Positions 1 to 64,000 of a stretch of DNA of 64,000 bases are shown piece after piece. The stretch lies in the NCBI GenBank assembly GCA_965222075.1, contig OZ244937.1, positions 4,448,001 to 4,512,000 of the forward strand, given 5' to 3'. Every line of letters starts with the position of its first letter. The stretch's first letter is position 1. Source of the DNA: Candidatus Latescibacterota bacterium (GTDB taxonomy: Bacteria; Latescibacterota; UBA2968; GCA-2709665). The translations under genes and the position numbers were made by a program. The notes below the pieces were generated by a model, which was given only the letters and a program-made list of their open reading frames with translations, was not told where the DNA came from and did not search any database.

Positions 1-35
1 TCTAAATCAAAGATAATCGCACGTACGTTTTTCAT
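1..35 (-). CDS. HAD-family hydrolase, N-terminal fragment (runs off window edge)
   Basis: Reverse strand from ATG at 35 reads MKNVRAIIFDL(D), matching the HAD motif I hhhDxDG start. Confidence 0.65.
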   Translation of the reverse strand, partial: MKNVRAIIFDL

Positions 36-254
36 AATGCGATACCGGATTTTTAGGGGGTGCCTAGGGGTAACGTAGGAAAATCGAGGAGGAGGTACAG
101 TCTCCCTCAAGTGGATATTTTTCAATAATGCGTTTGGACATAACGAAAGGCCCTGAAAAGAATGGGGAGGGGCAAACGAAATTTATCTTTAAGATGCGGA
201 TTTTGCAAGGGGTTTTTGGTGATGCAGATCACGTGGGGGCCGAGTAAGGGAAAT

Positions 255-1028
255 TTGAAGAACGGGGCGGCAGCGGTCTGGGACGCGATCCTGGATTTTA
301 TTTATCCGCCTCACTGTCTGCTTTGCCGGGCGCCGCTGGAGGGGAGGTGGGTCGGGTTCTGTGCGGCCTGTTGGGCAGGTTTAGAGGCGATTGTGGGCCC
401 CCGGTGCCTCCGGTGCGGCTGCCCGATTGAGTCCGAAGCGGCCACCTGCAGGAACTGCGCAGATAAGTTATTTAAATTCAACCGGATGCGTGCTTTGTCG
501 CCCTTCAATTTTTCTGTGCAACGGCTGATCCACATGTTGAAGTATCAGGGCAGGACCTCGGTGGGGCGGGTGCTGGGAGAGGCGCTGGGAGAGGCGCTGA
601 AGGGGGACGTTTTGACAGCAGAAGCGCCGCTGATTCTCCCTGTACCCCTGCACGGCAGCCGGCGGCGGGAGCGGGGGTACAACCAGAGCGCCCTGATTGC
701 CCGGGCGGCCGGAACGGCGCTGGGGCTGTCCGTTCAGGAGGGGATGCTGCAGCGTATCCGGCCCACACAGACCCAGACGGCCCTGGATGCAGAGGGGCGC
801 AGGGCCAATGTGGCGGGCGCTTTTCGTGTGAAAGCGCCCCACCGGGTGCAGGATCGGACGATCCTGGTAATAGACGATGTCGTCACTACAGGGGCGACTG
901 TGAACGCTTGTGCGGCGGCTTTGAAGGCCGCAGGCGCCCGGAAGGTTTATGTGGCCGCAGTAGCCTGTCCTTATTTTGACGAAAAACCGCCCGACGATGG
1001 CCGCCCGGCAGGGGTGGAAATGCGCTAG
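255..1028 (+). CDS. comF: ComF family protein (double Zn ribbon + PRTase domain)
   Basis: CLLC/CAAC/CLRCG/CRNC zinc ribbons, PVPLH..RRRERGYNQS, LVIDDVVTTGAT; start uncertain (TTG 255 or ATG 222; ORF opens at 162). Confidence 0.9.
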   Translation: MKNGAAAVWDAILDFIYPPHCLLCRAPLEGRWVGFCAACWAGLEAIVGPRCLRCGCPIESEAATCRNCADKLFKFNRMRALSPFNFSVQRLIHMLKYQGRTSVGRVLGEALGEALKGDVLTAEAPLILPVPLHGSRRRERGYNQSALIARAAGTALGLSVQEGMLQRIRPTQTQTALDAEGRRANVAGAFRVKAPHRVQDRTILVIDDVVTTGATVNACAAALKAAGARKVYVAAVACPYFDEKPPDDGRPAGVEMR

Positions 1029-1208
1029 GGCCGGATGCGTCAGAACGGTCAACATCATACACAGGAATTGGACGTTACGGGCGGCCATCGTCGATTCCTC
1101 CTCAAGGTCATGATGCAACCGGTTTGGGCGAATGTCAAAGAAAAAGGCGCCGATCCCGGGTCCGGACCGGGGGATCGTGTCGATGTCAGGGGCCCAAAAA
1201 ATTTTATC

Positions 1209-1221
1209 TAACCTATTGATT
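1209..1221 (-). promoter_or_regulatory. IHF-binding consensus site upstream of glycolytic operon promoter
   Basis: Reverse strand AATCAATAGGTTA matches WATCAANNNNTTR. Confidence 0.45.
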
Positions 1222-1246
1222 CCAAATGCCGTTGCATAGAATTCTC

Positions 1247-1275
1247 TTGACACTTCGTCGGGGATGTTTTAAATT
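1247..1275 (+). promoter_or_regulatory. sigma70-type promoter of pfk-gap-pgk-tpi-secG operon
   Basis: TTGACA (1247-1252), 17 bp, TAAATT (1270-1275). Confidence 0.6.
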
Positions 1276-1433
1276 CTAAATCTTTGAGATATGGTCGATT
1301 GGGCGTCTTTAGATATTCTATACCGGAGTTTTGTGAACAAGGGGACTTGAGGCCGGGGTTCGGCTCTGGTCCCCTTTTCAGGGGTGAGGTTTACGTTTAC
1401 AGATCTCCAGCTCCTGATTTGAAGGAGATAGAA

Positions 1434-2486
1434 ATGTCTGCAAAACGCGTTGGCATTATGACCGGAGGCGGCGATTGTCCGGGCCTGAACGCTGTGATTC
1501 GTGCGGTGACCCGGAAGGGGATGGATGCCTATGGGTATGAGGTCGTGGGGGTGTTGGAAGGGTGGCGGGGGATACTGGAAAGGCTGTCGATGCCGCTGGA
1601 TCTAAACGCGGTTTCGGGTATTCTGCCTAAAGGGGGCACCATTCTGGGGACCTCCCGTACGAATCCGTTCAGGGGAGAGAACGGCCAGCAGGTCGTGATC
1701 GACAAGATGAACAAGATGGGGCTGGATGCCCTGATCGTCGTTGGAGGGGAGGACACGATTGGGGTGGCCAAGTCGCTCTACGATGAGGGGATGGCGGTTG
1801 TGGGGGTGCCCAAGACGATCGACAACGACCTGACCGGTACGGACCAGACCTTCGGATTTGATACGGCGATCAACATTGTGATGGATGCCATTGACCGGCT
1901 GCATACCACAGCAGAGTCTCACAACCGGGTGATGGTGGTGGAGGTGATGGGGCGGCACACCGGCTGGATTGCCGTGGAAGCGGGCATTGCAGGTGGGGCG
2001 GATATGGTGCTGATTCCCGAGGTGCCCTTCGATATTGACGAGGTTTGCCAGACCCTGAGGAAACGGCACGACCGGGGGAAGACGTTCAGCATTGTAGTGG
2101 TGGCCGAAGGGGCCAAGATGGCGACAGAGGAGGATGTTGACGGCAGCCTGGTGATCCAGTCGATGGAGAAGGATGCGTTTGGACATGTGCGCCTGGGCGG
2201 GGTTGGGAACCTGCTGGGCCGGGAGATCGAGAACCGGACCGGTTTTGAGACCCGTGTGACCGTGCTGGGACACATCCAGAGGGGCGGCAGCCCCACGGCC
2301 TTCGACCGGATACTGGGCACGCGGTTTGGTATTGCGGCCATCGACTTGGTTCACCAGGAGGACTTTGGAAAGATGGTGGCCCTTCGGGGGATGGAGATCG
2401 TGTCCATAGACTTGAAGGATGCCGTGGAAAAACTGCGCACGGTGGATATGGATCTTTATGAGATTGCGAAGGTCTTTTTCGGATAG
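1434..2486 (+). CDS. pfkA: 6-phosphofructokinase, group III, probably PPi-dependent
   Basis: TGGGDCPGLN, GGEDT, PKTIDND, EVMGR, LGHIQRGG; RBS AAGGAG before ATG 1434. Confidence 0.95.
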   Translation: MSAKRVGIMTGGGDCPGLNAVIRAVTRKGMDAYGYEVVGVLEGWRGILERLSMPLDLNAVSGILPKGGTILGTSRTNPFRGENGQQVVIDKMNKMGLDALIVVGGEDTIGVAKSLYDEGMAVVGVPKTIDNDLTGTDQTFGFDTAINIVMDAIDRLHTTAESHNRVMVVEVMGRHTGWIAVEAGIAGGADMVLIPEVPFDIDEVCQTLRKRHDRGKTFSIVVVAEGAKMATEEDVDGSLVIQSMEKDAFGHVRLGGVGNLLGREIENRTGFETRVTVLGHIQRGGSPTAFDRILGTRFGIAAIDLVHQEDFGKMVALRGMEIVSIDLKDAVEKLRTVDMDLYEIAKVFFG

Positions 2487-2523
2487 CCAGGGCTTTGGGA
2501 GGTGGCAAAGACGCGGAGGTTAA

Positions 2524-3528
<1,005 letters not shown>

Positions 3529-3565
3529 CTTAGAAGCTGTCTTAAAACCCCCAGCGGTCTTCGCG

Positions 3566-3637
3566 CCTGCCTGCTGCCGCAGGCAAGGCAGGTCTCCGGC
3601 GGGCTGGTGCCCGTCTCCGGCTCACAGGATCGTCTCC
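3566..3637. repeat. Dispersed intergenic element, copy 1 (CCTGCC..GGCAGG hairpin cassette + conserved right arm)
   Basis: Shares TCTCCGGCGGGCTGGyGCCCGyCTCCGGCTCACAGGATCGTCTCC with 7502-7546 and a shortened version at 18389-18421. Confidence 0.85.
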
Positions 3638-3672
3638 CCACCCTGGTTTAAAAAAGGGAGTCCGGTTTTATT

Positions 3673-4890
3673 TTGGCCAAGCTCTCAATTACAGATCTCG
3701 ACTTAGAGGACCAGCGGGTGCTGGTCCGCGTTGATTTTAACGTCGCTCTTTCTGGGGGAGAGGTTGCCGACGATACCCGCCTGAGAGCGGCGCTGCCCAC
3801 GGTGCGGTACATCCTGGAGCATGGGGGCATGCCGGTATTGATGTCGCACCTGGGGCGGCCCGACGGTCAGGTTTCACCCGATCTCTCTTTAAAACCCGTG
3901 GCGGTGCACTTAGAGGCCCTGCTGGGGTGTCCGGTTATCCTGGCGCCCGACTGTGTGGGACCGGAGGTTGAGGCCGTAGTGAAGCGGGCATCTCCAGGGA
4001 CTGTGGTGCTGCTGGAGAACTTGCGGTTTCATCCGGGAGAGGAGGCAAACGCCCCTGGCTTTGCCTGTGGACTGGTCGAAATGGGGTCGGTCTATGTAAA
4101 TGATGCCTTTGGCACCGCCCACCGGGCGCACGCTTCCACCGAGGGGGTGACGCACTATTTTATGGTGTGCGCCGCGGGTTTTCTGATGCAGAAGGAGGTC
4201 GATTACCTGGGTGCTGCGCTTTCAGATCCGGAACGGCCCTTTGTGGCGATTCTGGGCGGGGCGAAGATTTCAGGAAAGATCGATGTGATTGAAAACCTCC
4301 TGCCGCGGGTGGATACGCTGCTGATCGGCGGGGGAATGGCCTACACCTTTTTTAAGGCAATGGGGCTGGAGGTCGGCCGGTCGATCTTAGAGACGGCCCG
4401 GGTCGAGGTTGCAGAGGCCCTGCTGAAGCGGGCCGGGGCGGAAGGGGTGAGGCTACTGCTTCCGGCCGACTGTGTGGTTGCACCGGAGCCGGCAGAGGGG
4501 GTTGAGACCCGGGTGGCGCTCAGGGATCGGATTCCTGAAGACTTAGAGGGGCTGGACATCGGACCGGAGACCCGAACGCTTTTTGCCGAGGAGATCTTGA
4601 AGGCGAAGACCGCCCTTTGGAACGGCCCGATGGGGGTGTTCGAGGTCGAGGCCTTTGCCGGTGGCACCCGGGCGGTGGCGCAGGCGCTGGCCCGGGCGAC
4701 CTCTGAAGGGGCGACGACGGTGGTGGGCGGGGGCGAGACGGCCGCAGCGGTGGTGGATTACGGTCTTGTTGACCGGCTGAGTCATGTGTCCACGGGGGGA
4801 GGCGCGTCTTTGGAGTTTTTAGGGGGGAAGGAACTGCCCGGGGTGGAGGCGCTGTCGGACAAGGAAGAGGAAGCTCAAAGTGCAAAGTGA
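3673..4890 (+). CDS. pgk: Phosphoglycerate kinase
   Basis: RVDFNV, SHLGRP, LLENLRF, NDAFGTAHRAHAS, STGGGASLEFL; TTG start. Confidence 0.98.
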   Translation: MAKLSITDLDLEDQRVLVRVDFNVALSGGEVADDTRLRAALPTVRYILEHGGMPVLMSHLGRPDGQVSPDLSLKPVAVHLEALLGCPVILAPDCVGPEVEAVVKRASPGTVVLLENLRFHPGEEANAPGFACGLVEMGSVYVNDAFGTAHRAHASTEGVTHYFMVCAAGFLMQKEVDYLGAALSDPERPFVAILGGAKISGKIDVIENLLPRVDTLLIGGGMAYTFFKAMGLEVGRSILETARVEVAEALLKRAGAEGVRLLLPADCVVAPEPAEGVETRVALRDRIPEDLEGLDIGPETRTLFAEEILKAKTALWNGPMGVFEVEAFAGGTRAVAQALARATSEGATTVVGGGETAAAVVDYGLVDRLSHVSTGGGASLEFLGGKELPGVEALSDKEEEAQSAK

Positions 4891-5650
4891 GAATAAACGA
4901 AAGCCGATTGTGGCGGGCAACTGGAAGATGAACAAGACGACCGACGATGCGGAGGCCCTGGCCAGGGGGGTGGTTGAAGGGGTGTTGGGCCTCAGCGGGG
5001 TCGAGGTGGTGGTCTGCCCTCCCTTTACGGTGCTGGAGCGTGTGGCCCGCGTGCTGGAGGGGAGCGCGGTGAGGCTGGGGGCGCAGGATATGCACTGGGA
5101 GCCAGAGGGGGCCTACACCGGTGAGGTCTCGGCGGGGATGCTGTTGACATGTGGATGCCGTTACGTTATATTAGGACATTCTGAGCGACGGACCTATTTC
5201 GGCGAGACCGATGCAACGGTAAATCAGCGCCTTAAGGCTGCTGTTGCCGTCGGATTGGCCCCGATTGTCTGCGTTGGGGAGGCGCTGGAGGAGCGGGAAT
5301 CGGACCTGACGGATCAGGTGGTCCGAAAGCAGATTACGGGGGCTTTTGAGGGTGTGGCTGGGGAAGCGGCGCAGGCTGTGGTGGTTGCCTACGAACCGGT
5401 GTGGGCCATTGGAACGGGGTTGACGGCCACGCCGGCACAGGCCGAAGCGGTGCATGCCTTTATCCGTGAGGTGATCGGGCAGCTCTATTCTGTTGATGTG
5501 GCCGATGCGATCCGCATCCAGTACGGCGGGTCGGTGAAACCGGAGAACGCTGCCGACCTTTTTACGCAGCCCGATATTGACGGGGGGTTGATTGGCGGGG
5601 CGTCCCTTCAGGCCGATGTTTTGGCCGATATTGTAAAGGCGGTGCTGTAG
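4880..5650 (+). CDS. tpiA: Triosephosphate isomerase
   Basis: AGNWKMN, GHSERR, AYEPVWAIGTG, YGGSVK, GGLIGGASL; overlaps pgk end. Confidence 0.98.
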   Translation: MQSENKRKPIVAGNWKMNKTTDDAEALARGVVEGVLGLSGVEVVVCPPFTVLERVARVLEGSAVRLGAQDMHWEPEGAYTGEVSAGMLLTCGCRYVILGHSERRTYFGETDATVNQRLKAAVAVGLAPIVCVGEALEERESDLTDQVVRKQITGAFEGVAGEAAQAVVVAYEPVWAIGTGLTATPAQAEAVHAFIREVIGQLYSVDVADAIRIQYGGSVKPENAADLFTQPDIDGGLIGGASLQADVLADIVKAVL

Positions 5651-5678
5651 ACGTGGGGCCGAATGAGGAGTATATGGA

Positions 5679-6026
5679 ATGCAAACTTTCATGCTGATTA
5701 TCCACATTCTGGTTTGTATCGTTCTGATTGTTGTCATTCTCCTCCAGTCGAGCAAAGGAGGGGGGCTGGCAGGGGCGTTCGGTGGGGCCGGCGGTCAGGC
5801 CGGGGCTATGTTTGGAGGGACCGGGGCTGCAACGTTTCTGAGCAAGGTCACCCGGTGGCTGGCGGTGGTCTTTTTCCTGACCTGTCTGGGACTTTGGTAC
5901 ACCTCCCGCAGCGACGATATGCTGCCGGAGACGGCCTCCCAGCGGGTGGGCAGGGAACAGAGGGGGCCAACGGTGCCCGCAGAAAGCGCCCCGGCCGAGG
6001 AAAAGCCCGCCGATACCGGGAGGTAG
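5679..6026 (+). CDS. secG: Preprotein translocase subunit SecG
   Basis: Two TM segments, LLQSSKGGGLAGAFGG, FLSKVT; canonical tpiA-secG-tRNA-Leu order. Confidence 0.95.
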   Translation: MQTFMLIIHILVCIVLIVVILLQSSKGGGLAGAFGGAGGQAGAMFGGTGAATFLSKVTRWLAVVFFLTCLGLWYTSRSDDMLPETASQRVGREQRGPTVPAESAPAEEKPADTGR

Positions 6027-6043
6027 GCCGTTTGAAACCGGGT

Positions 6044-6130
6044 GCCGAAGTGGTGGAATTGGTAGACACGCTGTCTTGAGGGGGCAGTGAGGCACGCCTC
6101 GTCGGGGTTCGAATCCCCGCTTCGGCACCA
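6044..6130 (+). tRNA. tRNA-Leu (anticodon GAG)
   Basis: GCCGAAG acceptor stem pairing with CTTCGGC-ACCA, D loop GGAATTGGTAGAC, anticodon arm CTGTC-TTGAGGG-GGCAG, long variable arm, GTTCGAATC T loop, encoded CCA. Confidence 0.97.
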
Positions 6131-6140
6131 TAATGAAAAC

Positions 6141-6173
6141 AAAGGCTTACGTCGATTTGACGTAAGCTTTTTC
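6141..6173 (+). terminator. Intrinsic terminator after tRNA-Leu
   Basis: GCTTACGTC-GATTT-GACGTAAGC followed by T-run. Confidence 0.75.
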
Positions 6174-6324
6174 TGTTAGCAGCCGGTAGTCTTTTCAGCT
6201 CATATTTATCTCCCGATATTTTCAAAGTGTAAACGCAAGACGGTCTTGACTTTCTGCTTGACATCTGCCAAATTCCACCCCATCATGTCCATAATGCTTA
6301 CTGTAGAAGACCAGGAGGGAAACG

Positions 6325-7359
6325 ATGTCGCGTATACGACTTCTCAGTTTGACGATTGTCTTGCTGATGCCGTTCACGGCCTATGCGGGGAATAAACATT
6401 CCGACCTGTTTGAAGCGGTAAAGCTTGGTAACAAGGCCAAAGTGCAGGCCCTGCTGGAGGCCGGCGCAAAGCTAAAAAAAGCAAAGGACAAGCAGAAAAA
6501 AACCGCCCTGATGTGGGCCGCGGACCTGGGTCACACAGACATTGCGCTGATCTTGCTGGAGGCCGGCGCAAAAGTGAATGCAAAGGCCAAGGATGGTACT
6601 ACCCCCTTGCTGCTGGCCGCGCGTAGAGGCAACGCAGCCCTTGTAAAGGCATTGCTGGATGGGGGCGCACAGGTGAACGCAAAAAGCAAGGATGGCACCA
6701 CAGCCTTGATGGTCGGCCACAAAAACGTCGTTCAGATGCTGCTGGAGGCCGGTGCAGATGTGCTTGCGAAAAACAAGGATGGCGAAACCGCCCTGATACT
6801 GCCCACGCGCAGAGGCGAAACGGCCACCGTGAAAGCCCTGCTGGACAGGGGCGCAGATGTAAATGCGACCGCCAAGGATGGCGACACGGCCCTGATGTTA
6901 TCCGCGCTCAAGGGCGACATAGCCACAGCGGAAGTCTTGCTGGACAGGGGCGCAAACGCAAATGCAAAAAGCAGCAATGGCGAAACCGCCTTAATGACAG
7001 CGGCATGGAGGGGCCGCACCGACATTGTGAAGCGCTTGCTAAAGGCCGGTGCGGATGTAAACGCGAAAGACGCGTTTAGCGCAACGGCCCTGATGGGCGC
7101 AGCGGCGATGTATGACACGAGCAATGTGCGGACCTTACTCGATGCCGGCGCGGATGTCAATGCAGCCGACAACAACGGCATAACAGCCTTGATGAACGCA
7201 GTCACCAAGGGTCACACAGCCATCGTGCGCGTCTTGCTGGTGGCCGGTTCAGACGCAACTATGAAATCTAAGAGTGGGCGCACGGCTTTGATGATAGCGC
7301 AGGGCAGGGGCCACTTGGAAATCGTCCAGTTGCTCAAGGAAGCCGGCGTCAAAGAATAA
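6325..7359 (+). CDS. Secreted ankyrin-repeat protein
   Basis: Signal peptide (..FTAYA), about 9-10 repeats of GxTALMxA..G...V..LL.AGADVNA; RBS AGGAGG. Confidence 0.95.
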   Translation: MSRIRLLSLTIVLLMPFTAYAGNKHSDLFEAVKLGNKAKVQALLEAGAKLKKAKDKQKKTALMWAADLGHTDIALILLEAGAKVNAKAKDGTTPLLLAARRGNAALVKALLDGGAQVNAKSKDGTTALMVGHKNVVQMLLEAGADVLAKNKDGETALILPTRRGETATVKALLDRGADVNATAKDGDTALMLSALKGDIATAEVLLDRGANANAKSSNGETALMTAAWRGRTDIVKRLLKAGADVNAKDAFSATALMGAAAMYDTSNVRTLLDAGADVNAADNNGITALMNAVTKGHTAIVRVLLVAGSDATMKSKSGRTALMIAQGRGHLEIVQLLKEAGVKE

Positions 7360-7414
7360 CGCACGGCAGCCAAAACCATCCCAAACCGCACAGCCCCAGA
7401 AATTTACCCACCCT

Positions 7415-7546
7415 GGACGATTGGCTAACGCTTGCCTGCCTGCCGAGCATCCATCCGGCCTGCCTGCCGAGCAGAACTCGGCGCAGGCAGGCGCGGGCAG
7501 GTCTCCGGCGGGCTGGCGCCCGCCTCCGGCTCACAGGATCGTCTCC
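7415..7546. repeat. Dispersed intergenic element, copy 2, with a second hairpin cassette nested at 7459-7491
   Basis: GGACGATTGGCTAACG...GGATCGTCT termini shared with 18339-18419; 33-bp CCTGCCTGCCGAGCAGAACTCGGCGCAGGCAGG interrupts the 34-bp cassette. Confidence 0.85.
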
Positions 7547-7599
7547 TCTCCCTGTCCTCTGCGTCTCTGCGGTGAGATTTTTTCAAACTGAGGCATACC

Positions 7600-8544
7600 A
7601 TGAAAGTTGGAATCGGTGCATTGGCCAATGTGCAGGCGACGGTTGACCGCTGCAAACAGCTCGGCGTCGAACGGGTCTTTCTCCGCTGCCCGTCCTTCCC
7701 CGGATACGAGAAAAACGGATATCCCGATCCGGCCTGCCTGCGGGAATTCAAAGACAGATTAGAAGCACAGGGAATCCAGGTCCCCAGCGCCACGTACTGG
7801 TTTGCGAAATGGCCGTCCAGGCCCTATCTGCGTGAGGGCGCAACGAACCCGGACGTTCTGTTGGCCCGTGACCGCCGCTGCATCGACGCGATGCTGCGCA
7901 TGCTCGAAATCCTGGGTGAAGTCGGCGTCACATCGGTCCTGCACTACGTTGACATCGGCAAACCCGCGCAGGCCGCGCAGGCCGAGGCCTGTTGGGAAGG
8001 CCTCATCGACATCTACCGCGAACTGATCCCGGTGGCGGAACGCTATCGGATCGGCATCGGCAATCACAGCCTCCACCGACTCTTGAAAGACGGCGTCCTC
8101 GGACAGGCGGTTGCGGCAGGCGTGCGCCTTGAAGACTACGGCAGGTATACGGCCGATGGATGGGGCGGTCCTTTTCTGGTGGGTACCTGGACGGAACTGG
8201 ACCGCCTGGTCAATGCGGTTCCCAGCCTAAGCAACGGCGTCACCCTGTGCACCGGCATGGATATCCCCGGCGGGGATGTACCGGCGCTGGTCAAAGCGTT
8301 TGCAGGCAAAATCCATTTCTGCCAGCTTCGAGATCATACGGACCGATGGCCTGCTGGCCGGGAAGTCCCCCCCGGCGAGGGCCGGGTCAACTTCCGCCCC
8401 ATCGTTGCTGCCTTGCAGGATGCCGGGTACCGGGGAATCGTCCATCCCGAACACCTGGGAAAACCCAGATATCCGGGTGAAGACCTGGAAGCGGCGGCCG
8501 TTGCCTATGTTCAATCCCTGTTGGGAGCATTAGGAAAGAGATAA
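7600..8544 (+). CDS. Sugar phosphate isomerase/epimerase-type TIM barrel (UxuA/xylose-isomerase-like)
   Basis: VPSLSNGVTLCTG, KIHFCQLRD, PGEGRVNF..I..AL..AGYRG.V.PEH. Confidence 0.75.
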   Translation: MKVGIGALANVQATVDRCKQLGVERVFLRCPSFPGYEKNGYPDPACLREFKDRLEAQGIQVPSATYWFAKWPSRPYLREGATNPDVLLARDRRCIDAMLRMLEILGEVGVTSVLHYVDIGKPAQAAQAEACWEGLIDIYRELIPVAERYRIGIGNHSLHRLLKDGVLGQAVAAGVRLEDYGRYTADGWGGPFLVGTWTELDRLVNAVPSLSNGVTLCTGMDIPGGDVPALVKAFAGKIHFCQLRDHTDRWPAGREVPPGEGRVNFRPIVAALQDAGYRGIVHPEHLGKPRYPGEDLEAAAVAYVQSLLGALGKR

Positions 8545-8772
8545 GTGGTAAAGTTTAAGCTCCACATCCTCATGGCAGAGAAAGGCCCCGGTCGTCCCTA
8601 TAAAATCTCCGAGATTGCCCGACTCACGGGTCTACAGCCCAACACCGTCTCTGGAATCTACAACAATAGGGCCCGGCGGATCGACCTGGATACAATCGAC
8701 ACCCTCTGCGCCGTCCTCAATTGCCAGCCCGGTGACCTGTTCGACTACCTGCCCGGCAGCCCCGCCGACTGA
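8545..8772 (+). CDS. XRE/Cro-C1 family helix-turn-helix regulator
   Basis: ISEIARLTGLQPNTVSGIYNNRARRIDLDTIDTLCAVLNCQPGDLF; GTG directly after upstream stop. Confidence 0.9.
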   Translation: MVKFKLHILMAEKGPGRPYKISEIARLTGLQPNTVSGIYNNRARRIDLDTIDTLCAVLNCQPGDLFDYLPGSPAD

Positions 8773-8869
8773 CCCTTTCCACACAAGCCCGCAGTGCCTC
8801 TGTCCTGGAGGATATCAATCAGGACGTTGTGCGATATCGACTATCTGTCGGAATCCTGTTGAAAAAGCC

Positions 8870-8898
8870 TTGCATTTACAAAGAAGACATGCTACTAT
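8870..8898 (+). promoter_or_regulatory. sigma70-type promoter (extended -10)
   Basis: TTGCAT, 17 bp, TGcTACTAT. Confidence 0.55.
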
Positions 8899-8974
8899 GA
8901 ACAGTAGAAAAACCCGGACCGGAGACCAGCTTCAGGCCCCAAGTCCCAAGATTCCATTTCACATCGAGGTTTTC

Positions 8975-10141
8975 ATGGTCGACTTTTACCATACCCTCTG
9001 GACCTATCCCTGGGACCTGACCGATGCGGGCCCCGAAGCCGTTGTTCGACGCCTCCGGGAAGAGATCGGCCTGGACGGCATGAGCCTTGCCTCGGCTTAC
9101 CACACCTTCAACATGCTCAGGCCCCATTCCAGGGATAAGCTCCTCCTGCAGATCCCCCAGTCCGCCGTCTATTTCCAGCCCCGGGCCGACCTTTATCGAG
9201 ATACCCCCATAAAGCCCCATGTCAGCCCCCTGATGGGCGCTGCCAACTGGTATGCCGATGCGGCCGAAGCCTGCGCAAAGGCCGGCCTCGACCTCATCGC
9301 CTGGACCGTTTTCCTTCACAACTCTTACCTGGCCGGGAAACACCCCGAGTGCGCCCAAGTCGCCTGTACTGGCGACATCAGCACCGCCAACCTCTGCCCG
9401 ACGAACCCTGATGTGCATGCCTTTGCAGTTGCCCTGGCCCGGGACCTGGTTCAGAACTATGGCATCGCCATCTTAGAGTGCGAGTCCCTCGCCTTCGGCG
9501 GGTTCGGCCACGCGCACTATCACCTCAAACACGGGGTTGATCCGGGGCAGGGAGGGCGCTTCCTCCTCGCCCTCTGCTTCTGCGACGCCTGTCGGGAGAA
9601 GGCCCGAAAAGCCGGCCTTGATCCCGACACCCTGGCCCGAACCGCCGAATCGCACGTTCGAGAGGCGCTTGGCTCGGGCCGTCCCCTTCGGGAAACACCC
9701 AATGAACTGAGCACAACCGTCCCGCAACTCGCCCGGTATGTTCGCATGCGTGAAGACACGGTCGCGGCCCTGGTTCAGGGCGTCCGAGAAGCCGCCGGGG
9801 TTCCCATCTCCTTCATCTTTATGGGAGACCGTCCCACAAGCGGCGCCGATCGGAAGCGGATTGCCGGGGGGGTCGATTACACAGAAATCCTCTCCTACAC
9901 GGCCGATCCCGGGCAAACCAGACAGGCTGTTTCCCGGCTCCTGCCCGACCTGCGGGCCCCCGATCAACTTCTGGTGGGCCTCCAGGCCTATCCCCCGGCC
10001 TCTCCCGATGCGGAAACCCTCCAGGCCAATGTCGAAGGGGCCGCGGGGCTGGGCATACGCCGCTTCTCGTACTACAACTACGGCATCATGCCCCCACCCA
10101 ACCTGGACTGGGTGCGGCAGGCCATAGGGACCGCTTTGTAA
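8975..10141 (+). CDS. Uncharacterised glycoside-hydrolase-like TIM-barrel protein
   Basis: WTYPWDL, LASAYH, WTVFLHN, LCPTNPDV, LCFCDAC, YYNYG motifs; RBS GAGG before ATG 8975 (ORF track start 8615 overlaps the XRE gene). Confidence 0.6.
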   Translation: MVDFYHTLWTYPWDLTDAGPEAVVRRLREEIGLDGMSLASAYHTFNMLRPHSRDKLLLQIPQSAVYFQPRADLYRDTPIKPHVSPLMGAANWYADAAEACAKAGLDLIAWTVFLHNSYLAGKHPECAQVACTGDISTANLCPTNPDVHAFAVALARDLVQNYGIAILECESLAFGGFGHAHYHLKHGVDPGQGGRFLLALCFCDACREKARKAGLDPDTLARTAESHVREALGSGRPLRETPNELSTTVPQLARYVRMREDTVAALVQGVREAAGVPISFIFMGDRPTSGADRKRIAGGVDYTEILSYTADPGQTRQAVSRLLPDLRAPDQLLVGLQAYPPASPDAETLQANVEGAAGLGIRRFSYYNYGIMPPPNLDWVRQAIGTAL

Positions 10142-10280
10142 TTGAATATTGGCAGGCCTGTTGCGACGGGCACATCGGTGCGGAAAAGCCTGTTCAGGTC
10201 GTTGGAATAGACCGGAACACGCTCAGGGTCAAACAGGCCTGAATCACGCCCTGATCCACGGTAACGAAGGAGGGAATCCC

Positions 10281-11045
10281 ATGGAATCGTTCAACTGGTG
10301 GCCCGGAGCCCCGCTGCTGCTGCTGCTCTTCCTCATCCTCCTCGCCAGCGCCGTCCGCATCCTCCGAGAATACGAGCGGGCCGTCATCTTCCGTCTGGGC
10401 CGCCTCATCGGCGCAAAGGGCCCCGGGCTGATCCTCCTCATCCCCCTCGTAGACCGCATGGTCCGCGTCAGCCTGCGGGTCGTCGCCCTGGACGTGCCCC
10501 CCCAGGACGTGGTGACCAGAGACAATGTCGCCCTCAAGGTCAACGCGGTCCTCTACTTCCGGGTTATCCGCTCGGACGACGCCATTGTGCGGGTAGAAGA
10601 CTTCATTCAAGCCACATCCCAGATGGCCCAGACCACGTTGCGCAGCGTTGTGGGCGAACACGAATTAGACGATCTGCTGGCCGACCGGGAGCGGATCAAC
10701 CAGCAACTCCAGCGCATCATCGATGAGCGCACCGACCCCTGGGGCATCAAGGTCACGGCCGTAGAGGTCAAAGATGTGGACCTGCCCCAGGAGATGCTAC
10801 GCGCCATTGCCCGGCAGGCCGAAGCCGAACGGGAGCGCCGGGCAAAGGTCATCCATGCCGAGGGAGAGTACCAGGCCGCCGAACGGCTCACGCAGGCCGC
10901 ACAGGTTATGGCCCAGAACGCCGGAGCCCTTCAACTGCGCTACCTCCAGACCCTCACCGAGCTCTCCACAAACCAGGCGTCCACCATCGTCTTTCCCGTG
11001 CCCATCGACCTGCTCAGATCCTTCGGGGGCGGGGGGCAGGACTGA
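10281..11045 (+). CDS. Slipin/stomatin (SPFH/band 7) family protein
   Basis: [56 protein letters not shown]. Confidence 0.95.
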
Positions 11046-11051
11046 ACACAG

Positions 11052-12149
11052 ATGGCGGATGCGCTTGTATACGTCGCCGGGGCGCTGGGCGCCTTCTACC
11101 TGCTCCTGGCCCTCGCCTTCTGGATCGGGCTGCACCGTCTCCAGCCCGGAAACAGCGCCGATTGTCCAACGGTCACCGTGGTGGTCCTGGCCCACAACGA
11201 ATCCCGGAACATCGATGCCTGCCTCCTGGCCCTCTCGGCCCAGGACTATCCATCCGACCATACCGAAGTCATCGTCGTAGACGATCGGTCCACAGACGAC
11301 ACCGCCTGCCGCGCTCGCCAGTGGGCCGGCCGCATCCCCGGCCTCCGGGTCATCTGTGTTGAACATCAGCGCTATCTGTGTCCCAAAAAGAACGCCCTTG
11401 ACCTGGGCATCCGCACCGGAAAGGGCGAACTGATCCTGGCCACCGACGCCGACTGTCGTCCGTCCCCCGGCTGGATCGCCTCCACCGTCCGCTGTTTTGC
11501 GCCCGATGTGGGCATCGTCACAGGCTACGCCCCCCTGATCTCCGCAGGCGGGATCTTACAGGGCCTGCTGGCCCTGCAGGGCCTCATCGTCTCGGCCCTG
11601 GCCGCCGGCAGCGCCGGCGTCGGCTTCCCGCTGACCTGTTCGGGACGCAACCTGGCCTATCGCCGGTCCGCCTTCAACGGTGTGGGCGGGTTCGAGGCCA
11701 TCGGCCACATCCTGGGCGGCGATGATGTCCTCTTGATGCGCCGGATCGCTTCCCGGACAGATTGGAAAGTCCGCTTCAACCCCGAAATCCGGCAGGGCGT
11801 ACCCTCTATCCCACATCCAGACAACCTCTTTCGCCGGCAGGTCCGGTATCAGTCCAAAGCGATCCACACCGGCATTCCGGTCTTGCTTCTGGCCCTTCCT
11901 ATGTATATATTCCATCTGATGCTGGCAGCGGGAGCCGTCGTTTCCTGGCGCCATCCCGCGTTCTGGCCGCCCCTGGGGGCGCTCCTGACGGCCAAGATCC
12001 TGGCCGACGGCCTCTTCCTGTGGACGGCGGCCTCCCGGTTCAACGTCCGGCGCACGATGGGCTGGTTCCCGGCCCTGGAACTCGTCGCGGTTCCCTATGT
12101 CATCCTGTTCTGCGCCCTTGGCGCCTTCAAACCTCTGCGGTGGAAATAA
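11052..12149 (+). CDS. Membrane GT2 glycosyltransferase
   Basis: N-terminal TM, VDDRSTD, TDADC, GDDVLL, RQVRY, C-terminal TMs. Confidence 0.9.
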   Translation: MADALVYVAGALGAFYLLLALAFWIGLHRLQPGNSADCPTVTVVVLAHNESRNIDACLLALSAQDYPSDHTEVIVVDDRSTDDTACRARQWAGRIPGLRVICVEHQRYLCPKKNALDLGIRTGKGELILATDADCRPSPGWIASTVRCFAPDVGIVTGYAPLISAGGILQGLLALQGLIVSALAAGSAGVGFPLTCSGRNLAYRRSAFNGVGGFEAIGHILGGDDVLLMRRIASRTDWKVRFNPEIRQGVPSIPHPDNLFRRQVRYQSKAIHTGIPVLLLALPMYIFHLMLAAGAVVSWRHPAFWPPLGALLTAKILADGLFLWTAASRFNVRRTMGWFPALELVAVPYVILFCALGAFKPLRWK

Positions 12150-12154
12150 GCCCC

Positions 12155-13213
12155 ATGCTCTCTCTGAAACTGCTTCCCAAAACGGTTCTGCGCTACCATC
12201 GCGCTCTCACTGTCCGGCGGGCCTGGAATGCGGCCAGGGTCGTCTCCTCCTTCGCCCTCTCCCGGCTGTTTAAACGGGACATCCAGATGGGCCGGCCTTT
12301 TGTCCTGATGGTGGAACCCACCAATATCTGCAACCTCAAATGTCCCCTCTGCCCCTCCGGCAACGGCGGCCTCACCCGCCCCCGCGGCACCATGGAATTC
12401 GAGGCCTTCCAGACCGCCTTCGAGGCGCTTGCCGACGACCTGCTGCTGCTGCTGCTCTGGAACCAGGGAGAGCCTTTTATCAACAAACGCCTCACCGACA
12501 TGGTCCGCCTGGCAGCAGCCCGCAACGTGCCTACCATCACCAGCACCAACGTCCACTACATCCGCACCCGTGAGGAGGCCGAAGACATCGTCGACTCCGG
12601 CCTGGACGAAATCATCCTCTCCTTGGACGGCGTCACCCCCGAATCTTACGTCAAATACCGTGTCGGGGGCAACTTCGACCGCGTGCTGAGGGGCATCCGG
12701 CTTCTCGTCCAGGCCAAGCGGGACCTGGGCGCCGACCACCCTGTCATCCACCTCCAGTTCATCATTATGAAACACAACGAATCCGAGATCGACGAGGCCC
12801 GCAGGCTGGCGGAAGACCTGGGCGTGGAACGGCTCTCGCTCAAAACTGCTCAGGTCTATACCAGGGATGAAGCAGACGTCTACCTCCCATCGGACAGACG
12901 CTTTAGCCGGTACCGCTCCGGCGCCGAAACCCTCACCATGAACGGCAAAATCACCAACTCCTGCCGGCACCTCTGGTACAGCACGGTCATCAACTGGGAC
13001 GGCGTCGTATCCCCCTGCTGCTTCGACAAAGACGTCCACTACGGCCTGGGCAACGTCCTCAACGGCCAGACCTTCGACCAGGTCTGGACCGGGAAGGCCT
13101 ACACCGACTTTCGAAATCACATTCTAAAAGACCGGGCATCCGTGCCCATCTGCAACAACTGCTCCGAAGGCCTCAAGGGCCTCTTCTACGACATTGAAGA
13201 GGTCAAGCGATAA
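12155..13213 (+). CDS. Radical SAM protein with SPASM/Twitch domain
   Basis: CNLKCPLC, GEP motif, C-terminal C...INWDG.V.PCC.D...G....CNNC. Confidence 0.9.
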   Translation: MLSLKLLPKTVLRYHRALTVRRAWNAARVVSSFALSRLFKRDIQMGRPFVLMVEPTNICNLKCPLCPSGNGGLTRPRGTMEFEAFQTAFEALADDLLLLLLWNQGEPFINKRLTDMVRLAAARNVPTITSTNVHYIRTREEAEDIVDSGLDEIILSLDGVTPESYVKYRVGGNFDRVLRGIRLLVQAKRDLGADHPVIHLQFIIMKHNESEIDEARRLAEDLGVERLSLKTAQVYTRDEADVYLPSDRRFSRYRSGAETLTMNGKITNSCRHLWYSTVINWDGVVSPCCFDKDVHYGLGNVLNGQTFDQVWTGKAYTDFRNHILKDRASVPICNNCSEGLKGLFYDIEEVKR

Positions 13214-13246
13214 GCAGAATCGGGGCTCTTCAATCCGAAATTTTCC

Positions 13247-14380
13247 ATGGACCTGTTCACCTGGGCGCTCCTTGTCTCAACGGTGCTCTACACATGCGCC
13301 GCCACTGCCATTTTCATCGGGCTCTTTCAATGCAGAATGGGCGCCAGTAAGGCGCGCCCCTTTGTTTCGGTGGTCGTTGCCGCTCGGAATGAAGAGAACC
13401 ACATCGAAGGCTGCCTGAACCGGCTCGTCCGCCAGACCTATCCCGAGGATCGTTATGAAATCCTGGTGGTAGACGACGATTCGGACGACCGGACCCCCGA
13501 AATCGTCGCCCGGATTGTCGCCGCGCATGCCCCTGTCCGCTGCCTGTCGGTGGGAGATGCTTTTCCCCACATGGCAGCCAAAAAGCGGCCCCTGTCCGTT
13601 GGCATCCGGGAGGCCCGGGGAGAGATCATCCTGACTACAGACGCCGACTGCCAGGTGCCTCCCACCTGGATCGCTGGCATGGTCGCCTGCTTTGAACCCG
13701 ATGTAGGCGCCGTCATTGGATTTTCCCAGGTCAAGACACCCGGAAGCCCCTTAACGCCCTTCGAGCGTCTCCAGGGGCTTGATTTCCTGGCCCTCATGTC
13801 TGTTTCGGCCGGGGCGGCCAACCTCGGACTGCCCCTTGCCGCTTCGGGACAAAACCTGGCCTACCGGAAGGCCCTCTTCGAAGGGGTCGGCGGCTTTCGG
13901 ACAATCGCACACCGGTCCTCGGGAGACGATGTCCTCCTGCTCCAGTTGATGCGTCGAGCAAACAACGGTCGGATCGTCTTTGCGGTCCACCCCGAGACCT
14001 TTGTGAGCACCTGGCGTACAGAGTCTTTCGGAGGGTTCTGGCAGCAGCGCAGGCGGTGGGCCTCCAACGCCTTCTATCAACTGCGGTTGAACCGGCCCTT
14101 CTTCATCTACATCACCGCCGTATTCCTGGTGAACCTTCTGGCCCCTCTTGGCCTGGTCACAGGGATCTTTGCGGGCGGATGCCTCTTCCCCCTCGCATGC
14201 TGGGCGGCGAAGGCCGTTGCTGATCTGGCCGTGACCTGGAAAGGCGCCAGGACCTTTGGACGGAGCGATCTCCTGCCGGCGCTGCCCGCCTGGGAAATCC
14301 TCCAGGCCCCCTACACTGTACTGGTGGGCCTGGCCGGTAGTCTTACCGGCTTCACCTGGAAAGACAGGCAGTACCAGTGA
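13247..14380 (+). CDS. Membrane GT2 glycosyltransferase (paralogue of 11052 gene)
   Basis: VVAARNE, VDDDSDD, TDADC, SGDDVLL, QRRRW. Confidence 0.9.
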   Translation: MDLFTWALLVSTVLYTCAATAIFIGLFQCRMGASKARPFVSVVVAARNEENHIEGCLNRLVRQTYPEDRYEILVVDDDSDDRTPEIVARIVAAHAPVRCLSVGDAFPHMAAKKRPLSVGIREARGEIILTTDADCQVPPTWIAGMVACFEPDVGAVIGFSQVKTPGSPLTPFERLQGLDFLALMSVSAGAANLGLPLAASGQNLAYRKALFEGVGGFRTIAHRSSGDDVLLLQLMRRANNGRIVFAVHPETFVSTWRTESFGGFWQQRRRWASNAFYQLRLNRPFFIYITAVFLVNLLAPLGLVTGIFAGGCLFPLACWAAKAVADLAVTWKGARTFGRSDLLPALPAWEILQAPYTVLVGLAGSLTGFTWKDRQYQ

Positions 14381-14451
14381 GGAAATTGAAGATTTTTCAA
14401 TATTCAATTCTGGCAATATCCAATATTCAATTCTCCGTGGTGAGCAGGAAT

Positions 14452-15579
14452 TTGATCTGGACACTCATCCTGTATTTCTGCCTGCTCACCGGCTCCGCAT
14501 ATGCCCAAAGACCCCGTGTCCGGGACCTCGGCATAAACATCGGCACGCTCTTACCCGGTCCCCACAACGCCATCACCGACGTCGCCGGGGTCCTGGTCGG
14601 CCATGTCACCCTCATCAGCGGCGAAGGCGAACTCGTTGTCGGCAGGGGTCCTGTGCGCACCGGGGTCACCGCTGTTCTGCCGCACGGAGACGACATCTAC
14701 CAGAACCAGGTCTTCGCCGCCGCTGATGTGCTCAACGGCAACGGCGAGATGACCGGCGTGGAATGGGTCAACGAACGGGGCCTGCTGGAAGTCCCGGTTG
14801 TGCTTACCAACACCCTCAGCGTGGGCACCGCCTACAACGGCGTGGTCGCCTACATGCTCAAACAGGACACCGACCGGGTGCCCCTCCCTGTCGTCGCGGA
14901 GTGTTACGACGGCGGCCTCAACGACATTGCCGGCCGGCACGTCAAAGAAGCACACGTTATCCAGGCCATCGAATCCGCCCGGGGAGGGCCGGTGCCCGAA
15001 GGGTCTTCAGGCGCAGGCACCGGCATGCGCGCCTACGGCTTCAAAGCCGGCATTGGCACCGCCTCCCGGGTGCTGCCCGAAGACCGGGGAGGCTACATCC
15101 TCGGCGTGCTGGTCAATGCCAACTGCGGCCGTCGTCCCGAGTTGCTTGTCGCTGGCCTGCCCGTGGGCCTGGAACTTGCGCTTCAAACGCCTTCCCGCAC
15201 ACGCGACGGTTCAATCATTATCCTGGTTGCCACCAATGCCCCGCTCATCCCCATCCAGCTCCGCCGACTCTGCAAACGGGCGGCCCTGGGCCTGGCGCGG
15301 ACCGGCACTGTCTCGCGCACCAGCAGCGGCGACCTTATCCTCGCCTTCTCCACGGCCCACCGTATTCCCCGCAACCGGGCGGCCCTGGACAGCGTGCGCA
15401 CCCTCCGGGACAGCCGCCTCACCCCCCTCTTCCAGGCCACCGTCGAGGCCACCGAAGAGGCCATCTTAAATGCCCTCTGCAGGGCCGATACCATGGTCGG
15501 CCGCGACAACAACACCATACCCGGCCTGCCCCTGGACTGGCTTGTTGAGGTCCTGAAACGACACGGCCGGATTAAATAA
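14452..15579 (+). CDS. P1/S58 family peptidase (DmpA-like), with signal peptide
   Basis: GPHNAITDVAGV.VGH, RTGVTAV, PVVAECYDG.LND, autocleavage DG-SII, ATNAPL, EATEEAILNAL; start approximate (ORF opens 14377). Confidence 0.9.
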   Translation: MIWTLILYFCLLTGSAYAQRPRVRDLGINIGTLLPGPHNAITDVAGVLVGHVTLISGEGELVVGRGPVRTGVTAVLPHGDDIYQNQVFAAADVLNGNGEMTGVEWVNERGLLEVPVVLTNTLSVGTAYNGVVAYMLKQDTDRVPLPVVAECYDGGLNDIAGRHVKEAHVIQAIESARGGPVPEGSSGAGTGMRAYGFKAGIGTASRVLPEDRGGYILGVLVNANCGRRPELLVAGLPVGLELALQTPSRTRDGSIIILVATNAPLIPIQLRRLCKRAALGLARTGTVSRTSSGDLILAFSTAHRIPRNRAALDSVRTLRDSRLTPLFQATVEATEEAILNALCRADTMVGRDNNTIPGLPLDWLVEVLKRHGRIK

Positions 15580-15585
15580 GGCAAA

Positions 15586-15605
15586 GGGCGACCCGTTGGT
15601 CGCCC
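15586..15605. repeat. REP-like palindrome
   Basis: GGGCGACC-CGTT-GGTCGCCC; related to 27046-27072 and 38771-38789. Confidence 0.5.
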
Positions 15606-15618
15606 ACGGAGATTCCGC

Positions 15619-17085
15619 ATGGCCCAGTTGCCCATCATCCTCGGCCTCTCCCTTTACATCCTCTTCACCCTCCTGGTTGGACTCTACGCCGGAAGGCGGG
15701 TCAAAGCCTCTGCCGACTTCATCGTCGCCGGACGGCGACTGGGCATCATTCTGGCTACCGGCACCCTGGCCGCCACCTGGTTTGGCGGCGGTATCGTCAT
15801 CGGCGCAGCCAGCGAAGCCTACAAACACGGGTTCCTGGGCGTCATCGCCGACCCCTTCGGCGCGGCCCTCTGCCTCTTTCTCGCCGGGCTCTTCTACGTG
15901 CGCATCCTGCGCCGCATGGGGCTTACCACCATCGCCGGCTTCTTCGAGATCCGCTTTGGAAAGCAGGCCGGGCTCATCGCCGCGCTCTGCACAATTCCCG
16001 CCTATGTGGGGTGGGTGGCCTCCCTGATGGTCGCCTTTGGCCGGGTCATCCAGTCTTTAATCGGCCTGGACCCGACCCTGGGCATCTGCATCGGGGCCGC
16101 GATCGTCCTGGTCTACACAGCCGCGGGCGGCATGTGGGCCGTCACCCTCACCGATTTTCTCCAGGTCGCCGTCCTCACCCTGGGCCTGGTGGTCATCGCC
16201 CCCCTCCTGATCCAGGACATGGGAGGCTGGTCTGCGGTTCGGATGCAGATTTCCGACGATCGGTTCTACCTCTATCCCCGCAATGCCGATTTCACCGCGT
16301 GGTTCAACTATGCCCGCGACTGGCTTGTGATCGGCCTGGGCAACCTGGCCGGACAGGATCTCATCCAGCGCAGCCTCTCCAGCCGAAACGAATCGGTCGC
16401 CCAGAACAGCGCCTATCTGGCAGGGCTGCTTTACGTCACTGTGGGCCTCCTGCCGGTCTTTCTGGGCATTGCAGGCGCTGTCATCTTTCCCGACCTGGCC
16501 GACCCCGACCTGGTGATGATGAAGTTGGGAATGAAGTACCTCTCGCCCATAGGCGTCGCCGTCTTCTTAGGCGCCCTGGTCTCGGCCCTGATGAGCAGCG
16601 CCGACAGCGCCCTGCTGGCCCCCGCCAGCGTGATCGGATGGGACCTGGTCCGGTACTTTCGCCCCCACACGGAGGAACGCCGCACCCTCCAGATCTGCCG
16701 CTGGAGCGTGCCCGTACTCGGCCTCGCCTCCCTCTACCTGGCCCTGGCTCACAACACGGTTTACTCCCTTATGGTCGATTCCTGGTCGATCCTCCTGGCC
16801 ACCCTCTTTGTGCCTCTCACCGCCGGCATCTGGTGGCCCCGGGCCAATGCTCCGGGCGCGCTGGCCAGCATGGGCGCCGGTCTGATCGCCTGGCTGCTCC
16901 TGCTTCGGGCCGTCCCCAACCTGCCCGCGGACCTGCTGGCCGTCCCGGTCGCCCTCATTTGCCTGGTACTCGTCAGTCTGGCCACGTCGCGCACCACTCC
17001 GCCCAGGCCCCTGGCCGACGCCTCGGGCCGCCCCCTGGCTTTCCAGGACCGGCTCGGACTGCGCGGTTGTTCTTCCGTATTCTGA
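15619..17085 (+). CDS. Sodium:solute symporter family protein
   Basis: DFIVAGRRL, ATWFGG, GGMWAVTLTDFLQ, QDLIQR, SALMSSADS; many TMs. Confidence 0.93.
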   Translation: MAQLPIILGLSLYILFTLLVGLYAGRRVKASADFIVAGRRLGIILATGTLAATWFGGGIVIGAASEAYKHGFLGVIADPFGAALCLFLAGLFYVRILRRMGLTTIAGFFEIRFGKQAGLIAALCTIPAYVGWVASLMVAFGRVIQSLIGLDPTLGICIGAAIVLVYTAAGGMWAVTLTDFLQVAVLTLGLVVIAPLLIQDMGGWSAVRMQISDDRFYLYPRNADFTAWFNYARDWLVIGLGNLAGQDLIQRSLSSRNESVAQNSAYLAGLLYVTVGLLPVFLGIAGAVIFPDLADPDLVMMKLGMKYLSPIGVAVFLGALVSALMSSADSALLAPASVIGWDLVRYFRPHTEERRTLQICRWSVPVLGLASLYLALAHNTVYSLMVDSWSILLATLFVPLTAGIWWPRANAPGALASMGAGLIAWLLLLRAVPNLPADLLAVPVALICLVLVSLATSRTTPPRPLADASGRPLAFQDRLGLRGCSSVF

Positions 17086-17119
17086 CTTCTGTATTCCGGA
17101 TGGAGGGGCGGTGGCGTTT

Positions 17120-17881
17120 TCACGTCTTTTTGCTTCCAACCCGATTGATTCGGCTGGCCGCAACCCCGGCGCCGAAACCGTTGTCGATATTGACCACGGT
17201 CACCCCCGGCGCGCAACTGTTCAGAATGCCCAGAAGCGCCGCCAGGCCACCAAAACTGGCACCGTAGCCGATGCTGGTCGGCACTGCCACAACCGGAACA
17301 TCCACCAGTCCTCCCACCACGCTGGCCAGCGCCCCTTCCATGCCGGCGGCCACCACAATCACGCTCGCCTCTGAGATCTTCTCCTGGTGGGCCAGCAGCC
17401 GGTGGATGCCAGAAACGCCCACATCGTAGAGCTTCTCCACCCGGTTGCCCATCACCTCGGCCGTAACTACTGCTTCCTCGGCCACGGGCAGGTCCGACGT
17501 CCCCGCCGAAATCACCAGCACCGTTCCATCCGCAACCTCTGCCTCTTCCCCGCGAACCACAACCGTTCGCGCCACCTTGTTGTATTCTGCGCCCTGCAGG
17601 GCCGCCAGCAGCGCCTCTCCCGTGCCGCTCTCCGCCCGGGTGGCCAGCAGCGTTGATCCCGCAGCCACGATCCGCCGTGAAATCTCCACCACCTGCTCCA
17701 CCGTCTTGCCCTCGCACAGCACCACCTCCGGAAACCCCTGGCGCATTGCCCGGTGGTGGTCTATACGGGCGAACCCCAGGTCTTCGAAGGGCAGCCTTTC
17801 AAGCCGGGCCATGGCCTCTTCTACCCCCACAGCCCCTGCCTTCACCTCATCTAAGAGCCTTCGAATCCGTTTGGGCGTCAC
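17120..17881 (-). CDS. larB: Nickel pincer cofactor biosynthesis protein LarB
   Basis: DLGFARIDHHR..RQGFPEVV..EGK, AGTSDLPVAEEA, DVGVSGIHRL, AGMEGAL, VPTSIGYG, NIDNGFGA; GTG start 17881. Confidence 0.93.
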   Translation of the reverse strand: MTPKRIRRLLDEVKAGAVGVEEAMARLERLPFEDLGFARIDHHRAMRQGFPEVVLCEGKTVEQVVEISRRIVAAGSTLLATRAESGTGEALLAALQGAEYNKVARTVVVRGEEAEVADGTVLVISAGTSDLPVAEEAVVTAEVMGNRVEKLYDVGVSGIHRLLAHQEKISEASVIVVAAGMEGALASVVGGLVDVPVVAVPTSIGYGASFGGLAALLGILNSCAPGVTVVNIDNGFGAGVAASRINRVGSKKT

Positions 17882-17991
17882 CTTCTGGTCCCCTCGTTCC
17901 TTACCCAGGGCCACGATCAGGGCGTGGCGATCTGACAGCGATTTCTCTCTGGGGGCATATGAAAAACAAACCAACAAGATAAGTCAATAAA

Positions 17992-18034
17992 ATAAAAAGC
18001 GCCCGAACCCCTTGAGATCCGCACGCCTTTTTTT
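17992..18034 (-). terminator. Probable intrinsic terminator of the 42-aa ORF
   Basis: Imperfect GC stem-loop followed by TTTTTATT on the minus strand. Confidence 0.45.
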
Positions 18035-18052
18035 GTTCTGGTGCTCTGTGCA

Positions 18053-18181
18053 TCAGTTGGGGTGAATCCACAACCTTTTCCACTGCCGCATCACGTACAT
18101 ATGGCGCCTCGCCCGGGCATACCGCTCTAAGATCTCGATCACCTTCAAACGCAGCGCCAGCTTGCGCAGATCCACTTTCAT
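18053..18181 (-). CDS. Unannotated 42-aa basic small protein MKVDLRKLALRLKVIEILERYARARRHMYVMRQWKRLWIHPN
   Basis: RBS AAGGAGGT before ATG, dedicated promoter at 18227-18255, downstream hairpin; below the ORF-track size cut-off. Confidence 0.7.
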   Translation of the reverse strand: MKVDLRKLALRLKVIEILERYARARRHMYVMRQWKRLWIHPN

Positions 18182-18226
18182 AACGACCTCCTTCCCGAAA
18201 ACAATCAGTCGGAGACCCTCTTACTC

Positions 18227-18255
18227 ATAATAAGGCCGTCCCCCTCAAAAGTCAA
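18227..18255 (-). promoter_or_regulatory. sigma70-type promoter for the 42-aa ORF
   Basis: TTGACT, 17 bp, TATTAT on minus strand. Confidence 0.65.
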
Positions 18256-18338
18256 GCCGTAAACCCAGTCCTTGATTTTTATCTCGTATCTCGTATCTTT
18301 TGCTGACCCTCAACTGAATTTTGGATTGCGGATCTACC

Positions 18339-18421
18339 GGACGATTGGCTAACGCCTGCCTGCCGAGCATCCATCCGGCGCAGGCAGGTCTCCGGCGGGC
18401 TGGCGCCACCGGATCGTCTCC
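18339..18421. repeat. Dispersed intergenic element, copy 3 (single 34-bp cassette at 18355-18388)
   Basis: GGACGATTGGCTAACG-CCTGCCTGCCGAGCATCCATCCGGCGCAGGCAGG-TCTCCGGCGGGCTGGCGCC...GGATCGTCTCC. Confidence 0.85.
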
Positions 18422-18483
18422 CTTCCCTGGAATAAAGGCGCTGCAATCCGAAATCAGAAATCCTTTTCTGCCCTGGAGGCCCC

Positions 18484-19245
18484 ATGTCCGAGAACAAACT
18501 CAAGACCAAGCTCAAAAATGGAGAGGTGGTCCTGGGCCCCTTCGTCAACCTCGGCCCCGGCGCCCTCATCGAAATTGCGGCCTATGCCGGATTCGACTTC
18601 GTCATCATCGACACCGAACACGGCCCCCTCGACATTCCAACCGCAGAAGACCTCTGCCGGGTGGCGCACGGCGCGGACATCACCCCGATCGTCCGGGTTC
18701 GGGAGAACGACCCGCCGCAGATCCTCCGGGCCCTCGATATCGGCGCGGCGGGCGTGCAGGTCCCCCAGATCTGCTCAAAAGCCGACGCCGAGGCCCTCGT
18801 CCGCGCGGCCAAGTACGCCCCCCTGGGACTGCGCGGCGTATCTCCCTACACCAGGGCGGCACGCTATTTTGCCGACGGCCCTCAGATCTTTGACCGGCTC
18901 AACGAAGAATCGATGGTCTTAATCCACGTAGAAGGCGTAGAAGGCCTTGAAAACCTGAGAGATATCACCTCTGTTCCCGGCCTCGACGTCATCTTCCTGG
19001 GCCCCTACGACCTTTCGCAATCCCTCGGTATCCCCGGCCAGGTCAACGATCCCCGGGTGGTGGATCGGATGAAAGAGGCCGCAGTACAGATCAGCAGGGC
19101 CGGCCTAACCGTGGGCACCTTTGCCGACGGCCCCGAAGCCGCCAAACGCTGGATTGACGCGGGCGTCCGCTATGTGGCCCTCTCTGTGGACACCGGCATC
19201 TACCTCCACGGCTGTCGGAGCATGGTCCAGGCCGTGAGGGGATAG
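18484..19245 (+). CDS. HpcH/HpaI aldolase family protein
   Basis: GFDFVIIDTEHGP, RALDIGAAGV.VP, KYAPLGLRG, FLGPYDLSQSLG. Confidence 0.92.
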   Translation: MSENKLKTKLKNGEVVLGPFVNLGPGALIEIAAYAGFDFVIIDTEHGPLDIPTAEDLCRVAHGADITPIVRVRENDPPQILRALDIGAAGVQVPQICSKADAEALVRAAKYAPLGLRGVSPYTRAARYFADGPQIFDRLNEESMVLIHVEGVEGLENLRDITSVPGLDVIFLGPYDLSQSLGIPGQVNDPRVVDRMKEAAVQISRAGLTVGTFADGPEAAKRWIDAGVRYVALSVDTGIYLHGCRSMVQAVRG

Positions 19246-19262
19246 GACGGGCGCCTTACCCT

Positions 19263-19307
19263 AAAAAGGTGGGACGATCCTCAAAAACGGACCGTCCCAC
19301 CTTTTTT
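19263..19307. terminator. Bidirectional intrinsic terminator
   Basis: AAAAAGGTGGGACG...CGTCCCACCTTTTTT between convergent genes. Confidence 0.85.
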
Positions 19308-19326
19308 CTGCTGCAAAGGACAGAGA

Positions 19327-19785
19327 TTACGAATCGTCGTCGCTGCTCAACGGGAGGCCTTCGGTTGTAAGCACGCGGCGTCTTGGGCGGTCCACCATCG
19401 AGGGATTTCTCTCCCGTATCTCCTGGCACTCCAGAGTATACCGCGCGGTCGGGATCGCTTTTAAACGGGCTTCATTGATCGGCTCTCCGGAGTCCTCACA
19501 GATCCCGTAGGTCCCGTTCTCGATCTTCGCCAGCGCATGGTCGATTTCCGCCAGTTCGACCCTCTCGTTATTTCCCAGGGTGGACATCAACTCCAAAGAG
19601 GACGCGTAGCCCGCCATATCGAGTGGATCGGCCGAATGATCGCCCCGCAATTCGTCGATATCATCATCCTGCGTAAGCACCTGTTTTAAAAGCTCTTTCT
19701 TCCGATCTGAGAGCAAATTTTGGTAAAAGGTCAGCTTCTTTTTGGGCATTCTCCTGGCCGCTTTTTTCGTCGTTTTCTTGGCCAT
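19327..19785 (-). CDS. dksA: DksA/TraR family RNA polymerase-binding factor with degenerate zinc finger
   Basis: Coiled-coil tip DPLDMA (DxxDxA), IDHALAKIENGTYGICEDSGEPINEARLKAIPTARYTLECQE. Confidence 0.88.
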   Translation of the reverse strand: MAKKTTKKAARRMPKKKLTFYQNLLSDRKKELLKQVLTQDDDIDELRGDHSADPLDMAGYASSLELMSTLGNNERVELAEIDHALAKIENGTYGICEDSGEPINEARLKAIPTARYTLECQEIRERNPSMVDRPRRRVLTTEGLPLSSDDDS

Positions 19786-19860
19786 AAGCCTATCTGAACC
19801 TCCTGTATACCGAATACCGGCCTGCTCCAGTATCTTACTGTCTATGTTAGATCGGCAGCC

Positions 19861-19932
19861 GTCGTCTCTTTCTTCAATAATTTGAACCGTTTTTCTGCGT
19901 ATGGGTTCAAGTAAATCAAGGGGTTACAACTG
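19861..19932 (-). repeat. 72-bp duplicated upstream element, copy A (IHF site + TTGAAC-N17-GTTCAA dyad)
   Basis: 65/72 identical to 46041-46112 by manual alignment. Confidence 0.85.
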
Positions 19933-19965
19933 GACGACCTTTTTTCTTTAAACTCAGCCCACCTC

Positions 19966-20643
19966 TTACTCCTCGCTTTTACACGAAGGGCAGAGCACCC
20001 CGATCTCACACCCCTCGCAGTTGGGGGACCGGGCGGTGCAGGTTGCCCGCCCGTGGCGGATCAAAAGGTGGGAAAAAACCGTCCAGTCCTCTCTGGGTAC
20101 AAGCACCATCAGATCCTGCTCAATCTTGACCGGGTCCTGGTGCCCGGTCAGCTCCAGCCGGTTGGAAATCCGCCGCACGTGGGTATCCACCACCACCCCT
20201 TCCGCCGTATCAAACGCATTGCCCAGCACCACATTGGCGGTCTTTCGGCCGACCCCCTCCAGCGCGGTCAGCGCCTCCATAGAAGCCGGAACCTCGCCCC
20301 CGTGCCTTTCCACCAGCGCCCGACAGCACGCCCGGATGGCCTTCGCCTTGTTCCGGAAAAACCCGGTAGAGCGGATGGTCTCCTCCAGCTCCTCTGTGGG
20401 CGCCTCCGCGTAATCCGCTGCGGCCGGGTACCTCTGAAAAAGCCCCGGTGTCACGCTATTCACCCGCTCGTCCGTACACTGTGCCGACAGAATCGTAGCG
20501 ATCAGCAGCTCCAGCGGATTGGAGTAGACCAGCGAACAGTTTGCATCTGGAAACAGCGCTTTTAACCGGGCGATAATTTTTCGAGTCCGGGCCTTCCGTC
20601 CTTTTACATTCTCTTCTACTGGAAACCGGGGGCCGTTCATCAT
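19966..20643 (-). CDS. nth: Endonuclease III
   Basis: LLIATILSAQCTDERVN, HhH L.GVGRKTANVV, VDTHVRR, 4Fe-4S CTARSPNCEGCEIGVLCP. Confidence 0.97.
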   Translation of the reverse strand: MMNGPRFPVEENVKGRKARTRKIIARLKALFPDANCSLVYSNPLELLIATILSAQCTDERVNSVTPGLFQRYPAAADYAEAPTEELEETIRSTGFFRNKAKAIRACCRALVERHGGEVPASMEALTALEGVGRKTANVVLGNAFDTAEGVVVDTHVRRISNRLELTGHQDPVKIEQDLMVLVPREDWTVFSHLLIRHGRATCTARSPNCEGCEIGVLCPSCKSEE

Positions 20644-20654
20644 TGTGCTCTCCC

Positions 20655-21269
20655 CTACCGCCGCTGTCTGTATAGCGCCGGTTCAACACCCCCCACCATC
20701 CCCTTTGAATCGAGCCTGTGTTCAAGAAATCGGTTGATCCGTTCGACCCAGTGCTCCGGATCCTCTAAGATCTTGTTGTAATCGGCGTAAAAAACATCTG
20801 TATTCGGCTGCCTCGCCAACCACGCCTCAACCCCTCTCAGGTGTTTCTGAAATATCCCCGCCATTTTTTCGTCACCCACAGGATCGGCAGACACAGCGCC
20901 CCTCCTGATAAGCATCTGGTGCTGGGAAGTCAGAACCTCCTCCATCTTCCTTTTCATAAAGATAATCTTGTAAGGATATCCCGCGGGCAAATACTTCAAA
21001 AGCTCCGAGACAATTTTGACTACCCTGCCTTTGGCCTCGTCCAGCCAGGACGGGTCGTGCTTCAGTTCCTTGACCTTTTCAAATTCATAATACCCCTTCA
21101 AATTGTCTTCATCCGCCGCCCTGAGCTGATCGGTCAGGACTTCCATGCCCCCGGCCTCAAGCATCTGCATCATCATCGACGTGCCGGAGCGGGGCAGCCC
21201 TGAAACAACCGTAATTTCACGCTCCTTCCCTCCCGATGTCCCCTCACCCTTTCTACGCCCAGGATTCAA
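20655..21269 (-). CDS. Sulfotransferase family protein
   Basis: 5'-PSB-like VVSGLPRSGTSMMMQML, NLKGYYE. Confidence 0.8.
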   Translation of the reverse strand: MNPGRRKGEGTSGGKEREITVVSGLPRSGTSMMMQMLEAGGMEVLTDQLRAADEDNLKGYYEFEKVKELKHDPSWLDEAKGRVVKIVSELLKYLPAGYPYKIIFMKRKMEEVLTSQHQMLIRRGAVSADPVGDEKMAGIFQKHLRGVEAWLARQPNTDVFYADYNKILEDPEHWVERINRFLEHRLDSKGMVGGVEPALYRQRR

Positions 21270-22993
21270 TCCAATCTCCTTAATGGTAAGTCAAAATGCG
21301 CCAGCAGATCAGCCACCGCTGTCGTGTTGAGCACGTCATCCCCCCTGAGTCCCCCCTTCCGTGCGATCCCTACACCATAGCCCATGTGCGCCAGATCCGC
21401 CACGCTGTGCGCATCCGTATTGATCGAAATCTTCACGCCCTGCTCCCGTGCGTGCCCCAGATGTCGCCAGTCCAGATCCAGCCGATGGGGATTGGCGTTT
21501 AGCTCCATCGCCGTCCCGGATTCGGCGGCCGCATCGATCACCGTGTGGACATCCAGGGCATACCCCTCCCGTGACAGAAGCAACCGCCCGGTCGGGTGTC
21601 CCAGAATATCTACGTGCGGATTTTGCACCGCCCGAACGATCCGCTCCGTCGCCTCTGCCTCGGACATTGTAAACCTCGAATGCACCGAAGCCACCACCAG
21701 GTCGAACTCGGCAAGAAAATCGTCCTCAAAATCGAGCTGTCCATCCCCCAAAATATCCACCTCAATTCCCTTCAGCACCCGGATGTTCTTCAGCGCTTTG
21801 TTGACCCGGTCGATCTCCTTCCACTGCGCCCGCACCCGGTCCTCCGTCAACCCGTTGGCATAGGCCGCCGCCTGGCTGTGGTCACAGATGCCGATATAGT
21901 GGTACCCAAGGCTGGCCGCTGCGCGGGCCATCGCCTCTACATCCGCCCGTCCATCGCTGTAGGTGGTATGCACATGCAGCGTCCCCAACAGATCTTCCAT
22001 ACACACCAACTCGGAAAAATCCCCCTGTTCCGCCTGCTCGATCTCTCCCAGCCCTTCTCGGAACTCCGGTGGGATATAGGCCAATCCCAGCGCCTTGAAA
22101 AGCGCCGTCTCATCCTCACAGGGCACCCGCTCCTCCCCCTGGAAAAGCCCGTACTCGTTCAGCTTCATCCCCCTGTCTCTGGCCCGCTGTCGCATCAGCG
22201 TATTGTGCTCCTGGCTCCCGGTAAAATGATGCAGCGTATACGGAAAATTCTCGTCGCCCACAATCCGCAAATCCGCCTGCATCCCCGATTTCAACACCAC
22301 GCTGACCTTGGTCTGGCCCTGTCCCGTCACCTGTTTCACCCGGTCGCAATTCACAAACGCCTCGGCCAGCCCGGCCGGGTCCTCCGAACTGGCCACCACA
22401 TCCACATCTTTGGTCGTCTCCTTACAGCGTCGGATGCTCCCGGCCACCTCCAGCCGGATCACGCCTGGCTGCTCCAGCAGATACGCCCGCATCTTCTCCG
22501 CCTCTGCCAGCGCCGTACTGTAGAGAAACCGCCCCCGGTGCTGTTGCAGAAAGTCGATCCCCTGCAGGATGCGCTCCGCCGTCTTCTTGCCGAACCCGCT
22601 CAGCTTCTCCACCTCTCCCGCCTCACAGGCCTTTGCCAGCGCGTCCACATCTGAAATCCCCAGCTTTTCATAAATCGCCCGCACCCGTTTGGCCCCAAGC
22701 CCCGGGATCTCCAGCATCTCTAAGAGCCCTTCGGGGATGGAATCCATCAGTTTCTGATAAGCCTCCATCTGCCCCGTCTGCACCAGTTCCGTAATATCTC
22801 GCACAAGCCCCTTCCCAATCCCCCGAACCGAATCCAGCTCCCCTCGCTCAACCAGCTCCCTCACAGGCTCCTGAAGCATCTCAACCTGCCTGGCCGCATT
22901 CGTATAAGCCCGGCACCGGAACGCATTCTCCCCCTTCAACTCCATCAGCGTCGCCACCTCTTCCAGCGCCGCAGCGACATCTTTGTTGTCCAT
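21266..22993 (-). CDS. polX: DNA polymerase/3'-5' exonuclease PolX
   Basis: GENAFR, HhH repeats, AGSIRR..KDVD, FTGS, PHP domain HVHT/CDHS/GHPTG/NTDAH. Confidence 0.96.
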   Translation of the reverse strand: MDNKDVAAALEEVATLMELKGENAFRCRAYTNAARQVEMLQEPVRELVERGELDSVRGIGKGLVRDITELVQTGQMEAYQKLMDSIPEGLLEMLEIPGLGAKRVRAIYEKLGISDVDALAKACEAGEVEKLSGFGKKTAERILQGIDFLQQHRGRFLYSTALAEAEKMRAYLLEQPGVIRLEVAGSIRRCKETTKDVDVVASSEDPAGLAEAFVNCDRVKQVTGQGQTKVSVVLKSGMQADLRIVGDENFPYTLHHFTGSQEHNTLMRQRARDRGMKLNEYGLFQGEERVPCEDETALFKALGLAYIPPEFREGLGEIEQAEQGDFSELVCMEDLLGTLHVHTTYSDGRADVEAMARAAASLGYHYIGICDHSQAAAYANGLTEDRVRAQWKEIDRVNKALKNIRVLKGIEVDILGDGQLDFEDDFLAEFDLVVASVHSRFTMSEAEATERIVRAVQNPHVDILGHPTGRLLLSREGYALDVHTVIDAAAESGTAMELNANPHRLDLDWRHLGHAREQGVKISINTDAHSVADLAHMGYGVGIARKGGLRGDDVLNTTAVADLLAHFDLPLRRLD

Positions 22994-23026
22994 TTCGGGT
23001 ACCCCTCACAACACACGACTCGCTAC

Positions 23027-23617
23027 TCACAACTCCAAACGCTCCCCTTCCTCCTCTCCTCTGGTCTCCCCCACCTCATCCAGCAACCGGTTGTTCCTCG
23101 CAATATTGACAGGCGTCTGGATCAGGGCGATCAGGTTGACCACTAAGCTGATAACCGCCAGCGCTTCGTGTGCAATGGCAAACACCGACCGGCCCGCTTC
23201 TGGATTCGGCCGCAGCAGATCGGCGTGGACGCCTCCCCCGATCATCGCGGTCGCCATAATCAACAGAATCCCAAACGTCAGCCAGTAGAAAAACGCCCCT
23301 TTAAACGCCCTTGTCCGGGCCAGAAACACGGCGTCCAGATTCCGCTCCCGCACCTCCGCCTTGATCGCCGCCCCTGTTCCCATAAAATAAAACATCGTCG
23401 TCGTATGGGTCAAAACCGTCAGAATCGCCGTTATCAGCCCCACCCGCACGTGGGTGCCCACCTCCACATCCATCCACCCCAAAGACATTGCATATCCCAT
23501 CCCGAAAGACACCAGCAGCATCGGTAGGGTCACCAGCCCCATCGCCATAATCGCAGCCTGCATCGTCGTTGCCCTTATACCTTCGGAAGCCCCCTGCTGC
23601 GGCTCCTCGCGTCTCAC
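23027..23617 (-). CDS. Hypothetical 4-TM membrane protein
   Basis: Four hydrophobic segments with associated His residues; start uncertain. Confidence 0.7.
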   Translation of the reverse strand: MRREEPQQGASEGIRATTMQAAIMAMGLVTLPMLLVSFGMGYAMSLGWMDVEVGTHVRVGLITAILTVLTHTTTMFYFMGTGAAIKAEVRERNLDAVFLARTRAFKGAFFYWLTFGILLIMATAMIGGGVHADLLRPNPEAGRSVFAIAHEALAVISLVVNLIALIQTPVNIARNNRLLDEVGETRGEEEGERLEL

Positions 23618-23934
23618 CCCGGACCTCCCCGGATTTGGGTTCGAATGCGTACGTCCCCTTGTTCACCAACCGCAGAACTGAATGAGGAAGCCTCAAATTT
23701 CTATGGACATTTGGGAGACAGTCGTTATTTTGTAGGTCCTCTACACGCTACCGGAATATAGAGAGAGATAAAGCATCCGTCAACTGCTATGGAGACCATC
23801 CATGGCTCAAATACCGATAATCGCTGTCGCGGGCCTGGGCTGATATCCGGATCGAGGAATCCAGGGAACCTGGTGCGGTTGATCGAACAGTGCCGAAAAC
23901 GGTCCCAATTTTAAAACCTGAGAAAGGACATTCC

Positions 23935-24999
23935 ATGCGTCAAGCATCCAGGGCCTTTTTAGAAACCCTCGTCAACGCGCCGGGCCCTTCAGGCTACGAG
24001 GGACCTGTCCGTGAAGCCTGGAAAGAGGAAGTCGAAAAGGTCGCGGACGAGGTCACCGTGGACCTGCACGGCAACGCCATCGCCGTGTGCAACAAAAGCG
24101 GTGCCCCGCGCATCATGCTGGCCGGCCATATGGACGAACTGGGTTTTCAGATCATCCACATTGACGACGACGGCTATCTCTATATTGAAACCATCGGCGG
24201 ATTCGACCTGGGCATCGTGCCCGGCCGCAAGATACGCATTCACACGCAGTCCGGACCGGTGTTGGGTGTCATCGGCAAAAAGCCGATCCACTTGATGAAC
24301 GAGGGAGAACGCAAAAAGGTCCCGGAAAAGCACGACCTGTGGATCGACATCGGCGTCAAGGACGGCAAAGAGGCCAGAAAACGCGTGGCCATCGGCGATC
24401 CCGTCACCTACGACGCCAACTTTGAACTGCTGCGCCGCAGCCTGGCTGTCTCCCGCGGGTTCGACAACAAAATGGGCGCCTACATCGTGGCCGAGACCCT
24501 GCGCTGTGTCAGCCAATCTAAAAAAAGGCCGAAGGCGGCGCTCTACGCGGTGGCCACCGTGCAGGAGGAGGTCGGCCTGCGAGGAGCCCGGACCAGCGCC
24601 TACGGGATCGACCCGCTCGTCGGCATTGCCTTGGACGTCACCTGCGCAACGGACCATCCCGGCACCGACAAACGCAAGGAAGGAGACGTCAGAATCGGCG
24701 GCGGCCCCGTCATTACGCGGGGCGCCAACGTCAACCCCGTGGTCTTCAACCGCCTCGGTGCCGCCGCAGAGGAAGCCAGAATCCCCTACCAGGTCTCCGC
24801 CGCGCCCGGGGGCACCGGCACCGACGCCAACGCCATGCAGCTCACCCGCGCCGGTGTGGCCACCGGCCTGGTCAGCGTGCCCCTGCGCTACATGCACACC
24901 CCCGTCGAAATCCTGTCCCTCCAGGACCTGGACCACACCGTCAAACTGCTGACAGAGTTCATCCTGAATGTAGGCGAAAAGACCAGCTTTATCCCCTGA
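23935..24999 (+). CDS. M42 family metallopeptidase
   Basis: PGPSGYE, MLAGHMDELG, FDNKMG, TVQEEVGLRGA, GTDANA, RYMHTPVE. Confidence 0.95.
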   Translation: MRQASRAFLETLVNAPGPSGYEGPVREAWKEEVEKVADEVTVDLHGNAIAVCNKSGAPRIMLAGHMDELGFQIIHIDDDGYLYIETIGGFDLGIVPGRKIRIHTQSGPVLGVIGKKPIHLMNEGERKKVPEKHDLWIDIGVKDGKEARKRVAIGDPVTYDANFELLRRSLAVSRGFDNKMGAYIVAETLRCVSQSKKRPKAALYAVATVQEEVGLRGARTSAYGIDPLVGIALDVTCATDHPGTDKRKEGDVRIGGGPVITRGANVNPVVFNRLGAAAEEARIPYQVSAAPGGTGTDANAMQLTRAGVATGLVSVPLRYMHTPVEILSLQDLDHTVKLLTEFILNVGEKTSFIP

Positions 25000-25014
25000 A
25001 GCGGGAGACTTTGG

Positions 25015-25683
25015 ATGGAGTTCAAGACCGAGACCGACCTGTTCGACTACATGGAAGCCCACTTTTACGCCGCTGCCCTGGCCGACAGCTTAGACGAGAC
25101 CGGCTTCCGCAACCAGGTCATTGACCCCCGGATCGGCATCCGGCCCCTGCGTTCCGACTTCGTCACCGCCGGCCGCGCCGCTACCCTCCTCAACGCCCCC
25201 GACCCTCGCGAGGACGACCCCTACGAACTGGCTATCAGGGCTGTGGATCAGCTCAAACGGGACAGCCTGATCGTGGCCACCTGGTCCGAACAGCGAGAGC
25301 CGGGAATCATGGGCGAACTCACCGCCACCGCCATGCGGGCCAGAAAATCCCGGGGCGCCGTCGTCGACGGCTACACCCGCGACGCCCGCAAGCTGCTAAG
25401 CATGTCATTTCCTACCTTCGCACGCGGCGCCTCGCCCATCGACACCGCCGGCCGCACGCGCATTGTCGACTACGACTGTCCCGTCCGAATCGGCTACGTG
25501 GAGATCACTCCCGGCGACATCCTCTTCGCCGACTTCGACGGCATCGTCGCCATCCCCAAAGAGGCCGAAGCCGAAGTCATTGAAAAAACCATCGAGCGTG
25601 TTACCACCGAAAACCACGTCCGCAAACACCTCGCCGCAGGCGGAACCATGGCGGAGGCCTGGAGGAAATACCGGGTTTTGTAA
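25015..25683 (+). CDS. RraA/HMG aldolase family protein
   Basis: GELTATA, GAVVDGYTRD, PGDILFADFDGIVAIP. Confidence 0.9.
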   Translation: MEFKTETDLFDYMEAHFYAAALADSLDETGFRNQVIDPRIGIRPLRSDFVTAGRAATLLNAPDPREDDPYELAIRAVDQLKRDSLIVATWSEQREPGIMGELTATAMRARKSRGAVVDGYTRDARKLLSMSFPTFARGASPIDTAGRTRIVDYDCPVRIGYVEITPGDILFADFDGIVAIPKEAEAEVIEKTIERVTTENHVRKHLAAGGTMAEAWRKYRVL

Positions 25684-25700
25684 ATCAGGTAGGAGCCAAC

Positions 25701-26100
25701 ATGCGGATCGCCCTCGCCGGCTTTATGCACGAATCCAACACCTTTTCGGAAGTCCCCACAACCCTTCAACAGTTTCAGGACGCCAGCCTCAAATATGGGG
25801 CGGACCTCATCCCGGTCTGGGAAGACGCCCACCACGAAATGGGGGGATTTATCCAGGGGGCGAAAGACAACGGATTCGAAGCCGTACCTATCCTCATGAG
25901 TCGGGCAACCCCTTCCGGCCCGGTCACGGAAGAGACCTATGAAAAGATCGTAGGCGACCTCATCGACGGCCTCAAACAGACCGATCCCCTCGACGGCTTG
26001 CTTCTGGCCAGACACCCCCGGCGTGAGCGCCGCCGGCCCGGAGTCCTTCACCTATCACAACCGCCCCAAACCGCTGTATCCGCTCGATCCGGTTGACTGA
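25701..26100 (+). pseudogene. M81 (MlrC-like) metallopeptidase with large internal deletion
   Basis: N-terminus MRIALAGFMHESNTFS...DGLLLA joined out of frame at about 26010 to the family C-terminus DTPGVSAA..FTYHNRPKPLYPLD* (26011-26100). Confidence 0.85.
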
Positions 26101-26133
26101 ATGCAAAACAACGTGCGCCAAAGGAGATCTCCC

Positions 26134-27033
26134 GTGATCCCACTTATCAGCAGCATCTGTTATGGTCCTCTCGAAATTTGCCAGCTTCCCCGCTTCTGGT
26201 GGAAAGTTCTCCTCCGCAAAGCTGGCCTCCTGGATGAGGAATACCCCTACTTTAGCGGCGGCCTGGACAAATCGGTCCTCGAAGTCCTGGACTTAGACAA
26301 AGAGACCACCCTGGCCTACCTGCGGGACACTACGCCCACCTACCTCGAGTTCGAAGCCTGGGTTCTGGAGCAAAAGGGCGGATCACTGGATCGGGACGCT
26401 GTGGAGGGATGGAACGAAGCCGTTCGCACGCGGATTCACACCCGTCCGGAAAAGATCGCCGAAACCTACGGTGACATCGGCTTTGGAGACGACGTCAACA
26501 TCACCTCCGCTGTCGTCCTCAACAGCATGCAGGACTGGCAGCTCTTTTACAGGCGCGACCTCAACGGCGACTTTTCCGGTCTGGGCGGGCAGGTCGTCCC
26601 CCTCATCGCCAGCATCGACTACGGCCCCCTCGAAGTCTGCCAGTTGCCCAGGACCTGGCTCAAAATTCTTCTCAAAGCCAAGGGCCTCCTCCACCCCGAC
26701 TATCCCGACATGACCGAAAGCGGCCTGGACCCCAGGGTCTTGCGCGCCCTCAAGATCGAGCCCGATGCCGCCGTCGCTCACATCCGAGAAACCCTGCCCA
26801 CCTACCTCCAGTTCGAAGCCTGGGTCCTCGAACAAAACGGCGGAGAAATCGACCGGGGGCCGACAGACGAGTGGAACGCATTCATCCGCACGCGCGTCCA
26901 CGCCGGTGAGAAAATTGTCGACATTCACAACACCCTCGGCCTGAAAAACGACGGTGCCCTCACCTCCGCTGTCATCCTCAACCACATCGAAGACTGGCAC
27001 TACGCCCATCAGGGCCTGATGAGCAATCGGTAG
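26134..27033 (+). CDS. Tandem-duplicated DUF5069-like protein
   Basis: Two ~145-aa repeats PLI.S..YGPLE.CQLPR.W.K....A.GLL...YP...GLD...PTYL.FEAWV...SAV.LN...DW; RBS AAGGAG before GTG 26134. Confidence 0.7.
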   Translation: MIPLISSICYGPLEICQLPRFWWKVLLRKAGLLDEEYPYFSGGLDKSVLEVLDLDKETTLAYLRDTTPTYLEFEAWVLEQKGGSLDRDAVEGWNEAVRTRIHTRPEKIAETYGDIGFGDDVNITSAVVLNSMQDWQLFYRRDLNGDFSGLGGQVVPLIASIDYGPLEVCQLPRTWLKILLKAKGLLHPDYPDMTESGLDPRVLRALKIEPDAAVAHIRETLPTYLQFEAWVLEQNGGEIDRGPTDEWNAFIRTRVHAGEKIVDIHNTLGLKNDGALTSAVILNHIEDWHYAHQGLMSNR

Positions 27034-27045
27034 TCCCACCAAGCG

Positions 27046-27072
27046 GCAGGGGCGAGGTACCCTCGCCCCTGC
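27046..27072. repeat. REP-like palindrome
   Basis: GCAGGGGCGAGG-TAC-CCTCGCCCCTGC perfect stem. Confidence 0.6.
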
Positions 27073-27172
27073 AAAACCGCAGATCCACGCCGCTACTGTC
27101 CCGCCGGAGGTCGTCGAGAACCTTGAGAAAGCGAACAGATCAAAGCCTTCAATTGCAGCGCAGCCCGAATCC

Positions 27173-27961
27173 TTATGCCCAGCCGCCCTTGGCCATGATC
27201 CCGCCGTCCACGCAAATTGACTCGCCGGTCATAAACGACGCCCTGTCGCTGGCCAGAAACAGCACCACCTGCCCGATCTCCTCGGGCTGTCCGATGCGGC
27301 CCATCGGATACGCCTCGGCCATCCCCCTCCGAATCGCCTGCTCGTCTCCACCCATGGCTGCCAGCGCCTCGTCCACCAGCGGCGTGTCGATCGTACCCGG
27401 ATTGACCGCCAGCACCCGGATATTGTCTTCTGCGTATTCTAAGGCCAGCTGGCGGGTCAGGGAGAGAATCCCCCCCTTGCTGGCCGCGTAAGCCGATACC
27501 CCCTTCATCGACTGCAGCCCCTGCACACTCGCCGTATTGACGATCACCCCCCCACCCCGCTTCACCATCTCCGGCACGCAGTATTTGGTCATCAGAAAGC
27601 AACTCTTAAGGTTCACATCCAGGATGCGGTCCCACATCTTCTCCGGGAATTCGTGTGCCGGCAGATAACTGTCCGTGGGCTGGATACCCACGTTGTTGCA
27701 CAGCACGTCCACCCCCCCCCACACCGATACCGCCGCCTCGACCAGCGTCCGGCACGCGCTGTTTTGGGCCACATCGGCGCGGTGAAACCGAATTGTGCCA
27801 GGCAGTTCTTCCGACTCGCAGGCCAGCTGCTCCCCGGCCTCCGCGTCCACATCCGCACACAGAACCCGGGCGTCTTCCCGGGCGAACGCCACGCAGATTC
27901 CCCGGCCGATGCCCTTGGCGCCGCCGGTAACGATTACGACCTTATCCTCAAAATCCGACAT
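27173..27961 (-). CDS. Short-chain dehydrogenase/reductase
   Basis: TGGAKGIG, NNVG, YAASK, PGTIDT. Confidence 0.95.
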   Translation of the reverse strand: MSDFEDKVVIVTGGAKGIGRGICVAFAREDARVLCADVDAEAGEQLACESEELPGTIRFHRADVAQNSACRTLVEAAVSVWGGVDVLCNNVGIQPTDSYLPAHEFPEKMWDRILDVNLKSCFLMTKYCVPEMVKRGGGVIVNTASVQGLQSMKGVSAYAASKGGILSLTRQLALEYAEDNIRVLAVNPGTIDTPLVDEALAAMGGDEQAIRRGMAEAYPMGRIGQPEEIGQVVLFLASDRASFMTGESICVDGGIMAKGGWA

Positions 27962-27998
27962 GGTCTACTCCTGATAGCGTGAGCTTGCATCCCTTTTC

Positions 27999-28784
27999 TT
28001 ATCGGGCATGCGGATGCTCCATAACCGCTCGCTGTTCCTCCGTCATATCCTCAACATAATCAGGAAACGAAACCGTGTGCGTCCCTGCGCTGTAAGCCTG
28101 ATACCCCGGGCTGAACTTATAAAGCAGCGCCCGTCTCTGGTGCTTCCCCTTCCACGGCAGCGTACCGTGTGTCAGCGTCTCGGTAAAAATAACCGCATCC
28201 CCTGCCCTGGCGTGCACCTCCACCACATACTCCTGGTATGCTTCGTATAATCTCATACCGCGCGGGCAGGGAAGGTTCGCCTTATGGCTCCCCGGAACAA
28301 CGGCCACGCCGCCGTCGCCCGGCCCCTCATCCGCCAGCATGTACTCCACTACCGTCAGCCCGCAGTAAATCCTTCCATTCTTGAAAAAATAGGCCTCGGA
28401 AAAGTCGGGCCGCTCCACACCACCCCCGTGCAGCGTGTGGCCTTCGGTTCCCTCTTCCATCGCAATCAACCCCGGCCCGTGGTCCAGCCGATATCCCTTC
28501 CCCAGAATGCCGTTGAGACAAGGCACGATCCGCGGGTGCGCCAGCAACTTCCGAAACGGCTCGCACCAGGGCCTTTCCCACCCCAGCATCCCGCCGATGT
28601 CCATCCGGTGGGAAGTGCCTGCCAGGGCTTTTGAATCGCCCGCCAGCGATCCCTCCCGCTCCTTCAGCCCGTCGATGTGGTGGTCAATCGTCGCATTACA
28701 GCACGCCACCTCCTCGGGCGTCAACGCATCCTTGACGACGAGATAACCCGCCATATCGAACAGATATCTTTCATCCTCGGTCAT
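27999..28784 (-). CDS. Phytanoyl-CoA dioxygenase family protein
   Basis: YLFD..GYLV, LHGG, VPGSHKAN, AGDAVIFTETLTHGT, RRALLYKF. Confidence 0.88.
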   Translation of the reverse strand: MTEDERYLFDMAGYLVVKDALTPEEVACCNATIDHHIDGLKEREGSLAGDSKALAGTSHRMDIGGMLGWERPWCEPFRKLLAHPRIVPCLNGILGKGYRLDHGPGLIAMEEGTEGHTLHGGGVERPDFSEAYFFKNGRIYCGLTVVEYMLADEGPGDGGVAVVPGSHKANLPCPRGMRLYEAYQEYVVEVHARAGDAVIFTETLTHGTLPWKGKHQRRALLYKFSPGYQAYSAGTHTVSFPDYVEDMTEEQRAVMEHPHAR

Positions 28785-28840
28785 GGAAGCCTCCTTTGTG
28801 GTTTTAGACCCCCCCCCCGGCCCCTCCTCGAAACTGGGGG

Positions 28841-28860
28841 ATCTGTGTCCATCTGTGGTT
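28841..28860 (+). repeat. 20-bp decamer-doublet repeat ATCTGTGTyCATCTGTGGTT (also 33628-33647, 39671-39690)
   Basis: Three near-identical intergenic copies. Confidence 0.7.
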
Positions 28861-28879
28861 GCTTTTTGAATTTTTCAGG

Positions 28880-30355
28880 CTAAAGAAATCGTAATCCCCT
28901 TTGACTCATCAAATCCCTCGAATCGATCAGCGTCCGTTTGTCCGTTGGCGAGAACGCCTTCTCCGGCAGCCCCACGAGTTCACCATTCTGAATCCACGCT
29001 TCATCGCTCCCGTATAGATTCTGGATCAGAAGCCCCTTAAGCCGGTTCAGCTCGTCGGCGTACCGGGCATCTCCCGAAAGATCGGTCGTCTCCCGCGGAT
29101 CGTTCTCAATATCGAACAGCTGAACCTGATTCCCGGTCGCGTAATAGATCAACTTGAAGCGCTCGGCGCGGACCATGCGCATCCCGAGGTCTTCCTCAAA
29201 GTGCTCGCCGTACAGGTACTCCCGTCTCTCATCGCTCGCCAGGGAGATGCCGTCCACCCTATCCGGAATCGGCAGCCCGCACATATCCAGCAGCGTCGGC
29301 ATAATATCCCCGAACTCGGCCAGCCGGTCGTCTTCCGTGCCCAGCGCAAAACGTGTATCTCCTCTGGGCGGCACAAGAATAAGTGGAATCTTCGCCGACA
29401 TCTCGTAAAACGGCGTCATGCACCACAGCCCGTGTTCCCCGATCATGTGGCCATGATCGCCGGTAAAGAGGATCAGCGTATCATCCAAGATGCCCTCCTC
29501 CCGCATCAGCCCCATCACCAGCCGGATCTGATGGTCAATGTGCGTGAGCGTTGCGTAAAACGCCCGCCGTGCCTGCGCCTGCTCGTGCCACGGCGCGCCA
29601 CTTAGCGCGCTTAAGCCCGCATTTCGGTACTTGAGCGTATAGGGAAGCTTGTCCGGATCGCTGGACCAGTCCCCCGTTGTCGGCCTGTCGATCTCCACAT
29701 CCCGGTACAGGTCCAGGTAGGCCTGCAAGGGAGTCTGAGGAGGGTGCGGCGCCGAAAAGGACAGGTACCAGAAGCCCGGTTTGCGCGTATCCCGCCGGTG
29801 AATCGTCCGGGACATCTCCCGCACCGCCCAGTTGATCGGGTGGCAGTGTTCGGGCAGGTGCCAGGCGCGGGCCATAAAATCGTTGTGACACATCCCGCTC
29901 GCATACTCCATCCCGGCATACCCCTGGTCCGCAAGGAAAAGCTCGTAATCGTCCGCCCGCCCGTCGAACTGGTGCCGTCCCTGCTCCTCCAGGATCACAT
30001 CGTTGAAACCGATCCGATCCCGCTGGGGGTGAACGTGCAGCTTGCCCACGGCATAGGCCTGGTACCCCGCATTCTGGAAACACTGCGCCATCGTGGGCGT
30101 ATCCGGCATCGGATTCTGTTCCTTAAAACTGCGGTCCCCGTGAGAACGCGCGTTCATCCCCGTCATCAATGTCCGCCGCGCCGGAATGCACGAGGGGCAC
30201 GCCGAATACGCCTGGGTAAACGTCACCCCGCTGCGGCCGAGCTGCGCTAAGGTGGGCGTCATCACCACCGGATGTCCCGCCTGCCGCGTCAACAGCCCGC
30301 TCCAGTGATCCGTACAGATCAACAGTACATTTGGCCGCTTGGAATCGTCAGCCAT
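28880..30355 (-). CDS. Cys-type sulfatase
   Basis: PNVLLICTD, CIPARRTLMTG (CxPxR), GKLH, PHPP, DHG. Confidence 0.93.
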   Translation of the reverse strand: MADDSKRPNVLLICTDHWSGLLTRQAGHPVVMTPTLAQLGRSGVTFTQAYSACPSCIPARRTLMTGMNARSHGDRSFKEQNPMPDTPTMAQCFQNAGYQAYAVGKLHVHPQRDRIGFNDVILEEQGRHQFDGRADDYELFLADQGYAGMEYASGMCHNDFMARAWHLPEHCHPINWAVREMSRTIHRRDTRKPGFWYLSFSAPHPPQTPLQAYLDLYRDVEIDRPTTGDWSSDPDKLPYTLKYRNAGLSALSGAPWHEQAQARRAFYATLTHIDHQIRLVMGLMREEGILDDTLILFTGDHGHMIGEHGLWCMTPFYEMSAKIPLILVPPRGDTRFALGTEDDRLAEFGDIMPTLLDMCGLPIPDRVDGISLASDERREYLYGEHFEEDLGMRMVRAERFKLIYYATGNQVQLFDIENDPRETTDLSGDARYADELNRLKGLLIQNLYGSDEAWIQNGELVGLPEKAFSPTDKRTLIDSRDLMSQRGLRFL

Positions 30356-30418
30356 CACCCCCTCCTTCCTATATACACACCGGTTCTTTCCGGGGCCGAC
30401 ATAGGAACTGACCCCCGA

Positions 30419-32506
30419 CTACTCACCCTTGCTTCGAATCACCGGCTCCAAACCCGCCAACATCTCCAGCGTATGGTGGCAAAAAATCCGGTGCCCGTCC
30501 TTTGTCTCGCGCCAGGGTGGGATCTCTGTTTCGCAGACCTTCCCTCCGTCGGGCAGTAGCTCGCGCCGAGGGCAGCGCGTGTGGAACGGGCATCCCGAGG
30601 GTGGGTCGAGCGCGCTGGGAACCGTTCCCTCCATCCGGATCTGTTTCCGCCTAACATCCGGATCTGGAATCGGAGTGGCCGAAAGCAGCGCCTCCGTATA
30701 CGGGTGATAGGGGGGCGCGTAAATCGCCTCGGCCGGGCCGATCTCCATCATCTGTCCCAGATACATCACAGCCGTGTAGTCGGAGAAAAAACGCACAACG
30801 CTCAGATCGTGGGCGATAAAAACCATCGTTGTGCCGTATTGCCTCTGGATATCCAGCAGCAGATTGAGAATGGCAGCCTGAACCGAAACGTCCAGCGAGC
30901 TGACGGGTTCGTCGCACAGCACCAGATCCGGACGGCTGGCGAATGCCCGGGCAATTCCCACCCGCTGTTTCTCACCCCCGCTCAACTGCCTCGGATAGCG
31001 CTCGTAATACCGTTCGTCCAGCCGGACGGCCTTTAAAAGCGCCATCGCTTCGCTGTATACCTGATCTCTGGGAACCGCCCCGAACCGATGCATCACCCGC
31101 CCAATCTGGTACCCCACCGTATAAGAAGGGTTCAACGTCGAATCCGGATTCTGAAACACCATCTGGAGCTCCTGAAGCAGCCCCGGATCCCGCTTCGACA
31201 GCTCCTGCGTCAGATCGGATCCCATAAACTCGGCCCGGCCGTCCGCGCTTCGCTCCAGCCCGATGAGCGTCTTCACCAGCGTGCTCTTTCCACAGCCGGA
31301 CTCCCCCACAATACCGAGCGTCTTGCCCTTCGGCAGACCCACGCTCACCCCGTTGACCGCGCGAACATATTGTTTCTCCTCAAGCCCCAACGCGCCCCTG
31401 AGCGAACCGCTGTGATGTTCATAGTAGGTCTTCAAATCCTCCACCTGCAAAACCGCATCCTCCCTACCCCCCCTGCCCGCCACAGAAGCTGGGACCAGCC
31501 CTTCGGGCGGCTCCCAGGCCGCTGGGTCAGTCTCCTCCGCAAAATGGCAGCGCACCCGGTGGTCCTTTCCGGTCTTTCGCAGCAGGGGAGCCTCTTCGGA
31601 ACAGCGATTCTGCGCATAGGAACACCGGGGCGTAAAGTGACACCCGGCCGGCCAGTCGTCAGGAGAAGGCGCTTGGCCGGGGATGGGATAGAGCATGCTG
31701 CTAAGCTCGCCCAGCTTTGGAACGCAGCGCATCAGTCCCTGCGTGTACGGGTGCTGGGGATGCCTGAAAATCTCACCCACCCCCGCCCGCTCCACGATTT
31801 CGCGCGCATACATCACTCCCACCTGGTCGCACACCCGGGCCACAACCCCTAAGTTGTGGCTGATAAACAGAATCGCCGTATCAAAGTCCTGCCTCAGCTC
31901 ATCGATCAGGTCTAAGACAGCCGCCTCCACCGTTACGTCCAGCGCCGTCGTGGGCTCGTCCATAATCAGCAGCGCCGGGTTGTTCAGCAGCGCCATCGCA
32001 ATCACCATCCGCTGCTGCTGTCCTCCCGAAAGTTGATGCGGGTACCGGCGCATCGCCAGCCCCGGATCGGGCATACGCACCCGGTCCAGCATCTCAACAC
32101 AGCGCCTCTCGGCCTCTTCATTCCCCCTATCCTGGTGAACCGTCAGCGTCTCTTTGAGCTGGTCCCCGATGCGCATCGCCGGATTCAACGCCTGCTGGGG
32201 ATGCTGATATACCATGGAAATCTGATTTCCCCGAAGCTCGCTCAACTCCTCCCCGCACCTCCCCACAAGTTCCTGCCCCAAAAACAGGATACTCCCTTCT
32301 TTAATGTACCCGTTCGCACTCAGAAAATTGACAATGGACCACGCTACCGTACTCTTCCCACACCCCGATTCGCCGACCAGTCCAAAACTCTCCCCCTGCC
32401 CGATCTCAAAAGAGACATTGTGCACCGCGTCCACCTCGCCATCCCGCACCTTGTACGCAACCGCAAGGTTTTCAACCTTGAGCACTGGAACAGATGCTTC
32501 AACCAA
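30419..32506 (-). CDS. Dipeptide/oligopeptide ABC transporter ATP-binding protein (fused DppD-DppF)
   Basis: Two GESGCGKS Walker A, LSGG signatures, HPYT and GC.F..RC C-terminal motifs; TTG start with RBS AAGGAG. Confidence 0.95.
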   Translation of the reverse strand: MVEASVPVLKVENLAVAYKVRDGEVDAVHNVSFEIGQGESFGLVGESGCGKSTVAWSIVNFLSANGYIKEGSILFLGQELVGRCGEELSELRGNQISMVYQHPQQALNPAMRIGDQLKETLTVHQDRGNEEAERRCVEMLDRVRMPDPGLAMRRYPHQLSGGQQQRMVIAMALLNNPALLIMDEPTTALDVTVEAAVLDLIDELRQDFDTAILFISHNLGVVARVCDQVGVMYAREIVERAGVGEIFRHPQHPYTQGLMRCVPKLGELSSMLYPIPGQAPSPDDWPAGCHFTPRCSYAQNRCSEEAPLLRKTGKDHRVRCHFAEETDPAAWEPPEGLVPASVAGRGGREDAVLQVEDLKTYYEHHSGSLRGALGLEEKQYVRAVNGVSVGLPKGKTLGIVGESGCGKSTLVKTLIGLERSADGRAEFMGSDLTQELSKRDPGLLQELQMVFQNPDSTLNPSYTVGYQIGRVMHRFGAVPRDQVYSEAMALLKAVRLDERYYERYPRQLSGGEKQRVGIARAFASRPDLVLCDEPVSSLDVSVQAAILNLLLDIQRQYGTTMVFIAHDLSVVRFFSDYTAVMYLGQMMEIGPAEAIYAPPYHPYTEALLSATPIPDPDVRRKQIRMEGTVPSALDPPSGCPFHTRCPRRELLPDGGKVCETEIPPWRETKDGHRIFCHHTLEMLAGLEPVIRSKGE

Positions 32507-32649
32507 AAGAAACGCTCCTTTTACGCCTTCCCTAACTGCGAGCCGCTGGCGGATGGCTGGGGATCACAGGGGCCGCGTGACCAAGTCCTTTATCTACAAA
32601 CTGCACGGCGATTGAACCGGAAACTATCCGATCCGCTTGTGGCCCTCAC

Positions 32650-33570
32650 CTAACGCTGGTAGCGCGCCGTCTCCTCCTGCAGCCCGTCCGCAAACAGATT
32701 CAACCCCACCACCAGCGACGAAATCGCCGCGGCCGGCCACACCACGGCCAGCGGATGGGCAAAGATAAACCTGCGGGCTTCGTTCACCATATTCCCCCAG
32801 TCCGGATCGGGCGGAGGCAGGCCGATGCCTAAGAACCCCAGCGTGCCGATCGTAAAAATCGCGTACCCCATCCGCAGCGTCGCATCCACGATAAGCGGGC
32901 TCCTTACATTTGGCAGGATCTCCCTGTACATAATGTACCACGACCGCTCCCCGCGCGTCCGGGCGGCCTGAACATAATCCCGACTCTTGATATCCAAGGT
33001 CATCCCCCGTACCAGCCGTGCGATGCCCGGCGTTCCCGTCATCGTAATCGCTAAAATCACCACCGGATCGCCCTGGCCTAAGGCCGCGATCACAATCAGG
33101 TAGAGCACAATCCGGGGAAACGCGATCAGCGCATCCAACACCTGCATAACGATCTGATCGATCCACCCTCCCCGGTACCCTGCATTGAGCCCCAAAAACG
33201 TCCCGAAGGCCAGCGACCCGATCACCCCCCACAGCGCCACCCCCCCCGGCAGAACCGTGCCCCCGGGAAGCCGTGTCTTGATGAGAATCACCTGCGTACC
33301 TGCCATCAGGCGCGACAGCAAATCGCGCCCTAAGTGGTCCGTGCCCAGCGGATGCATCAGCGTAGGCCTCATATTCTGCACAAAATCGGTCGCCGTGGAC
33401 TTATACGGCGTCCAGAAAAGCGACAAGATGCCCGTCCCGAACCACAACAGGACAATCACAAGCCCCACGGTGCCGATGCGCGATCCCAAAACAATCGACA
33501 CCTGCTCCCAAAACCGCCTGAAGCGCGACGGCCGCTTCACCTGTGCAGCAGTGGACTGTGCAACAGCGAT
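32650..33570 (-). CDS. Oligopeptide ABC permease (DppC-like)
   Basis: HPLGTDHLGRDL, YVQAARTRGE, LGFLGIG..PP.PDWG; the best RBS (GGAGGT) precedes an ATC at 33570; the ORF-track ATG 33639 lies inside a repeat. Confidence 0.88.
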   Translation of the reverse strand: MAVAQSTAAQVKRPSRFRRFWEQVSIVLGSRIGTVGLVIVLLWFGTGILSLFWTPYKSTATDFVQNMRPTLMHPLGTDHLGRDLLSRLMAGTQVILIKTRLPGGTVLPGGVALWGVIGSLAFGTFLGLNAGYRGGWIDQIVMQVLDALIAFPRIVLYLIVIAALGQGDPVVILAITMTGTPGIARLVRGMTLDIKSRDYVQAARTRGERSWYIMYREILPNVRSPLIVDATLRMGYAIFTIGTLGFLGIGLPPPDPDWGNMVNEARRFIFAHPLAVVWPAAAISSLVVGLNLFADGLQEETARYQR

Positions 33571-33645
33571 GGGTAACCTCCGTAAGCGTTCAGATTCAGC
33601 AGTCCTCTTCCTGCCCCATTGTCCCTTATCTGTGTTCATCTGTGG

Positions 33646-35079
33646 TTACTTTTCTCTGGCCTCTGTCTCTCCCACTGTCCATCGCAGCGCCTCAGCCACA
33701 ATCGCCAGTTCATCGGGCCGAACCGTTCGCAGGTCCAGAAACAATCGGTCCTCCCGAACATACCCCAAAACCGGTGGTGTGTGCCGTCTCAGACGGGCCG
33801 CCAGGTCTCCAACAGAGCGCCCGGGCCAGGATAGGGTCAACGCCGTGCTGGGGATCTCCTCCAGCGGGAGCGCGCCGCTGCCCGTTTGAGCGACCGAAGG
33901 CTCCAGGCCGAGCCGGACGCCCCGGTCCGTCAGGTCCGCCAGTCGCCTGAGCAGCCAGCCGCCCCGCCTCCGCAGCGATCCCGCAGGTTCGGTCAGCATC
34001 CGCAGCGTCGGGTGTTTCCGGAGGAGCGTCTTCCGGTTCAGAAACAGCTTCAGCGTGGCCTCTAAGGCGGCGTAGGTCAGCTTGCCGCAGCGCAGGGCGC
34101 GCATCAGCGGGTTCTGCCGAATCCGGTCCAGCGCCTCCCGCCTGCCCACCAGCAGCCCCGCCTGCGGCCCCCCAAGGACCTTATCCCCGCTAAAGCTTAC
34201 CACGTCGGCTCCCGTAGCAACGCTGTCGGACACAAGCGGCTCGTAGGGTAGCCCGTAATCCCGCAAATCCATCAGCACCCCGCCCCCTAAGTCGTGCGCC
34301 ACTGGAACCCCGTGCCGCCGTCCCAGAGCCACCAGTTCCTCTAAGGCAACCTCGGCCGTGAACCCCATCACCTTATAATTGCTTGGATGGACCGCCAGCA
34401 TCAGGCCGGTCCGGTCGCTCAGCGCCGCCTCAAAATCCCGCAGATGCGTCCGGTTGGTGGTGCCTACTTCCACCATCACCGCACCGCTTCGGGCCATGAG
34501 ATCGGGCATACGGAACGAACCGCCGATCTCAATCAACTGACCCCGGGAAACGACCGCTTCCCGGCCCAGAGCGAGCGTATTGAGCACAAGCAGCACCGCA
34601 GCGGCGTTGTTGTTCACCACACAGGCCGCCTCTGCGCCGGTCAGTTTACAAAGGATCTCTTCCACCAGTGCGATCCTGGCCCCCCGCTGCCCCGATTCGA
34701 GGTCTACTTCTAAGTTGCTGTAATAGCCTGCCGTATGTGAAATTTGCTTGAGGGCCGCCTTCGGCAGGGGCGCCCGCCCCAGGTTGGTATGCAGTACGAT
34801 TCCAGTGGCATTCACCACCCGAAAGAGACTGGGAGCAAGCGTCTCATCCAGACGCCGACGCACATCGTCCACCACCTGCTGGACCATTGCCTCACGGTCG
34901 CCCCCCACGGCCTCACCCCGGCCCATCGCCTCCCGGAGCGCATCGATACAATCGCGCACCAGCCCGGTTACCACGGGCGCATCAACCTGTTCAAACAATG
35001 CGCGTACCCCCGTTTCGGAAAGCACGCGGTCTACAGGCGGGATCACAGAAAAATCGGCCTGAGTCCTCGTCGCTGGCAA
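33646..35079 (-). CDS. selA: L-seryl-tRNA(Sec) selenium transferase
   Basis: VNATGIVLHTNLGRAPL, YSNLE.DL..G.RG.R, VNNNAAAV, EIGGSFR.PD, EVGTTNRT, FSGDKVLGGPQAG. Confidence 0.97.
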   Translation of the reverse strand: MPATRTQADFSVIPPVDRVLSETGVRALFEQVDAPVVTGLVRDCIDALREAMGRGEAVGGDREAMVQQVVDDVRRRLDETLAPSLFRVVNATGIVLHTNLGRAPLPKAALKQISHTAGYYSNLEVDLESGQRGARIALVEEILCKLTGAEAACVVNNNAAAVLLVLNTLALGREAVVSRGQLIEIGGSFRMPDLMARSGAVMVEVGTTNRTHLRDFEAALSDRTGLMLAVHPSNYKVMGFTAEVALEELVALGRRHGVPVAHDLGGGVLMDLRDYGLPYEPLVSDSVATGADVVSFSGDKVLGGPQAGLLVGRREALDRIRQNPLMRALRCGKLTYAALEATLKLFLNRKTLLRKHPTLRMLTEPAGSLRRRGGWLLRRLADLTDRGVRLGLEPSVAQTGSGALPLEEIPSTALTLSWPGRSVGDLAARLRRHTPPVLGYVREDRLFLDLRTVRPDELAIVAEALRWTVGETEAREK

Positions 35080-35096
35080 AAATGGCGTCCTTTCAT

Positions 35097-37334
35097 TCAG
35101 GGCATGATCTCAAACCGAATCTCTTTGGAGACCTTCTTCCTGGCCAACAGGTCGATAACCGCCACCTGAACCTTTTGCCCGCCCGGCTTGGTCCGGGTCA
35201 GGTCGAGTTCCACATACGCCACTTCATCCTGTTTCTCCCCCGTCTGCTCGTACGCAATCACCACTTCCTGGCCCTTCTCCGAAATGCGGAACAGCCGGCC
35301 AAAGCCGTGCAGCACCCGCGCGGGAACGGAGCGTTCCTCGTAGGACCGGAGTTTATACTCCACACGGTACTGAGTCTGCCCGAATTCATCCCGCCTCAAA
35401 TTGTAAATCTCGAAATACACGAAGGCGTTCTGATCGTCCCGAAATGCCCGGGACGACATCGGAATGATCTCCAGACCCTGTTTGACAAAGGGGCCCTCTT
35501 CCATAGGAGTCATCGAGAAGGCCAGCTCAATATCGCTGATCTGCAGCGCCTCCCTTCCCCTGTAGTCCTCCAGCAGGATCTCCTGCTGGTAGACCTGGGA
35601 CTTACCGGAAGAGAAATCCTGGACCTGGAAGGCCATATGGTATGGCCCCGGCGGCAGGTCAACCGGCAGGATACCCGGAATAAAGGCCCCCTTCTCGATC
35701 TGCTGGTCCGTAGGGACCTTAAAAACAATCTGGTCCTGAACCCGGTGGACCTCGTTCCAGAGGCTGTCGAAGATGGCCAGCCCCCGGCCCAGCACGAGCA
35801 GGTCGGTCTTCTCGTCCACGTTCAGCCGGACCACTTCGGAGGCCGGCAGGCCGTAATAGATCTCCAGCCGGGTCTTATCCTCCGGCCCCCGGTAACTCGC
35901 CGGATAATAGTGGAAATCGATCGGAAGGTCCGCAAAGTCGGGCACGTAAATCGAAGCCTGTTTCACCGCGATCTGATCCACAATTACACGTCCGTGCAGC
36001 TTCATCAATTCGGTCGTCAGTGACAGCAGATTCCCCTGGGGAACGGGCGCAAACACATAGCGCCGATTGCTGTGCTCGCTCACAAACGTAATCTCGGTCC
36101 CCCCGTTGATGTCGGCGTACACCCAGTACTCCCACCGGACGTCTGTTCTGACTGGAAACATGGGAAGGCCGGGGTCCACCCGAAGCCCGATGCGAAACCG
36201 GTTGATAAAATTGGTCCTGGCATCCTGGATGTAGGGATCGAGTTCGGCCTGGATGTCGCTCGACCGGCTGACGTGGTCTGGATCGCCCAGCCGGATGTAG
36301 ACACCTCCCCGGTCGTCCCAGGGGAATTCCGCTTGAGCAAAATGCTGCCGGGCGTGGGCCACCCGCCGGTAGTGCTCCACGAGGCGCTCGTTTGAGGCCG
36401 ACAGCGGAGCGGGGTCCCGGCGCTTCCAGAAACGCCGATTCACCTCCTCCTTCTGGTCGTCGGGCGTGTTTTTATAACGCGCCAGTTCCTCCTTTGTGGC
36501 CACGAAGGAAATATCCCGGTAAAGCCGCTGTTCCTCCCCGGGCAGTTGGTCGATGTAGGTCTCGAAAAACTGCTGCGCATGCTCAAAGTCCCGGTCCGCC
36601 TGGCTGATGAGCGCCATCTCCAGATGGACCCGGGGCTCAACCTCGCCCCCGGCCGCTATCATCTCCTCGAAAATTTGCACAGCCTCCTGCTTCTGGCCCT
36701 TTCCAAGCAGCAGCTTTGCCAGCCGGTAGCCCGCCTTGGAGTGGGCGGGATAGGCCGATACCTGCTGCCGATAGGCAGCGATGGCATCAATCGAATCCTC
36801 CTGCCCCTCCAGCAGCAGGCCGATCCGGTAGTAGGCATCCCGGTGGCGGGCATCGAGTTCCAGGACCTGCTCAAAGGCCTTCAGTGCCTCCGACGGTCGG
36901 GAGTCCTGGTAGGTCACAGCGAGGTTGTACTGCGCCTCCACAAAGGTGGGGTCTTCACCTAAAGCGCGCCGGAAACTGACCCGTGCACGCCGCTTATCCC
37001 TACCCTTCAAGTACACCAGACCGATCCCATTGCGGCCTGCGGCCTTCGCCCCCAGCTTGATCGCCTTTTCAAAGGCCTTTTTCGCCCCCTTTCCATCTCC
37101 TCTATCCAGATAGGCGTGGCCCAGAAGAACGTAGACCTCGGCCTGCTCATAACCGGCGTCAATCACCGCCTGCAGGGCGGCAGCCGCGTCCCCTGGCCGT
37201 TTATTCCGGATGTGCGCTTCCGCCGCCCTCCGGAGGGAATCCGCCCGCGCAGGGGTCAGCACACCCTGCGCAGCACTGATATTGGAAGTAAAAAAAAGCA
37301 CCAGAAAACAGAGGATCAAACGTTGACATCGCAT
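35097..37334 (-). CDS. TPR + GWxTD-domain protein, secreted
   Basis: Signal peptide, TPR repeats, FWKRRDP.P....NE...EHYRRV..A, WDDRG.VYIRLG.PD, WEYWVY. Confidence 0.85.
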   Translation of the reverse strand: MRCQRLILCFLVLFFTSNISAAQGVLTPARADSLRRAAEAHIRNKRPGDAAAALQAVIDAGYEQAEVYVLLGHAYLDRGDGKGAKKAFEKAIKLGAKAAGRNGIGLVYLKGRDKRRARVSFRRALGEDPTFVEAQYNLAVTYQDSRPSEALKAFEQVLELDARHRDAYYRIGLLLEGQEDSIDAIAAYRQQVSAYPAHSKAGYRLAKLLLGKGQKQEAVQIFEEMIAAGGEVEPRVHLEMALISQADRDFEHAQQFFETYIDQLPGEEQRLYRDISFVATKEELARYKNTPDDQKEEVNRRFWKRRDPAPLSASNERLVEHYRRVAHARQHFAQAEFPWDDRGGVYIRLGDPDHVSRSSDIQAELDPYIQDARTNFINRFRIGLRVDPGLPMFPVRTDVRWEYWVYADINGGTEITFVSEHSNRRYVFAPVPQGNLLSLTTELMKLHGRVIVDQIAVKQASIYVPDFADLPIDFHYYPASYRGPEDKTRLEIYYGLPASEVVRLNVDEKTDLLVLGRGLAIFDSLWNEVHRVQDQIVFKVPTDQQIEKGAFIPGILPVDLPPGPYHMAFQVQDFSSGKSQVYQQEILLEDYRGREALQISDIELAFSMTPMEEGPFVKQGLEIIPMSSRAFRDDQNAFVYFEIYNLRRDEFGQTQYRVEYKLRSYEERSVPARVLHGFGRLFRISEKGQEVVIAYEQTGEKQDEVAYVELDLTRTKPGGQKVQVAVIDLLARKKVSKEIRFEIMP

Positions 37335-37519
37335 GGAAACGCCCCCGATAAAATCCCTGCCCAAATGAGATCGCCCCCCGGTGTTGCAGCGAGAGGCGGT
37401 ACATGATAAATATAAGTAAATCTATGCAATATTGTGTCCTTGAGCAAAGGAATTCTTGAGACCCGTTAGAGGCGGCCAAGCGGTGCGATCCGCCGCGCTT
37501 CTCCAAATGCGTTTCAACA

Positions 37520-37548
37520 TTGACAAGACCGGACTCAGGCTATATCTT
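37520..37548 (+). promoter_or_regulatory. sigma70-type promoter for galU
   Basis: TTGACA, 17 bp, TATCTT. Confidence 0.6.
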
Positions 37549-37596
37549 TGAGCCAGTGATCCCCGTCCCTTTATATTAGGTCATGGAGAAGCCTAT

Positions 37597-38544
37597 ATGT
37601 TTGTACGAAAAGTGGTTATCCCGGTAGCCGGCCTGGGCACCCGCCTCTTTCCCACCACCAAAGCCCTCCCCAAAGAGATGCTCCCCGTGGGCCCCTATCC
37701 CGCCATCCAGCACGTGGTGGAGGAGATGGCCGCGGCCAACCTGAAGAAAATCCTTTTTATCACCTCTCGGGGCAAAGCCATCATAGAAAATCAGTTCGAC
37801 AACAACGTCGACGTCGTCATCCACCTCGAACAGGACGGACGGCTGAACGACCTGGGAGACTTCGACTACAGCAGGCGTGGAATCGAGTTTTTTTATACCC
37901 GCCAGCAGGTACCGGCCGGCACGACCAAACCGCAGGGCACCGGAGCAGCCGTTGCAGCGGCCGAAAGCTTTGTAGACGACGAACACTTTGTGGTCGCCTA
38001 CGGCGATACCATCATCAGCTCCACGCGAACCCCGAGCTTTATCGGCCGGATGATAGAAGCACATCTCAAACACAACGCCACCTGTACCCTGGGCGTCCGA
38101 CACGTTTCACCGGACTTGGTCGGTCGATATGGCATGGTAAAGCCGGTTCCGGGCGAAGACCTGAAGGCCGACAGTTTTCGGATCGAAGACGTGGTGGAAA
38201 AGCCCACCGCAGACGAAGCGCCCAGCTCTATGGCCGTGAGCGCCCGCTACATCTTTGGTCCAGAGATCTTTGAACGCTTAGAACGCATTCCCCCTTCCGA
38301 ATATCAACTGACCGAAGCCATTCGGGGCCTGATCCGGTCCGGGCACATGGTCCGCTGCGTGCAAATGGCACCGGACGAGACCCGCTACGACATCGGCAGC
38401 CACGAAAGCTACTACAAGGCATTCATCGACTTTGCCCTCCAGGACCCCAACTGCGGAGAAAGTATCCGGTATTATATCCAAGCCTGCGCCGGTAGACATC
38501 CAGTTGAGGCAACCGCCTCAAATTCAACCACAACCAGCTCCTGA
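37597..38544 (+). CDS. galU: UTP-glucose-1-phosphate uridylyltransferase
   Basis: KVVIPVAGLGTRLFP.TKA.PKEMLP, VEKP, RYIF, YQLTEAI, RYDIG. Confidence 0.88.
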   Translation: MFVRKVVIPVAGLGTRLFPTTKALPKEMLPVGPYPAIQHVVEEMAAANLKKILFITSRGKAIIENQFDNNVDVVIHLEQDGRLNDLGDFDYSRRGIEFFYTRQQVPAGTTKPQGTGAAVAAAESFVDDEHFVVAYGDTIISSTRTPSFIGRMIEAHLKHNATCTLGVRHVSPDLVGRYGMVKPVPGEDLKADSFRIEDVVEKPTADEAPSSMAVSARYIFGPEIFERLERIPPSEYQLTEAIRGLIRSGHMVRCVQMAPDETRYDIGSHESYYKAFIDFALQDPNCGESIRYYIQACAGRHPVEATASNSTTTSS

Positions 38545-38672
38545 CCTATCCCAATACCTACGACCAGGTCATCTTTGCCCAGATCGACCAGGCCTGGAAC
38601 CTGGGCGCCGCCGGTGTGGGTGCCACCATCTACTTCGGATCTCCCGAGTCCAACCGGCAGATCACCGAAGTC
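38517..38672 (+). pseudogene. fbaB: Internal fragment of class I fructose-bisphosphate aldolase (FbaB/DhnA type)
   Basis: Frame from 38517 reads LKFNHNQLLTYPNTYDQVIFAQIDQAWNLGAAGVGATIYFGSPESNRQITEV; no start codon or C-terminus. Confidence 0.85.
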
Positions 38673-38785
38673 AAATGTTCACCGCGGTCACCATCGCATA
38701 GCAGAAATTTCCCCCTATGTATAAAAGGGCCTTCCAGACAGTGCTTCTGGAAGGCCCCCACCCCGAGAGTCCCGCCGGGTCGCCC

Positions 38786-39023
38786 CTACTTCTTCTTGGG
38801 CTTTGGCATATACTTTTTCAGCCGCTGCGAAATGATATCGGCCGTATAGGGTTTCACCACATAATCGTTCGCGTCCGCCTGAACTTTTTGGCAACCTTAA
38901 CTGTACGGGCGCGCTCAAATCCGACGTCATCCGCGCGATTTCTGCAGCTACGGACGATAGCGTCGGAAACTCCTGGGCCTCATCGATCAACCTTACCACA
39001 TCTTCTTCTGTTATGGTCCACAC
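38786..39023 (-). pseudogene. HDOD-domain / receiver-domain gene remnant with internal deletion
   Basis: N-term ..EFPTLSSVAAEIARMTSD (HDOD start) joined to an out-of-frame VQADANDYVVKPYTADIISQRLKKY..* (receiver C-terminus; TAG at 38786-38788). Confidence 0.7.
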
Positions 39024-39043
39024 ACATCCTTTGTTCAGATGCT

Positions 39044-39490
39044 CTACCCGTCGTCTTTCACCAGCCTCTTCCCGTCAAAAATCAGCTTTCCCTTCTCGTA
39101 GATACAACCGGTCTCTTCATCGAGCTCGTACTTCATCAACTGGCCGAGGGACAGATGGTCGAAGACCACCCTGGGATCTTCGTATTTCTCGATCAGCTTT
39201 TCAATAGGGCCTTCAAACTGAAGCTGCCGGCGTTTTGGTTTCTCCTTTTCACGCCGCTCTTGCTCCTCCTTAGAGAGAATAGGCAAACGCTCGGCAGCCG
39301 GCCCCAGCCTGCTGACGTATTCCTGCTGCCGTCGATACCGGTCATGACGCTTTTCAAGTTCGGACTTCTCCTCCACATTCTCGTAATATTCTCCGACCTC
39401 TTCGGCCTTCCGGCGAAATCGTTCTCGCTCCTCCTCTTTCAGATCGTCATTGCCCGCCTTCCGCATAATATCTCTGACGGACCTGTTCAT
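39044..39490 (-). CDS. Hypothetical highly charged protein
   Basis: 148-aa ORF, RBS GGAGG, promoter at 39567-39595. Confidence 0.75.
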   Translation of the reverse strand: MNRSVRDIMRKAGNDDLKEEERERFRRKAEEVGEYYENVEEKSELEKRHDRYRRQQEYVSRLGPAAERLPILSKEEQERREKEKPKRRQLQFEGPIEKLIEKYEDPRVVFDHLSLGQLMKYELDEETGCIYEKGKLIFDGKRLVKDDG

Positions 39491-39566
39491 CGTTTAACCT
39501 CCGATCCAATTTCGGATTTAAAGTCTTTCATTCCGCATTGGTGGTTCGGTGCCTTCTGTGATAAAA

Positions 39567-39652
39567 AACATACACCTCCACCCACCATTTGTCAACGGCT
39601 ATTTTCCTCCTTCCCCGAAATGATTGACTTATCCCGCGCCTCCGGTTACTTT
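39567..39652. promoter_or_regulatory. Divergent sigma70-type promoters
   Basis: Minus: TTGACA-17-TATGTT (39595-39567); plus: TTGACT-17-TACTTT (39624-39652). Confidence 0.55.
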
Positions 39653-39719
39653 ATCAACAGTCTTGTGTCCATCGGTGTGCATCCGTGGTTGTTTTCAGCC
39701 TTTTCCCGAGGAGTCCACC

Positions 39720-40505
39720 ATGTTTCACTTCGACAAACTGGTAGAAATCATGGACCGCCTCCGAAGCTCCAAAGGCTGTCCCTGGGACCTGAAGCAGACC
39801 CACCAGACCCTCAGACCCTACTTGATAGAAGAGGCCTATGAAGTCTTAGACGCCATCGACAGCCGGGACGACCGTGCACTCCGGGAAGAACTGGGCGACG
39901 TCCTCCTCCAGGTGGTCTTCCATGCCCAGATCGCACGGGAAGGTGGGCGGTTTACCATAGACGATGTGGCCGCCGCCATTTCAGAAAAACTCATCCGTCG
40001 CCATCCCCACGTCTTTGGAGACATAACCGTAGACGGTGCGGACCAGGTGGTCGAAAACTGGGAAGCGATCAAATCGCGTGAACAGCGGCAAAAAGGGCAA
40101 CAGGACTCTGCCCTGGAAGGCATTCCCCGCCACCTGCCGGCCCTCCTCAGAGCCCGTCGTGTTCAGGAAAAGGCCGTCAGGGTCGGCTTCAAATGGGCCC
40201 ATTCGGACGAGGTCGCGCAAAAAGTCCGGGAAGAGGTGGCGGAATTCTTCGATGCACAGGCCTCGGGAGATTCCGCCAAAATCGGAGCGGAATTGGGAGA
40301 CGTCCTCTTCGCACTGGTAAACCTGGCCGGCTTTCTGCACATCTGTCCGGAGGAGGCCCTGCACAAAACCATCGAAAAGTTCCAGGTCCGCTTCCGCTTT
40401 ATCGAAGCCGAATTGAAAAAACAGGGCAAGCGGCCCCAAACGGCCACCCTGGAAGAAATGGATCTGCTCTGGGAAAAATCAAAAGAAGCAGGGAATGAGG
40501 AATGA
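39720..40505 (+). CDS. mazG: Nucleoside triphosphate pyrophosphohydrolase MazG
   Basis: LR...GCPWD.KQT, IEEAYEV, EELGDVLLQVVFH, KLIRRHPHVFG, ELGDVLF..VN. Confidence 0.96.
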   Translation: MFHFDKLVEIMDRLRSSKGCPWDLKQTHQTLRPYLIEEAYEVLDAIDSRDDRALREELGDVLLQVVFHAQIAREGGRFTIDDVAAAISEKLIRRHPHVFGDITVDGADQVVENWEAIKSREQRQKGQQDSALEGIPRHLPALLRARRVQEKAVRVGFKWAHSDEVAQKVREEVAEFFDAQASGDSAKIGAELGDVLFALVNLAGFLHICPEEALHKTIEKFQVRFRFIEAELKKQGKRPQTATLEEMDLLWEKSKEAGNEE

Positions 40506-40695
40506 AAGCATAGGGAAGGGTAATCCGCCCGCTTTTGGGGAGAGGAAAAGGGCCCTACTCCCTTACTGCCTACTCCCTCTTCCAACGCCTCTCTCACAGC
40601 ATCTAAGCGCGTCTGCATGAGGTCGCGCAGACGGTCTACATCGGCTGCGAGCTGCCTGCGCATCTGTTCACTGGCGGACGTGTCAGCAGCGCTCC

Positions 40696-41211
40696 TTAAC
40701 CATAGAAATCGTAGTATTTGGAGAGCTCCAACACCGGTATAGGCGCCTTTTCCCAGTCATGAATCCAGCAGATGAGACTGTCACATCCCAGATCATCCAG
40801 TCCCTGCTTCTGGAAATCGCTGCTCCTCACCAGGGTATGCGCCCGCACCAGCCGATCCTCCGAGGAAAGAACGTAGTGGGGGAACTCATCCTGCGACTTC
40901 AGTACCTCAAATCCCAACTTATTGTAGATCCGGATAAACAGCTCTCGTACATTGGTCGGGTTGCGCACCCCCGGATACGTGGCCAGACGCTCCACATGAA
41001 CATCTTCCTTCAAATACCGGTCAATCACCTCCAAAGCGGCTTCGGGAATGGCCAGGGACTTGGCGTTCTTCTTCGCCAGTTCCACCTCCACCCGTTTCAG
41101 GGTCAGTTCGGCCACCTCCTTGGACTCGCTTACCGATTTGCGCACCCGATCCCCCTCTTCATCATAATAGCCGATCCACCACTTCTTGCCACGCTGGTAG
41201 AGCCAAGCCAT
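40696..41211 (-). CDS. Integrase-arm-type DNA-binding domain fused to degenerate restriction-endonuclease-like domain
   Basis: MAWLYQRGKKWWIGYYDEEGDRVRKS..SKEVAE N-terminus; C-terminus LGFEV..SQDEFPH...CDSLICWIHDW...PIPVLELS; RBS before ATG 41211. Domain calls are from recall. Confidence 0.6.
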   Translation of the reverse strand: MAWLYQRGKKWWIGYYDEEGDRVRKSVSESKEVAELTLKRVEVELAKKNAKSLAIPEAALEVIDRYLKEDVHVERLATYPGVRNPTNVRELFIRIYNKLGFEVLKSQDEFPHYVLSSEDRLVRAHTLVRSSDFQKQGLDDLGCDSLICWIHDWEKAPIPVLELSKYYDFYG

Positions 41212-41286
41212 CGTCTGTTCACTCCCTCTCCGGTCTACGGTCCCGATTTCAACAACCCCCGGTCCCACCCTATGTTTATGCCTCTC

Positions 41287-41437
41287 TTATCCACAAATGG
41301 CCACATTGGCAGTTGACAAAAATATACACAACTATTTTATTTTATTGTATATTATGCACAAGAAGCTTGTTTATTGACACACGTTATTTTGTGGCTGTTA
41401 GCCACAAAATATCCCCATAAATATGGAGAAAACCACA
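41287..41437. promoter_or_regulatory. AT-rich DnaA-box cluster (candidate oriC or DnaA-binding locus)
   Basis: TTATCCACA 41287-41295, ATATACACA 41322-41330, TTATGCACA 41352-41360, TTAGCCACA 41398-41406, weaker boxes 41409-41437; perfect 12-bp dyad 41385-41411. Confidence 0.6.
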
Positions 41438-41470
41438 TCTCAAGGCAAGTAAATTCGCCTGCGCTTGCAC

Positions 41471-41504
41471 AAAAAACGGGCAGGCTGCCAACAACAGCCT
41501 GCCC
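41471..41504 (-). terminator. Intrinsic terminator of the 994-aa surface protein gene
   Basis: GGGCAGGCTG/CAGCCTGCCC stem followed by T6 on the minus strand. Confidence 0.75.
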
Positions 41505-41531
41505 CCTGATCCCACCGCGCTTTCAAACGGC

Positions 41532-44516
41532 CTATCGCAACAGCAGCATCCGCCGGGTCGCTTCAAACTCCCCCGCTGCCAAATGGTAGAAATAGATCCC
41601 ACTCGACACATTCCGTCCAAAGTCGTCCTGGCTGTCCCAGGTGACCCGGTAGCGCCCCGCCGGCCGCATCTCCTTCACCAGCGTCCGCACCCGCTGTCCC
41701 ACCAGATTGTAGACTGCCAGGTCCACCCGGGCTTCGGTCGGCAGCTCAAACGCAATGGCCGTTATCGGGTTAAAGGGATTGGGCACGTTTTGCAGCAGGC
41801 GAAATGCCCTTGGGCGAAGCTCCATCCGCTGCGCCGTCGGCAGACGTAAGGGTACGAATACCCCCTCATCGGTGATCACCATCCCCCTTTGTACCTTCAA
41901 CGCCACCCCAATGGCCTTCCCTATCGGCCGGAACCGGAGTTGAGCCAAGCGGCCGTCACCCTGTCCCACCCATCGCTCCTCGTCCTGTGCATACCCGCCT
42001 GCGATCATAATCGACCCGGATTCGTCGTGGTGCACCAGAAAGGCCCCGCCCTCGAAAGGCCCCTCAGCGCCCTTTCTTATGCCGAGGTACTCCGCCTCCA
42101 TAGGATCGTAGACCACCCGCAGCACATATCCCTGGGACGCAGGGATCGACTCGGCCTCCAGCCCTGCGACCACCTCGTCCGAAGCCCCCTCCAGCTGCTG
42201 CCACACCAGCGTGCCCGATGGGGGTGCAATCTTCCCCGCTCCGTTCATCAGCCGGACCAACACCAGGAAATCCTGAAAGTCGATCCGGCCGTCCTTGTTC
42301 AGGTCGAAGTGGGCGTCTGCATACCCCTGGGATTTGCCCATCATCTGCCTCACAAAGAGGACCAAATCAGCAAAGCCGACCAGGCCATCCCCGTCAAAAT
42401 CGGCCGGAGACCGCCGTGCCAGCCCGAAGAGGATATCTGCAAACGATTTCTCCTCCCCAACCACGATGGGTACTGCCTGGTCGGGTTTGGGCGTATCTTC
42501 ATAAAATTCGGCCACATAACCCTTGGCCTCGGCGCGCAGCAGATAGCGCCCGTCCCGCAGTCCGTTCAACTCATACGCCCCCGTCTGGACCGTCCGGGTG
42601 CTCCAGACCTCGGCCCGGCCGAGCTTCTGGGCCGCCACCACCGCTCCGGGAATGGGCCTCCCGGTCCCATAGGCCAGCACATAGCCCGAAATCAACCCGC
42701 CGCGCGTCAACGCGAAATCGACCTTTGACACCTCCTGACCCAACTCCACCTCCAGCCGTTTGGCCGCACCGGCGCTATCTGCCTCGCTGTACCAGGAGAG
42801 GATGTACCCCAGGGCCGATGCCCGTACAATATAGGCGCCTTCGGGAAGTCCGATAATACGGTAGGCCCCTTTTTCGGGATCCAGGATCTCCGCACGGAAC
42901 TGCTTTCGCACAATCGCCCTGTCCCGATCTCTGGACGGTGAAATCGAGACAGGCGGCGGAGCGTCCACAACCACCCCAGCGGATCCCGCAACCGCGGTCG
43001 TCCCACCCGACAGGGGGACCTGTCCGCCAACCGGGGTGCGCAACCGCGGCACCGGCACCGCCACCACCTCAATCCTCTTCAGAGCCCCATCCTCTACAGC
43101 GGTCACCCGGCCGGAAATAACCCCCAGCCTGGGCAGCACCACATCCATTCCTGTCACCACCTCCTCAACCCCCACCGGAATCTCTGCGGGCCCCGTGCCC
43201 TCGTCGTTCAGGTAGAACCGGGCCGCAAACCCCACCGCCGTTGCCTGCAGCGCGTAGGTCCCCGGGGGCAGGTCTTTAATCTGAAAGGTCCCATCCTTCT
43301 CCGTCTTCACCGCCCGCCCGGTCGGATGATGGGGCAAAACACGGTCCGGTTCCGCCCCTTCTGCCCCGTCGGACCGCCCGGGGGTGGTCAGAGGAACCCT
43401 GGGCTCAGGACGGCCACGTAAAAACACTACCGCACCACTCACCGGGTTCTCTTCTCGATCCGTTACCTTTCCAGAAACCGCACTCAGGCGCCCGAGGGCC
43501 AGATCAATCCCGGTGGTATGGGCGTTCGACAGCACCCGCACCGGATTTGTACCCTGACGTTTCAGGGTATTGGGATAATATTGGGCCGCATAGCCCTCGG
43601 CCCGTGCCCAGACAGTGTAATCGGCCCCGGGCAGGTTCGAAATCACATACGCTCCATCCTCTCCCGTATGTGCCTGCCTCCGCTTTCCCCCCGACCGGGG
43701 CTCTGCAACCACAAGCGCTCCCACCACAGGGTCTCCGCCCGTCCGGGCCGTTACCCGCCCAAAAATCGTCCCGACCGGCTTCAGCTGAAAATGGACGCCC
43801 GCAGGCTGGACCTCTAAGGTGACCCGTACAGGCGTCGCCTCGTCCCGCACGGCCGCGCCGTCGTAGAACACCCGCCCATACCCCTGCTTTGCGGCGGTCA
43901 TCAGATAGTTCCCGGGCGCCAACCCCGTCAACCGATACGTCCCGTCCTCGACCGTCTCCGCCGCCTGGCGGCGTCCATCGCCCACTACGGGCCACGCGAA
44001 GAGGGTCGCGCCTCCCATCGAACCCTCCCCGCTGTCCACCACCCGTCCCGAAACCCCCAGCCCTTCGGAGACCTCCACATCCACCCTCTCAATCCGATCC
44101 CCCACCCCAACCACAACCAGGCCGTTGCGCGTTCCGCCCGTGTAGAACGCCGTGAGATACCCCCGGGCCAGCACCCGCACCTGGTACTCCCCGGGCACGA
44201 GCCCTTCAATCAGATAACCCCCATCCGCCTGCAGGTGCGCCCCCCGGTGGAACGGCTCATCCGGAGAACGGCGCTCCGCCACCACCACGCCCACCGACGC
44301 CGGCGCCCCGGTCGCTTCATCCGTCACCTGTCCGGACAGGGTGCTCAGCGGGTGCAGCGCCACCGCCAGTTCCACACGCGGATGCTGCCGGTCCAGCTGC
44401 CCCTGGACGAATCCCGGAGGCGACGACCCCACCCTCCGCTCTTCCTCTGCATCCGCAAGCGTCGCTCCCAGTCCTGCTGCCAAAACAAAAAGACCAACCC
44501 ATTGCAGTAGACGCAT
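41532..44516 (-). CDS. Large secreted protein: carboxypeptidase-regulatory-like beta-sandwich repeats, dockerin/EF-hand pair, cohesin-like domain, FlgD-type C-terminal sorting domain
   Basis: Signal peptide; repeated ISG.V....G.P..GA.V...T..DG.Y....L.PG.Y...A...GY...FY; DFDGDG.VGF.D and DLNKDG.IDFQDF; LLQNVPNPFNP.T.I...SSGIYFY.L..G......RMLLLR. Confidence 0.85.
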   Translation of the reverse strand: MRLLQWVGLFVLAAGLGATLADAEEERRVGSSPPGFVQGQLDRQHPRVELAVALHPLSTLSGQVTDEATGAPASVGVVVAERRSPDEPFHRGAHLQADGGYLIEGLVPGEYQVRVLARGYLTAFYTGGTRNGLVVVGVGDRIERVDVEVSEGLGVSGRVVDSGEGSMGGATLFAWPVVGDGRRQAAETVEDGTYRLTGLAPGNYLMTAAKQGYGRVFYDGAAVRDEATPVRVTLEVQPAGVHFQLKPVGTIFGRVTARTGGDPVVGALVVAEPRSGGKRRQAHTGEDGAYVISNLPGADYTVWARAEGYAAQYYPNTLKRQGTNPVRVLSNAHTTGIDLALGRLSAVSGKVTDREENPVSGAVVFLRGRPEPRVPLTTPGRSDGAEGAEPDRVLPHHPTGRAVKTEKDGTFQIKDLPPGTYALQATAVGFAARFYLNDEGTGPAEIPVGVEEVVTGMDVVLPRLGVISGRVTAVEDGALKRIEVVAVPVPRLRTPVGGQVPLSGGTTAVAGSAGVVVDAPPPVSISPSRDRDRAIVRKQFRAEILDPEKGAYRIIGLPEGAYIVRASALGYILSWYSEADSAGAAKRLEVELGQEVSKVDFALTRGGLISGYVLAYGTGRPIPGAVVAAQKLGRAEVWSTRTVQTGAYELNGLRDGRYLLRAEAKGYVAEFYEDTPKPDQAVPIVVGEEKSFADILFGLARRSPADFDGDGLVGFADLVLFVRQMMGKSQGYADAHFDLNKDGRIDFQDFLVLVRLMNGAGKIAPPSGTLVWQQLEGASDEVVAGLEAESIPASQGYVLRVVYDPMEAEYLGIRKGAEGPFEGGAFLVHHDESGSIMIAGGYAQDEERWVGQGDGRLAQLRFRPIGKAIGVALKVQRGMVITDEGVFVPLRLPTAQRMELRPRAFRLLQNVPNPFNPITAIAFELPTEARVDLAVYNLVGQRVRTLVKEMRPAGRYRVTWDSQDDFGRNVSSGIYFYHLAAGEFEATRRMLLLR

Positions 44517-44727
44517 CCACCCCCCTATGTGTATTAAAATACCAATATCCCCTGTCGATTCATAGAACAGTAACGGTCCAGCAAATCCCTATATATTAGC
44601 CAGAGCACCGGGCAGGTTTTGTTTCATTCCGGCCCAACCGAGAAAATATATACAAAACCCACCATTCGGCAAGCAAAACGGATTTCATGCACCTATTAAC
44701 GTTTAGATGTCCAAAAAGTTCAATACC

Positions 44728-45731
44728 TTAGTTCCTAAAATCCTGCAATTTCTGTACCCGTTTTTCAATTTTCAATCTTTCGTACGCCAGGGCCCCCGCG
44801 TGCAGATCCTGCACCGCCATCCCGTAAAATAGGCAATCGCCCCCTTCCCCCGCAGCCCCTCCAGGCGGCCCAACGCCGCATCCCCAACCGTGAGCGCCCG
44901 CCCCTCCCCATCCCGCGCAAACCCGATCTCTCCATAGCGGTTCCGCTCCAGAGCCACCCGGAACTCCCCCGATTCCCGGGCCTGGTCCGGATGGTCCACC
45001 ACAACCGCCCGGCTGCAGAGCAGGTCCAGATCGAGCTGCACCGTCCTCGAATCTCCCCCCATTACCGAAAGGTGGACATCTGCCGGGATGTCTCCGGATC
45101 CCAGAATCGGCCCGGGCGTTGGCACCGCCGCAAACACCGCATCCGCGCCGCTCACACAGGCCGCAATCGAATCCACCATGTGCAGCTTCGCCCTGACCTC
45201 CGGGCCCACCGCCGCCTCGAATGCCTCCCGGTTGGCCGTCCGCCGGCTCGTCGCCCGAATCTCTGCCGGGCGGTGCGCCCAATCTGCGCACAGGGCCAGC
45301 GCCCGGGCAATCCGACCCGTCCCCAGAATCGCCACCCTCTGCACGTCCTTCCGGGCCAGGTAGCGCGCCCCCAGCGCCCCGGCCGCCCCCGTCCGCATAT
45401 TCGTGATGTACTCCGCATCCAGCACCGCCCGCCTGCCCGACCTCAAATCCTCCAGCTCAATCGCGGCCGTCCGTTCCCCCAGCCGCCCCGTCGCCCCGTC
45501 CGAACGCTCCTCAATCACCTTCCGCGCCCGGTAGCGCCCCGGCCACTCCCCCGGCAGTTCCAGCCGGAATACATCCTCCCTGCCCTCCTTTTGAACCTCC
45601 TCCCGCCGGGACGGATTCTTCATCTCCCCCAGCCCGTAGAGCCGAAATGCCTCGTCACAGCTTTCCACAAAGTCCCTCACCGGTAGAACCTGCACGATCT
45701 CCGCATCCGAAATCCGGACAATATCATCCAC
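44728..45731 (-). pseudogene. Ornithine cyclodeaminase/mu-crystallin family protein, frameshifted near C-terminus
   Basis: ITNMRTGAAGALGARYLAR, AILGTGRIA; conserved GMAVQDL motif lies in another frame after ACG-GG-ATG at about 44821; GTG start 45731. Confidence 0.8.
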
Positions 45732-46040
45732 TGGAACCCCCTTGGTTTGGCCGGCTTCATTTTCCATAACTTTATCCCAAACAGGTCGACAAACGATACA
45801 AAGAAGGATGTTTTCATCTATGATTTCGACAGGTGACAATTCAACCGCCTGCTGATAGGTGCCGGAGTCATCGATCTGTCTGGGCACATCTCTCAGGTTT
45901 TCAAACGTAACCCCCTCGGCCATATCCACCACGTTTAGACTTGACGGAGCCTCATTGAGGCTTGATATTATAGGCCCATTCCATCTATCCTCACCCTGGA
46001 ATACAGAATGCAGAAAAGCACTCCCTGCGGTCTGGGACAT

Positions 46041-46112
46041 CCGTTGCAACCCCTTGATTTACTTGAACTCATACGCAGAAAAACGGTTCAAAGTATTGAG
46101 GAAGGAGAGGAC
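46041..46112 (+). repeat. 72-bp duplicated upstream element, copy B
   Basis: 65/72 identical to reverse complement of 19861-19932; its 3' end supplies the RBS for 46115. Confidence 0.85.
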
Positions 46113-46114
46113 CA

Positions 46115-47485
46115 ATGAACCTCATCGTCATCGTCTTAGACAGCTTCCGGCAGGACCACGTCAGTTTCTACAACAGCGGAGAGGGGCCCTTCTCCAACAT
46201 CGGGGCCTGCCGGACCCCCAGCATCGACGCCTTTGCTGCCGAAGCGGTCGTCTTCGACAACGCCTACCCCGAGGCCCTGCCCACCATCCCCATCCGCTGC
46301 CAGCTCATGACCGGGCAGCGCACCCTCCCCTACCGCGGCTGGCAGCCCCTCACATCTGAAGACATCCACATCGCCCAGATCCTCTCCCACGAGGGCTACG
46401 TCTGCGGCCTCATATCGGACACCTATCACTTCCGCGCCCCCGGCATGAACTACCACCGCAACTTTGCGGCCTACCGGTGGATCCGGGGGCAGGAATACGA
46501 TCCCTGGGTCTCTGCCCCTTCAAAGCGGGAGATCAACGACTACGTCAACGAAAATTACCCTGAAGTCTGGCGCAGCCGCATCGGCCAATTTCTGGCCAAC
46601 ACCGACGGCTTCGCCTCCGAAGCGGACTGGTTCCCCGCCAAAGTCATTGACGAGGCCGCCGGCTGGCTGGAGACCAACCGGGCGCACGACAGGACCCTCC
46701 TCTGGATCGACTCCTTCGACCCCCACGAACCCTGGGACCCTCCTGCCCGCTTCGACACCTACACCGACCCCAACTATGGTGGTCCTCGCCTGATCATGCC
46801 CATGGGCGGCCAGGCCGCAGACTGGGCCTCCCCCGAACAGATCGCTCACATCCAGGGCCTCTACGCCGGAGAATCCGCCTTTGTCGACCACTGCCTCGGC
46901 CGCCTCTTTGACAGCTTAAAAAACCTCGGCTATTACGACGATTCCATCATCCTGCTCATGGCCGACCACGGCCACCCCCTTGGCGACCACGGCAAGTTTC
47001 TCAAAGGCGCCGACCGGATGTACAACGAACTCCTCAACGTCCCCTTTATGGTCCGCCTGCCCAGAGGGGAAGGCGGAGGCCGTCGCACCTCCGCCATCGT
47101 CCAGTTCCACGATGTCCTCCCCACCCTTTTAGAGGCCGTCGGGTTGGGCAACAACACCTCCGCCATGGCCGGCCAAAGCTTTCTCCCCGTCCTCAAAGGT
47201 AACGCCGACGACCACCGGGAGGCCATCATCACCGGCTACCACCACGGCATCGACCGCTGCACCCGGGACAGAACCTGGAGCTACATCCAGCGACCCGAGG
47301 GAGCACCGGACGAACTCTACAACCTCATCGACGACCCGCAGGAGAGACACAACCACATTGACGAGCACCCCCAGGAGGCCCTCCGTCTCGCCTCTGCTTT
47401 TGGCAACCACTTCAAGCGCAGCCGCACACGCATCGTCAAAGGCCTACAGGGCGAATACGAGATGTCCTCGTCCAGTATTGCGTAA
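46115..47485 (+). CDS. Sulfatase-like alkaline-phosphatase-superfamily hydrolase with Thr at nucleophile position
   Basis: IVLDSFRQD, TIPIRCQLMTG, FDPHEPWDPP, ADHG, ELYNL..DP.E. Confidence 0.88.
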   Translation: MNLIVIVLDSFRQDHVSFYNSGEGPFSNIGACRTPSIDAFAAEAVVFDNAYPEALPTIPIRCQLMTGQRTLPYRGWQPLTSEDIHIAQILSHEGYVCGLISDTYHFRAPGMNYHRNFAAYRWIRGQEYDPWVSAPSKREINDYVNENYPEVWRSRIGQFLANTDGFASEADWFPAKVIDEAAGWLETNRAHDRTLLWIDSFDPHEPWDPPARFDTYTDPNYGGPRLIMPMGGQAADWASPEQIAHIQGLYAGESAFVDHCLGRLFDSLKNLGYYDDSIILLMADHGHPLGDHGKFLKGADRMYNELLNVPFMVRLPRGEGGGRRTSAIVQFHDVLPTLLEAVGLGNNTSAMAGQSFLPVLKGNADDHREAIITGYHHGIDRCTRDRTWSYIQRPEGAPDELYNLIDDPQERHNHIDEHPQEALRLASAFGNHFKRSRTRIVKGLQGEYEMSSSSIA

Positions 47486-47527
47486 TATTTTACACCATTT
47501 TGCATGACGGGCCAGCTGGAAGGGAGG

Positions 47528-49294
47528 TCAGTCCGCGGCGCTCTGACGGTTGGGGGCAAACTGCCATTTTCTGGAGAGGTCCTGGGCGCGGACCATCCTG
47601 GCGTAGAGGCCGTCGGCATCCATCAGGTCGTCGTGGGTGCCGGTTTCGACGATGCGGCCCGCGTCTAAGACGACGATTTTGTCGGCGTTTCGGACGGTGG
47701 AGAGGCGGTGGGCGATGACGAGGGTGGTGCGGTGGCGGGTCAGGCGGGAGATGGCCTCCTGGATGAAGGACTCGGTTTCGGCGTCTACGGAGGAGGTGGC
47801 CTCATCCAGGATGAGGATAGGGGCGTCTTTGAGAATCGCGCGGGCGATGGAGAGGCGCTGTTTCTGGCCGCCTGAGAGGCGCACGCCCCGTTCGCCGATG
47901 AGGGTGTCGTAGCCGTCGGGCAGGTCGAGGATAAAGGGATCGGCGTTGGCCGCCCGGGCGGCGCTTTGGACCTCATCCTCGTTGGCTTCCGGGCGGCCGA
48001 AGAGGAGGTTTTCCCGCACGGTGCCGTGGAAGAGGAAGACGTCCTGGAGGACCGAAGCGATGTGCCCCCGCAGGTAGGCGAGGGGGAAGTTGCGGATGTC
48101 GTGTCCGCCGATTGTGACGGCGCCCTGCTGAGGGTCGTAGAAGCGGGGGATGAGGCTGGTAACGGTGGTCTTGCCAGCGCCGGTGGGGCCGACTAAGGCG
48201 ACGATTTCACCCTCGTCAATCCGCAGGTCGATGTTGAACAGGACGGGCACGTCGGCATCGTAGCCGAAGGTGACGTCCCGGAGGCGGATGTTCCAGGCGA
48301 TATGCTCGGGCGCGGCGGCGTCTGGGGCGTCTGCGATGTCGGATTGGACGGCGAGGAGGTCCAGGACGCGGTCGGTGCTGGCGGCTGCCTTCTGGAGGAT
48401 GTCGTTGAAGGAGGCAAGCTGGAGGAAGGGCTGGTAGATGTGGCCCATGTAGACGATGAAAACGAAGAGGTCGGCCACGGAGATCGTTCTCTCCAAGGCC
48501 ATGACCCCACCGCTCCAGATGACCAGGACGATGCCGAGACCGCCGATGGCCTCGATGATGCCGGCGGGTAAAATGGAGATTCTGTTGGCGGCGATGCTGC
48601 TGTCTCTGAACTTTCGGCTCTGGGTTTCCACCAGGCGGGCGCGGTTGTGCTCCTGCACGAAGGACTTGATCACGGGGATGCCGGAGAAGCTGTCCTGCAC
48701 CAGGGCGACCAGGTTGGAGAGGTGTTCCCGGACGGACCGCCACATGGCGCGTACCTTTGAGACGTAGCGATAGACCAGGAGAGCGGCGACGGGGATGGGC
48801 AGGAGGGTGACGAGGGCGAGTTTGGGGTTGAGGGTGAAGAGGACGGCCATCATGGAGACCGGGATGAGGGTGGCCAGGGCGGTTTCCGGAACCCCGTGGG
48901 CGACAAAGTCTTCGACCGCCTCGATGTCGTTGATCGATCGGGAGATGAGGCTGCCGGTACGCTTCGTGTTGAAGAAGCGGTGGGGCAGGGTCTGGAGGTG
49001 CCGGTAGACCCGGGTCATCAGGTCGTGCATGACCTGGTAGGCGGTGATGTGCGAGAAGAAGCCGTAGCCGTAGCGGGCGGCGCCCCTCAGGAGGTAGACG
49101 CCGACGAGGAGGAGGCTGACCTGGAGCAGCGCTTCCGGGCTCCCCCCGCCCTGGGTCAGCCACTGGATAAGTTTGCGGATGAGCAGGGGGGGCAGGAGGT
49201 TGGCCGCGGTAAAGAGGAGGCCGCAGCCGATCGAGAGGGCCATAGGGAGGCGCCGGCCCTTCAGAAGGCGATAAAACTGGATGAAAAAGGCCAT
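47528..49294 (-). CDS. ABC exporter, fused permease/ATPase (MsbA-like)
   Basis: TMD plus GPTGAGKTT, LSGGQKQR, ILDEATSSVD, IAHRLST. Confidence 0.95.
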   Translation of the reverse strand: MAFFIQFYRLLKGRRLPMALSIGCGLLFTAANLLPPLLIRKLIQWLTQGGGSPEALLQVSLLLVGVYLLRGAARYGYGFFSHITAYQVMHDLMTRVYRHLQTLPHRFFNTKRTGSLISRSINDIEAVEDFVAHGVPETALATLIPVSMMAVLFTLNPKLALVTLLPIPVAALLVYRYVSKVRAMWRSVREHLSNLVALVQDSFSGIPVIKSFVQEHNRARLVETQSRKFRDSSIAANRISILPAGIIEAIGGLGIVLVIWSGGVMALERTISVADLFVFIVYMGHIYQPFLQLASFNDILQKAAASTDRVLDLLAVQSDIADAPDAAAPEHIAWNIRLRDVTFGYDADVPVLFNIDLRIDEGEIVALVGPTGAGKTTVTSLIPRFYDPQQGAVTIGGHDIRNFPLAYLRGHIASVLQDVFLFHGTVRENLLFGRPEANEDEVQSAARAANADPFILDLPDGYDTLIGERGVRLSGGQKQRLSIARAILKDAPILILDEATSSVDAETESFIQEAISRLTRHRTTLVIAHRLSTVRNADKIVVLDAGRIVETGTHDDLMDADGLYARMVRAQDLSRKWQFAPNRQSAAD

Positions 49295-49891
49295 TTCTGT
49301 CCAGGGTTTTGGGGCGCATCAGATGACTGTACGGACTACAAACCTAGGGATGAGGGGCGACGAAGTCAACCCTTTTCACAGTCGGGAGGGACCCCCCCTC
49401 GAAATTTGGGTTGTGTTGGACGGGTTTGCGCTCTATATTACGGGGTCCAAGAGAACTGTTTTCTCAACGTAATATTTCTATATTTGTTTGAAATATATGA
49501 ATTTACGTTTGAGTAAAACGTGGTGTTGATGAAGTGGTATCCCAAAATTAACCAAATTGCTCGACAATCGATCAAAGAGAATTCGATTTATTTATCAGAT
49601 TTTCTGGAATCTCTCTGTTTCAGGATATTAATAACTTATTTAATATTTGATATTTATAGCTATATATGCACGTTAAAAAAGATTAGCTACGGTACTTAAT
49701 TTTGGGTATATTATGCCTTCAACACTTATAAAAAGATGTCTACGATCGGTTGGAGGGCGGGATAAAGGCTGGCCTGGGTTATATTGGGGCCTGTAGCCTG
49801 AAGGGAAAGTCTCAACAATGCCCGGTTTACGGGTTGGCAGGATCGTGCGGTTTTTCCCAGAGTGATGGCGCACCACTCAGTGAGGGCAAGG

Positions 49892-50923
49892 ATGGCGGAA
49901 TCGAGGTTTACGGTTGATCCGACCGAGACCGAAGAGGCGCTGGTTGAGAAGATGACGGAGCCATCTCGGGCGGTTGTCGAGGCGGTCTCTCAAATCGACG
50001 GCGAGATTATGATCCTGGGGATCGCCGGGAAGATGGGGCTGACCCTGGGAGAGCTCCTGGCGCGGGCGGGCGCGAAAGGCGTGATCGGGGTCTCACGGTT
50101 TTCCAATCCGGCCGATCGGGACATATTGGAGCGCAAGGGTATCCGGACCGTGAAGTGTGACCTGACCGACGATGAGGGGCTCCGACAGCTTCCGGAGACG
50201 GGCCACGTCGTCCTGATGGCCGGGCACAAGTTCGGAGCGACTGGAAACGAACCTCTCACCTGGGCGATGAACACCCTGCTGCCGGCCAAGGTGATGCAGC
50301 GGTTTCAGGAGTCCCGGATTGTTTATGTGTCTTCGGGAAATGTCTACCGTTTTAAACACGTTAAAGAAGGCGGCGCTGTAGAGTCAGACCCGGTTGACCC
50401 GATTGGAGAGTACGCCCGGTCGAGGCTGGGGGGGGAGCGGCTGGTGCAGTTTTATTCTTTGCAGAATGGGACGCCTGTCACCATTGTCCGGCTGTTCTAC
50501 GCCACGGAGCTGCGCTACGGCATCATTCTGGATATTGCACAGTGGGTCTGGAACCGTGAGCCGATCGATCTGACGATGGGGTACGCCAACCAGATCTGGC
50601 AGGGGGACGCCAATGCCTACCTGGCCCGCTGCTTTCCCCTGTGTGAAAGCCCGGCGCGTATCCTCAATCTCACCGGTCCAGAGACGCTTTCGGTCCGCGA
50701 GTTGGCTATCCAGCTTGGAGGACTGATGGCCGTGGAGCCGGTCTTTGAAGGGGAGGAGGAGGATACGGCGCTGCTTGGGAATGCAGGGGCGCTGTTCGAC
50801 CTGCTCGGACCACCCAAAGTGACGGCGGCAGAGATCGTTGAGTGGGTCGCGGCGTGGGTGATGCAGGGGGGACCAACACTGGGCAAACCGACCAAGTATG
50901 AGGCCCGGGACGGAAAGTTTTAG
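49892..50923 (+). CDS. NAD-dependent epimerase/dehydratase family protein
   Basis: LGIAGKMG, MAGHKFG, SSGNVY, GEYARSRLGGER, YATELRYG. Confidence 0.88.
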   Translation: MAESRFTVDPTETEEALVEKMTEPSRAVVEAVSQIDGEIMILGIAGKMGLTLGELLARAGAKGVIGVSRFSNPADRDILERKGIRTVKCDLTDDEGLRQLPETGHVVLMAGHKFGATGNEPLTWAMNTLLPAKVMQRFQESRIVYVSSGNVYRFKHVKEGGAVESDPVDPIGEYARSRLGGERLVQFYSLQNGTPVTIVRLFYATELRYGIILDIAQWVWNREPIDLTMGYANQIWQGDANAYLARCFPLCESPARILNLTGPETLSVRELAIQLGGLMAVEPVFEGEEEDTALLGNAGALFDLLGPPKVTAAEIVEWVAAWVMQGGPTLGKPTKYEARDGKF

Positions 50924-50961
50924 GTACTTGCGGAATATCAAATCCGCAATTTCGGGAGGGT

Positions 50962-52278
50962 ATGGTGGTGGGGGATCTGAAGGGTGGTGTTGCCGAGGTC
51001 AACATTACCCCGCCCGTTGGCATCTCGCTGGGCGGGTTTGGCGGGCGTAAAGGACCGGCGCAGTCCGTCCACGACGATCTCTACGCGCGGGCGCTGGTGC
51101 TGGATAATGGCGAGGCGCGCCTAGGGATTGTGACGGCAGATGTGATCAGTTTTGCGCCCGATCTGGTGGATCGGATTCGGAGGCTGGTTTCAGATGCGGC
51201 GGGCATTCCGGGGACGCACCTGGTGTTAAACGGGTCGCACTCGCATTCGGGGCCTACGGTGATGGCGTTCCGGAGCATGGGGGATCGGGATGCGGCCTAC
51301 GAGGATGTGCTCTGCCGGAAGGTTGCTGGGGCCGTGAAGATGGCTTTGGACCGGCTGGAGGCGGTTTCGCTTTTGACGGGCCGTGCACCGGTGCGGATCG
51401 GGTACAACCGCCGGGAGAGGTGGAAGGATCAGATGGTGCTGGGGCACAATCCGGGCGGGCCGGAGGCGCCTTGGGTGGACGTGCTGCGGGTGGACCGTGG
51501 AGACGGCTCCCCGCTGGGGCTTTTCTACGCCACGGCGGCCCATCCGGTGAATTTGCGCGGTCTGGAATTCAGCGCGGAGTTTCCAGGGTATGCGGCCCGG
51601 TTTCTCGTTCGCAATTTTGACGGCGCCGTGCCGATGTTTGCCCAGGGCTGCTGTGGAGACATCAACTGTTCGCCCCAGGACGGGACGTTTGAGATGAGCC
51701 AGCGCCAGGGGAACCTGCTGGGGGCTGCGGCCCTGACGGCTGCTCTGCAGGCGGAACCGGCAGAGGGAACGGCGCTGGCTTCGGCCTGTCTCGAGATCAA
51801 TCTGCCGTTGAACATTCCAAGTGTGGAGGCAGCGGCACAGGCGCTGGAGGGACAACGCGAAAGATACGAGCAGGCAGAGCAGGATCTGGAGGTGGTTCCC
51901 TATCTGCTGCGCCAGTACAGCGGGCAGGTGGCGTGGGCGGAGGACTACCTACAGGCGGCGCAGGCGGGCGAGGCACAGACACAGCTATTTGAGATTCAGG
52001 CGATGCGGATCGGGGACCTGGCGCTGGTGGCCTACCCGGGGGAGATGTTTGTGGACTACCAGCTTACTATGGACCGGGAGTCGCCGTTTTCCCGGACCTT
52101 TACGCTGGGGTATACCAACGGCTGCATCGGATATGTGCCCACAGAAGATGCATACCCGGAGGGGGGGTACGAGGTCGATACGGCATTCCGGTATTACGGG
52201 ACGCTGATGATTACGTCCGATTGCGAGCGCATGGTCAAGGAGACGACGTTTGAGATGCTGGAGGGGCTGAAGGGATAG
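50962..52278 (+). CDS. Neutral/alkaline ceramidase-like hydrolase
   Basis: NITPP.G..LGG, HDDLYARALVL, SHSHSGP, QGCCGDIN, PGEMF, GYTNG..GYVPT..AY.EGGYE. Confidence 0.82.
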   Translation: MVVGDLKGGVAEVNITPPVGISLGGFGGRKGPAQSVHDDLYARALVLDNGEARLGIVTADVISFAPDLVDRIRRLVSDAAGIPGTHLVLNGSHSHSGPTVMAFRSMGDRDAAYEDVLCRKVAGAVKMALDRLEAVSLLTGRAPVRIGYNRRERWKDQMVLGHNPGGPEAPWVDVLRVDRGDGSPLGLFYATAAHPVNLRGLEFSAEFPGYAARFLVRNFDGAVPMFAQGCCGDINCSPQDGTFEMSQRQGNLLGAAALTAALQAEPAEGTALASACLEINLPLNIPSVEAAAQALEGQRERYEQAEQDLEVVPYLLRQYSGQVAWAEDYLQAAQAGEAQTQLFEIQAMRIGDLALVAYPGEMFVDYQLTMDRESPFSRTFTLGYTNGCIGYVPTEDAYPEGGYEVDTAFRYYGTLMITSDCERMVKETTFEMLEGLKG

Positions 52279-52406
52279 GGAGACCCATAGTTTGTAGAGG
52301 GTATTGGTTGTAGAAAGCCCATGACTTCAATTTTAAAACTGAAAAACTGGCGCAACTTCCGTCTGGCCGTAGGGTTTAATAGGAGTCCCTTCTTTTATGT
52401 GCATCC

Positions 52407-53615
52407 ATGAAATTTTCTGAATTTTCGCTGCAGCCCAAAATTCTAGAAGCGCTCCGGGAGATGGGGTATGAGGAACTGACCCCCATCCAGGAGAAGGCAA
52501 TTCCGCATGTCCTGGCCGGAAAGGATCTGTTGGGAGTTGCCGAGACCGGTTCGGGGAAGACGGGGGCGTGCGGTGTGCCCCTCGTGCAGATGGTAGATCC
52601 GACGCTCAACGCCTTGCAGGCCCTGATTCTGGTGCCCACGCGCGAGCTGGCTCAGCAGTATGTGGCGGAACTGGCGGAGATTGCCCGATATACGGATGTG
52701 GCGCCGTTTGCCGTGTTTGGCGGATTTGACATGGCGATCCAGCGGGCCAAATTGCGGGATAGGGTGCACATCCTGGTGGCGACCCCCGGGCGGTTGATCG
52801 ACTATTTGTGGAATCATGCCCTGCCCTTTTCTCACATCCGCACCATGGTCTTGGACGAAGCGGACGAAATGTTGAAGATGGGGTTTATTGAGAATGTAGA
52901 TTTCATCCTTTCATGTCTGCTCCACGACCATCAGACGTTGCTTTTTTCGGCTACCATGCCCAATGCGGTCGGCCGGCTGGCCAGGTCCTATTTGAAAGAC
53001 CCGGTGCGGATTGAGTTGAACAAGGAGCAGATTGCGCCGGCGTCTCTGGCGCACCATTTTAAGTATATTGCACGTCAGGATCGGCTGAAGGCGCTGGTGA
53101 CCTACTTACGGGAAGAGACGATTTCGCAGGCCATTATCTTCTGCAACTCCAGGGAGGGCGTTGGGAGGCTTATCCAGGCGTTGAAGCGAATGTTCCAGTC
53201 GGTGGAATTTATCCACGGAGGGCTGGAGCAGCCCCAGCGGACCTCTATTTATAACCGGTTCCGGGATCGAAGCATTCGTTTGCTGGTCGCCACAGATGTT
53301 GCCGCTCGCGGGCTTGATTTTACGCATGTCAGCCATGTGATCAATTACGAATTTCCCCAGTCCGAAGAGGCCTATACACACCGATCGGGCCGAACCGGCA
53401 GGATGGGACGGTCGGGCATTGCGATGACCTTTGTGGCCGACAGGGAACTGAATGCGCTCCAGCGCTTGCTGAGGGTCAACCGTATTGGTCCGGTCTGGCA
53501 TGACCGGGTCCCTTCCTTTGCCGGCGTGTCCAGAACAGGAGGCAGGGAGGGCCAGCGGTTCGGCCGAAAGGCTCCCGGCCGTCGGGCCGGGAGACGGCGC
53601 AGGCGGTCTCGCTAA
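52407..53615 (+). CDS. DEAD-box RNA helicase
   Basis: TPIQ, AETGSGKT, PTRELA, TPGR, DEAD, SAT, ARGLD, HRSGRTGR. Confidence 0.97.
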   Translation: MKFSEFSLQPKILEALREMGYEELTPIQEKAIPHVLAGKDLLGVAETGSGKTGACGVPLVQMVDPTLNALQALILVPTRELAQQYVAELAEIARYTDVAPFAVFGGFDMAIQRAKLRDRVHILVATPGRLIDYLWNHALPFSHIRTMVLDEADEMLKMGFIENVDFILSCLLHDHQTLLFSATMPNAVGRLARSYLKDPVRIELNKEQIAPASLAHHFKYIARQDRLKALVTYLREETISQAIIFCNSREGVGRLIQALKRMFQSVEFIHGGLEQPQRTSIYNRFRDRSIRLLVATDVAARGLDFTHVSHVINYEFPQSEEAYTHRSGRTGRMGRSGIAMTFVADRELNALQRLLRVNRIGPVWHDRVPSFAGVSRTGGREGQRFGRKAPGRRAGRRRRRSR

Positions 53616-53650
53616 TCCGGTACGGATAGCGCCCATTGAGGAGGTGGACA

Positions 53651-54625
53651 ATGCGGTTTACTGCTGTGTTCTGCGTGCTGCCTTGGGCCTTTGTTGCGCC
53701 CCTTGTGGCTGCAGAGGTGAAAAAGGAAGTCTGGGCCGAAGGGGCCGCTTCTGCAGCGGAGGCCTTTGCCAGGTATGCCCCAGGGCGGATCGGCGTGCTG
53801 CTGGTGGCCACGGGCAAGGACCCCGATCTGGACTTTCGCTACGCGGGGCGTGCGTTGCATACCGAGGAACGGGAATTTTCTTACAGTTTTCACCGGATGA
53901 CCCGTTGGTACGAGTTGCAGCTCTATGAGGCCTTGCGCGGTGTTTTTCAGGAGAAGGGATACGAGGTCCGGTGTCTGAACAGAGGGCCCTGGAAGGGGTT
54001 GCGTTTGAAGGAGGTGATGGCGCAGGCCAAAGGGATAGACGCCGCCTGCGTGGTGCATTACGGCATCAAGCGCACCCATGCCGTTGTGAATCGGGATGGT
54101 TATACCTGGTGGGTGCCGTTTGAGGGGATGTTGCTGAAGGTCAAGTGTACGGTTTTTGACGTTTCCAGTAGAGACCCGTTCTACGAGCTGAAGGGGGAGA
54201 CGCTGGGCACGGAGGATCTCTACCCCAACCTGGGGGAGATGGTGGTGGAGGAACCGCTCTATCCGAGCGGATACAGTCCCCACGGCGGGATAAGCAACTA
54301 TAAGATCGCGATCTACCATACATCGGTACGGGATCCAAAGACGGGAAAACGGACCCTTCCGATGATCCGAACCTCGGAAGGGTCGCTCGATATTTCTTAC
54401 GAAGGAAATCTTGGGGAAGCGGGACAGCAGATTACGAAAAAGGACCCGGTGACGGGGATGGTGATCCTAAAGGACAAAAAGATACGGGAGGATAGTGTTT
54501 TGGGCCGGTTGCTCCAACATGTGACGTACCGCCCAAAGCAAGACGAAATCGAATATTTCGATCTGGTTTCCATCCATCGGTGCAGCGAGATGGTCCGTGA
54601 AAAAATTCCGCAGCAGCGTCCGTAG
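53651..54625 (+). CDS. Hypothetical secreted protein
   Basis: RBS GAGGAGGT, signal-peptide-like N-terminus; no recognised domain. Confidence 0.75.
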   Translation: MRFTAVFCVLPWAFVAPLVAAEVKKEVWAEGAASAAEAFARYAPGRIGVLLVATGKDPDLDFRYAGRALHTEEREFSYSFHRMTRWYELQLYEALRGVFQEKGYEVRCLNRGPWKGLRLKEVMAQAKGIDAACVVHYGIKRTHAVVNRDGYTWWVPFEGMLLKVKCTVFDVSSRDPFYELKGETLGTEDLYPNLGEMVVEEPLYPSGYSPHGGISNYKIAIYHTSVRDPKTGKRTLPMIRTSEGSLDISYEGNLGEAGQQITKKDPVTGMVILKDKKIREDSVLGRLLQHVTYRPKQDEIEYFDLVSIHRCSEMVREKIPQQRP

Positions 54626-54681
54626 GGAGGGGCAATGTGGGTCGTCTTCAGCCAGTTCACGATAGAAAAGGATAGACCACT

Positions 54682-55677
54682 ATGAACAGGTTTAAGCTGA
54701 AGGAAGTGGAATTGGAGCCGGACATTTTAGGGCTCACGCTGGATAGCGACAGGCTTTCACTGACCATTGCCCCTCAGCTTGGCGGTAAGATCACCTCCCT
54801 GATCAACAAGAAGACCAAGCGGGAATTTATTACCCGGACCAACATTTCTTACCGGCTGCGGACCTATGGAGATCGCTTTGAAGATTACGAACGCGACGGT
54901 GCGGATGAATGTTTTCCCGCGGTGGGGTCCGGTCCTTTTCCGGTATTTCCCTGGGAGGGGACACCGGTGCCGGACCACGGAGAGGTCTGGACCCTGCCCT
55001 GGGAATACCAGGTGAGGCAGGGGCGGCTGCATATGTGGGTGCGGGGAGTGAGGCTGCCCTACGTCTTTGAACGCCAGATCGGGTTTGAGATCCTGGCCCG
55101 CAAGGAGCAGCCCTATATCCGGCTCTCTTACCGGGTTCGGAACGAGAGTCCGTACGATATGCCCTTTGTTTATGCATTCCACCCTCTGTTCCGGGTTGAA
55201 ACGCGCACCCGAATTTTGATCCCGAAGGGAACAGATGTGGTTTCTTATATGAGTACTGAGGACCGCCTGGGGCCGCCGATGACGCGGCATGCCTGGCCCC
55301 ATGTGACCGACCTGACCTTAGACAAGACCTACGATCGAAGCGCGGTCCGGTCGAGCCGGAACAAGGAGGCCGAGAAGCTTTTTACGACGCGTCTGGAGCA
55401 GGGGCGGTGTGCCCTTCTTTATCCAAACGGGGAGTTCGTGGGGTTTTTGTTCCCGGCCAAAAAGCTCCCCTATCTGGGGCTGTGGGTCAGCGAAGGGGGG
55501 TGGTACAACCACCACCATGTGGCCCTGGAGCCTTCTACTTCTCAGGTTGACCGCTTAGATGTGGCCGAGGGGCTGAAGGCGTGCGGCGTGGTGCCCGGTG
55601 GCGGTGAGTTCGAATGGGATATCAGCATGATTTTGGGTAAGGGCGATGAGCTTACCGACCTTTTAGGGGAATTCTGA
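54682..55677 (+). CDS. Galactose mutarotase/aldose epimerase-like protein
   Basis: P.LGGKITSL, GADECFP, PDHGEVW.LPW, AFHPLF, YLGLW, ALEP. Confidence 0.8.
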   Translation: MNRFKLKEVELEPDILGLTLDSDRLSLTIAPQLGGKITSLINKKTKREFITRTNISYRLRTYGDRFEDYERDGADECFPAVGSGPFPVFPWEGTPVPDHGEVWTLPWEYQVRQGRLHMWVRGVRLPYVFERQIGFEILARKEQPYIRLSYRVRNESPYDMPFVYAFHPLFRVETRTRILIPKGTDVVSYMSTEDRLGPPMTRHAWPHVTDLTLDKTYDRSAVRSSRNKEAEKLFTTRLEQGRCALLYPNGEFVGFLFPAKKLPYLGLWVSEGGWYNHHHVALEPSTSQVDRLDVAEGLKACGVVPGGGEFEWDISMILGKGDELTDLLGEF

Positions 55678-55678
55678 T

Positions 55679-57085
55679 GTGCTAAAATATGCGATGACAG
55701 GGCTTTTTCTAGGCCTCTCACTGGTGGGGGCAGGGGGGGGCTGGGCAGCAGGTGAGGAGGATATGAAGTCTATCCGAGTATCCACTGCGGAGGGGGAGAA
55801 CTGGTTTTATATCGATCGCTATGAGGTCACGGTTGCGACGCTTCAGGCGTTTGATCCAGATTACAAGCCCGCTTATGAGTATTTTGCGGACCCGAATATG
55901 CCGGCAACCGGTATTTCCTTCGTTCAGGCCCGGGCCTATTGCAAGGCGCAGGGAAAACGGTTGCCCACTTCGGAGGAGTGGCAACTGGTCTGTATGGGGC
56001 CTGAGGGGTTCACATATTTCTACGGAAATAACTGGAATCCGAAAAGGGCGCGGATGGGGCGCAGAAATTGGACCGACGGCCCTAAGCCCGTGGGGGCCTT
56101 TGAGCCGAACGGGTATGGTGTTTACGACATGGTGGGCAACGTGTGGGAGTGGGTGGATGACGGAGAGGCGGAAGGGGAGAGGCGCTCTGTCTACGGGGGG
56201 TCCTGGACGAACGGTCCCCGACAGACCAAATGCACCGTACGGCTGGTGTCAGATCCCCAACAGCGGGTTATCAATTATGGGTTTCGGTGCGCCCGGTCTG
56301 TAACGGCGGCTGACCGGGCCCGAATTGCCGAAGAGGAGGCGGCCAAATTGCGGGCATTAAAGGCCGCTTCACAGCGAGAGGCGGCCAAACGCCGCGCGCA
56401 GCAGGCGGCAAGGGAGGCTGTGAAGAGGGCCAAGGTCGATGCAGAGGCCCGGAAGGTGCGGGAGGCGGAGATGGCAGAACAACGTGCGAAAGAGGCGGAA
56501 GCGGCCCGGAAGGCCGAAGCCTTTGCCCGCAAGGTTGTGAATATGGAGCCCGTGATATCGACGGTCGCCCGGGAGTTTTACATTGACCGGCACGAGGTTA
56601 CCGTTGCGGAGTTTCGAGCGTTCGATCCATCCTACCGTCCCAGTGAGTTCTCCGCAGGAGAGAAGATGCCCGCGACTGGCATGAGCTTTGAACGGGCTGC
56701 GGCCTACTGCCGGTCGCTTGGCAAGCGTTTGCCCACTTCCGAGGAGTGGGTAACCGCGTGTATGGGAAATAAAGGGTATCTCTTCTCTTACGGCCGCCGG
56801 TATGACCCGTCCCTGGGGCGGTCCGGTCTGGCGTGGTTCGCAGGCGCCGATACGGTGGGTGTGGGCACCCCCAATTCCTACGGCGTAACAGATATGGTGG
56901 GCAACGCCTGGGAATGGGTGGATGGATGGTATGACGAGGCCAAGACGCTACAGGCGCTCTATGGAGGGAGTTGGGTGAACGGTCCGGAGCGGGCCAAATG
57001 TACGGGGGAGATGGGGGCGCGTCCTGGAGCAAGTCACGCAGATTTTGGATTTCGCTGTGCGGCAGATAAGGAAATTGGAGAGTGA
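55679..57085 (+). CDS. Secreted protein with two FGE/SUMF1-like domains joined by an Ala/Glu/Arg/Lys-rich helical linker
   Basis: Twice: FYIDR.EVT, KRLPTSEEW, N.YG..DMVGN.WEWV, GGSW, GFRCA. Confidence 0.88.
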   Translation: MLKYAMTGLFLGLSLVGAGGGWAAGEEDMKSIRVSTAEGENWFYIDRYEVTVATLQAFDPDYKPAYEYFADPNMPATGISFVQARAYCKAQGKRLPTSEEWQLVCMGPEGFTYFYGNNWNPKRARMGRRNWTDGPKPVGAFEPNGYGVYDMVGNVWEWVDDGEAEGERRSVYGGSWTNGPRQTKCTVRLVSDPQQRVINYGFRCARSVTAADRARIAEEEAAKLRALKAASQREAAKRRAQQAAREAVKRAKVDAEARKVREAEMAEQRAKEAEAARKAEAFARKVVNMEPVISTVAREFYIDRHEVTVAEFRAFDPSYRPSEFSAGEKMPATGMSFERAAAYCRSLGKRLPTSEEWVTACMGNKGYLFSYGRRYDPSLGRSGLAWFAGADTVGVGTPNSYGVTDMVGNAWEWVDGWYDEAKTLQALYGGSWVNGPERAKCTGEMGARPGASHADFGFRCAADKEIGE

Positions 57086-58617
57086 AAAGGGGGCTAATAG
57101 AGGTGAAAGAGAGATATCGGATTCTGAGGCGTGGGTGCGCGATCGTTACACTGGTGCGGTGGATCTGTGTACTGCTGCTTTGTGCGGGCCTGTGGGCGTG
57201 CGGTGTCGGTCAGAAGGATGTCGCCGGGTTGGAGGGTGAGGCCGTGACGGTTCTGCTGGACCTGCTGCGTAATCGGCCCCTGAAAGGCGCGGTTGCCGGT
57301 GAGGCCGCCAAGGTTCTGGGAGGGATGGGGCATCCAGGTGCGGTGCCCGCATTGATAGAGGCGCTTGAGTATCCGGAGGGGTTTGTGGTCTTCAAGGCGA
57401 TTGCGGCCCTGGGCGAAATTGGCGATCCCCGGGCGGTGGAACCCTTAGAGAGGCACTTTCAGGAGGGCAAGCCCTACCTGCAGATCGAAGCTGCGGTCGC
57501 CCTGGCACGGCTGGGCCGGGCAGGGAGCGTGGACTGGATTGTTGAAACCCTCCAGAAAGGGGAGACGAGCATCCTCCGTTCCAATGCGGCGGCGGCGCTG
57601 GGCCGGCTTGGGGAATCGTCTGCCATTCCGGCCCTGCGGCGGACATTCCGGAAAGATCCAGATCCGATTGCCCGGTCGACCGCGGCGCTGGCCCTGGCGC
57701 GGTTGGGGGATCGCGAGAGCCTGCCGGCGGTTGGCCAGACGCTGGCGCAGACGAAGGATGTGTCGATCTCCATGGTGATGATCGAGGCCTTGGAGGCGTT
57801 TGGGGATTCGATATCGGCCTTCTACCTGGAGGCCGCGTTTCAAGCGCAGAAGGCTTATACCGTGCGCATGCGCTGCCTGCAGGGGCTGGGCAAAATAGGC
57901 ATCGGAACGATCGGTCCCTATTTACAGGATGTGCTTTCCAGGGATACCAACATGGCCAATCAGATGCTGGCGGCAGAGGGGCTGGGTATTGTTCAGGATA
58001 GCACTGCCGTGCCTCTGTTGCGGACGGTTTTCCGGAGCAACCCGGACCAGCCAATCCGGGTGGGGGCTGCGCGGGCACTGGCCATGCTTGGATACGGCAT
58101 GGAAATTTCACCGGAATTGGAGGCAGACCTGGCCCACCAGAACGAATCGTTTCGGATACGCGCTGCTGAGGTTCTGGCGCTGATCGGAGATGAACGGCGC
58201 GTCTTTGCGCTTAAAGAAGGGCTGCTCTGGTCGGGGAGCGTTGCGCTTCAACGGGCCGTTGCCAAGGCCTTGGGGAGCATTGAAAGCCCCGATGCGGTAG
58301 AGGCCCTCAGAGAGGCCTATCCCCGGGCCGAGGCGTTTGGGGTGAAGGTGGACATTGTAGAGGCGCTGGGGTGGATGCCGCTGCCTGAGGCGCACAAAGC
58401 CTTAGAAAGGATTTTGAAGCGGGCCGAATACACCGAGATTCAGACCCTGGCTTTAAGGGGTTTGAGCAGGTCCAAAGACCTGGACCTGCTCAGGGTGCTG
58501 GAGCGGTATCTGAAGGATCGGAAACCGGAGGTTCGGTTCCAGGCGGCTGCGGGGATTTTCCGACTGACCCGGGAGGGGCCTCCGGGTCTGGCGGATGCTG
58601 GAGCCGCGGACGGATGA
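57082..58617 (+). CDS. HEAT-repeat (lipo)protein
   Basis: Repeated AA.ALG..G...AVP.L; possible lipobox LWAC; start uncertain. Confidence 0.85.
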   Translation: MKRGLIEVKERYRILRRGCAIVTLVRWICVLLLCAGLWACGVGQKDVAGLEGEAVTVLLDLLRNRPLKGAVAGEAAKVLGGMGHPGAVPALIEALEYPEGFVVFKAIAALGEIGDPRAVEPLERHFQEGKPYLQIEAAVALARLGRAGSVDWIVETLQKGETSILRSNAAAALGRLGESSAIPALRRTFRKDPDPIARSTAALALARLGDRESLPAVGQTLAQTKDVSISMVMIEALEAFGDSISAFYLEAAFQAQKAYTVRMRCLQGLGKIGIGTIGPYLQDVLSRDTNMANQMLAAEGLGIVQDSTAVPLLRTVFRSNPDQPIRVGAARALAMLGYGMEISPELEADLAHQNESFRIRAAEVLALIGDERRVFALKEGLLWSGSVALQRAVAKALGSIESPDAVEALREAYPRAEAFGVKVDIVEALGWMPLPEAHKALERILKRAEYTEIQTLALRGLSRSKDLDLLRVLERYLKDRKPEVRFQAAAGIFRLTREGPPGLADAGAADG

Positions 58618-58708
58618 CGGGCAGGGACTTTGCGAATTGTCTTGACTTTGGTCATTAAAATTATCGATATTAGCAATTGATCCATGGGCTCTTGGTAAGG
58701 AGGAATTG

Positions 58709-59074
58709 GTGCGTATTCACGAGGAAATTCGAGACGATGTGGCCGTTCTCAGGGTGAGCGGAGCGTTGATGAGCGGCCCGGACGTGGCGCCTTTTCATGA
58801 CCATGTGAAGCGGCTGATCAAAGATGGGATGACCAGGGTCGTGGTCGACTTTTCGAAGGTGAAATGGTTTGGAAGCGCCATGCTGGGCGTGCTGATCGCC
58901 AGTTTGACCACCATACGCAATGCAGAGGGGGATCTGCGGTTAACCGGGATCACCGAGAAGATCGACAGCATTTTGATGGTGACGCAGCTGGCGGGGATCT
59001 TCCGGACGCTGGATACGGTAGACCGGGCTGTGGCAAGCTATCAGCCCCAGCCGCCTGAGGACAAATCTCAGTAG
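58709..59074 (+). CDS. STAS domain anti-sigma factor antagonist
   Basis: VVVDFSKVKWFGSAMLGVLI, GDLRL; RBS AAGGAGG. Confidence 0.9.
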   Translation: MRIHEEIRDDVAVLRVSGALMSGPDVAPFHDHVKRLIKDGMTRVVVDFSKVKWFGSAMLGVLIASLTTIRNAEGDLRLTGITEKIDSILMVTQLAGIFRTLDTVDRAVASYQPQPPEDKSQ

Positions 59075-59138
59075 GGATGCACGGCCGCATGCTCTACCCA
59101 CAGGTCTATGCTCGGGGGAAAACATCAAGGAGGCCGCG

Positions 59139-60332
59139 ATGGTGAGGATCGGAATCTGGCTGGTTGCGGCACTGTGTCTGCTTCCGACCTCAAGCCGAGC
59201 TCAGACACCGGAAGACGCCGATTTTGACGGAAATGGGGTTGTCGACTACGATGATTTTCTCGCCTTAGCCAGGACATTTGGGGCCAATCATGCCCGGTTC
59301 GATCTGGATCGAAGCGGTGTGGTGGACTTCCAGGACTTCGTGATTTTTGCCAGGGCGTACCTGCAGCACGTGGAGGCAGCCGACGGGAGTGACAAGGGGC
59401 CCGTTGTCACCGAGGAGGTTGCCGGGCGGGTCGAGATCTTTGATCTTCCGGAGTTGGGAAGCCGCCCTTACGATATTGCGGTTGATGCTCGGGGGATCGT
59501 CTGGTTTACGGAGCTGGGGGCCAATCGGATCGGCCGTTTTGATCCAAGGACGGGCACATTCGTAGCATACCTTCTGCCGACCCCAGGGGGCCAGCCCCTG
59601 CGCATTGTGGTCGATTCTCGGGGCCGGATCTGGTTTACCGAGATCGGGGCCAACCGGATCGGCCGTTTGAATCCGGTTTCGGAGGAGATCCGAGAGTTCG
59701 TGGTGCCCACACCCGGGAGTCGGCCGCACGGTCTGGCGTTCGACCGAAGGGGCATCCTCTGGTTTACGCAGGAGTCGGCCAACCGGATTGGCCGTTTAAA
59801 TCCATTCGATGGGACCTTTGAAGAATACCTGCTCCCCACGCCTGCGGCCGGTGTTGACGGTCTTTTGGTGGATGGGGAGGGGGCGCTCTGGTTTGCAGAA
59901 CGGGCCGTGGGGAAATTGGGACGGTTGGACCCGGTTAGCCTTGAAATTGAGGAGTTCCGACTTTCAGGCGAGGACCTGAAGCTCAGGGAGATTGCTCTGG
60001 ATTCCGGAGGGCGGGTCTGGTTTACAAACACCAGTACCCGCGGGCTGGGCGTTTTTGATCCCAAGACCGGAAATACAACCATGTATCGGCCTCCTGCTGA
60101 GGTTTCAGATCTGCATGCGACTGTGGTCGATTTAAGCGACCGGATCTGGTTTGCAGGGCTTGAGTCGAATCGGATTGCCAGGTTCGATCCCGAAGTCGGC
60201 CATTTCCGGTTATATTCCCTGCAGTATTCCGGGGCAGGGGTGGGCCATTTGACCGTCGATGTGTCGGGCGTTATCTGGTTTACAGATCCGGGAAAGGATC
60301 GGATTGGTAGGGTAGAGGATACCGGGCCGTAG
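59139..60332 (+). CDS. Secreted dockerin/EF-hand + Vgb-like beta-propeller protein
   Basis: Signal peptide; ADFDGNG.VDYDDF, FDLDRSG.VDFQDF; repeats G.IWFTE.GANRIGR.DP. Confidence 0.85.
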   Translation: MVRIGIWLVAALCLLPTSSRAQTPEDADFDGNGVVDYDDFLALARTFGANHARFDLDRSGVVDFQDFVIFARAYLQHVEAADGSDKGPVVTEEVAGRVEIFDLPELGSRPYDIAVDARGIVWFTELGANRIGRFDPRTGTFVAYLLPTPGGQPLRIVVDSRGRIWFTEIGANRIGRLNPVSEEIREFVVPTPGSRPHGLAFDRRGILWFTQESANRIGRLNPFDGTFEEYLLPTPAAGVDGLLVDGEGALWFAERAVGKLGRLDPVSLEIEEFRLSGEDLKLREIALDSGGRVWFTNTSTRGLGVFDPKTGNTTMYRPPAEVSDLHATVVDLSDRIWFAGLESNRIARFDPEVGHFRLYSLQYSGAGVGHLTVDVSGVIWFTDPGKDRIGRVEDTGP

Positions 60333-60413
60333 GCGAGTCGCGCTACAGAAGGGTTGCTGACGCTCTGATCTGGCCGGTCAGGGCGTATTTTTGTGGGTCG
60401 GTATAAAAAGAGA

Positions 60414-60442
60414 TTGACATTAGAAGGGGGGTTCGGTACTAT
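60414..60442 (+). promoter_or_regulatory. sigma70-type promoter
   Basis: TTGACA, 17 bp, TACTAT. Confidence 0.7.
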
Positions 60443-60497
60443 TCCAGCCCTGAAGCGGAAGCGGAACTCAATATTGATGGAAGGTGATCTGCGCCAC

Positions 60498-61895
60498 ATG
60501 AAGGGATGTGCTGGAGCTTTTTTGCTGGCCTTTTTGCTGATGTCCTGCACGCGCGAACAGGCCCCGGGGCTCGTTTTGATCTCTCCCCACTCGGACGAGA
60601 TCCAAAACGAGTTTGAGGCGGCCTTCAAGCGCTACTACCGGGGAGAGGGGGGCCGTGAGATCTCATTAGAGTGGCTTGACGTTGGGGGGGGAACCAGTTC
60701 TATTCTGAGGTATATCAAATCGGAGTTTGGACGTAGGCCGGAGGGGATTGGGGTGGATGTCTTTTTCGGCGGCGGGCTGGACCCTTATGCGGAACTGGCC
60801 GAACTGGAGCTGTGTTCGCCCTACCGGCTGCCAGACGCGCTGCTTTCCCGGCTGCCGGAGGTCATCGGCGGGGTTCCGCTCTACGATCCGGATTATCGCT
60901 GGTACGGCGCGACGCTCTCGGGGTTCGGAATCGTTTACAACCGGAGGATATTAGACGAACACAACTTTCCGGTGCCAAAGACCTGGGCGGACCTGGGAGA
61001 TCCGAGGTTCGCCACGTGGGTGGGTTCGGGGGATCCCCGGACCAGCGGCAGCGTGCACATGGTCTACGAGTTGATCCTCCAGGCTTACGGGTGGGAGCGC
61101 GGGTGGGAGGTGATTACCACGCTGGGGGCCAATGTACGCCATTTTGGCTCGGGCGGTGCCCAGGCGCCAAGGGATGTGGCTGTGGGAGAGGTGGCCTACG
61201 GGCTTTCGATCGATTTTTACGCCTTGGCGCAGGTGGCTAAAGTGGGAGAGAAGTTTATAGGTTTTACCATGCCAGACAACCTGACCATTGTCAATCCGGA
61301 TGGACTGGCAATTCTCAAAGGCGCACCCAATATAGAGGCGGCACAAGCTTTTGTACGGTTTGTGATGTCGGCGTCCGGGCAGAAGCTCTGGTTTTTGAAG
61401 AAGGGGACGCCCGGGGGCCCCACCGTGACCCAGTTGAATCGGTTTACGGTGCTGCCCGACCTCTACGACCGGTTTCGGAGCGAGGCGGCGGTGTCGCTGA
61501 ACCCCTTTCAGTGGACCTCCAGTCTGATTTACGATTCGAGGATGGCCTCGGCCCGCTGGAGCGTGTTGAACGACCTGGTCGGGGTGCTGGTTATCGATTC
61601 TCACCCCCAGCTTCAGCAGGCCTGGAAGCGGGCGATGGAAGCGGGGGTGACACAGGGGGAGATCAAACGCCTGTCGGTGGCGCCCATTTCCGAGGCGGAG
61701 TGCCTGAGGTTGGGCGCACGGTGGCGCGATGCAAAGCTGCGCAACCGGATGCTGGCTGCGTGGACGGCGTTTGCCCAAAAGAAATACGGAGACCTCCACC
61801 AAAGCCCCTACCTTCAGGTGCTGGACGTTCTGACGTTCTGCTTCCCGCTGGGGATTGCAGGGGCGATGGTGCTTTACCTCTGGCGAATGCGGTGA
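60498..61895 (+). CDS. ABC substrate-binding lipoprotein (Fe3+/thiamine/polyamine-type) with C-terminal TM helix
   Basis: Lipobox LLMSC, ISPH, DVFFGGG, P.TWADL, DPRTSGS, NPD..AILKGAPN; hydrophobic C-terminus. Confidence 0.85.
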   Translation: MKGCAGAFLLAFLLMSCTREQAPGLVLISPHSDEIQNEFEAAFKRYYRGEGGREISLEWLDVGGGTSSILRYIKSEFGRRPEGIGVDVFFGGGLDPYAELAELELCSPYRLPDALLSRLPEVIGGVPLYDPDYRWYGATLSGFGIVYNRRILDEHNFPVPKTWADLGDPRFATWVGSGDPRTSGSVHMVYELILQAYGWERGWEVITTLGANVRHFGSGGAQAPRDVAVGEVAYGLSIDFYALAQVAKVGEKFIGFTMPDNLTIVNPDGLAILKGAPNIEAAQAFVRFVMSASGQKLWFLKKGTPGGPTVTQLNRFTVLPDLYDRFRSEAAVSLNPFQWTSSLIYDSRMASARWSVLNDLVGVLVIDSHPQLQQAWKRAMEAGVTQGEIKRLSVAPISEAECLRLGARWRDAKLRNRMLAAWTAFAQKKYGDLHQSPYLQVLDVLTFCFPLGIAGAMVLYLWRMR

Positions 61896-61905
61896 GTTCC
61901 TTATT

Positions 61906-62874
61906 ATGATTCGGATTTTTTCCTATTCAAAAGAGACGAAGCGGATGGAAATGCCGGGGATTGCGGAGCTCCCACGGCACATCGCCGACCGGGGGCGCAT
62001 AATCTGGGCGGATTTGGAAGACCCTACGGATGAAGAGACCGGGGTTCTGGGCGGAATTTTCGGGTTCCACGTGCTGGCGGTGGAGGACTGCATGCGCGGG
62101 TTTCACCTGTCCAAGATCAACCCGTACGACGGCTATCTGTTTCTGATCGTCCACGCTGTTGATTTCACTCTCGCAGAAGATGTGTTCGACACCCTGGAGG
62201 TGGGCATTTTTATCGGAGAAAATTACTTGGTGACCTACCACAAAAAGCAGGTCAAAGGTATTTTTAACACCCTGGGGCAGGTGGCCAAGAGTCCCGGGTC
62301 TCTGCTTCGGTCACCCGACTGGTTGCTGCATGGCCTCCTGAACACGCTGATCGACAACTATAAGCCGGTGCTCCAGAGGCTGGACGGCGGGATTGAGGCC
62401 CTCGAAGCGGGGCTTCTGGATTCCTCGAAAGAGGACCACCTCCACGAACTCCTGAAGCTGAAACGGGAAGTCTTTCACCTTCACCGGATTGCGGCGTCCC
62501 AGGGTGAGATTCTTCAGAAGATGGGGCATGGCGATCCGTCCTGCATCGGTGAGGAGAATCGGATCTATTTCCGGGATCTTTACGACCGCACCGTCCAGAT
62601 TTTGCAGGCTGCAGATCTCTACCGGGAAATGCTTTCTGGGGCCACAGAGACGGCCATGTCGATGGTTTTCAGGCGGATGAGTCGCGCTGTGAAGACGCTG
62701 GCGGTTGTTGCCACGCTGGTGATGCCGCTGACGCTGATTGCCGGGATCTATGGGATGAATTTTAGACGTATGCCGGGACTTGAATGGGAACATGGGTATG
62801 TTACAGCGCTGGGGGTGATGGCGCTGGTGGTGCTGGTGATGCTGGTGGTGTTTAAGAGGAAGCGGTGGTTTTAA
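61906..62874 (+). CDS. corA: Magnesium/cobalt transporter CorA
   Basis: FGFHVLAVED, YFRDLYD, MPLTLIAGIYGMNF, FKRKRWF. Confidence 0.93.
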   Translation: MIRIFSYSKETKRMEMPGIAELPRHIADRGRIIWADLEDPTDEETGVLGGIFGFHVLAVEDCMRGFHLSKINPYDGYLFLIVHAVDFTLAEDVFDTLEVGIFIGENYLVTYHKKQVKGIFNTLGQVAKSPGSLLRSPDWLLHGLLNTLIDNYKPVLQRLDGGIEALEAGLLDSSKEDHLHELLKLKREVFHLHRIAASQGEILQKMGHGDPSCIGEENRIYFRDLYDRTVQILQAADLYREMLSGATETAMSMVFRRMSRAVKTLAVVATLVMPLTLIAGIYGMNFRRMPGLEWEHGYVTALGVMALVVLVMLVVFKRKRWF

Positions 62875-62977
62875 TGTGTGAAACGTGCCACCCCGTCTCA
62901 CCCCCAAAGCGAGAAGCCGGGGTTCCGGAGAAGGGTGGGGGGGGGTTCACGTTTGCCGTTTGCCTCAGGGATTGGCC

Positions 62978-64000
62978 ATGGTCAGCGTAAGACTGGAGAA
63001 CATCACCAAACGGTTTGACAACGTGGTGGCGGTGGATCGCGTCAGCCTGGAGATTCAGGAAGGGGAGTTCTTCTTTTTGCTGGGGCCTTCCGGGTGCGGC
63101 AAGTCGACCCTGCTGCGGCTGATCGCTGGGCTTTACCAGCCCGAAGGGGGGCGTATTTTCTTTGACGACCGGGAGATGACGGCGGTGCCTCCGAACGAAC
63201 GGAACACGGGCATGGTTTTTCAGAACTATGCCCTTTGGCCCCATATGACGGTTTGGAAGAACGTGGAGTACGGATTGACGCTACGGAAGGTCTCCCCGGC
63301 GGAGCGTCTCAGGCGGGTGAGCAAGGCCTTAGAGATGGTGCAGATGGAGGCTTACGAGAATCGGTCGCCCAACCAGTTGTCCGGGGGGCAGCAGCAGCGG
63401 GTCGCGCTGGCCCGGGCGCTGGTGGTGGAGCCGGATGTGGTGCTTTTAGACGAACCGCTCTCCAACTTAGACGCCCGGCTGCGCTTAGAGATGCGGGAGC
63501 AGATTCAGGAGTTGCACCGAGAGCTGGGCATTACCATGATCTATGTCACGCACGATCAGAAAGAGGCGCTTGCCATGGCCGACCGGATGGCGGTGATGCA
63601 GATAGGGCGGGTGGGGCAGGTGGGGAACCCCCGCGCGCTTTACGCGCGTCCGTCCAGCCGATTTGTGGCCGATTTTATCGGGGAGATCAATCTGCTTGCG
63701 GGCGAAGTGACCGCTGTTGATGATGAGGTCTGCGTGGAGACAGCGTTGGGAACGATTCACGGCCGGATGGCGTACGATGGTATTCAGAAGGGCGATCGGG
63801 TGCTTTGCGCTGTGCGTCCGGAGGCCCTGGCGTTTCTGGAAGGGGAACCGGCCAAGGGAGAAAACGTGGTGTCGGGGCAGGTACGAAACGTGGTCTACTT
63901 AGGCGACTTAGAACAGTACATCGTGGATCTGGTAGACGGCACGCAGGTGAAACTGGTGGAACACAACCCGCTGGAGCGCAAGGCGGGTGCGGGAGAGGGC
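62978..64000 (+). CDS. ABC transporter ATP-binding protein (PotA/FbpC-like), runs off window
   Basis: MVSVRLENITKRF, LLGPSGCGKST, FQNYALWPHM, LSGGQQQRVALARAL, DEPLSNLD, VTHDQ, TOBE region. Confidence 0.93.
   Translation, partial: MVSVRLENITKRFDNVVAVDRVSLEIQEGEFFFLLGPSGCGKSTLLRLIAGLYQPEGGRIFFDDREMTAVPPNERNTGMVFQNYALWPHMTVWKNVEYGLTLRKVSPAERLRRVSKALEMVQMEAYENRSPNQLSGGQQQRVALARALVVEPDVVLLDEPLSNLDARLRLEMREQIQELHRELGITMIYVTHDQKEALAMADRMAVMQIGRVGQVGNPRALYARPSSRFVADFIGEINLLAGEVTAVDDEVCVETALGTIHGRMAYDGIQKGDRVLCAVRPEALAFLEGEPAKGENVVSGQVRNVVYLGDLEQYIVDLVDGTQVKLVEHNPLERKAGAGEG

Follow-up and report, generated by a model that had tools for sequence, protein, structure and literature searches.

The gene P0002 lies within a 64,000-nucleotide stretch of contig OZ244937.1 from a Candidatus Latescibacterota bacterium (hereafter the window), and its features and those of its upstream region are collected in Table 1. 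A first-pass annotation had described P0002 as a 171-aa ORF with its own ribosome-binding site, and this reading was borne out on the minus strand, where GGAGAGGGAG occupies 41231-41222. P0002 is preceded by a gene for a 994-aa secreted-type protein and faces mazG. As the annotation had stated, there is no mobile-element context: neither a tRNA nor an integrase gene occurs near P0002, and the nearest tRNA is at 6044 of the window. Contigs from RNA libraries covered parts of P0002 in all four runs of one study, weakly, at a depth of 2-4; they left 41231-41537 uncovered, a gap that carries no weight.

Table 1. Features of P0002 and its surroundings (positions are those of the window)
Feature	Position	Strand	Description
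Gene P0002	40696..41211	-	171-aa ORF: arm-binding domain, linker and pseudo-nuclease domain
Ribosome-binding site GGAGAGGGAG	41222..41231	-	Purine-rich, 5' of P0002 start; from sequence
Arm-binding (AP2-like) domain	41059..41211	-	Residues 1-51; three beta strands and a helix; from profile and model
Linker	40981..41058	-	Residues 52-77; variable, low confidence (pLDDT 55-59), indels
PD-(D/E)xK-fold domain without catalytic acids	40717..40980	-	Residues 78-165; from profile, alignment and model
Predicted dimer surface			Residues 78-108 of the pseudo-nuclease domain
Predicted sigma-70-type promoter	41420..41448	-	TTGCCT (41448-41443), 17 nt, CATATT (41425-41420)
Box 1, TGTGGTTTT	41437-41429		Within the 17-nt promoter spacer
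Dyad TATTTTGTGGCT-N3-AGCCACAAAATA	41385..41411		Predicted operator; ≈+8 to +24 relative to the predicted transcription start
Dyad core TGTGG-N7-CCACA	41390-41406
Tandem boxes TGTGGCCAT and TGTGGATAA	41287..41305	-	Downstream of the dyad, 10-bp period
Intrinsic terminator of the 994-aa gene	41471..41504	-	Isolates the P0002 promoter
mazG	39720..40505	+	Convergent (tail-to-tail) neighbour; given as genomic context

P0002 matched no family in Pfam, PHROGs, NCBIfam or PADLOC, including Pfam AP2; PADLOC models (library from 2023) matched 0/10 proteins scanned, and sequence searches of solved structures gave no meaningful match. The N-terminal half is nevertheless integrase-like, as had been read from its first ≈50 residues, in that residues 1-49 match the N-termini of tyrosine integrases. 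The family profile matches the first 50 residues of six ORFs of 346-409 aa bearing integrase catalytic motifs (Pfam Phage_integrase was checked for one of the six), profile comparison of the arm with integrase N-termini gave 98% probability over 47 columns (E 6e-14), and Pfam Arm-DNA-bind_4 appeared, below its cut-off, in two P0002 homologues. The arm was modelled as three strands plus a helix with pLDDT 89-96, and its structural matches include the lambda Int DBD (Z 4.4) and the HPI arm domain (Z 4.0, rmsd 1.5). Since unrelated PH-like domains reach similar Z values, the assignment rests on sequence, by which the arm is homologous to complete tyrosine integrases from this phylum. Beyond the arm there is no core-binding or catalytic (RKHRH-Y) domain of an integrase, the 171 aa being fully accounted for, and PF00589 gave no match at the locus.

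The C-terminal half was likewise recognised correctly as restriction-endonuclease-like, since residues 85-165 match a large family with the pattern FPD..ExE..S.F..H.H..CD..CW.HDW. A profile search over proteins of all lengths gave 1018 cluster matches; the best 150 were nearly all to residues 80-168, and none of these 150 showed another full arm-plus-dead-nuclease architecture. The current model of P0002, built on a 107-row alignment, has a mean pLDDT of 87.6. In the structural check proposed in the annotation, Foldseek with this model gave nothing at E 0.001 or better, and matches overall were middling (Z 4-6; Foldseek E > 0.02). The alpha/beta core of the C-terminal domain was modelled confidently and its top structural rows belong mostly to the PD-(D/E)xK superfamily, the best being NucS (Z 6.3, rmsd 3.0 over 81 residues, itself a middling match).

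The putative catalytic residues of this domain are replaced, FPD reading FPH and ExE reading HTL, and the replacement is a family trait. PD and ExE/K are kept in 131 of the 139 relatives that cover both sites, compared to 0/41 P0002-family rows, and P85, H112, H125 and L127 stand for E, D, E and E. The helix-1 E is present in 0/41 family rows and in 76 of 80 aligned relatives; the H.H motif seen in the nearest intact family is gone as well. H125 is invariant (41/41 core rows), with T in 3/8 distant rows, and might serve a new role; H112 is replaced by N in 11/41 family rows. Judged by the defining residues, P0002 qualifies neither as an integrase nor as an active nuclease, and the nuclease activity of the fold has presumably been lost; there is general precedent for inactive PD-(D/E)xK units (PMC3424549). 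The genome holds no intact paralogue of the nuclease domain. Among the proteins scanned, the nuclease domain of the nearest intact family had no match in Pfam, NCBIfam or PADLOC, and one weak PHROG match without an assigned function. The intact nucleases of the FPD..ExE..S.F..H.H..CD..CW.HDW pattern (P0055-P0193) form a large family, with no curated nuclease-domain model among those scanned, and are fused to HTH, RHH, homing-endonuclease repeats or replication proteins.

A word-index search returned 44 P0002-like proteins among 83 candidates, the full-length ones being 56-85% identical and 167-179 aa long. The gene is single-copy in 28 of 168 phylum genomes (split over two contigs in one), and one further fragment lies at a contig end. 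By family, it occurs in 3/22 f1, 24/31 f2 (fragment included) and 2/3 f3 genomes, in 0/76 of f4 and in 0/36 of the other families; ten further genomes gave weak matches to one half of P0002 only, and no relatives were found in viral contigs. Across 17 g6 sequences, dN/dS is 0.07 in both the arm and the C-terminal domain and 0.21 in the linker, and mazG lies within 1.5 kb of the gene in 27/27 loci checked. The single copy, the synteny with mazG and the dN/dS together imply that P0002 is a maintained gene that was lost in some genera. A decaying integrase remnant without function would account for its absence from all 19 g2, g3 and g5 genomes searched, but the strong purifying signal in both domains and the constant length and position of the gene across three families make this reading barely credible, and a one-off remnant is ruled out by the same dN/dS and mazG synteny.

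No partner gene travels with P0002. In g6, the 3' ends of the P0002 orthologue and mazG overlap by ≈18 nt. A minus-strand frame at 40502-40663 of the window contains the first and last parts of a 197-aa receiver-domain protein in one piece and looks internally deleted; the gene for this 197-aa protein lies directly downstream of the P0002 orthologue in L045. Divergent from mazG, a 148-aa protein of no known family (39044-39490, minus strand) is conserved with mazG in gene-less genomes too, and next to its gene a short minus-strand frame at 38715-39023 resembles the beginning of an HDOD-receiver gene, of which relatives have the full length. In several g6 genomes (L006, L007, L013, L019), the interval from an ornithine-cyclodeaminase-like gene to the P0002 promoter is a variable slot, occupied by toxin-antitoxin-like genes or other small ones.

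The perfect 12-bp dyad that had been flagged upstream of P0002 is present at 41385-41411. Perfect 12-bp dyads are not rare in this genome (316 arm/spacer matches, many overlapping); by sequence comparison, this one is set apart by its conservation and unique sequence. It is the likely binding site. The dyad occurs in 29 of 33 distinct orthologous upstream regions, which share the order TTG(C/A)NN, 16-18 nt, TATTAT/CATATT/GATATT, TGTGG-N7-CCACA, and it starts 41-43 nt past the -35 hexamer in all 16 regions where both were matched; these regions are kin, not independent samples. At P0002 the promoter hexamers, though conserved in the alignment, have 8/12 consensus matches, because of which a consensus scan did not list this promoter; it listed two other candidates, both downstream of the dyad. 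A matrix built from 17 dyads scored the P0002 site, itself in the training set, at 35 bits (training minimum 26.4) and the next genome site at 15.9, and pattern and matrix scans found no second match in the genome. Seven g6 genomes hold a second TGTGG-N7-CCACA, which lies inside a coding region in the two examined; three other hits that were examined showed no pattern.

Around the dyad lie further boxes of the consensus TGTGG(C/A)(T/C)A, placed in the promoter spacer or beside the dyad and again 73-122 bp downstream, and some of them form tandems with a 10-11-bp period. The distances from dyad to downstream box in f1 and g6 are 101-104, 111 and 121-122 bp, and thus helix-phased (six distinct values; R 0.8 at 10 bp, p 0.003), but the phasing does not extend across all lineages (R 0.24-0.47). 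No boxes were found within 900 nt downstream of mazG in 5/5 gene-less genomes examined. Two g6 orthologues lack boxes (L016, L018) and two lack the dyad (L015, L017), with arm domains intact in all four. A perfect IHF-type site between the boxes occurred in only 4 of 28 regions, of which three belong to close relatives, and was set aside as weak.

The dyad could instead act as a hairpin in the 5' end of the mRNA, or be bound by another regulator, while P0002 does something unrelated to it. We regard this as highly improbable. A 12-bp stem does form in the predicted leader, and the arm domains stay intact where the boxes are lost; however, the leader has a folding z-score of -1.0, box 1 lies upstream of the predicted start, none of 7 loci matched Rfam, and the genome offers no other site for a trans-acting regulator. 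Moreover, the inner pair of the dyad is broken in 7/17 variants and compensated in none, as expected for two protein half-sites.

The first-pass annotation had placed P0002 beside an oriC-like DnaA-box cluster and proposed an origin- or replication-linked regulator. The perfect TTATCCACA 76 bp from the start is there (41287-41295), but the oriC-like region is not: the site has this one perfect box and three boxes within one mismatch, a cluster tied third in a genome that has 41 perfect TTATCCACA in all. The top cluster lies directly downstream of dnaA at 4.036 Mb, ≈454 kb from P0002, with three perfect boxes and, within two mismatches, 11 boxes compared to 7 at P0002. Nor is the adjacency conserved, since only 4 of 33 orthologous upstream regions have a perfect DnaA box, and in five single-contig genomes the gene and dnaA are 0.45-2.7 Mb apart. 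The GC-skew minimum, in a noisy stretch at 4.22 Mb, is ≈190 kb from dnaA and 270 kb from P0002. An oriC at the P0002 site was rejected, on the distance to dnaA and its box cluster and on the divergence of the P0002 boxes from the DnaA box.

That the boxes are read by DnaA, or that P0002 acts at the origin, is accordingly very unlikely in our estimation. The one perfect DnaA box speaks for it, as do the oriC and the P0002 promoter being the genome's two AT-rich clusters of TGTGG(A/C)(C/T); and TGTGGATA makes up 7/122 boxes, through which DnaA could co-regulate in f1, the only family in which the second tandem box equals a DnaA box. However, 104 of the 122 boxes upstream of the gene carry C at a position that is A in DnaA boxes, and neither TGTGGC(C/T)A nor the N7 dyad occurs in the oriC regions of 10/10 genomes. 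Compared with oriC and other DnaA-binding loci such as datA and DARS, the P0002 intergenic stretch is similarly AT-rich with one perfect DnaA box, but its boxes diverge at a conserved DnaA-box position and the true origin is elsewhere.

Several other elements stand elsewhere in the genome. The likely oriC downstream of dnaA (G000:C1:4034598-4034920) carries repeated boxes of the TGTGGATAA/TGTGGAAAA type and a TGTGCACAG pair, which is also present in five gene-bearing relatives examined. Upstream of dnaA (G000:C1:4037132) lies the palindrome TACAATATATTGTA, which resembles an NrdR box; the same element occurs in most g6 leaders of the P0002 gene and is absent from the P0002 leader here. G000 also contains dozens of copies of a dispersed palindromic repeat, GGCCTTTTTCTTG-N6-CAAGAAAAAGGCC (for example at C1:281908, 391186 and 430390), and a second such repeat, AGGGGCGGTTCGCGAACCGCCCCT.

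Structure prediction suggests that P0002 pairs through its dead nuclease. The predicted homodimer scored 0.71, compared to 0.00 for the best of three controls, and this mark was reached by 20/30 solved homodimers and 1/23 monomers; at least 88% of contacts were common to runs, with pLDDT of at least 73. Seven interface residues (Y79, R89, E90, L91, R94, L104 and S106) are fixed in both branches of the dead clade. Conservation of the interface compared to the rest of the domain is 0.88 and 0.73 in the P0002 family and 0.36 and 0.56 in intact relatives, figures in which positions are not independent and for which the same alignment fed the dimer prediction. A dimer carrying two arm domains on loose linkers would fit a two-fold operator and the bridging of distant boxes.

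Taken as a whole, an operator in the promoter of the gene itself is a better reading of the boxes than an origin, and we consider it probable that P0002, as a dimer, binds the dyad together with nearby boxes and thereby represses its own transcription. In this model, P0002 would pair via the dead nuclease and place its two arm domains on TGTGG(C/A)(T/C)A boxes, one dimer spanning the dyad just past the predicted transcription start, while dimers bound to the boxes in the spacer and to those 73-122 bp downstream could bridge the DNA or fold it into a loop, much as the arms of integrases do on attachment sites. The promoter, the fold and the dimer in this model are predictions, whereas binding, repression, looping and the descent of the boxes from an attachment-site arm are inferred. 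Its weakest step is why a cell would keep a repressor with its own operator alone, since no second operator was found in the genome and hence no regulon accounts for the strong selection. Most likely, the feedback would hold the level of P0002 constant, and the dimer domain or the arm would have a second target.

A source for the boxes is suggested by the related integrases, which carry TGG(A/T/C)CAC repeats with an 11-bp period at their 3' end in 6 of 11 intact cases by a script that required TGG, and in two more by eye; a tRNA lies beside 7 of the 11. P0002 boxes and the arm-site consensus have only TGG-(A/C)-(C/T)-A in common, and TGTGGACA occurs nine times among the P0002 upstream boxes. 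The P2-type arm consensus is given as tgTGGaCa (PMC3448106), and arm domains are described as directing integrases to arm-type sites (PMC8138268). Autoregulation through such sites has been reported for IntS, which represses its own gene from arm-type sites that overlap its promoter and for which, in that report, single arm-site mutations left repression in place (PMC2951348).

The same resemblance raises the prospect that P0002 guards against or senses integrative elements, by occupying their arm sites or by being titrated off its own promoter. The box consensus does overlap the putative arm repeats of related integrases, and an autoregulated, single-operator design suits titration. Yet each of the two f3 genomes that carry the gene has three such integrases, and none was found in 21 g6 genomes (20 with the gene) or in 15 g2 genomes (none with it), which implies that presence of P0002 does not track protection; an anti-integrase role thus gained no support from presence and absence. 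The integrase repeats, moreover, end in CAC, and the P0002 boxes mostly read CTA. We therefore hold such a role to be distinctly improbable. Scarcely more promising is a domesticated mobile-element sensor composed of an integrase arm, an attachment-site operator and a dead-nuclease dimeriser, in which incoming arm sites or integrase would lift repression. Its output would come via P0002 itself or via read-through against mazG, for which the overlap of the 3' ends in g6 would give an opening.

A more serious alternative, though still an unlikely one, is that the dead-nuclease dimer is the working part, acting on a partner, a ligand or damaged DNA or through histidine-based chemistry, and that the arm and boxes control expression, with LexA-type control taking over where the arm has degenerated. 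Distant relatives with degenerate arms, in which the N-terminus is short or has diverged, form one clade with the P0002 family (support 98 in a quick tree) and keep the dead domain and the interface residues. They have no dyad in 4/4 distinct loci, which are near uvrC (3/4) or lexA (1/4) and, by eye, have upstream boxes in 3/4 like GAAC-N4-GTTC, presumably a LexA-type motif. Because these relatives lost arm and boxes and kept the dead domain, that domain may be the working part, and the invariance of H125 in core rows would suit histidine chemistry. On the other side stand the lack of a co-travelling partner gene, the substitutions of H112 by N and of H125 by T described above, and the P0002 promoter, where by eye we saw no box like those before lexA and recA; LexA control of the P0002 copy was rejected for this reason. 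A working dead domain can be compatible with autorepression.

The candidate LexA box of the lineage, ≈TG(A/C)AC-N4-GT(T/G)CA, occurs before lexA (twice) and recA (G000:C1:741500-741890 and 2386500-2386750). Three degenerate-arm relatives sit among GAAC-N4-GTTC-like boxes beside uvrC (L082:3800-5950, L084:1600-2720 and L088:3500-5500), the UvrC proteins of these loci being 56-60% identical to UvrC of f1-f3 genomes, and L082 and L084 have a conserved non-coding stretch (≈L082:5848-5920) with no Rfam match.

Among known systems, P0002 shares the N-terminal three-strand-plus-helix domain with tyrosine integrases that have arm-binding domains (P2-like, lambda, Tn916), and its boxes resemble the sites of these integrases in their likeness to tgTGGaCa and their 10-11-bp tandems (PMC3448106, PMC8138268). 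Unlike these integrases, it has no core-binding or catalytic domain, tRNA or attachment site, is vertically inherited at a fixed locus, and has an inverted dyad as its main site. IntS of prophage KplE1 has arm-type sites overlapping its promoter, and P0002 likewise has arm-like boxes over and just past its own predicted promoter; IntS, however, is a full recombinase on a prophage, whereas in P0002 only the regulatory half would remain, joined by a different domain. In contrast to PD-(D/E)xK nucleases (the NucS C-terminal domain, AF1548, XisH, Hjc, I-Ssp6803I), P0002 lost all four acidic positions and the H.H of its nearest intact family, and only within the dead clade is its predicted interface conserved. 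The AP2/ERF and ApiAP2 factors have the same DNA-binding fold class and a proposed origin in mobile elements; P0002 differs in being bacterial, derived from integrase arms directly, and fused to a pseudo-nuclease.

By analogy, P0002 would be like an autoregulated integrase cut to its regulatory half, a new architecture with a known kind of control. A literature search, with coverage mostly outside subscription journals, found no description of the family. The view of P0002 as a DNA-binding protein domesticated from mobile-element parts is supported in its anatomy, loss of catalytic residues, domestication and DNA-binding role, and the finding has no bearing on replication control. It does point to a large PD..ExE nuclease family (the 1018 cluster matches, mostly to the C-terminal domain of P0002) for which no curated model was found. 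If autorepression is correct, P0002 would be a case of a nuclease fold turned dimerisation module, with a predicted 17-bp operator on offer, and a bacterial transcription regulator built from two mobile-element parts whose binding site apparently came from there too, so that prokaryotes would offer a counterpart to the proposed origin of AP2 factors.
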